From: Perkinsus chesapeaki ATCC PRA-425
Lineage: Eukaryota; Protista; Perkinsozoa
Assembly (NCBI GenBank): GCA_013115145.1
Contig: JAAPAO010000399.1
Span: 1 to 32,923, forward strand
Reading direction: 5' to 3'
Length of the DNA: 32,923 nucleotides
Positions 1 through 32,923 of this stretch are shown here, one piece after another (positions within the stretch are counted from its first letter, which is position 1; every line of letters starts with the position of its first letter). The notes beneath the pieces are model-generated. The model was given only the letters and a program-made list of their open reading frames with translations. It was not told where the DNA came from and ran no database searches. The translations under genes and the position numbers were made by a program.

Positions 1-437
1 GTGCTATTTGGCGAATGAATTCCGCTTGGTCACTATTTGGCGTAATTCTGTTTGGCGAAACCTGTTACGCCCATCATCCTGCGTTTTCACTTAGCGCGCG
101 CCATTCTAATCGATAACGTTGATATTCTGCCGCCTTCTCGGAACACTGTCAGCCTTCGGGCTAGCAGGCTAGCTTTATTACTTATAAGTAGGTTAATATA
201 ATATCCCTCATCCGTATGACGGTACTGTACAAAAATCGGATCTGAAACGAGCATTCATTTTCGAGAAATTCGTTACTGACCCCCAAATGCTGATTTTGGA
301 GAGTTACTGAAAGATACTCCTTAGGTCAGTTTGAAGCATAATAATCGATTGGATTGAAATCCATTCTCACACTAGTAGAATCGATATTGGAAATTTGCTC
401 CACTGTAGAAATCTCTTACTGAGCATCATTGATCCCT

Positions 438-466
438 ACCGTACTTGTCCATTTTAGTTACTCTAA
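438..466 (+). other. Possible highly degenerate spliced-leader relic upstream of the POT gene
   Basis: ACCGTA-cttgt-CCATTTT-agtta-CTCtAA versus SL ACCGTA-G-CCATYTT-GG-CTCAAG; ends 14 nt before the ATG at 481. Requires gaps. Confidence 0.3.
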
Positions 467-480
467 TACATTTAGTCTAA

Positions 481-2037
481 ATGCTGCATTTTTCTTCTTC
501 TCTTTCCGACAAGCCCTATTCCTTCACTGATCGTTCTGGCAACACTTATCACTATTTCGAGAAGCCCCTGTTCAACGCATGTTTCTTCATTCTCATGCAA
601 GAGTTCTGCGAACGTCTGGCGTTCTATGGTCTTACACCTAACCTTCAGCTATTTACCAAAGAGTATCTTGGCTACACCGATGCCGTTGCCAATTCGTACG
701 TCTCAAGCTTTAACTCCATCCTCTACGTCACCCCGATGCTGACCGGTATCCTAGCCGACACATTCCTCGGTGTGTACTTGACCATTCTCATATTTTCCCT
801 TGTTTATATGCTCGGGCTTGTCCTCATTACTATCGCCTCAGTGCCGTCACTAAGCGAGCCTTGGATGATCCATGTTTCCCTGATGTTCCTTATTACGGTC
901 GGTGCTGGTGGTATCAAAAGCTGCGTCAATGTGATGGGCGCTCAACAGATGCATCCAGAAAAGCATAAAGATATTCTCACGAGCTTCTTCACAATATTTT
1001 ATGCCGCTATCAACCTCGGAAGTATCATTGGTGGTGTCGTGACCCCTATCCTGGTCGAAGACGTATCTTGGGCTTCCAGCTTCGTTGTCCCACTAATTTT
1101 CTTCGCTGTAGCGACGAGCGTCTTTGTTCTCGGTGACCTGATGAAGAGATATGTCAAAGTGAAACCGGAGGGGTCCGCCGTTCTGGAGGTTATCAAAGTT
1201 ATGCTAGCATCTATCTGGCGTTGCGGTGTTGATAAAAATAAAAAGAGCCAAGGAGGATCTTTTGAAGACTCCTTTATTGAAGATACTAAAGTCTTCGCAA
1301 GGCTGCTGCCGATTTTGCTGGTGACGATCCCGTTCAACATGGCTTATAATAACATGACTACCACTTTCCTTACGCAAGCTCTCCTTATGGACCGAGATAC
1401 GTTCGGATGGAACATGCCCGCTGCTATAATGCAGAACGTTGATCCGATAGGCGTCGTTATTGTTTCTGTTATTGTTGATGGATATCTTTATCCTAAACTG
1501 CGCCAGTGGAATATGATGCCTTCTGTGTTGGTCCGCTTTTGCATTGGTTCGACACTCGGTGCTCTCTCTTTGCTTTGCGCTACTATAATTGAGTACCAGA
1601 TTCGCAGTCATTCGATCTATACGATTTCTATCTGGTGGCAAGTGCCTCAATTCGTCTTCATCGCCGCTGGTGAGATTTTCCTAATTTCGACTAGTTACGA
1701 GGTGGCCTACACCCACGCCCCGAGTCAGCTCAAGACGGTTGCCTCCGCTGTAAATCTGTGTTTCATGGCAGTTGCCTACGCGATCTCCGCCGCTCTGTTC
1801 GGTGCCTGTGCGTCTTGGTTGCCCAACTTTGATCCTAATGATATCGATGGTTATATTGATCATTCACATTACGATTATTATTACTATCTTCTTATCGGCA
1901 TCTGCCTGCTGGGCTCAGCCGGTGCGCTTATTCTCATACCGTATTATAGAAGGATAGAGAGCGACCACCAAGCTCAGATTAAATCGTCTAATAGCCAAGA
2001 GCCCATTACCATCGACTCTGACGAATCCGCCGCTTGA
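481..2037 (+). CDS. Proton-dependent oligopeptide transporter (POT/PTR family, MFS), 518 aa, single exon
   Basis: Family motifs in the translation: EFCERLAFYG, GILADTFLG, GAGGIKSCVNVMGAQQ, FFTIFYAAINLGS, WQVPQF..AGEIF, AP..LK; about 12 hydrophobic segments. Confidence 0.93.
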   Translation: MLHFSSSLSDKPYSFTDRSGNTYHYFEKPLFNACFFILMQEFCERLAFYGLTPNLQLFTKEYLGYTDAVANSYVSSFNSILYVTPMLTGILADTFLGVYLTILIFSLVYMLGLVLITIASVPSLSEPWMIHVSLMFLITVGAGGIKSCVNVMGAQQMHPEKHKDILTSFFTIFYAAINLGSIIGGVVTPILVEDVSWASSFVVPLIFFAVATSVFVLGDLMKRYVKVKPEGSAVLEVIKVMLASIWRCGVDKNKKSQGGSFEDSFIEDTKVFARLLPILLVTIPFNMAYNNMTTTFLTQALLMDRDTFGWNMPAAIMQNVDPIGVVIVSVIVDGYLYPKLRQWNMMPSVLVRFCIGSTLGALSLLCATIIEYQIRSHSIYTISIWWQVPQFVFIAAGEIFLISTSYEVAYTHAPSQLKTVASAVNLCFMAVAYAISAALFGACASWLPNFDPNDIDGYIDHSHYDYYYYLLIGICLLGSAGALILIPYYRRIESDHQAQIKSSNSQEPITIDSDESAA

Positions 2038-2261
2038 TTTTCCCGTTTCTGCTGTTCAAACCAATTCTGCTGTCATTTAGAGGAAGTATAGTTGTATTCT
2101 TATTACCTTGTCATCGATTGGAAAGATGATCACCTTTTACCAGAATTTCGTGGCCTTGTGTTGTAATGCCTGTAAAATGCTAACATAGTAAAATAGTGGG
2201 GTTACTAAACTCATACGTATCCTTACCACCACTATTTTGTAAGAACGAGTCTCTCGAACGC

Positions 2262-2406
2262 CAGGGTTTGCCACTTCAGACTTCCATGCTATTATGTTTA
2301 ATGTTTGCTTATTAATGTTATTATTTTGTTCTATATGTTATGTTATTTAATGTTTATGTTTCAATGTTATTATCTTCATATTGTATTTTGCCGAACAGGG
2401 TTTGCC
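2262..2406. repeat. AT-rich (TATGTT-like) low-complexity tract bracketed by an 11-bp direct repeat CAGGGTTTGCC
   Basis: CAGGGTTTGCC at 2262-2272 and 2396-2406; degenerate ATGTT/TATT units between them. Confidence 0.6.
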
Positions 2407-2463
2407 CCTAGGGTAATGCCGTTTTACAGGCCTGCTATAGTGACTCCTTGTTGAGAGACCCAA

Positions 2464-5254
2464 ATGTCAGTCTTCCTCGAGGGAGCGCTATTATCAATAC
2501 CGTCACCCAACAACAACCGTCAAGACACTGCCGACTCCTCCCGCTTAGTCGAGAACTTCTTGACAGCATTAAACCAGTCAACCCCGGAGCTCGTAACGCC
2601 TCTCATCAACGCTATATGCGCAAATAAAAGCAAAGAGACGCGGACCGAGTTGCTCAAGTATGTTCGACAACAGTCGCGCCCTGTGCTAGCAGCACCGAAC
2701 GCAACGGACCACAAAGAGATCGATAAGCGCGCAGAGAAACTGGCCTTAATATGCCGAAGGTCGCGTCCTGTGTTCCTTACGTGGATAATCGAGGCACTAC
2801 CAGTTACGTCGCTGCGAATGACTGTGAGAAGACTGGTAGAGTGTTGCAGTTCGCGTCTCGCGGACAAGATGGTAAATTCCCTGCACGGAAGTGTAACGTG
2901 GATCTTAATTGAAGAGCTGATTCTGAAGTTCGCCGACGAAGAGCGGTTCGACTCCCTCGTGAGCCTGCTTGAGAAGCACGAGGTGAAAATTTGTGGCCTA
3001 CTGGAAGATCTGAAACCCATTCCGTCAACAACAGTCATCATCAGTCTCATCGAAAACGGTACACAACGTATGGTGCAGGCTGCAGCAGCTTGCACTATGG
3101 CAGCTTCGGTGGTAGGAAAGAGTAACAGCTACTGGTATTGGGAAAGCCCTTCCAGGCAAAATGCCATATCGTTCACTACGGACCTCCTTCGGCAACTGAG
3201 CACTGTCAATGAAACACCCCTTACCAGTTTTCTAATCGACATTGCTAACAGTGAGCATGGCTCTTGCTTTTTGCGACAAGTGAAAAGTAGCGGTCTTGTG
3301 CCCGACGGTGTGCTCGTGGCAGTGGCGGAGTGGATTCTTCTGAGGACAAGCGTGACGCAGTCTTCTGTCGCATTCGCCCTTGACTTTCTCAAGGAGCTCG
3401 CAAATAAAGAAGGGGCACCTTACTTGAAGAACATTGTCGAAAAACTTCCTACTAGAAGGCTGCCCGAGGCCGCGGTTAGCTGGTGCACGGCCACGACTGA
3501 CGCTGGCCTCTTCGTTATTTTATCTTGCAAAATGAGAAGCGTGCTTCGGGTAAACGCCGATGCTTCGTTGAAAGAGCGTTACACCGATGCCATTGCAGTC
3601 CTTGCTATGCGAGGTTGGAATTGTGATGAGCTCTCACCGCTAGTCTCACGGGAGGCCGCTTTGGCCCAACTCAGCAAACTAAGCGACAGTTTGTCTGTAG
3701 CAAGCATGCAAGGGGGATCACCAATCAGAGACCTCAGCGGTCCCATCTACGCTGAGCTCGCAGTGTCACGGGGTGAACCTGGAAACTTAGAACTCCCCGC
3801 CGGGAAGCCCTTCATGGTCAATGTGCCTCCTGTTGTCTCTTGCGTGTCGAAGCAGGACGCTGAACGTACCCTAGAAAGATTGAAACAACTCTACGGCAGT
3901 AGTCATTACCTTTGGTTAGCCAAGCGATGCCTAGCAGCTTCGCTTGTGGCCAGAGACTGCCCTCCACTATTCGGTCCTGTAAAGCGCACAACGGTGACGG
4001 TACAGGGAGCAACTTTTGAGATTTGTGTCCGTGAAGATGTCCCATGGCAGGGCGTTGCAGGCGAATTGCTTGGCGAGTGTCGAGCAATGACCCCAGGCTG
4101 GTGGTCCACAGTTCTCTACGGGCTCCGCTACTACTCTTCGGAGCAACGCGAGCTTGTCAAATTGTGGGCGACAGTTGTGTTCGGTGGCAACTGTCTGATC
4201 TCATCGTTGGAAAACCGCGTATCCCTCGCCATTCGATCCAAGAAGTCCCGAATGGCCGAGCATGCCGCGACCGCACTTCATATTATTTATGCTGATTTCA
4301 TCAACCCTCACGCGAGCCGAGATTCGGTGTGGATTGGCGAGCGGCGAAGGTTTGTGACGCTTCTTGTTCAAGATGTCGCAAAGGCAGTGCCCGCTAAAGT
4401 TTTGGGCAAATTGCTGGACACTGCGTTACTACTGGGGCCATCTTGTGGCAACCTAAGATGCCTTGCTAATATGATCATTTCTAACCCGAAAACCTCACAT
4501 GAAGCAAGGTAAGCTGACCGCGGTCAATTTTCCGACCCTCGGCGTCTTAGGTATCCCTGTCTTGGCGACGCAAAGCACCGTCGAAGCCGGCAAGTTATAG
4601 TTGAAAGGCTGCTTATTTGGGCGGATGACCTCGTTGAGCAGTCAGCCAAGCAACTGGACGAATGTGGTTTCGTTTCGGGCCATGCGAGCATCGCAGTAGA
4701 AAAGTCGGTGAGGTTTTCGTCTATGCGGGTGAGCTTCTCCGTGGCTTAGTCTATTTCACCGAGTTTTGATGAAGCCGTCAGTTCTGGCGATATTTTTTGA
4801 ACCGCCAAGGCCCGAACGTTTGGCTGCGGTTCTGGGGCTAATAACTGGCCTTTGCAGTGAGACCGGCCTTCCCAGCTTCCCGTTGCTTGTTCAAGTTTGT
4901 TACTTAGAGAATATTCTCACGTTGTTCAAGAATCTGCCAATGCATCGGCATCCCTTGAAATCCTCCATTACAAGTTTGCTGAAAGATTTGCAGACCCGAG
5001 TTGCAGCAGTGGCTCGAAGCACACTCGGAGCCCTCCAGACCTCGAACGTGAGTCTTAAGGTCCTCGGACCACGGTAGGCAATGTTGCTGTCTTAGGCGAT
5101 TGATGAAGTGAGAGAGACTGTTGTATTTGCGTTATCGGCCATGGCGTACGATTGCTCCCACCGACATTCGCTGGTGCAGCAAAGGCAGAGGGTTGCAAAA
5201 CGTTCCACAACGCACGACTCGACGACGGGCCTCGAACCAGCCCCAAAGCGGTGA
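2464..5254 (+). CDS. Hypothetical alpha-helical protein, ~884 aa, 4 predicted exons (2464-4508, 4551-4703, 4750-5047, 5096-5254)
   Basis: The 682-aa ORF ends at AG|GTAAGC. GT-AG introns of 42, 46 and 48 nt (4509-4550, 4704-4749, 5048-5095) join it in frame to the 4766 ORF and to a last exon ending EPAPKR*. Leu/Ala-rich helical composition; no family recognised. Confidence 0.7.
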
Positions 5255-5299
5255 ACTTGCATGCATTTAGTTATGAAGCTTCAAACGTGCAAATGGCAC

Positions 5300-5358
5300 G
5301 TTGTCAGTGACAACTTGTCACCGAGCATTCCATGCCTGTGACAGTTTAACTGTCACAG
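5300..5358. repeat. Two odd-centred palindromes built on TGTCA/TGACA
   Basis: GTTGTCA-G-TGACAAC (5300-5314) and CTGTGACAGTT-T-AACTGTCACAG (5336-5358). Confidence 0.85.
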
Positions 5359-5544
5359 TTATATATTTAGTGTCAGAACTTCTGGCTCTACTCGCGTCAC
5401 TTTCTGTGCTACAGCGTTATACATTAGCTACGAGCTACATATAGGATATCCACGAGTCAGTGCACTGGCTTTGCGAGCATTACTCTATGTGCTCAAGTTT
5501 CTATGATTACTGCTCTTGTCGCGCTCCATTAAATTCGGGAAAAT

Positions 5545-5615
5545 GATATGTGTGAGGTTCGAACCGAGGTCGTTAATAAGACAATCAGTGCCCATAACTG
5601 CTACGCTAATCAGTC
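5545..5615 (-). mobile_element. Degenerate tRNA-derived (SINE-head-like) sequence, intergenic
   Basis: Minus strand GACTGATTAGCGTAGCAGTTATGGG...ACGACCTCGGTTCGAACCTC: A-box-like and B-box motifs at tRNA spacing, but acceptor and T stems do not pair. Shares TATGGG, ACGACC and GGTTCGAnCCT with the 17497-17570 copy. Confidence 0.55.
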
Positions 5616-6559
5616 AGACTTTTCGGTTCAAACTCGTAGCTCACCCTCAAGTCTAAAGATCTGCCGATGATTTCTCACCAATCTCAAGCTGGTAGTTCAT
5701 CTCGCCAAGTTGTTCCGGCCAAAACGGTTCCTTCGATCTCGTTATTTGTACTCTAAATAGTTGAGCATTTTCAATGCTTTTGTTTCGTTTAGTTTGTCCA
5801 CGTTTTCCATTGTTCTCTCCATCTTTAACTATTCGTATCCTTTGTATCTACTCTATCTCTTGAAATATTATATAATCCTTTTAATTAAGTTCCTCTATTA
5901 TATAGTCCGTGTTCACTCCTACATCGCCGGCTGATTTCCAGTAATGTATATGAAGCATCCCACGATTAACTCGATTACCTATTCACAAGTTACCCCTCCA
6001 GGTCGCTGTTTGTTATTTTCTCTATATAACGATGATGAGCATTTTCGCTCCGGCCCGTCAGCTCCTTTCACGTTCCACCATGATAACCCGGCTGACTAGT
6101 GCTCGCTTCGCCTCGACATTCGTCAATGTAATTCCGCAACTCTGCTTCATTACAGACTCTCTACCTTGTTGCAGGCCATAAAGGAGCAGAACGCCTCCTA
6201 CACTAAGAAGGCTCTCAAGTGCTACGAAGAATCTAAAGAGGAGGTTGATAGGAAACTCGACCCTGTACCGCTTGACCGTTTCACTGCTGTCAACAGACCT
6301 TCTGTGTAGGTCTTCAATAGCAGTCCACTGGTATTGTTTATGGAGGGTACTGTGGATGCTCCCAAAGGCCAACTCAGCCTTAACGTCGTCAAGATGCTTA
6401 CCGAGGTACTATCTCCCACATGCCACCTTTCGTATTTACGTAAATACCGTTCCAGATTTCAGCCCTCCCTGAATTAGACAGTGCTTAAATGGTAGATGCC
6501 AGCTTTCGGAGCTGCTGAGGCTTCCTCGTTCATTTCGGCTTACTGTCAGGTGCAAGCCG

Positions 6560-7290
6560 CTCCTCTGGTTACTGTGGACGTCACCGAGCATCCTGCTATA
6601 GCTGGGTAGTATTATGGTGGTGTTATTGCGAATTAAGGACTTCCAGGGATTAGGAATCCGTTGGACTGCCTTCTTGGAGTCTCTGGAATAATTTCTTATA
6701 ATGTCTACAGCTTGGGATAATTAAAGTCTTTATTCGTTGGCAGTGTCATCCGTGACTGTGAACTCAAGTCCGCTGAAGCTACCCATGTGGGCTCATCGAT
6801 AGTAGAATTGGGAGGTCCAATTACTGCAATTGACCTTTATATAATATAAATATATTTTTCCATAAGAAAAAGTGGGTTGCCAAATTTGACCAGGTCCAAA
6901 GAACCTAGTCCGAGACTTTAGCGGATTCGAGTTCGGAGGGACGGATGGCAAAACGCGGAAGATATCTTTTCCATGTTGGCACCTACGTAACCCCACTTTA
7001 TTAGATACACTGTTGCCAAGAGCGGCTCAGAGACCACACCGCACTTGTACTACAACGGCAATTTTTATGGGGACCATGACAGGTAGTAGGGTTACGTTTC
7101 ACTGTGCATGTGAGGCTGCCTATCAGAGTCTTGAGCAAATACAAGAATGGTGACCTTAGGAAGATCGGCACCAACAAGAGGTAAGTGAATAATGCAATTT
7201 CGGTGAGTTACTGGAGATTTAGGTCTGAAGGGGCCTTTGCTGGCGAGCTTCCCATTGGTATGTATTGAGGTGGTGGTTGACTGACAATAG
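6560..7290 (+). pseudogene. Probable heavily decayed non-LTR retrotransposon reverse transcriptase remnant
   Basis: Motif-like peptides in RT order across stops and frameshifts: PSILL*LGSIM (6584), KWVAKF (W at 6872), GTYVTPLY* (6978), FYGD (7063), EAAYQSLEQIQEW (7112-7150), Y..VVVD (7263-7281). FYGD to YLG-like spacing is ~65 codons. Recognised by eye only. Confidence 0.35.
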
Positions 7291-7370
7291 TTTCTTAGAA
7301 ATAGCTTCGTGGATGATATGAACCTGTTGAGTTACCAATTGATAATGTGCCCCGAAAAGCGAAGCGAACC

Positions 7371-7465
7371 ATATCCAAGGATGGGATTTTCGGTACCAAG
7401 AAAGATACCCAAGGATGGGATTTTCGGTATCAAGAAAGATACCCAGGGATGGGATTTTCGGTACC
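7371..7465 (+). repeat. 34-bp tandem repeat, ~2.8 copies
   Basis: Unit ATAYCCARGGATGGGATTTTCGGTAYCAAGAAAG starting at 7371, 7405 and 7439. Confidence 0.95.
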
Positions 7466-8356
7466 TGGCGAGTTTTCGTGCTTCCACGTGAGAGTTAGTT
7501 ATCAGACAATATTGGGGGAAATGAACTCAACGACGATATGATACTAGAACGATGTGTTAACGACAAGACTACTGTATACTTTTGGATGACAGACAAAATT
7601 AACACTGCTACATTCGATAGCGAATGATTCCTTGCCTACCATCCGAGCGCCATCGTGAACTCCGCAACCATCGCAGGATGCAAAAAGTCCCGGCAGATCA
7701 GTAGCAGCCGAGCAAAGGCAATCTCCTTAGCTTGGCTTGCCTTACCAATTAAGATATCGTCTGTCACGAGAAGGCTTTTTGACACCCCACAATTGACAAC
7801 CTTCTCTCACATATCTAAGCCATTTTCGTAAAAGAGTGTGGTTACACTGTATTTCCAATTAACAATAGTCTGGGTATTTATCGCCGGCACAAATAGGCAA
7901 ATAACAGTTTTATACACACTCCCCTTGGCGGCTCCTCTGACCTCATGCATTGTCGTGGGTAGCATTCAGCACGGGCTCATCTATACTCTTAATAGGAGCT
8001 CTGTTAGTGCGTTAAGCTGGGAACGGGATAATGGAGGGACAACTGGAAAGAGTGTGGAGGAATTGTGTATTGAGGTGCCAGTCGGACGTCTTCGATATTG
8101 ACTGTAACGCAACTCGAGCATAAAATGGAAAAGCTTGAGACCCCTAAGATGAATCTGATTCTGGTCCATTATATGGAAGAATGTGAAAAGTGTCTGCTTT
8201 CTGCGACTCGGCCGAAAGCGCGGACTTCTTCTCCCTCACATATAGGTATTCATGTGTATTGACTAATACACACCGAAAATATAATGTCAGAAAAAGGACA
8301 AACCCAAGCAAGGCTAGATTCTACATATCAACCATTTGCCATTTGCGGAAGCATAC

Positions 8357-10177
8357 TCATAATCCCATGCATACTGCTCCAGACGATTTACAGTTTTCCT
8401 CAACGCATTCCAGACACCCCTCAGAGGACGGGTCCGACATGCATGCCCACTTGCAGTTCTTTCTCGCGCATGTGCCAAGTTCACCGAAGCACTCAGAACA
8501 CTCCTCGGTGATAGGAGGCAAATTGAAGGGAGTATTTCCAGCAGTCTTAGTGTGCTTCAAAACACAACCCGCGATCCTGCTTTTCAGCATATAATTTCTA
8601 AAACATCCCATCGTTGCATCAAAAAACTTTGATCTGTCATAAGCTGGGACGCTACTAGATGTCCACCATCGCATCTGATCTCTAGTAGTACATTTACCAC
8701 TAGGCCTGGTAGTAAGCCGGAAAGGCTGAGTACTTGTATTAGACCAACCAGCACTATTCTTAGCCTGAAATCTAACCTTGTATGAAGTATTAGCTCGAAG
8801 ACCGGTAATATCACACCAAGGATCAGAGGTTTCACATAGGGCAGTGCCACTATCATCAATAGCGCGGAAACCGGTCACAGGTAGAGTACATCCTCGATCA
8901 GCAGCTGGAAGAAAGCCTAAAGCGACACCGTCGGAGAACCGTTCATATTGTAGAGGGGAAGGTGCACCAGCTTCACAGTACTCAGTTTCAACGACCAGAC
9001 CGTGAGATTCAGGGCCATTACCCATGGAGTTACTAGCAAAAATAAAGAATGTATAAGTGCTTCCTGGATGAAGTTCATCTACTGTATAGCTCGTATCATC
9101 ACCTGGAACCGTGTAGGCAGCATCACCTTCAGGCGTAATGATAACATAATTGAGGATCATAGCACCATTATCAGATGGAGCAGCCCAAGACAATGTCACA
9201 GAAGTTGATGACGACTCTTTAAGTGCAAATGATGAGACCTGAAACTCGAACTGGAAGATATGGGTCTATCAGGCGGTTAGCTCACCTGGCCAGGTGCAGA
9301 AGGAGCGGGAGTAGGCTCCATGTCAGGTGAACCAGTAGTTAGCGACTCCCCAGGAGCCACCGGTGGAGGCTCGAATGGAATGGGTCGATCGGTGCATACA
9401 AAGTGAGGTCTGCTGAAATCACTGCGACCAATATAGTTTTCAGCCGCTATTCGAAACTGGAAGCACTGAGCTGCGGGGAGACCTCCCACAGTGAACAGCT
9501 GAAGCAGTTGAAAGGTACGATAATTTGGTAGTATCACCACTTCCATCCAGCTATGGGGAATCTCTTCACTACTATTCGCTGGACTATATTGTATAATGTA
9601 TACTCTCACGGTAGCACCCTTGTCATCAGTTGGTGGAGAAATAGCGAACGAAACGCTATCCTCGGAAGTCCGGAATCCCCACTGACCTGAAACGATAAGT
9701 AGTGGACAGCAGGAAAGTATGATACTCACTCGGTGGACTGGGCACATCAGGTGACTTTGTGGTTGCCAAGGCAGTAGGAGATGGATTACTGATACGACCA
9801 TCCTTCATAACGATCTTGTAGCGGACTAGGAGTCCTTCTCTAAAGACCAAGCCAGTAATGTTGCCAGTAGATGCCTTTTCGATATTATAGGGCACTTCTA
9901 GTGCAGCAGTCCATTCTTCATTCGAACCAAGGTCCTTGCCATCATTTAACGTTGTGGCAGCTTGGGTCTCTATAATGTAAGCCTTTGGATTGTATTTCAA
10001 AGCTGTGGTCGTAGGATTGACTACAACTTGCAAGTTCGTGTAGCCCTCAATGATTTCCGGAGGCTCAAGTTCGCCAACATTGACAGTATTCCTCCCGAAG
10101 TACCATGCGAGGGGAACAGAGATACTTATCAATGCACCACCGAATATGACGCCAGCAGCAATAGGGATACATATCAT
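8357..10177 (-). CDS. Membrane-anchored or secreted fibronectin type III repeat protein with 12-Cys C-terminal domain, ~576 aa; exons 10177-9730, 9686-9286, 9238-8357 (5' end uncertain)
   Basis: GT-AG introns 9729-9687 (43 nt) and 9285-9239 (47 nt) fuse three ORFs in frame. N-terminal hydrophobic segment ICIPIAAGVIFGGALISISVPLAWYF; FN3 motifs (VTLSWAAPSDNG, LHPGSTYTFFIFASNSMGNGPES, GLRANTSYKVRFQAKNSAGWS, GLPAAQCFQFRIAAENYIGRS); tail CSECFGELGTCARKNCKWAC...CLECVEENC...CMGL*. Confidence 0.85.
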
Positions 10178-11835
10178 CTTCAAAGATGAGTGCTAAATGA
10201 GGAGCAATGAACGCCTTACCCGGTATTGTCTCTCGTGTCACAGCTTGTGAGGCGTCACCTGCGCGACAAAGGGCCCGAAAGCCTTCTCTGTAGAGTACTA
10301 AATGTCTTGGCTTTCTCAATTGTGTTCAACCGAAGAGAATAGTCTGGGTCCCACGTGTAGTGGAAGAGTCCCGGAATGATATATTGCGTACAACAAGAAC
10401 TTGAGGAATAGTGAAAATCGAAGTGGACTAAAGGAACCAAATCGCAGACCTACGGTCACGATGGACATCACTCGAGACTCTGCAAGTGTGGTTGAGGACC
10501 TTTGGGGAGCCACGCGGCAACGGTTGAGTCCGACTCGTCGACTCGCCAATGAAGCTATGCCAACCCTAAGGGTAGGGATTTCAATCACTCCCCAACAAGG
10601 CCAGAAAGAACCTAGATCGAGAACGTTAGTGAAGTTGATAACTGATCTTGCCCTACTATAATAGTCTTACTATTCGCAACTGGTTCATAATAAGGTCCTT
10701 GAAAACCAGCCATGGCTTGGTCCAACAGTGTCCGAACTATACACATTGTCCGGTGTAGAAACTCGCTGGTAGCCCAGCCTCCGGCGCAGCCGACCTAGGT
10801 AAGAATCTCTATCTGATACGCGACTTGCGCTTATCCATCGCGATCCCTTGGAACACATGTCTCTCGCATCAATCAGGTTGATACTTCGAACTGGAGCGAC
10901 TAGAACGCGCTGTGCAGCTGGAGGTTCTTGGCGCCATTGACCGACGTCCGAAAAGACTAAACTTCGGACTAATGGGGCACCGCGCTGATCGCGCAGAAGA
11001 ATCCCCTATACTGATAGGCTACACTGATCTATATAGGCAGCCGTCATTATTGCGAGAGTATTAGGAGTAACTTCAAATGTAAGGTGACCTTACTAAGGTC
11101 ATACCCGCGATATAACTCGTACAGCATAAATACGAAAGTAGCATAACCCGCTGCAATTTGCTTTATGACTAGCATAAGCTTCCTAAGAATGTCACATATA
11201 TGTTGTCCGAAATTTTCCCCGATCGCATACTCGTTTGTCGAGCACCTTGGATGAGTATACCGATCGACGCGGGAGACGCGGGAAAGCAGTGCACTCGACA
11301 GCAGGTGTTACATTCCAGCAGCAGCCTGTACCAGGAGCAACTACAGTAGTAGTCCTCCGACTACAAGGACCGACAAGTAGAGTGACGGTGCCAGAAGTTT
11401 TTGGAACAGTTTAGGCCTGAATACTCGAGATTTGAAATCGAGGATGCGAAATTCGCTGTTGCGTGTGCGTTCTAGCTGGAAGGCAAAATCATTGACCCTC
11501 AGGGCTTCTTATGAATCACCCGCGGGTTATCCGGGACTGAAATTTCAGACGAAAGCCTTCTTATACCACAGCTATCGCTGCGTGGAGTACGGAGGGAAAA
11601 TGTGGGCTATTCTCAAACAGTTCACAGCTCATCCTTTCTGCGGTCGATGACTTCCTGCACGCGCGCTGTGGGCACGCTCCCGAGGGAGCACGCCCCTCCC
11701 ACTCAGCGGTGCGGGCCTAACAGAAAGGAACTTCTGAGGAGCACGTCATTCGGGGCTCCTCTGCGCCGTCATTACCTTGAAGCGATTCTATAGTTAATTA
11801 CTATCTAAGGTTTATTCCTGTATACTCTAGTTACC

Positions 11836-12360
11836 ATGGACTACCAGCAATGGTCGGCTCTTCTTATCTCTCTGATGTGCGCTATTATATTCTCTGGGCA
11901 AGGTTGCGGGAAGACCCCACCGCCACCGCCACCTTCGCATATTTTCGGGAACTATCGAGCGTTGTTAAATGGTAAGAATTCCGACGCTGTTGGTTATGTC
12001 GAACTAATGTTTCCTGCTCTGGACAATATATGGCTCAATGTCACCTACTATGTTTCCCCTGACACAACGTCGGGAATTTATAGGTATATGGGTGAGCTTT
12101 CCTATACGCCAATGTCAGCATCGTACCCATACGAGCTTTTTAACCTTACTGGAGGCAGCTGGGAGAGGTTTCGTGACTCGATTGTTCAGAGCGGTGTGAG
12201 CAAGCTTCTCCCGGAACCTATTCATAATCGTCCCTATGCCCTGGTGCGCTACAGGACTGAACTCGCTGGAACACCACAAATGTTATATGTTCATTTGACC
12301 AATACCTTACCTCTGATTCTCAGAAGGTATGAGGTCAATTCTTCGAGGAGATCATTCTAA
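11836..12360 (+). CDS. Hypothetical secreted or surface protein, 174 aa
   Basis: Hydrophobic signal-like N-terminus ending SGQGC, then a PPPPPP linker and a beta-rich-looking domain. A possible donor AG|GTATGA near the 3' end may alter the C-terminus. Confidence 0.65.
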   Translation: MDYQQWSALLISLMCAIIFSGQGCGKTPPPPPPSHIFGNYRALLNGKNSDAVGYVELMFPALDNIWLNVTYYVSPDTTSGIYRYMGELSYTPMSASYPYELFNLTGGSWERFRDSIVQSGVSKLLPEPIHNRPYALVRYRTELAGTPQMLYVHLTNTLPLILRRYEVNSSRRSF

Positions 12361-13221
12361 AACCGATACTATCTTAGAGAGCTATGTCTTGAAGTTCAGG
12401 GTTATGTCTTATCAGTCTTGTGTATACCATGTCCGCTCTGAGATCGGTAGCGAGACGTTCGCTAGAGGCGATAGGAAAGTAGTCCCTTAGGATGATAAGA
12501 AGGTGGTTTGGAATTGTATTTCAAGTTGTCAACATTTCTCTTACCTGGCTCAATCCCGTTTTCTGTTGTGTTTGTCAGTGACTGAACGTCTCAGGGGACT
12601 CCTCTGCTGTTATGCACTGTCCGTTCATTTACCTTTCCTAGTCATGGGAAACGTTTCAATCGGTAAACTGCGGGAGTGTTATACCATGGTGTTCGCACGG
12701 ACTTCGGGCCGAAGTCTTCGGCTGCGCAACGGACATCCGTACCCTCCTCACATAGTGTCAAAGTACGGGAAAGAATACAACGCGTCGCTAGGACACAACT
12801 GGCATGGCAGCGGTGTAGATGGAAACCGGATTGATCTGAAGTGATGAACTAAACGTTATTATCATCCTCATCTCCTAGTGAGTAACTCCAATCCTCATGA
12901 GGTTGCCTCTTGCGTGACGTATAAAAGTTGTGACGCTGTTTTGCCATAACATATCAGATGGAGGATGCACGCGATTGCTCACGTCACCCGAGGCGCTAAA
13001 TCCCGGAAACCCACTACAATTGCGAACTCGATGCCACATCTAATCTGTCACGGATTACATGCAGCTATGCATCTAAGCCTATGCCTGCGCCGTCACTATC
13101 TGGGTCAGATAATCTGACTTTTAGTGATCTCACTAGCTAGTCCAAGTACTGATACGGTATATTGTAGTCTATTGCTGATACATTACCGTATTCAGTTGTT
13201 ATCCTCTTCATTGACCGGATA

Positions 13222-14260
13222 ATGCTGTTCTTCCGTATTGCTATCCAGCTTATGGCTGTGCATAACCTGGCTGCTCAGGTGAGTCTTTCGTTTCCACCCG
13301 CATCTAGCATCCCAGCGTTTGGTCAGGATAACTGCAGCGCTGTCTGCGATGTTGCTCCTGGTTGTTCTCATCACCCTAGGGGTGATGTTCCGGGGCCTTT
13401 CTGTGACCGGCTCTCGCGTTTTGGTTATCCCGTCTGCTATGGAACGTAAGACAGTCAGGCTTCGTATTATTGATCAACTGGCTTGTGGATGGTAGATTTG
13501 CATCTGGTGCCTCCTCAGGTTCTATACCGACAGCACAAAGACGAGGGTATGTTATGAACCAATATTTTCTATCTGCCCGACAGAATTCCCATTCGCTTGC
13601 GATGACCCGCTTCCTATGCCAAGAACTACAACCACACCTACAACCACACCCACAACCACAACCACAACCACAACCACAACCACAACTACAACTACAACTA
13701 CAACTACAAATACAACTACAACCACAACCACAACTACAACTACAACTACAAATACAACCACAACCACAACTACAACTACAACTACAACTACAACTACAAC
13801 TACAACTACAACTACAACTACAAATACAACTACAACTACAACCACAACCACCGAGCCGCCTGTTGTCACAGTATGCCGGAAGTCGGTCACTGCTCCCTCA
13901 CCCATGCTTTCAGGATTACTGTAAAATCGCATGCGACACTCTCGAGGCTTGTAGACATGCCGAAAAACCTCCAACCTGTGCCCGAGATGCCTGTCATCCT
14001 TATGGGGTGTGTGAGCGAATGTAAGCCTCGAAAGCGATTTCAGCAAATTGGAAATCAAATACGGTGAACTACAAACTCTACTACGGCTTGACAAGGCTTC
14101 ATAATGTGAACGAAGAAGTTTATTGGTTTTCGGTACTGTTTATGTTAGATACTATACCGATTGCACAAAGAGCAAGCTCTGCTACGATACTGAGCTCAGT
14201 CCTTGTGATAAGAGCTATCCGTTCGGCTGCTGTGATCCTGTACCTTGCCGTTCTGAATAA
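13222..14260 (+). CDS. Secreted mucin-like protein, ~248 aa: signal peptide, Cys domain A, Thr linker, Cys domain B; exons 13222-13278, 13327-13445, 13519-13870, 13914-14020, 14149-14260
   Basis: Four GT-AG introns (48, 73, 43, 128 nt) give one frame. Domain A: DNCSAVC..PGC..FC..VCYGTFYTDSTKTRVCYEP..CP..PFAC. Domain B: DYCKIAC..EAC..TC..VCERIYYTDCTKSKLCYDT..C..PFGC. Intron positions and phases match between the two domains. Confidence 0.85.
13625..13852 (+). repeat. (ACAACY)n hexamer array encoding ~76 codons of poly-Thr with 2 Pro and 3 Asn interruptions
   Basis: Directly visible ACAACC/ACAACT units with ACAAAT interruptions. Confidence 0.97.
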
Positions 14261-14634
14261 CTTTATCGAATCACCTCTTCTTTCCTTGCTGGACTGTTTT
14301 TGAACTACTCCGTTGCCGGGAAGAGATGCTCTCAGTTTCTAGTGTAGACCTATTGATAAGGTAGACCAATCTTATTATTTGCCTCTTTCCGCTCTGAGTC
14401 CGTGCTACTGGCGTCCATTATGGGAGATATCTCACGAATATGTGCCTCGAAATTTCGTTGGATGGATGGAGTTTCGCTCAGCAATCTTCAGAGGTATTTT
14501 ACGACCTCGGTTTTCCACCTTTCCCGGTTGCGTGATAGTGTAAATCGTTGCTCAGTTGAGCAGTTGCCAAACAGCAAGTCGCCATGGGTGACGCATGATG
14601 GGTCTAGCATTGCGTTGTGTCGGCGAGGATCTAC

Positions 14635-14704
14635 AGCAATGAGGATATCCTCATTGCTATCTCATAGAGCAATATATCTCATAGAGATCCTCATTGAGGA
14701 TATC
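14635..14704. repeat. Nested palindrome and direct-repeat cluster
   Basis: Perfect 24-bp palindrome AGCAATGAGGAT|ATCCTCATTGCT (14635-14658), ATCTCATAGAG twice (14659, 14676), ATCCTCA-T-TGAGGAT (14687-14701). Confidence 0.9.
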
Positions 14705-15143
14705 TATCATAGGTACCGCACATGTCCTCTATAAGACACAGCTCGTTTGTCTGACATCAAATCATTGATGTAATTCGTAGAAATAGAAATTGATGAATTC
14801 AGGAGAGTCTGTTGCTATGTTCTGTATGCTTGAGAAGACTTGCCATCGAAACCATGATTGGCCAGTTCACTAAACTGAGCTCAGGCACTAGTCGGAACTA
14901 CCGGATGTGACTGTCACAATCCAGCTAGTGTACACTGTACACTGTACAGTTCACTGTGTACTAACCAGACTATCTGTCATACTTGAATCTCCGCCGCAAT
15001 ACACATTACAGGATGGTATCAAGAAGCCCACTCCTGGAATTCCCGTGTTAAGACTCCCGGCCAATAAAGGCATCTCTCGAAAGCTCTTGCTGTTCTCTAG
15101 TCCCGTGTCAATCTTTTCTCTATTCGGCTATATACTTACTGAC

Positions 15144-15192
15144 CTTGCGAACCTTTGTATGTATGAACTTCATACATACAAAGGTTCGCAAG
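15144..15192. repeat. Perfect 49-bp palindrome (24-bp arms, 1-nt centre)
   Basis: CTTGCGAACCTTTGTATGTATGAA-C-TTCATACATACAAAGGTTCGCAAG. Confidence 0.97.
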
Positions 15193-15436
15193 CCTTAGGC
15201 TACGCAGATGAACTTGCTAGCAGGTTCGAACTTCCGTTGTTAAATTGGCCACCTGGACTGCTGTATGTAACATTATTCCTGCATCCATCTACGCAATAAC
15301 AGACTGAGCGGCGGTTTCCTTCGCTTTCTGACTCGGTCTCGTTTGTGCGTCATTTCTGCGCCTTTTAGCCTCTGTTGGGGGACAGCTGTCACACAAAGCG
15401 TAGCGAGAGGGATTTGTAGCACGCTGTGCGCTGTGT

Positions 15437-15459
15437 ACCCTAGGCTTTTTATACTCAAG
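15437..15459 (+). other. Second, more degenerate spliced-leader relic
   Basis: ACCcTAGgCtTTTTataCTCAAG aligns to ACCGTAGCCATTTTGGCTCAAG at 17/22 positions with a 1-nt insertion; ends 34 nt upstream of the end of the strong relic. Confidence 0.45.
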
Positions 15460-15474
15460 AATAGTTGTACTTTT

Positions 15475-15493
15475 GTAGCGATCTTGGCTCAAG
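15475..15493 (+). other. Spliced-leader relic (Perkinsus/dinoflagellate-type SL)
   Basis: GTAGCGATCTTGGCTCAAG = 18/19 identical to the 3' 19 nt of ACCGTAGCCATCTTGGCTCAAG; followed by CTTTTCCT-ATG, not GT, so it is not an SL RNA gene. Confidence 0.85.
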
Positions 15494-15501
15494 CTTTTCC
15501 T

Positions 15502-15597
15502 ATGTCTGAAAAGGGTTTAAACGTTGTCACAGGATCTGGGGAAGAAGTACCCACCAACACTCTAACCGGTGGGTTTTATAGTGTACCGTTTAATTGA
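15502..15597 (+). CDS. Short ORF directly behind the SL relic (MSEKGLNVVTGSGEEVPTNTLTGGFYSVPFN*); retro-fragment, first exon or micropeptide
   Basis: ATG 8 nt after the relic's CAAG. Candidate donors at 15569 and 15573 would need atypically short (28-34 nt) introns. Confidence 0.3.
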   Translation: MSEKGLNVVTGSGEEVPTNTLTGGFYSVPFN

Positions 15598-15799
15598 AAG
15601 GGGCCACACACGGGGTTTCGGTGGAGCTATCCTGCAGGATACTATCGCTGAAACGCAACAGTACTTGTTGATAATAACAGCTCAAGATTAACAGCGAGGC
15701 AATGAGCCCGATGCAGCTAAAGTGCATATGAATAAAACGTGCACCACGAATAGGTCTGAATATCTTAACTGAATAACAACGATTAACCTGAAACTGCAG

Positions 15800-18165
15800 T
15801 GTCGGCGTATTCAAGAGGATAGCTCACTTTTAAGGATCTGATTATGGCCCAGACCGGGCGGCGGCAAGAGCAAGCGGAACCGAGTGGCACGCTTGCCGTT
15901 CCGCTTACATAACTCACCACGAGAACTGAAAGGCGCTACCATTGTTTGCATCATCAAAGCACCAACGATAACTTACCGAGATACAGTCGATGCCTTCTTG
16001 AACGCTTTCTCACGTGAATCACCGGCAGCTGCGCTACTTAGTGTGGACTTGTGGGCCTCATTGCTATCTACGCAAAAGACAACAATCGCACTATCACGAC
16101 GAGAGCTCCTCACTTCGATGTAACGCTGATGCACGGTCGGTATTTTTGTGTCGATCTTCCGCTACTGGAGAGCGACTGTGGTAATGGTGGTGATGGCTGG
16201 GCGCATGATGATAATTAGCCAACCTGCCAAGGGTCGACGACGCAGCCCGCTCGAGTGAGTCATCCGAACTTACTCGAGCAAGCGAAAGTGAGACTCCAAA
16301 TGTGAGGGATGATGACGAATGTAAGAGATGACGCACGGTGGCACAGGGAGCTCACGACTGAAGGCCATGCCACCAACAATCTTAGTGGCTCCTCTGAGGA
16401 TTCTCTGCCTGTCACTTCGAGGCGTAATGTCAGTGTGAAAGCGCGTGGTCGAGGTCGCTAGCCCCATGTCCAAGACCGACATAAACCCGCCGATGTCTTG
16501 CGGCGGTGGCACTACGCGTCCCGCGCTGGCCTGCAGCTCTTCGGCTCGCTTGAGCTCCAGCAAACGGTCTATCTCATCATCAATTAAGGCCTCTACGGTC
16601 AAGTTTCGGTGATCGTCGTAGTGCCAGTCGTCGCGATTTCCCTCGCCGACAGCCTCCCAATAAGTGATGTCGCTATTCTCTTCATCGGAAACTGATGCTT
16701 CTTCTTCGGCTGGGACCGGGCGACTGGTCTCTGGATCGCTAAGATCAGCGAAATCGTCCTCGATCCCCTCGTCTATCACAAAGGAGTCTCTCGGCTCTTG
16801 TTTGACGAGTCGATTAGCGGCAGCAGCCGGCGGTTCTATCCGAACAGGAGACTTGTGCACAGGCCGCGAGCGCGGTCGATTCTTAGGGGTGGAGTCCCGA
16901 GCAGCCTTAGTAGAGGCCAGTGGCGCTTCCACAACGGGACGCAACTGTATGGCTTGCGACGCAGCTATGGCTGATTGAATCTGGTAAAACCGAGATACCC
17001 TTCCAGGCTCGCGCTCGAGCCCTACTGTTATTTTCCGGGCCGGTGGAGGCTCGTCAGAAATGCCAACTAAAACTGGTCGCTTCACTTTAATCCTCGCAGC
17101 TCGACCAATCCGCTCCCTCGGCGGTCTCTGCTGACTTGGACTCCTGTCAGCATTTCCAAGATCCTGCCTGCCTAACAAGAGCGAATTCACAATTCGATGG
17201 CCGTCGAAATTAGCAATACCCTGTCGGGCGGCGGCGGCGGCGGTGTTACAGGCTTTTGGGCTACTGGCCGGCTTGGGGCGCTCTGCCTCCGGCTCGTCCT
17301 CATTAACCGGGCGAGCGTGCTCAACAGGGCGGATTCTCGAGGAGGGAGGCCTAGAAATAGGTCAAGGTCATTTGCGGCGACCGACGCTGTCGTACGCTAA
17401 CTGTATCTTTCTCATAACTGCAACCTTCACAGACTTGGGCATTTTACCGTTCTGACTCCGCCGGCGATAGCGCAGCACTAACGCTCCCAGGGCAGTCTGA
17501 GAATAGTAATAATGCAGGGTGGAAGGATCGAACCTGGGTCGTCTTACGGCCAGAGTGATGACACCCATACCAACCAGCTCCACTGCAGACTCTCTTCGAA
17601 CTCCAGGTGGCGTCATCGGTTCATACGCGTAATCCCAGAATGATTCTGCCGCCTGTCTCGCTAAGGTCCTTACGTATTCGGGGTGCCGGTTGGAATCCTG
17701 GTCGGCCTAAACGATGTCGCTGCCAGGGATCGAACCTCCATCTGGGTCTACCGATCGGAGTAACCGTTCGAGCTGCTCGACAATCGCCAGAGTCGCATCA
17801 TCGTAATTCGCTTGTTCCTATTAGGGGAACTCTGTCATTCGCGACACGTTCAGAGTTTTACCGAGTTGCCCACTGAATCAACGACACTCTGCAGGATGTA
17901 CTGAATAATATCGTGTTCGCTCGCGGCACCAATTTGGGTAAAGTCGTCTGAGACGGAGTGGGCGGGCGGATTTGTGAAATGCCTTACGCTCTTTCTTCCG
18001 AAATAGGTCGTCAACAGCTACGCTAGTACAAGTGGATTCACCAAGCCTGATGCCGTGGCTGCTCCTGGCCCCACCGTAGCTCTGAGGAAGAAACTGATAG
18101 AAAAACCGGAAAATGTATAAAAATAACCGGACCAGGGGTTGTGGGGGGCTTAGGCCGGTATACAT
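15800..18165 (-). CDS. Multi-exon hypothetical low-complexity protein; exons 18165-18133, 18081-17988, 17947-17862, 17817-17752, 17706-17571, 17496-17448, 17350-17220, 17171-~16274, then uncertain 3' exons to ~15800
   Basis: Seven GT-AG introns (51, 40, 44, 45, 74, 97, 48 nt) keep one frame: MYTGLSPPQPL|SYGG..FRKKE|HDFTQ..VGNS|EQANYDD..LLRS|ADQDS..ELV|DCPG..SER|PPSS..ARQ|GRQDLG, joining the 306-aa ORF. Further GTAAGT donors at 16273 and near 15970. Confidence 0.7.
17497..17570 (-). other. tRNA-derived 74-nt spliceosomal intron
   Basis: TGGAGCTGGTTG|GTATGG (A-box/D-loop provides GT) ...ACGACCCAGGTTCGATCCTT (B-box) ...ATTATTACTATTCTCAG. Removal is required to keep the frame. Confidence 0.65.
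17707..17751 (-). other. tRNA-derived 45-nt spliceosomal intron
   Basis: CTCCGATCG|GTAGAC (D-loop-like) ...GGAGGTTCGATCCCTGGC (B-box)...GTTTAG. The retained intron ends in an in-frame TAG. Confidence 0.6.
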
Positions 18166-19163
18166 GTAACCTCCTCTCTCGTCAACATCAGGAATAGTAA
18201 TTGTCCAGATATTTCCTTCGTCGTCTGAAAGACACGTGTTGTGTCGAAACGGCGATGAGCCACTGCGAATCGATCAACCGTTTCAGATTCTTTCCGGGGT
18301 TGATTTCTCACACCTTCTGGGCTAAGTAAGCCTACCCTGCTAGAATTTGGTTCGAAATGGTATTTCCGCTTCAGCATATCCGAAAAATTCACAAGCGATT
18401 TTCGAATGAATCCCATTCCGAACTCAGACGCTTAGAAGGGGCCTCTTATAGGGGCGAGTCAATGGCGAGATAACAGTGACACTGTTACAGTGTTACGCGA
18501 TGGGGACAGTAGATTGTGCAATTGCAACACAATTACTGTCCCCATCGATGCGATATAATCCTTACCAGTAAAGGAAGCCGCTGAAGACATAACAACAATA
18601 CATACAAACAATACATACAACATTATAATACCATGAGATGACGAAGCGGCGCCGGGTGCCGTTGAAGACATTGCTAGAATAACTGAACGAAATGAGTAGC
18701 TCGCATTACACTGCTAAAATACACTAATGCGAGCCTTATGTGGTGGACCGATGAGGAGTCGTATTTAAGTAGTGTGAATGGATTGTTGAGCTCCAAGTTA
18801 ATGAGTGCTAAGGACGCAATTTCCTTCGTTCGCACAAGAGACGGAAGAAAATAAAGTTTGCGTTGAGGAAACTCAAGATTGCAAGATTGAATCTTGCTCC
18901 CGGTTTCCGCTCTTTGTAACCACGTCTACTCGATCGTGTGTATTGAATTAGAGACATTTGAATAAGATATTTTAAGGTTGATGCGTGCATTTTGTAGCAG
19001 ATTACTCTGTTATTGAATGGCCGGCCTTCGAAATTATGATTTCCACTTATCCCCACCGAGAGATTACTTTTTGCCGAGTAAGCCTGTGATAAGACCAGGA
19101 GACATTACCAGGAAAAGTAATATAAGCATTATACGCTTAATATACGTAGAGAACATGGTTAAT

Positions 19164-19306
19164 TTATATAGGTACTTTATATAGGTATCTTATATAGGTA
19201 TTTTATATAGGTATTTTAGATAGGTATCTTATATAGGTATTTTATATAGGTATTTTATATAGGTATTTTATATAGGTATTTTATATAGGTATTTTATATA
19301 GGTATT
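19164..19306 (+). repeat. 13-bp minisatellite, 11 copies
   Basis: Unit TTATATAGGTATT; variants in copies 1, 2 and 5; copies 6-11 identical. Confidence 0.97.
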
Positions 19307-20138
19307 TTGAGAGGAGTATTCTTGTTTGTTTCTTTTTATGTTGATTACAAGCCTTTAGAGGATAATTTCATACTTGGCTCTGAGCCGAACCGGCAGAGGT
19401 CTCCGACTACAGCCTCGTTAATTTTTATATGTCGTAACTGCTCTCTCAGGTGTCTCCCTTGGTGAGGTTGTGAGAATGAAAGAAGGTCATTTAGCTTCGG
19501 AAAAGAGGAGTCCGATGAAATGCTCAATAGGGTGCTGATTATCGTTCAGGTCATGAGCTTATGTCACAGCAAGACGCACTGTCGAGAGCCAGAAGCGAGC
19601 GGGCCGCGGCTTATCTGAAGGAGACTAATACTCAGTAGTGCAGCCGGGAAGGGGTCTATGGGAGGAGGGGGGAGGGGATGTAGAGTTCCGCACGGCGTAG
19701 ATCTCGCATTATTAAAGTAGAAGAGAATTTGCATAATGGAAAATTTAAAGATTGAGAAAGTATCCGTTCATATCACCTTGTGCGATGCATATAACCAGCA
19801 TAACTTGACTCTCTCGGCGGCCAACCTGAGAGCGGTCGTCCTTCGACAGTATGTGATCGTCCAGTGAATGTGATGGTAATCATTATAGTATCGACTGGTG
19901 GAAATAAAGTGTATTATTGCGAATATGCATTGGCCAAACGACAACCGCAACTCTTTGAGAGGTTTCCTGATTGAGGGGAGTCGGCTTTTCATCGGAGTAG
20001 TACGCCGGCCGAAATTGGCTTTCTTTAATGTCGCTCCGCAAATTTGTTGGAACTCTAGCATTGCTATCTGGCATTAATCTGCATTCTAGGGTGAGCGATA
20101 AGGGCCTCTGGTTGGTTCGTATTCATTGTTGTTCTCAG

Positions 20139-22620
20139 GCTTCATGAGCAAGCGGAGAAGGTCAATCGCCGAATAGAGGCGGTTGTGGCGGTGGAGCCGC
20201 GGCTTAGTGGTAAGAAAGTCTGCTGGTATTCGGAAGGTCGTGGGTTCAATTCCTGCCACTTTCATTTTATAGAGAATATGAAGCGTCTGGAGCGTCGTTG
20301 TGAGGAGCTTGGGCAAGAACTGCTGGCTGATAAGCATGAAACTGTCGAGGCCAGGCGAGACCTAACCGAGCTCCAGGCTGAGATCGAAGCGGTAAGAGGG
20401 AGGGCTAACGAGATATATATACATTTATAAAATATATTATATATTTCTCCTTGCGTATAAGAAGAGTATAGAACAATAATATTATCTTTGTAGTATTTTA
20501 TGTGTTATTACCACCTATCTGTGGTTAGATGTTTTTCGTTGTTTTGAAATGGTTAGTGCTAACCGTTAGTGATGGGCGTTATGATGATGCAGAGACGAGG
20601 AGCGGTCCTGGATTTATATTTTGTTCTTGTCTTTTTGTTCGGATATCGAATTGGTGTCTATATCGTCACTGGCATTTATAGGTTCCCACGCCATGGACTT
20701 AGCTGCTTCTTTTCGGTATAGGGCCCCACGCCATGGAATTTGAGACTTCTTTTCGGTATAGGGTCCTATCCTCTTCATAAGGAATACTTGCAGCAAAGCC
20801 ATTACGGAAACATCTCAACTTGTGAGTTGATATTTAATTAATAATGGCCACACAGTTATCATTAAAATGCCTTTCGAATGCGGATGTGCATTCCGTGTGT
20901 GGGAAGGGTCTATGATGTTAATCTGTGCTGGCTACTGGTGGCAGCTGAATAGTTAGGTGTTTTAGGAAGTAGCCACTAAGAAGGCCTTGGAACGTGAAGT
21001 GAGCAGTAAGGAATCGTTGAGGAGAAGGCTGATAGAGAAAGGTGGGGGGGGGAGTATCAAATTCAACTTGCAATTGTAGCGTAACCTATTTTCGTATATA
21101 TTTTGACAGTAGTTATTTTTGGTTCGATATTATGCTGATGATCATACGGGATAATTATGTGATTTCACGTTGTTGTAGATGCAATGGATGCCATAGGGTA
21201 TCTGATGGTTGTTGAGGTATCCGCTGTTCAGATGTGGCAGGCAGACGAGGTGACTTGGAGAGGAGGAAGAGTCAAGTTAGACATGAAAGAGCTAATGTTC
21301 ATCAAATTGATAGGAGAGCACAAGGCTTGGCAAAGTACCCTAGCTGGGGATCGAACCTGCGTTGGTAGACTGGGAGGAAAATGCCGGCAGTTTTTCATGA
21401 GTGAAGATTGATAAGTGTAGAGGGACGTTGGCGGCTGTGGAAATGCTGTGGGCGCCTGCGATTGTAGTCGATGGTGACGAATTTTGGGAAGTTCTGGCAA
21501 CGTGTAGACTCGGTAGAAGTGCCATTTCGAAATTGCTAAGATGGATTATTTGTGAAGTCAAATGGAATTTTCAGAACTGATGTGAATCTCTCAAGTCTAT
21601 CCACCACTTCAATGCGATCATGCCTGGAGAAAGCGAGGAAGGAATTCCCTTTCCTCCAGGTAAGGTTGTTGGTTCGATCCCCGGCGGGGGTATTTTAGTG
21701 TTTAGTCGCAGCTCGTTGAGCTAGATCTTGCATGGAAGCGGTTGCCAGAGGAGAGAGCGAAGATACTCGCTCAATCTCAGGAAATGTAATAGGTCAATGC
21801 GGCGGCGGTGGAATCTGTAGGGTCGTCGACGAGTCTTCCGAAAATATGCCTTCCAAGTGTGGAGAACTATTGTAGTAGATAGGCTCCTAGGGGGGCAAGA
21901 AGGGACGTTTGGGAATTTGTGATGCCTCTCTATCACATTCTGGTGGTAGCGCATGACTGGGGGCAATTTCGTGGTCGCCAGAGTGCGGAGAGACATGGTC
22001 TCTTTTTACCAATTTTTGGAGTTTCAGGTCTGCTGGAATAGATACCCCAGAATGCTCCTCCTCACCGATAAATGTAGCAGGAAGGACGGAGGGGATTGAA
22101 AATGCACTCAGAGGGGCTTGGTGAGATTAAGGGGACAGGGACACAATCCTGCCTGGATGGGGTTGACGAGGGCTTCCGCTCAATTTCGCAGTTTCGCCGA
22201 CTACTTGATGATGACTGTGAACCTATGGAATATCTTTGACAGTTGCCGACGCGGGGGGCTGAGGTTTGCTATGATTTCTCGGCATCAGCAATGCTCTCTT
22301 AACCGAGGCTAGCATGTCTCTCTTCGAGGATGCGTCGAATGAATACTGTATGCATGGATAATAATAATATTCTTTATTATTGTTGTTTTGTGGATGATCC
22401 ATCAGTTTGCCTCTCAATCTCCCCTTGAGGTTTCTTACTGGACTTCTTGACAGGTGCCGAATTAGTACTAAGCGCGAAGAGCTGGAGGAGTTGGTGGAGC
22501 TCGCGGGGGACAGCGATGATGATGATGAGGATGCTGATAGCTCGGAACTCAATGCACAGGATGTAGAAAGGCAAAAGATGCCACCTTGTGCATGCGTGCA
22601 AATTAGGGGTCCCATGTTAT
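20139..22620 (+). CDS. Probable multi-exon coiled-coil/acidic protein, partial model (exons 20139-20209, 20273-20391, 20966-21041, 21179-?, 21575-21659, 21706-~21786, 22454-~22590)
   Basis: AG/GT-bounded segments translate to LHEQAEKVNRRIEAVV, ENMKRLERRCEELGQELL..LTELQAEIEA, EVATKKALEREVSSKESLRRRLIEK, SMRSCLEKARKEFPFLQ, SQLVELDLAWKRLPEERAKIL, REELEELVELAGDSDDDDED. Phases match for the first four; it is uncertain that all belong to one gene. Confidence 0.45.
20192..20272 (+). other. Near-complete degenerate tRNA-like cloverleaf; its 3' part forms a 63-nt intron (20210-20272)
   Basis: GGCTTAGTG|GTAAGA A-box, anticodon-like loop CTGGTAT, variable loop AGGTC, paired T-arm GTGGG-TTCAATT-CCTGC, then CACTTTCATTTTATAG acceptor. 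Confidence 0.6.
20677..20766 (+). repeat. 40-bp tandem repeat, ~2.2 copies
   Basis: TATAGGKYCCCACGCCATGGA...CTTCTTTTCGG starting at 20677 and 20717, partial copy at 20757. Confidence 0.9.
21332..21360 (-). mobile_element. tRNA T-arm/3'-end family copy, minus strand
   Basis: GCAGGTTCGATCCCCAGCTAGGGTACTTT; 22/26 identical to the plus-strand copy at 21671-21696. Confidence 0.55.
21660..21705 (+). other. 46-nt intron made of a tRNA variable loop, T-arm and 3' end
   Basis: CAG|GTAAGGTTGTTGGTTCGATCCCCGGCGGGGGTATTTTAGTGTTTAG|; in-frame TAG if retained; flanking exons join in phase 0 (EFPFLQ|SQLVEL). Confidence 0.55.
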
Positions 22621-23705
22621 AGTGGGAGACGTCTTTGCAGTACTGCGTCCACCCGCGAGGGAGATGGTGGAGTCGCTGTGATGCGGGAAATGTGTTTTGT
22701 AATGAAGCTCGACGGAAGAATTTGACGAAAACGTTGAAGTTAATTTCCACATAATAAATTGCTGAGCAAGGTGACGTGTATAAAACTTATGTACATTATG
22801 GCGAGCATGGTAGAGAATATAATTAGATTATTTCTCATTTGCAGGGACAGTTTTTGTGTTACTCAATTAAGGGACGGAGTTGGGCAAGCTCATCCGGCCA
22901 TTGGGGAATTAGGTTTCGGAGGGTATTAAGGAGTTCCTGAGAGCTGATTATAGATATAATTCACACCGAGCGTTGGTCCGCTTTTCATGATAAGCGCATT
23001 TATCGTTGGAGATGTAATCATTATTTTATGTAGTCAAGTAGCGCCTCTGCCTAGCCGAAGGTCTAGGATGAAGACGAACGACGTAGTCGAGCATCTTATT
23101 ATCATCATTTGGGTTCGTAGGAGTGAAAAATATCGTAAGTTGTTTTCAGTGGGGCTTTTGCATAATGACAACGAGTGCTGCGGGAGTCTCGCAAGTGGCA
23201 AGGTCGAGCAGCGGCGGGAAGCTGCCGAGAATCTCACCATCGGGGAGCGCTATCAACTCTCCGGTAGTCCAGTCCCCTAGAAAGTCGGATGAGGTGATAA
23301 AATGTGGGGGAATAGTAAATATGTGGAGGAAAATGTGGCAGTTGGTGTCTGGGGAAGGAACGAGACATTTCCGTCCCTGTTTCCTATTACAGCCCTCCCC
23401 AGTGAAATAGAATATTCCGTATTATTACGATTTCTCGTTGATTAATAAACGTAAGAGTCTAAAACTTTGTATCGTGGTACTAGAACACATAGTGAGTTGG
23501 CACGTCTGAATCGATCAACCGTTTCATGCCTAGGGGCAAAGATACCGGCGCGCGAGATTATCCGCGCGCGCAGAACTGCCTCACTGAAATAGAATACTTT
23601 ATACTAGTCGACGGTACTCGCCATACTGGAAAACTCAATACTTCGTAATCTGATACTAGGCACTATGAGAGACACACTTTAACATGCTACACGGAAATCT
23701 GAAAC

Positions 23706-24560
23706 TTAATAGTCAACTACCTTCCCTTTCCTCTCGAGAACCGCACACAGTTATTTGCGCATGGACTCTGTGCACTTACCCACAAATCCATCTTCCATTT
23801 CCTCCCAAGCCTTGAAGATAGCAACACGCAGCAGGTCTGCCGATACATACGGTGGGTTTCCAGGCCGATAAACCATCATAGCTTGCTTGCCCCATACATT
23901 TTCGATGGGGTTCAGGTCGGGACTTAATGAGGGCCAGGTGCAAGTAGGCACATCGTGGTCCTCCAACCATTTCTTGGTGCTTGCCGAGGCATGGCAAGGG
24001 GCGTTATCTTGTTGGAATATCATGCCAGGCTCCAAAACGGGAAGGAGGTGGTCAGCTAGGAGCTCCTGATACTTGGCAGAGTTGAGCCGAGTATCGACCA
24101 CTGCCAAGGAGAGCTTCTTGCTGCCACAGATGGCACCCCAGATCATTACTGAACCACCACCAAAGCTTCGTTTCGAACTCACGACAGCTGCAGACTTCGG
24201 AAGCTTCCAGTAATGATACACGCCATCTGGACCATCCAGATTGAACTTTTTTCGTCGGTGAAGACGAAGGTCTTGAAGTCTGTTCCGTCAATGAGATACT
24301 TATTCGCCCACGCTACTCTAGCAGCCTTATGAGTGGCCTTCAAGACCGGCGCCCCTCTAATGGAAGCCCACTCTGCTGCCTCTGACTCAAGAAACCGTCT
24401 TACCGTCTCCCTACCGACAACCAAACCTAGTTCCCTGACCACTCCCGCACAGCTAAGTCCCGGGTCCTGCACCAAAGAACGCACAACACGCCTTTTGTGA
24501 GCTGCAGAAAGCCTCGGCTTGGCCCTGTGGGAAGGTGGGAACTTCCCATCTTCCCAACTG
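23706..24560 (-). mobile_element. Tc1/mariner (Tc3-like, DD34E) transposase pseudogene, 5'-truncated
   Basis: VFTDEK(K)FNLDGPDG..FGGGSVMIWGAI..FQQDNAPCH..WPSLSPDLNPIENVW with 34 residues between D and E. One A is missing in the A-run at 24247-24252 (frameshift); premature TAA at 23751-23753 precedes LCAVLERKGKVVDY* (true stop 23706-23708). First HTH and TIR pair not found. Confidence 0.93.
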
Positions 24561-24653
24561 CTGGAATCAACCTTGATGATTGATATGTTGAATTCATTTT
24601 TCTTCGCTGTCTGTTTCCGCTCATCTTTGCACGGTGAAGTGAGTCTGTGGTAG

Positions 24654-27600
24654 AGGAGGAGCGGTTGAGCTTCGAATGGATGTTCAGGCGGCCCCCGATG
24701 AGGTGTCACCGTTGAGTAAGGTTAACCAGGAGGGATGCTCGGGCGGTAATAAGAAAGTGCCCAACTCGGGGGCTGGCAATAAGGACCAGGTAAAGGGGGG
24801 CATTTGGGGGAAATATGGTATGAAATGTATTGGAAATTGGAGACAAAACTTTGTGTTGAAATATGCAATTGAATTTTATATTTGAGGTAGCTTTCTCTTG
24901 TGGATTCCGGTGGTCAGAAAACAAGTCCTATCCTTACCGGGAGAAAAAAAATGGATAAAGTTCGGATTAGGCACCAGATGGGCCCTTGGGAAGTTGTCGC
25001 TGACTCTCCTCAGAGCAGCGCGGCTAGAGTTGCCCAGGCGAGGGCGGCAGCGGCGCGAACGAGCCGATCGAAAGTTAGGCAACAGCGAGGCGTCAGTGTG
25101 GGGCAAGGAGCACAAAATGGTAATAGGGTTTGGGGAGTATAGATGATTTATTGGATTCAGAATTGGCGGGAACAGTTGGACGAACGCGAACGCTGAGTCC
25201 GCAGGAGGAGGCGAACGAGGGAGGAAAGGGGACGCGGAGATGGTCCGACATGACGAGCGATGAGGACTCTGAGCCGGCTACGTCGAAACTGCGCAAGTTC
25301 GATCCGCCGCGGCGGTCTTTCTCGAGCATTGTTTCTGGAGGGCTGGTGAAGAAGGGCAGTGAGGGAGCGGTCAGTAAGGCTGCTGCTGTTGTGAAGGGGG
25401 GAAGTCCTGTGGGAAGGGCAATGAATGGAGGGAGTAAAACAAAGGGCAGGCAAGGTAATAAAGGAGGGGGTGTTGTAGAAGTATTGAGCATTGCTATATG
25501 ACAAATGGTTTGAGGAGGATTATCGAAGGCCATTTGGTGTAAAAGTACGATCGATCTCCGAGACCGACGGACAGTTATAGGACTTGGCGACTGCGAATGG
25601 TTGAATGGATTATATTGCACTTGGTTGAAAGTTTGTGAATTTCTAGCGAGGGGCATGTTCCTCGCTTCTTTGAAGATGAATAACTGGCCCGATGAGCAGG
25701 TCACTAAGTCTGAGTAAGCTTGAACTCTTTCTTACTCGGAAGGATTAAGAGCCGTCGGGGCTGGGCGTAAAGAGATAGACCCGCGGTATTGATTTCATTC
25801 ACTTTCTCAGCTAAATCGTGCCGAACCTCAAAGTCTGGCGAAGTTCCGAGTGCGCCGGTGTCGCCACGGGAATCATTGAATGCATCCTTACCTACAATTG
25901 GGATGGTGAAGGCTTGTCCGTGCGAACAGCAAGCTAAAATCAGCAGAGGTGATAGAGGGGTAGGGTTATAAAGATAGTCAGGTAGTTAGGTGGGAAAGGG
26001 AGCGAGCCGAGCCCGACGGCATCGCCAGCGGCTCGCCCGAGCTCGGTTGGCGGGGGAGCAGCGGCGGGGTGTGGCAGCAGTCCTAAGGGAAATAGAGGAA
26101 AGTAATGCTGCGGGTGGGGGAGAGGATACGTGGTTTGGTGAGGGATGAAAAAAATTTCGGAGACTCCTGTGGGCTTCTGTGTCTGGAACATTTTTGAATT
26201 TGAGGCGATGATGTACGTTGGATATTTTTTAATTGGGTTATTGGGAACAGTTGAGTGAGGCGCCGCTGGAATGGAATGAGTTTCTGTTGCGGCGGCAGAG
26301 ACATGACGGATGGGCTGCAAGTTGCAAGCCTTTACGCCCCGAACAAAAGCTGGAGTTCATTTTTCGCGGACAAATCTCATTATTACTCCGTGGTGATACA
26401 AAGATGGCACTCAGAATCTCGCTTCAGCAATCTCGAGTAACGCAGTTTGATGATGCTGGAAGTCTCCCTTTGATAAGCGTTGTTCAGGGCTAGTGGTGTG
26501 GCTGCTACTGCTGCTGCCCAAGGTGGTTCGGCGTTACCTAGCAAGAAGACGACTGCGGTGGCAAAAGGCTCCTCTGCCACAACCACGACGACGTCCACGA
26601 GCGTTGGGGTCAGGAAAGGTGGGGAGGGGAGGACAAGTCCGAGAGGAAGGATGCGGGGGGAGAAGCTGGTCCGGAATGAGATGGAAACAGTTCCTGAGGA
26701 GGGCGAAGTGGATTACGGTGCGGAGAGCATGGAGACGGCACATTGGGCTACGGTAATAATTTTGTGGCGCGTGAAACATCTCTGCGATGGCATTTTCCAA
26801 GGTCCATAATGTCTGCGCATTTCCCTGGTATTACTGTTGCTTAGATGCCTCCAGCTGGCCAGTTCCACCCGCTGCCTGGCTTTTATCCGCCCGGAGCAGT
26901 CCCCCCGATGATGATGTTTCCGGCGCCGGCAGGGTATCCAGCTCCTCCTGGGCCCTATACAGGGATACATATGATGCCTCCTCCACAGGGAGGATTTGGG
27001 CCACTGATGGGTAAGTGGTGGGGTAGGAAGGCGAAGGAGTTGGGGGAAATTTGGTAGAATTCGTCGGGGTACTGTTGATATGATTCATATTTGATCGGGG
27101 AGTATCATATAGAGTGTAGTGCTTTAATATCATTGCTGTCTTCAACGATATAGTAGCAATTGGTATGGAGTAAAGATAAAGGCGCTCTCGAGAGCCAGGA
27201 GCGAGTGGGGCTATTGATTATCATAATAAGAAGTATGCATGTCGAGCAGGCAGTTTTGGGAAGATACTCGTTACTGAAGTTTCACAGAAAACCTTTATTG
27301 TTAAAGCGTCTTGATTTCGCTTCAGTAGTTGAGTGGGGTTCCGCGAATAGGGGAAAAGCTGAGGGCTGTTTGTCAGAATTTGATGGACATTTTTTATCGC
27401 TATTCATATGGTGCCATTTTGAGCGCATCCGTGGATCAGGTAGCTTGCCACCGTTTGAGCACGTGAACAACGGCCCTGAAGCATCGGAGGAGAAATGTGG
27501 GGGGAAGACGACGAAGAAGAAGGGAAGTGGCAGCAAGGGAGGAGGAGGGTCGCAGGCTAAGCAGACGAAGTCGCCGAGGGTTAACCAGGCTGGATGCGCC

Positions 27601-28326
27601 GCTGCCAACCCTACAGGGGGGCAGCAGTATCAACTACCTATGTGAGTTGAAGAGGGGCCACATATAGTCCCTATGATGCGTCCGAATTAGTAACATATAT
27701 TATATCACCTCCGCCTTACTACTGCTCTCTTAATGATTGGGTGGGACTTTCCTACTTTGAGGGCGCACTGACTCTCGAATGAGTGATGATGGTTAATAAT
27801 AGTAATATTGTTCATTATTATGGTTCTCCATTGTATTCCTAGCACGCATGCGCATCCTCTTATCGATGTACTCAGGTACGGTCATATCCGTCATCACCCC
27901 ACCGCCACAATCGTTTACACCACCTCTCCCATACCTCAAGACACAACTAGTATAATACTGGTAGGTCTCAGGTTCGATTCCCAGCAACGGTATTTTATCC
28001 CGAAATTCATATGATCTATTCTGAGACTGCACTTGGTTTCATTGCTTTGCCTATCTCGCGAAAGTCTATACCGGGTTTTGGGTTTTGAAAACCCGAAACC
28101 CTTCTAGAAGTTCATGGAGAACCAACGTGTGCATTCCCTTGTCGTAGGTGCCCATGTCCAACCCCCATCAACAGGGGGCTGGTCGGCCTGCTGGTATCCC
28201 CATTATGCCACTGGCATACCCGCCACCGATGCCGGCTCAATTCGACACATCTTACTTTGATGGAGGTGACTACTCACCTCCGAGCCCGCCAATCACTCAT
28301 CCTCCTAGCGGCCCTCAGAGTCTGAG
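24654..28326 (+). CDS. Multi-exon Gly/Ser/Pro-rich disordered protein, partial model (exons 24654-24789, ~24900-25119, 25161-25454, 26488-26752, 26845-27010, 27440-27641, ?-27960, 28148-28326)
   Basis: Strong donors (GTAAAG, GTAATA x3, GTAAGT, GTGAGT, GTAGGT, GTGAGG). Phase-consistent joins such as GAQN|ELAGT (41-nt intron), HWAT|MPPAG, GPLM|GSLPP. Peptides RWSDMTSDEDSEP and PPAGQFHPLPGFYPPG. Ends and some internal exons are unresolved. Confidence 0.55.
27961..27998 (+). other. tRNA T-arm family copy directly behind a GT donor
   Basis: CTG|GTAGGTCTCAGGTTCGATTCCCAGCAACGGTATTTTAT; 22/27 identical to 21671-21697 with identical spacing. Confidence 0.55.
28073..28101. repeat. T4G3-based hairpin (14-bp arms, 1 mismatch, 1-nt centre)
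   Basis: GGGTTTTGGGTTTT-G-AAAACCCGAAACCC followed by TTCTAGAA. Confidence 0.85.
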
Positions 28327-30584
28327 GTGAGGGCGAGTTTTGTGGCGCGCGGGAGGTTTGGTTGTAGGTCTGTTCGTACGCATTCTGTTGCATCAGAAGC
28401 CAGCTTTGATGGCACCCGACCGGTCACAGTGTGCGTTGACAGGAACGCTTTTAAGTCCTGGTTCGACACCGACGTAAGCTTCACCTGTTTGGGCGGTTTT
28501 TTGGTATTCGGTTGTTTTGGAAAAATTTTATGAATTTCATCGCTTCAACGACACTTATACGCTTGCTAATATTTTAGACAGTCTGAAAATTTCTTTCTTC
28601 AACATGACGAGACGAATGTAGTGAGGTTCTCAGTGCTTTTACGCGTAGCGTAAGTATATCGTTTCGTTCCTTAGCGAGAAAGATAATACTATGAGCAAGT
28701 GGATCTCGAGGATCCTTTGCCATGAAGATTTGGCGAGAATCCAATAATAGAGATCTTAGATAGATCTTAGATAAAGATAGATTTCTTCAATAATAGAGAT
28801 AATTCCCCCATTGCAGGTTCCAGAGTTCCAGCAGCTCCGCGTTAAGAGATATCGAACGATAGACTCCTTCGTGCACTGGATGATGAAGTACTGCAAGAGG
28901 AAGTAGGAAAACTATTACCAAACGTTTGGTGATGATGACGCTTCCGTGTCGGTTCGGAACCGAGATGCGTCTTTATTCCGGAGGCCAAATAGGAAATATA
29001 CGGCGTTGTGAATCTTTTTATTCTTGGCATTATTTAGATTCGTATCAATTAAGGCCGTTTGTTAGTTTCATGAGTAGCCTTCCTCTCTGCCGAACAACCA
29101 GTAGAGCTCCACCGCTCCGCTCGAATTTAATCATTTGGAGTCTATTTCGAAGAATTCAACTTCGTTATAATGTGAATTACATCTGAGTTGGCTATCCGTA
29201 TCGTAATTTAGTGTCAACTCAGTTGGCCATCGGTGTGGTCTTCAGGAGTATCTATCACGGTCTGTATATCCTCGTGAGAGTCACCGACGCTGAGAAGTTG
29301 CTGGAAGTTCTGACGAGGCTGATACCCACTTGGCACAGTGTTGTCATGGGCATATATGTGTAAGAGGGGGGGCATTGAGCTCTACGCACTAGAAGATACG
29401 CAACCGCTTTGTTACTATTAGATTTATGTAATTATTAGGGCAAAACTGTGAGCATTATTCTTCCCAACTGCTGCTGCTTCATCACTCTCTGGGCAAGCTC
29501 ATTACCTTCGTACTTCTTTCTTTCTTTTTCTTCTTCTTTAGCAGCCTGTCCCCTTCGATCGGGGTGTTGATTATAGTCAGTATCGCGGGGGCAGCGGGTC
29601 GAGGTTGTTGTTATAACCTCCTGAGCTTTGGCTAGTTCCGAGTATCCATTTTTTCATGAGTGACAGGCGACAAGGCGTATCTCATTGATTTACTACTTGT
29701 TATAATCTTGACGTAGCAAATGAACCATAAATACAATATAGCGGTATTATAATGTCGTAATGTGGTGGATTGATCCAATTCAGGCAGCGTACCTTATCTG
29801 TTAATGAGGTGACATTTATTTGTCATCGCGGAAATATGAAGTATTCCCAACTTGATGATCTGTCGTCCTTCCGCTTATATACCTTTTCTGTTTTTTCGGG
29901 AATTATTTTGCTTTGCCTGATTCCTGAGAACGAAGATATCATTATATAATACTTTATAATATGGCTTAGTTTACGGTGTAGCCATTGCAGCTTTCCCGAG
30001 CTCATCGCTGAAGCTGGGATTCAAGTCCTTTGTTGGAATGAGCATGTCAGATACGAGCAGTCGCGAGGAAAGGTGGGGAAGCCTCTACAGAGGAGAGTTG
30101 CTCAGCATTTACCCATCCGACATGATCCAAGGGTCACAATAGTCGACACACTCGCAGTAGGATAATCAGACCGACAATTTCTGAGTTGAGTTCAGGAAAC
30201 GTGCCGACTTGCTATTGCGTCCGGAGCAGGTGTAGATGCAGCATTGAACATCTCACCATCGCCGTTGAAGGCGAAAGAAGATGAGATGAAGAAAGAGATT
30301 ATAAGTTGATTACGGTTTACCTCTTGGTTGCTTCCATTATTGGAATCGCCGGTCTAGAAGCCGCCGCCTGAGTCACATGAAGTTTGTCTGAATACTTGAA
30401 TTAAACAAGCCTGCAGGCCGGAATGGGTGTTGGGTTTTTGGGGGGAGATACAGGGAGGAATTAGTCGGTTTTATTCGGCTGGGAGTCGTAGTGGAACAAC
30501 AGGTGTGTCGGTGTTAACCTTCTCGGGAGCGGTCTCTGAACTTGAACTAGTCATATTAACAGACAATGCACTTGTTGACACTTG

Positions 30585-30918
30585 AACAACAGCACTGCCT
30601 ACAGTGATGGCCACGCTGAGCTTGTGGGACATCACGGCACAATAGCTTTCAAAACAACAGCACTGCCTACAGTGATGGCCACGCTGAGCTTGTGGGACAT
30701 CACGGCACAATAGCTTTCAAAACAAANNNNNNNNNNNNNNNNNNNNNNNNNNNNNNNNNNNNNNNNNNNNNNNNNNNNNNNNNNNNNNNNNNNNNNNNNN
30801 NNNNNNNNNNNNNNNNNNNNNNNNATCACGGCACAATAGCTTTCAAAACAACAGCACTGCCTACAGTGATGGCCACGCTGAGCTTGTGGGACATCACGAC
30901 ACAACAGCTTTCAAAACA
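30585..30918 (+). repeat. 68-bp tandem repeat spanning an assembly gap
   Basis: Unit AACAACAGCACTGCCTACAGTGATGGCCACGCTGAGCTTGTGGGACATCACGGCACAATAGCTTTCAA at 30585 and 30653, resuming after the N-run; last copy diverged. Confidence 0.95.
30727..30825. other. Scaffold gap (99 N)
   Basis: N-run in the sequence. Confidence 1.
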
Positions 30919-32923
30919 CAGAAGTGCTGAACGAAGAAGGAGGAACGTGTGCGATGTTCCTGTGTGGTTTAGAAACTTGATTACTTAGCGATTCAGTATT
31001 CATCATCATCTCCTCTCTGGGACTTACTCACTGTTATGTTCAATGATACTAGGGATGGAAGTGAGCATGTGAAACTTGCTTACTGGATTGCCGGAAAAGG
31101 GGCAAGGGAGAGTTTATCGCGTGTTGGCTGCATCAATTTACCGTATATCTTGTGACTCTTCCTCAGACAGGAAGTAGAGTGCAACTGAGGATGGCAAATA
31201 AGCATTTGCCAGTTGTCCTCGGCGTTCGCATACCAAAAGCCCTTGTCCGTTTCGCCCTGAGTTGGTATAGGCATTTATGAAACGCAAATGCAGTTTACCA
31301 TTTTTCGGCCTCGTTAAAGAAATGGGTTGCTGGAGCTCCAAGTCCGCTGAAGTTCGTGAAGATGTGCCCGTGCAGCAGGTGAGCTGGGTATTCTGCACTG
31401 CATTGCCGAAGTACTGTTGTTTAGGAAAAGGAAAATGGTAACGTTGATGAGGGTGGCTTGGGAGGCTATAATGAAGCGAAGTAAGTGGAGAGGAATCTGT
31501 TGGTATTGGCTGTCGCATTGGGGAACACAGCCTACTTGAAATATCTTAGCTTGACGCGTGCTTTGAGAGGTGCGAATAGCGATACAAGACTTCGAAAACA
31601 TGTGGTATTGCACTATTGATCTTTAAGCAGTGTCGTTGTTCTTGCTGAACACTGATGCTTGCTTTCGATATTGATGCTCTCTACCGGTGGAATCTACCGG
31701 AATTTCTCAATAATAGTTCATCTCGACGAGCATATGTGAGCGACTTAATGCATTCAATCCGACAGTGCTCGATAGACTTCATTCCATTTCCTTCGTCCAT
31801 CTCAGGCTTGTCGAGCAACATCCTAACGAGGAGCGTAATGCCCTTGCCGAGGCTTCCGGCGATGAGGTCAGTTGAGCGATTGTTACTTCTTTCACATGAC
31901 TTCAAAGTTGTTGTGACTTTTCTGTCGACTACTTCCCACCTTTTCTGGTCAATTCGCCGTACAGTGAAGCACTGTTTACCGAAAAAAGGGTGTCAAAATA
32001 GTCGTCCAAAATTTCTTTCTCTCGCAGAAAAGCGACCTGGAGAAGCTTGAGGAGCGATGGCCAAATCGCCAGAATATTGACTTCTCTATTATTACCTTTA
32101 TCTATCTCTATTCTTATAATATTAGTAATAATTATGATAATTTATATGTCAACTTGATCATATATAAATAATTGAATAACACCATCTGATGATATATTTA
32201 ATTTATTGCATGCCTTCAACCGAACCTGAGAGTTTCGCTCTGAAATTCCGAGAGTGACGTGTCTGAAACATAATAATGCATATTAACGGTCAACTACGGA
32301 AATGTTTCTGTGTCGGTAGTGATTTGCCCAACAAAACTTCGCGCGCCATGGAGGACTTGATGGATTCCCTCAGGATCCTCTACCCTTCACTTCATCCCTG
32401 CAAGAAGCTGAGCCACCACAGGAAAAGGAAGGTACGTGTCTCTTGGAGAATTCGAAATCGATAACATGGGCGAGCGCTAGTTTAGTCTCGACATTCGGGG
32501 CCAGTGTGAAGTCCAACACTTTCATTGAAATTACATTTCAAAAATGTGGGCAGTCTTTTTGGAGCTGATTCTATTGCCCCTGGCGAGATCTCAGAGGAAA
32601 TGAAATCAAACCAATTTGTATTGAAGGATTTCCTCAAGTCATTAATGACGCAGCGAAAACTGCCGCGCAATTCCGAGTAACTTCGAGCGCTTTCGTATTT
32701 CAGAGGCTGTCGAGAGTGATGGAAGGGAAGTAGAGGAGCAAGGCGGCAATGAGTAGGATTTACTGTTGATGTCTAGCAGTTGTGGACAACTTAGGGAACC
32801 TCAACTGGCTGTTGACGATGCTAAGGAGGATGCCAAGGATGAAGCAGGTGAGCTTATCTGCCATTCCTTGGTCTAATGGTGTTCTCTACTTTAATACTAG
32901 ACAGTTTTCGCATGTATAAGCAT

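Follow-up and report, generated by a model that had tools for sequence, protein, structure and literature searches.

The window analyzed here is a stretch of 32,923 nucleotides of Perkinsus chesapeaki ATCC PRA-425 (contig JAAPAO010000399.1, positions 1 to 32,923, forward strand). Between a plus-strand region that ends near 14100 and a convergent minus-strand gene that extends from about 16094 to 17190 or beyond, it carries a short copy of the 3' part of a spliced leader (SL), the surroundings of which are listed in Table 1. The plus-strand 19-mer at 15475 to 15493, GTAGCGATCTTGGCTCAAG, is identical at 18 of its 19 bases to positions 4 to 22 of PmaSL1, the 22-nt L-type leader of Perkinsus (ACCGTAGCCATCTTGGCTCAAG; PMC3101222), and the sole mismatch is a change of C to G at 15480, which is SL position 9. 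The 19-mer is followed directly by CT (15494 to 15495) instead of GT, and an 8-nt spacer, CTTTTCCT, at 15494 to 15501 leads to the ATG at 15502 to 15504. The sequence and its comparison with PmaSL1 are in agreement with the first-pass annotation, made from the letters of this DNA, which had reported a match of 18 of 19 to the SL 3' end with an ATG 8 nt downstream and no GT after it; the T-rich stretch that it had placed upstream is a fair but modest one, with about 15 T in 30 bases.

Table 1. Coordinates of the SL copy in the window and of the features around it
Feature	Position	Strand	Basis
SL relic, SL positions 4 to 22, one mismatch	15475..15493	+	SL match; alignment with L008 and L022; BLAST against 50 SL-like loci
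TTT in place of ACC/TCC	15472..15474	+	Sequence; comparison with other copies
TTTTGTAG, candidate trans-splice acceptor	15471..15478	+	Form like that of the neighboring gene's cis-intron acceptors
Pyrimidine-rich spacer, 8 nt, 5'-UTR-like	15494..15501	+	Sequence
Short ORF, 31 codons plus stop, probably no gene	15502..15597	+	ORF list; family, paralogue, and gene-record searches
Remaining single-copy DNA up to the convergent minus-strand gene	15598..16093	+	ORF, repeat, and RNA-family searches

The three bases that precede GTAG in the window are TTT, where the SL has ACC, and over the full 22 nt the identity amounts to 18 of 22 with the ACC form and 19 of 22 with a T-initial TCC variant that is present in nine other SL copies of the same genome. 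Two readings of the TTT may be considered: (i) the copy may be truncated at its 5' end by 3 nt, or (ii) a full 22-nt copy may have undergone two C-to-T changes, one of them at the CpG of the SL. A T right before GTAG is frequent in other copies, with ACC/ACT and TCC/TCT alternating within families, and most of the copies in the genome that are without the CC of the SL carry it (counts that are inflated by family membership). For the SL-like copies genome-wide, this preceding T suggests that a C-to-T change at the CpG, and not a truncated 5' end, is responsible.

The gene on the right of the copy connects the window to Perkinsus olseni. The minus-strand ORF at 16273 to 17190 is the orthologue of P. 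olseni FOZ62_016700 (44% identity, residues 14 to 282), a hypothetical protein that is its only homologue. The TAA stop of this 306-aa ORF overlaps a GTAAGT donor at 16266 to 16272, and splicing to an AG at about 16223 may add 43 codons and bring the stop to 16094; the codon score of this extension is negative. The next gene on the P. olseni contig (L052, 6 kb) matches the window at 6023 to 7268. Alignment between the two is restricted to exons, and a scan of the contig, the intergenic DNA of which does not align to the window, found no SL-like motif even at 5 mismatches. The two syntenic genes lie 1.2 to 1.8 kb apart in P. olseni versus about 9 kb in the window, which may reflect a lineage-specific insertion or rearrangement or else a difference in the assembly of the P. 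olseni contig. The extra DNA of the window (7268 to 16336) comprises a minus-strand series of ORFs at 8357 to 10183 (fibronectin-III-like by eye), a signal-peptide-like ORF at 11836 to 12360, a Thr/Gln-Pro low-complexity tract at 13470 to 14024, and about 2 kb, with the SL copy inside it, that shows no convincing coding sequence. A perfect palindrome, unique in the genome and built of two 24-nt arms that are separated by 1 nt, lies at 15144 to 15192, about 280 bp upstream of the copy. An Rfam search of 14000 to 16600 returned only a subthreshold match to a miRNA hairpin model, on this palindrome (30 bits; gathering score, 90).

Chance is excluded as the source of the SL match, since a scan of the window at up to 3 mismatches gave 1 match against 0.01 expected from shuffles, and a scan of the 41.7-Mb assembly at up to 2 mismatches gave 60 matches against 1 with a reversed control pattern. 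By our own arithmetic, about 0.02 matches at up to 1 mismatch would be expected by chance in 83 million positions. These controls bear out the earlier claim that the match is not fortuitous, and the 60 SL-like matches are the yield of the genome-wide relic scan that the first-pass annotation had called for. The leader is the organism's own, since two loci, L008 and L022 (contigs C411 and C2742), carry ACC, the exact 19-mer, and an SL-type intron, GTAAATATCC... (GTAAAT), that resembles the SL RNA intron of Perkinsus marinus; this was also the check on the concern, voiced with the original observation, that the SL of the organism might differ from the sequence in the window. No loci other than L008 and L022, which have the upstream flank and the intron in common with each other, resemble true SL RNA genes of the L type. 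Both are close to a contig start, at a distance of up to about 600 bases for L008 and 300 for L022, and the SL RNA gene arrays are probably collapsed or unassembled in this assembly. The S-type leader of P. marinus, 21 nt long, has a single match, at 1 mismatch, in the whole assembly and is thus essentially absent from it.

The copy in the window is neither an SL RNA gene nor a pseudogene of one, because it shares neither the promoter-side flank nor the intron with L008 and L022: in the alignment, the three have no more in common than exon positions G4 to G22, with GTAG at the start and the final G at the end. A candidate SL RNA gene or pseudogene at this position was thus ruled out on the lack of a GT donor, of a conserved intron, and of a conserved upstream flank. 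When 15300 to 16300 was compared by BLAST with 50 other SL-bearing loci, only the 19 to 23 nt of the leader itself matched, and the similarity to 59 other SL-like copies likewise spans no more than the stretch from GTAG to the final G of the exon. The same 1-kb stretch is single copy, a DNA search of the assembly returning only itself. Membership of a repeat family or of an SL-capped LINE was also ruled out, given a single-copy locus with no shared flank, no retroelement ORF, and no Pfam match.

Clustering of the 60 copies by their downstream sequence set apart the two SL RNA genes; the other copies fall into about a dozen families and roughly twenty singletons, one of which is the copy in the window. 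The families have 2 to 6 copies each, many of them with the upstream flank also shared, and a spacing of about 6 kb was seen on one contig. Other relics of the genome are likewise followed by a short pyrimidine- or T/G-rich stretch and then an ATG. Exact SL copies 5.7 to 6.6 kb apart on one contig were observed on contigs C8, C61, C919, and C2061 (L001 to L004, L011 to L012, and L018 to L019), where the sequence flanking the SL is conserved on either side and some of the copies are followed by long ORFs that stay open for more than 420 to 490 aa. The ORF after the relic in L019 encodes a CCHC zinc knuckle, which fits retroelement ORF1 proteins, and these copies have the appearance of retroelement-like units, in tandem or clustered, that carry an SL internally. 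At one further locus (L050, C2799:30752-30829), two SL-like 19-mers with two mismatches each lie 59 nt apart in a short tandem repeat.

The sequence downstream of the copy was searched for the remains of a retrogene. The ATG at 15502 opens 31 codons only, and there is no other notable plus-strand ORF before the convergent minus-strand gene. A Pfam search of ten ORFs from 11836 to 16336 gave nothing above threshold, a protein search of the assembly with the 31-aa peptide returned the locus itself only, and the 31-aa and 84-aa ORFs are absent from the recorded gene products. The codon-usage score of the 31-codon ORF, +3.7 bits or 0.12 per codon, comes from too few codons to decide, and the predicted fold of 15475 to 15760 is unremarkable (z = -1.07). 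The body of an inserted cDNA could lie only in the DNA from 15598 to 16093, the convergent gene following within about 600 bp, and this interval is free of long ORFs and A-runs and matches no RNA family. A poly(A) trace was sought as an A-run in 15494 to 16400 and a target-site duplication as a direct repeat flanking the 5' edge of the relic, and neither was found. The hallmarks of a retrogene are therefore all missing: the 31-codon ORF does not qualify as an intact intron-less one, no family, paralogue, or parent goes with it, and neither a poly(A) trace (A-run) nor a target-site duplication (direct repeat) is present. An intron-containing parent gene, for which the first-pass annotation had suggested a search, is found at neither the DNA nor the protein level, the DNA search with 15300 to 16300 having covered one fragmented assembly of 3544 contigs. 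What had been described as the footprint of a retroposed trans-spliced mRNA in front of an ATG is accordingly upheld as a genuine DNA-encoded relic, with similarity that ends at the SL exon boundary, and is not upheld as a relic in front of a gene, given the 31-codon ORF, no parent or paralogue by DNA or protein, and no poly(A) or target-site duplication. We also considered a second, older relic in CTCAAG (15454 to 15459) and GCTCAAG (15680 to 15686) and rejected it, as both are short enough to arise by chance and their spacing is unfit for tandem recycling.

The form of TTTTGTAG resembles that of the cis-intron acceptors of the neighboring gene (tgtgtag, tgtcag, and tattag). It is thus possible in form as the candidate trans-splice acceptor proposed in the first-pass annotation, use of which would give an SL followed by a 15-nt relic. 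The corresponding genomic arrangement, which resplicing at the internal AG leaves behind in dinoflagellates, was sought with a 25-nt junction pattern in which a full SL is directly followed by the 15-nt relic, and no clean case was found genome-wide, the one doubtful match, with 3 mismatches, being a local CTCGAG repeat. Exact copies of the 15-mer occur 36 times in the genome, with GTAG directly before 32 of them; the other four are an indel variant, a deletion variant within a family, a decayed copy (TAAG for GTAG), and one copy with an unclear 5' edge. Since tandem relics of SL plus 15 nt are lacking, the genome bears no sign that the internal AG has been reused and the product reintegrated.

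That the similarity stops exactly at the 3' end of the SL exon is direct evidence for an RNA-derived origin of the copy. The source is taken to be a spliced RNA because a copy of an SL RNA gene would bring the GTAAAT intron with it, which a spliced product would not, and the confinement of the match to the SL across 50 loci is the pattern expected of independent mRNAs with one common leader. On balance, we consider it probable that the copy goes back to reverse transcription of a trans-spliced RNA, with the cDNA or only a 5' part of it entering noncoding DNA, and that the relic is now a nonfunctional singleton. The reverse transcriptase would probably have come from retroelements, which we infer from their abundance in the genome; retroelement machinery lies beside other relics, as in the zinc knuckle of L019 and the families at about 6-kb spacing. 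The product would have been inserted between two genes, and the present remnant would be a single-copy processed pseudogene or cDNA fragment that probably has no function and is not a working retrogene. Decay and loss of function are probable in view of the 31-codon ORF, the lack of a family match, and the motif-free syntenic contig of P. olseni.

One change in 19 suggests a modest age for the relic, which is at odds with the lack of a parent in the assembly. This state of preservation, combined with the lack of a parent, a poly(A) trace, and a target-site duplication, is more in line with capture of a short cDNA at a break than with a complete retrocopy made by a LINE; alternatively, the parent could be missing from the fragmented assembly. 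Processed pseudogenes are one known outcome of reverse transcription, and cDNA fragments captured at chromosome breaks are another, e.g., in the capture mediated by Ty1 reverse transcriptase in yeast. Capture at breaks explains the absence of poly(A) and of a target-site duplication, and the relic would resemble such fragments as a single-copy, RNA-derived insertion without function, a membership that we infer for an insertion with no defined parent or boundaries.

Several other explanations have to be weighed against reverse transcription followed by decay. If the locus were a live retrogene or micro-gene, its transcript would receive a new SL at the internal AG (15477 to 15478) or upstream and would encode the 31-residue peptide or a longer spliced product. 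Such a gene would be in keeping with the good preservation of the relic, the ATG placed 8 nt past it, the likeness of TTTTGTAG to local acceptors, and a per-codon score like that of real exons, though with few bits in total; it is nevertheless unlikely, as the ORF is so short, its product has no homologue, paralogue, family match, or called gene, the syntenic P. olseni contig is without an SL-like motif, and no clean tandem relic exists genome-wide. A more far-reaching version, in which the inserted SL exon, with its ready-made YAG acceptor and leader, would have seeded a new trans-spliced transcript for the 31-residue peptide, appears very improbable to us; if true, it would be a case of an SL relic driving de novo gene birth in a perkinsid.

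The SL exon might also have reached this site as DNA, without an RNA intermediate, through crossover or recombination or with an SL-containing locus as the template of repair synthesis, an alternative named in previous work (PMC3101222). The failure to find poly(A), a target-site duplication, or a parent would be accounted for in this way, and many other SL-like copies lie in repeats with a conserved upstream flank that have spread as DNA units or tandem arrays. On the other hand, copying as DNA would normally bring some flank, no flank on either side is common to the window and the other SL-bearing loci, and the identity breaks off precisely where the SL exon has its splice junction, so that we assign a low probability to this route. 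The existence of SL-like families, which make up most of the 60 matches, raises the further prospect of a decayed SL RNA gene or a decayed member of a repeat or retroelement family derived from a LINE 5' end; with no GT, no intron similarity, and no shared promoter flank, at a single-copy locus with no retroelement ORF after the relic and a convergent gene about 600 bp away, this is quite unlikely. An artifact, be it a fortuitous match or an assembly chimera of cDNA or adapter origin, is extremely improbable: shuffled and reversed controls exclude chance, the relic lies in mid-contig between genes syntenic with P. olseni, it carries a mismatch and is without the first 3 nt of the SL, unlike a primer, and sixty similar sites are spread over many contigs.

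Relics of this kind have precedents in the genus. In P. marinus, more than 100 genomic copies of PmaSL have no recognizable intron and a variable downstream sequence, no SL-RNA-like transcripts of these copies were detectable, and SL exons occur in some genes, for which reverse transcription of SL-bearing mRNA has been postulated as the cause (PMC3101222). Intron-less genomic SL copies, some of them beside genes, have been on record for P. marinus since 2011. The copy in the window has in common with those of P. marinus (Zhang et al. 2011; PMC3101222) the genus, the 22-nt L-type leader, and the lack of an SL intron downstream; the downstream sequence of the P. marinus copies is also variable and sometimes adjoins protein-coding sequence. 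The P. marinus copies are, however, mostly T-initial and situated in tandem repeats (PMC3101222), whereas the one described here comes from another species and occurs as a singleton, its flanks being unique. Two published "SL-like" primer sequences (PMC3101222) match families of the P. chesapeaki genome. Compared with the L-type SL RNA genes of Perkinsus, the relic has an exon that is identical save for one base and the first three but is without their GT donor, conserved intron, and conserved upstream flank.

Relic leaders are well described in dinoflagellates (PMC12014239). As in DinoRL (Slamovits and Keeling 2008; PMC12014239; PMC6050394), the window has a DNA-encoded leader remnant 5' of an ATG, and the origin postulated for both is reverse transcription of a trans-spliced mRNA. 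DinoRL is defined on transcripts, in which a fresh SL is followed by a 15-nt relic spliced at the internal AG, often in tandem and before intact genes; the relic of P. chesapeaki, in contrast, is known from genomic DNA and has neither an intact gene behind it nor a tandem counterpart of SL plus 15 nt in the genome.

To conclude, the locus is an ordinary singleton relic that is probably nonfunctional. SL relics naturally tag the traffic from RNA to DNA and could be used to count and date retroposition events in perkinsids, as in dinoflagellates. Our results suggest that the relics of P. chesapeaki are of the first generation, without the tandem arrangement of SL plus 15 nt that is typical of dinoflagellates, which points to relic recycling that is less frequent, or follows another mode, at the base of the lineage.

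What the first reader, a model, noticed from the sequence alone, without database searches (positions are those of the whole stretch)
17497..27998. Candidate system: a tRNA-derived element family that forms spliceosomal introns
Seen: seven tRNA-like segments carry a B-box/T-arm (GGTTCRA). Five (17497-17570, 17707-17751, 20210-20272, 21660-21705, 27961-) lie sense-strand inside predicted introns of three different genes. In the four with a defined acceptor, the B-box starts 29-37 nt before the intron end. In three, the GT donor coincides with the D-loop GGTA, leaving the tRNA 5' end in the exon, and the post-tRNA T-rich tail serves as the pyrimidine tract. Established: SINEs carry tRNA-derived Pol III A/B boxes, and transposons (Introners) can create introns, including in dinoflagellates. 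Inference: a tRNA-derived SINE or retro-tRNA is pre-adapted to be spliced out and has seeded introns here. I do not know of this being described in Perkinsozoa, but could not search.
Basis: partly seen in the sequence, partly recalled or inferred. Interest (0 to 1): 0.85.

Follow-up and report, generated by a model that had tools for sequence, protein, structure and literature searches.

The report
Old tRNA relics inside Perkinsus introns
Six introns of three neighbouring genes of the shellfish parasite Perkinsus chesapeaki carry the worn-down tail of a tRNA gene, and its 11-base promoter motif (the B box) has survived in the same introns of sister species whose neutral DNA is scrambled, so these are old, selectively kept pieces and not fresh intron-making jumping elements.

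Summary
The window is a whole P. chesapeaki contig. The tRNA-like pieces are real. The strict B box GGTTCRANYCC occurs 6 times against 0.29 expected. A profile built from the pieces also finds the 3' ends of genuine Perkinsus tRNA genes.

Six of 37 introns in three genes carry a relic, five in sense and one antisense. Each lies 10-33 nt from the 5' splice site.

- The 74-nt intron 17570-17497 is really a 51-nt intron (17547-17497). Its supposed tRNA 5' half is conserved coding sequence.
- The "D-loop donor" holds only for 20210-20272.

Five relic introns are shared, relic included, with P. olseni, and two of these also with P. marinus. Four-fold sites are near saturation (36-40% identical, chance 26%). 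B-box identity is 78%, flanks 36-43%, other intron interiors 23-30%. The T-stem is eroded, which points to selection on the DNA motif, most plausibly as a TFIIIC docking site. This was not tested.

The relic at 27961 is P. chesapeaki-specific, yet its intron exists in both sister species. Relic and intron origin are therefore uncoupled there.

I found no multi-copy SINE family and no target-site duplication. No RNA-seq could be laid.

The scan has reported the same phenomenon on many other contigs of this genome.

The parts
15826..18671 (-). Gene 1 (transmembrane protein, P0014, 663 aa, 12 introns); host of relics A and B
   Evidence: Deposited protein P0014 mapped exactly onto the window. The P. 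olseni orthologue P0005 also has 12 introns.
17707..17751 (-). Intron B, 45 nt. Sense tRNA 3' relic, B box GGTTCGATCCC at 17736-17726
   Evidence: The orthologous introns hold GGTTCGAATCC (P. marinus) and a decayed GGTTCATCTGT (P. olseni).
17497..17547 (-). Intron A, 51 nt (corrected boundary). Sense relic, B box GGTTCGATCCT at 17534-17524
   Evidence: The annotation and the orthologue protein read ...GMGVITLA|TALGAL.... The relic is shared with P. olseni (GGTTCGATCCC) and P. marinus (GGTTCTATTCC).
19017..22681 (+). Gene 2 (coiled-coil protein, annotated 307 aa, 10 introns in my model); host of relics C, F and D
   Evidence: Gene span and product length. Exons from alignments with P. olseni. 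The model gives an open frame of the annotated length.
20193..20264 (+). Relic C: whole decayed tRNA straddling exon 4 and intron 4 (intron 20210-20272, 63 nt). The donor GT lies in the D-loop GTGGTA
   Evidence: Rfam tRNA, model positions 1-71, 18.1 bits, below the gathering score of 29. P. olseni has the same intron with GGTTCAAATAA, but no Rfam match there.
21335..21574 (+). Intron 7 of gene 2 (240 nt). Antisense relic F at its 5' end (21330-21364 on the minus strand, B box 21357-21347)
   Evidence: The P. olseni intron is 44 nt and keeps the antisense AGTTCGATCCC (10 of 11 identical).
21660..21705 (+). Intron D, 46 nt. Sense relic, B box GGTTCGATCCC at 21671-21681, then ...GGGTA + TTTT
   Evidence: The P. 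olseni intron (67 nt) keeps GGTTCGATCCG.
24576..30306 (+). Gene 3 (Pro-rich protein P0009, 745 aa, 15 introns); host of relic E
27961..28147 (+). Intron E, 187 nt. Sense relic at its 5' end (27963-27998, B box 27971-27981). The relic is P. chesapeaki-specific
   Evidence: The annotation gives exons ...TTSIIL | VPMSNPH.... The upstream exon is 97% identical in protein in both sister species. Their introns at this place have no B box.

Best explanation
These are decayed tRNA genes, mostly only their last third: variable loop, T arm with the B box, 3' acceptor strand, discriminator A and a T run. They come from several different tRNA species.

They sit at the 5' ends of short spliceosomal introns of ordinary Perkinsus genes. 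In sense copies the relic fills the space between the donor, which lies where the tRNA's variable loop would be (GTAGGTC in several copies), and the T-rich tail plus AG.

Most were already in place before P. chesapeaki, P. olseni and P. marinus diverged. Since then everything in these introns has been randomised except the B-box core (G52 G53 T54 T55 C56 . A58).

Shown: the relics, their intron positions, their age, and the excess conservation of the B box.

Inferred: the B box is kept by selection as a DNA site, most plausibly a docking site for the Pol III factor TFIIIC without productive tRNA synthesis (an ETC-like site). Its use as part of the splice signals is a by-product of where the relic sits.

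Some turnover continues. Relic E is specific to P. chesapeaki and relic G to P. marinus.
For: - Motif excess: 6 strict B boxes against 0.29 expected.
- Location: all six relics lie in the first 40 nt of introns, P about 1e-6 for the 14.5-kb stretch.
- tRNA origin: profile R1 finds real tRNA 3' ends at 14-19 bits and relics at 16-26 bits. C scores as a full tRNA at 18.1 bits.
- Age: A and B are present at the same intron in three species; C, D and F in two.
- Neutral divergence: four-fold sites are 36-40% identical, chance 26%. Non-relic intron interiors are 23-30% identical.
- B box: 60/77 (78%) identical between P. chesapeaki and the others, against 83/210 in the 15-nt flanks; Fisher P = 6e-9.
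- Core: GTTC is kept in all 7 orthologous copies, which were not chosen by motif.
- DNA-level rather than RNA-level: outer T-stem pairs form in 20/42 cases against chance 0.375, and in 12/12 in real tRNAs. The antisense copy F is as well conserved as the sense ones, 10/11. An intergenic relic at 5500-5610 is also kept in place in three species.
- Precedent: the B box GGTTCGANTCC binds TFIIIC, mutating its internal C abolishes binding, and B-box-only ETC sites are conserved among yeasts (PMC3395662).
Against: - No binding data exist for Perkinsus.
- Known ETC sites lie mostly between genes, not in introns (PMC3395662).
- The B box of relic B has decayed in P. olseni, GGTTCATCTGT.
- Two P. olseni isolates differ at key B-box positions in C (C56 to G) and D (G52 to A). 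That is 2 changes in 33 nt, the same as the local background of about 6%. Constraint is not visible at that scale, though the sample is very small.
- Sense copies outnumber antisense 6 to 1. A purely DNA-level role does not predict this.
- The splice junctions rest on annotation and cross-species frame conservation, not on reads.
Confidence: 0.5

Rival explanations
1. A mobile tRNA-derived element (a SINE or a retro-copied tRNA piece) carries its own donor-like and acceptor-like ends, and created these introns on insertion, as an Introner would.
For: - In sense copies the relic lies between the donor (at the variable-loop position, GTAGGT in E and in P. olseni A) and a T run plus AG, and is about as long as a minimal Perkinsus intron of 40-50 nt.
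- Lineage-specific copies exist: E in P. chesapeaki and G in a P. marinus intron.
- D, E and F agree at 24/28 and 22/26 positions.
- The T run starts right after the discriminator A, unlike the trailers of real tRNA genes.
Against: - Five of six relic introns are shared across species at near-saturated divergence.
- The intron with E exists without a relic in two species.
- Outside the B box, orthologues and non-orthologues are equally alike, 10.8 against 10.0-10.6 of 25.
- The copies derive from different tRNAs.
- No target-site duplication, no further copies of E or G, and no family was found in 111 kb.
Confidence: 0.17
2. RNA-level role. In the pre-mRNA the GGUUCGAUCC stretch mimics a tRNA T loop and is bound or modified, for example by a T-loop pseudouridine synthase or another T-arm binder. 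Or it acts as an intronic splicing enhancer for tiny introns.
For: - Sense bias of 6 to 1.
- Fixed closeness to the 5' splice site, 10-15 nt in four of five sense copies.
Against: - The T-stem that such enzymes need is eroded, 20/42 outer pairs.
- The antisense copy F and an intergenic relic are conserved too.
- 31 of 37 introns, including many of 39-51 nt, have no B box, so it is not needed for splicing.
Confidence: 0.13
3. No function. The relics are junk that looks conserved because of slow local decay, chance, or repeated patching by gene conversion from real tRNA genes.
For: - Decay of relic B in P. olseni.
- B-box polymorphisms between P. olseni isolates at the background rate.
- Lineage-specific gain or loss.
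Against: - Neighbouring intron bases are at chance identity while the B box is at 78%.
- Gene conversion from tRNA genes would also restore the T-stem and acceptor strand, and these are eroded.
Confidence: 0.1

Closest known systems
ETC (extra TFIIIC) sites of yeasts and mammals, and the B-box boundary repeats of fission yeast
   Same: An isolated B box matching GGTTCGANTCC, with no working tRNA around it, conserved between species (PMC3395662).
   Different: Known ETC sites lie mainly between divergent genes. These sit inside short spliceosomal introns next to the donor, are visibly leftovers of tRNA genes, and occur in about one intron in six here. TFIIIC binding is untested.
tRNA-derived SINEs
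   Same: tRNA origin, a Pol III B box, a T-rich end, and a location in introns. From the paper titles listed in the searches, TFIIIC can bind SINE and Alu B boxes (PMC3744447, PMC7014570).
   Different: No family consensus, no tRNA-unrelated body, no A box in five of six copies, several source tRNAs, no target-site duplications, and mostly older than the genus radiation.
Introners (intron-generating transposons, e.g. PMC9860276; dinoflagellate case in bioRxiv 10.1101/2020.10.14.339549)
   Same: A short element whose ends coincide with splice sites.
   Different: Introners are recognised as multi-copy, near-identical families with presence/absence differences. Here the copies are unalike and the introns are shared. 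PMC9860276 mentions neither tRNA, SINE nor Perkinsus.
Dada DNA transposons that target tRNA genes in P. marinus (PMC3706591)
   Same: They link tRNA genes and mobile DNA in the same genus.
   Different: Dada elements are 4.7-11 kb transposons that insert into tRNA genes. Nothing of that kind flanks these relics.

Membership tests
Functional tRNA gene | Cloverleaf recognised by tRNA finders or covariance model above threshold | tested here: not met
   ARAGORN finds 0 genes. Rfam at gathering scores finds 0. The best match is C at 18.1 bits against a gathering score of 29. A gives none.
Functional tRNA gene | Paired T-stem and acceptor stem | tested here: not met
   Outer T-stem pairs form in 20/42 cases in relics and 12/12 in real Perkinsus tRNAs.
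tRNA-derived SINE | Multi-copy family with a shared consensus beyond tRNA-universal positions | tested here: not met
   Identity outside the B box is 10-11 of 25 for orthologues and non-orthologues alike. No further copies were found in 111 kb.
tRNA-derived SINE | A box plus B box, a tRNA-unrelated body and a tail, flanked by target-site duplications | tested here: not met
   Only C keeps a D-loop/A-box region. The others start 10-15 nt before the B box. No flanking duplications were seen.
Introner | Insertion creates the intron: intron presence or absence tracks element presence between related genomes | tested here: not met
   Five relic introns are shared with their relics. Intron E is present in P. 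olseni and P. marinus without the relic.
ETC-like B-box site | B-box consensus with the critical C56, without a working tRNA | tested here: met
   Six copies match GGTTCRANYCC with at most one mismatch. GTTC is invariant in 14 aligned copies.
ETC-like B-box site | Conservation of the B box above the neutral rate | tested here: met
   78% against 36-43% in the flanks and 36-40% at four-fold sites. Within P. olseni there is no visible constraint: 2 changes in 33 nt, a small sample.
ETC-like B-box site | TFIIIC occupancy without Pol III | not testable with these tools
   Needs ChIP-seq or CUT&Tag in Perkinsus.

The most novel reading that the evidence does not exclude
In Perkinsozoa the last third of a tRNA gene is a ready-made intron cassette: a variable loop GTAGGT as donor, and a T run plus AG as acceptor. 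Pieces of many different tRNA genes have repeatedly been captured into genes or into existing introns, and this still goes on (relics E and G). After capture the B box is retained by selection because TFIIIC bound inside genes does something useful, such as organising chromatin or pacing Pol II at tiny introns. That would be a route of intron birth or renewal and a Pol III-Pol II link not described elsewhere.
Probability: 0.15. Interest if true: 0.85.

Novelty: new variant of a known kind. Interest (0 to 1): 0.6.

Why it matters
If intronic B boxes are bound by TFIIIC, Perkinsus would have very many TFIIIC sites placed inside protein-coding genes. That would be an unusual use of the Pol III machinery in a parasite of commercial shellfish.

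It would also give a concrete, testable example of non-coding intron sequence kept by selection across deep divergence.

It bears on how introns arise. The tRNA tail fits between donor and acceptor of a minimal intron. However, in this window the data show old, maintained relics and one relic gained or lost in an existing intron. They do not show intron creation.

I found no paper linking Perkinsus with B boxes or TFIIIC, and none on tRNA-derived spliceosomal introns.

Tried and rejected
- RNA evidence. The look-up of sequencing runs found only one small 454 metatranscriptome holding 8% of the words, plus the likely source DNA run.
- A blind enumeration of GT-AG exon chains for gene 2 gave only degenerate solutions and was dropped. 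I replaced it with a conservation-guided model.
- My impression that the P. olseni copy of C looks more tRNA-like than the P. chesapeaki copy was not borne out: no Rfam match at E up to 10.
- Gene 2 could not be found in the P. marinus locus, even with a permissive tblastx. C, D and F are therefore compared in two species only.
- Neither relic G of P. marinus nor relic E belongs to a repeat family. Only an unrelated 60-nt element earlier in G's intron is repeated, and E matches only F.
- A role of the B box as a general splicing signal was rejected, because 31 of 37 introns lack it.
Full report
WHAT THE WINDOW IS

The window is the whole 32,923-bp contig JAAPAO010000399.1 of Perkinsus chesapeaki. 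The finding covers three annotated genes:
- Gene 1: a transmembrane protein, P0014, 663 aa, minus strand, 18671-15826.
- Gene 2: a coiled-coil protein, 307 aa, plus strand, 19017-22681.
- Gene 3: a Pro-rich protein, P0009, 745 aa, plus strand, 24576-30306.

I mapped P0014 and P0009 back onto the DNA codon by codon. This recovers the deposited exon structure. For gene 2 I had no protein record, so I built the model from alignments with P. olseni. It gives an open frame, and with two final exons it reaches exactly the annotated length. Together the three genes have 37 introns.

GGTTCRA occurs 18 times against 7.6 expected. The strict B box GGTTCRANYCC occurs 6 times against 0.29 expected, and no shuffle reaches 6.

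Five of the six strict hits are intronic pieces. The sixth, at 2945, reads through as coding sequence. A further intronic piece (17534-17524) has one mismatch.

So there are six tRNA-like pieces in the stated range, not seven:
- A: intron 17547-17497.
- B: intron 17751-17707.
- C: 20193-20264, spanning exon 4 and intron 20210-20272.
- F: antisense, at the 5' end of intron 21335-21574.
- D: intron 21660-21705.
- E: 5' end of intron 27961-28147.

The other GGTTCGA hits in the range (18349, 21121) have no tRNA-like continuation.

None of the six is a working tRNA. ARAGORN and Rfam at their normal thresholds find nothing.

Their tRNA origin is nevertheless clear:
- C gives a full-length Rfam tRNA alignment at 18.1 bits, below the gathering score.
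- A sequence profile (R1) built from 14 aligned copies picks up the 3' ends of genuine tRNA-Gly, Val and Leu genes in the P. olseni loci at 14-19 bits. The relics themselves score 16-26 bits.
- Ten of 14 copies keep an A at the discriminator position, and the T run often starts right after it.

All five sense copies are indeed inside introns of three genes. The distances from the B box to the intron end are 37, 29, 29 and 34 nt, as stated.

The intron drawn at 17570-17497 is wrong. The P. olseni orthologue P0005 reads ...ELVGMGVIIFATALGAMVL..., and the P. chesapeaki record reads ...ELVGMGVITLATALGALVL.... The intron is therefore the in-frame 51-nt stretch 17547-17497, with donor GTAAGA. The supposed tRNA 5' half is the conserved coding sequence of a membrane helix, and Rfam sees no tRNA there.

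The next intron downstream is 17395-17351 (45 nt), which also differs from the reading that follows from the 74-nt version.

The idea that the donor is the D-loop GGTA holds only for C, where it is conserved in P. olseni. In A, B, D and E the donor lies 10-15 nt before the B box, at the place of the tRNA's variable loop. The real tRNA-Val of P. olseni reads GTAGGTC at that place, just before its T arm. Relic E and the P. olseni copy of A begin with exactly GTAGGTC.

AGE OF THE RELICS

I fetched the syntenic loci of P. olseni (L002 and L004, two isolates that are 91-98% identical) and of P. marinus (L003). Gene order is collinear.

- A and B sit in the same introns in all three species.
- C, D and F sit in the same introns in P. 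olseni. Gene 2 could not be found in the P. marinus locus.

Neutral divergence is close to saturation:
- Four-fold degenerate sites in the best conserved exons are 38-40% identical (P. chesapeaki against P. olseni) and 36% (against P. marinus). Chance is 26%.
- Interiors of non-relic orthologous introns are 23-30% identical, which is random.

Against that background:
- The 11 B-box positions are 60/77 = 78% identical between P. chesapeaki and the other species.
- The 15 nt on either side are 36% and 43% identical; Fisher P = 6e-9.
- The GTTC core is intact in all seven orthologous copies, which were located by position and not by motif.
- Outside the box, orthologous copies are no more alike (10.8 of 25) than unrelated copies (10.0-10.6 of 25).

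So only the B box has been held.

WHAT KIND OF CONSTRAINT?

The T-stem outside the box is eroded: 20 of 42 outer pairs form against 37.5% by chance, while real tRNAs form all of them. An RNA T-arm is therefore not what is kept.

The antisense copy F is conserved as well as the sense ones (10/11).

A further, roughly full-length relic lies between two genes at 5500-5610 on the minus strand. It is held in place in all three species, with its D-loop and B-box regions recognisable.

These three points favour a site read on the DNA. The B box is the binding site of TFIIIC, and B-box-only 'extra TFIIIC' sites conserved between species are known from yeasts and mammals (PMC3395662). This is the most economical reading, but it is an inference. 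No binding data exist.

CAVEATS

- Relic B has lost its B box in P. olseni.
- The two P. olseni isolates differ at C56 of relic C and at G52 of relic D. That is 2 changes in 33 nt, equal to the local background of about 6%. The sample is too small to say more.
- Sense copies outnumber antisense 6 to 1, which a DNA site alone does not predict. The bias may reflect origin: only sense copies offer a donor and a T tract.

IS IT AN INTRON-MAKING ELEMENT?

The evidence here is against a recent or active one.
- Five of six relic introns are old.
- Relic E is absent from P. olseni and P. marinus, yet both have an intron at exactly that place, after an exon that is 97% identical in protein. Here the relic was gained by, or lost from, an existing intron.
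- P. marinus has a private relic (G, L003 17833) in a gene 3 intron. The orthologous introns in the other two species have none.
- The copies descend from different tRNAs. A resembles the tRNA-Leu tail at 18/25 positions in P. marinus, and E resembles the tRNA-Val tail at 16/25.
- There is no shared non-tRNA body and no target-site duplication. Apart from the 28-nt likeness of E to F (24/28) and of F to D (22/26), there is no repeat family in the 111 kb held.

An ancient origin of some introns from captured tRNA tails remains possible, and the fit of the tail to a minimal intron is striking. These genes have no outgroup orthologues with which to test it.

POSITION AND INTRON SIZE

All six relics lie within the first 40 nt of their introns (P about 1e-6). 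Four are in introns of 45-63 nt.

Where the P. chesapeaki intron is long (F 240 nt, E 187 nt), the relic is still at the 5' end. For F, the P. olseni intron is minimal (44 nt). The extra length in P. chesapeaki is therefore later filling.

Six of 37 introns carry a relic, about one in six.

RELATION TO EARLIER WORK OF THIS SCAN AND TO THE LITERATURE

The scan's notes show that the same phenomenon has been reported and followed up on many other contigs of this genome, with the same conclusion of conserved B boxes and possible TFIIIC sites. I treated these notes as leads and re-derived everything above on this contig.

New here:
- the corrected intron A;
- the two lineage-specific relics in shared introns;
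- the B-box differences between P. olseni isolates;
- the intergenic relic.

In the searchable literature I found nothing on B boxes or TFIIIC in Perkinsus, and nothing on tRNA-derived spliceosomal introns. The large Introner survey mentions neither tRNA, SINE nor Perkinsus.

VERDICT

- In the interpretation, the tRNA origin is right. A SINE family and intron seeding are not supported.
- The best reading is a set of old tRNA-gene relics whose B box is under selection, probably as a TFIIIC site.
- Splicing itself rests on annotation and on conserved reading frames, because no reads could be laid.

Noticed in passing
window 5500-5610 (minus strand); L002 15650-15760; L003 2320-2430; L004 4040-4150: A roughly full-length decayed tRNA lies between two genes. 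It has a D-loop-like TAGCGGTTA region and a B box (GGTTCGAACCT in P. chesapeaki). It is held at the same place in P. olseni and P. marinus. R1 scores it 13.8-16.3 bits, and Rfam gives no tRNA match. This shows that conserved relics are not confined to introns.
   Followed up: partly
window 23751-24709 (minus strand): Tc1/mariner-type DDE transposase remnant, annotated as a 131-aa DDE_3 gene at 23751-24146. It sits in a stretch of the window (about 23300-25010) that has no match in the syntenic P. olseni locus.
   Followed up: no
window 21332-21357 and 21671-21696: Relics F (antisense) and D (sense) form a 26-nt inverted repeat, 85% complementary, that brackets most of intron 7 and exon 8 of gene 2. 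In the pre-mRNA they could pair across that exon. The pairing is much weaker in P. olseni.
   Followed up: no
window 19117-19449, 19635-20138, 20392-20965, 21042-21231, 21335-21574: Introns of gene 2 that are 44-45 nt in P. olseni are 190-574 nt in P. chesapeaki. They are filled with AT-rich sequence, including a 13-nt tandem repeat (19160-19310) and a 40-nt duplication (20677-20756).
   Followed up: partly
L004 21017-25020: P. olseni carries a tandem array of real tRNA genes (Val-AAC, Leu-CAA, Gly-TCC, initiator-like Met-CAT), repeated about five times. None of their trailers starts with a T run, unlike the relics. A single tRNA-Gly(CCC) lies beside gene 1 in both P. olseni loci, and ARAGORN finds no tRNA anywhere in the P. 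chesapeaki contig.
   Followed up: partly
L004 10001-15050: The P. olseni record P0012 (880 aa) fuses the orthologues of gene 2 and gene 3 into one gene model and skips the exon that corresponds to window 21232-21334. This is probably an annotation error.
   Followed up: no
L003 17713-17773 and at least 15 other places in L003: A short element of about 35-60 nt is repeated in both orientations through the much-expanded introns of the P. marinus locus. It is unrelated to the tRNA relics.
   Followed up: no
window 28460-28470 and L003 15005-15015: B-box look-alikes inside conserved exons (...SWFDTDV, ...KFDPP...). They arise from Phe-Asp codons and are coding coincidences, not relics.
   Followed up: yes
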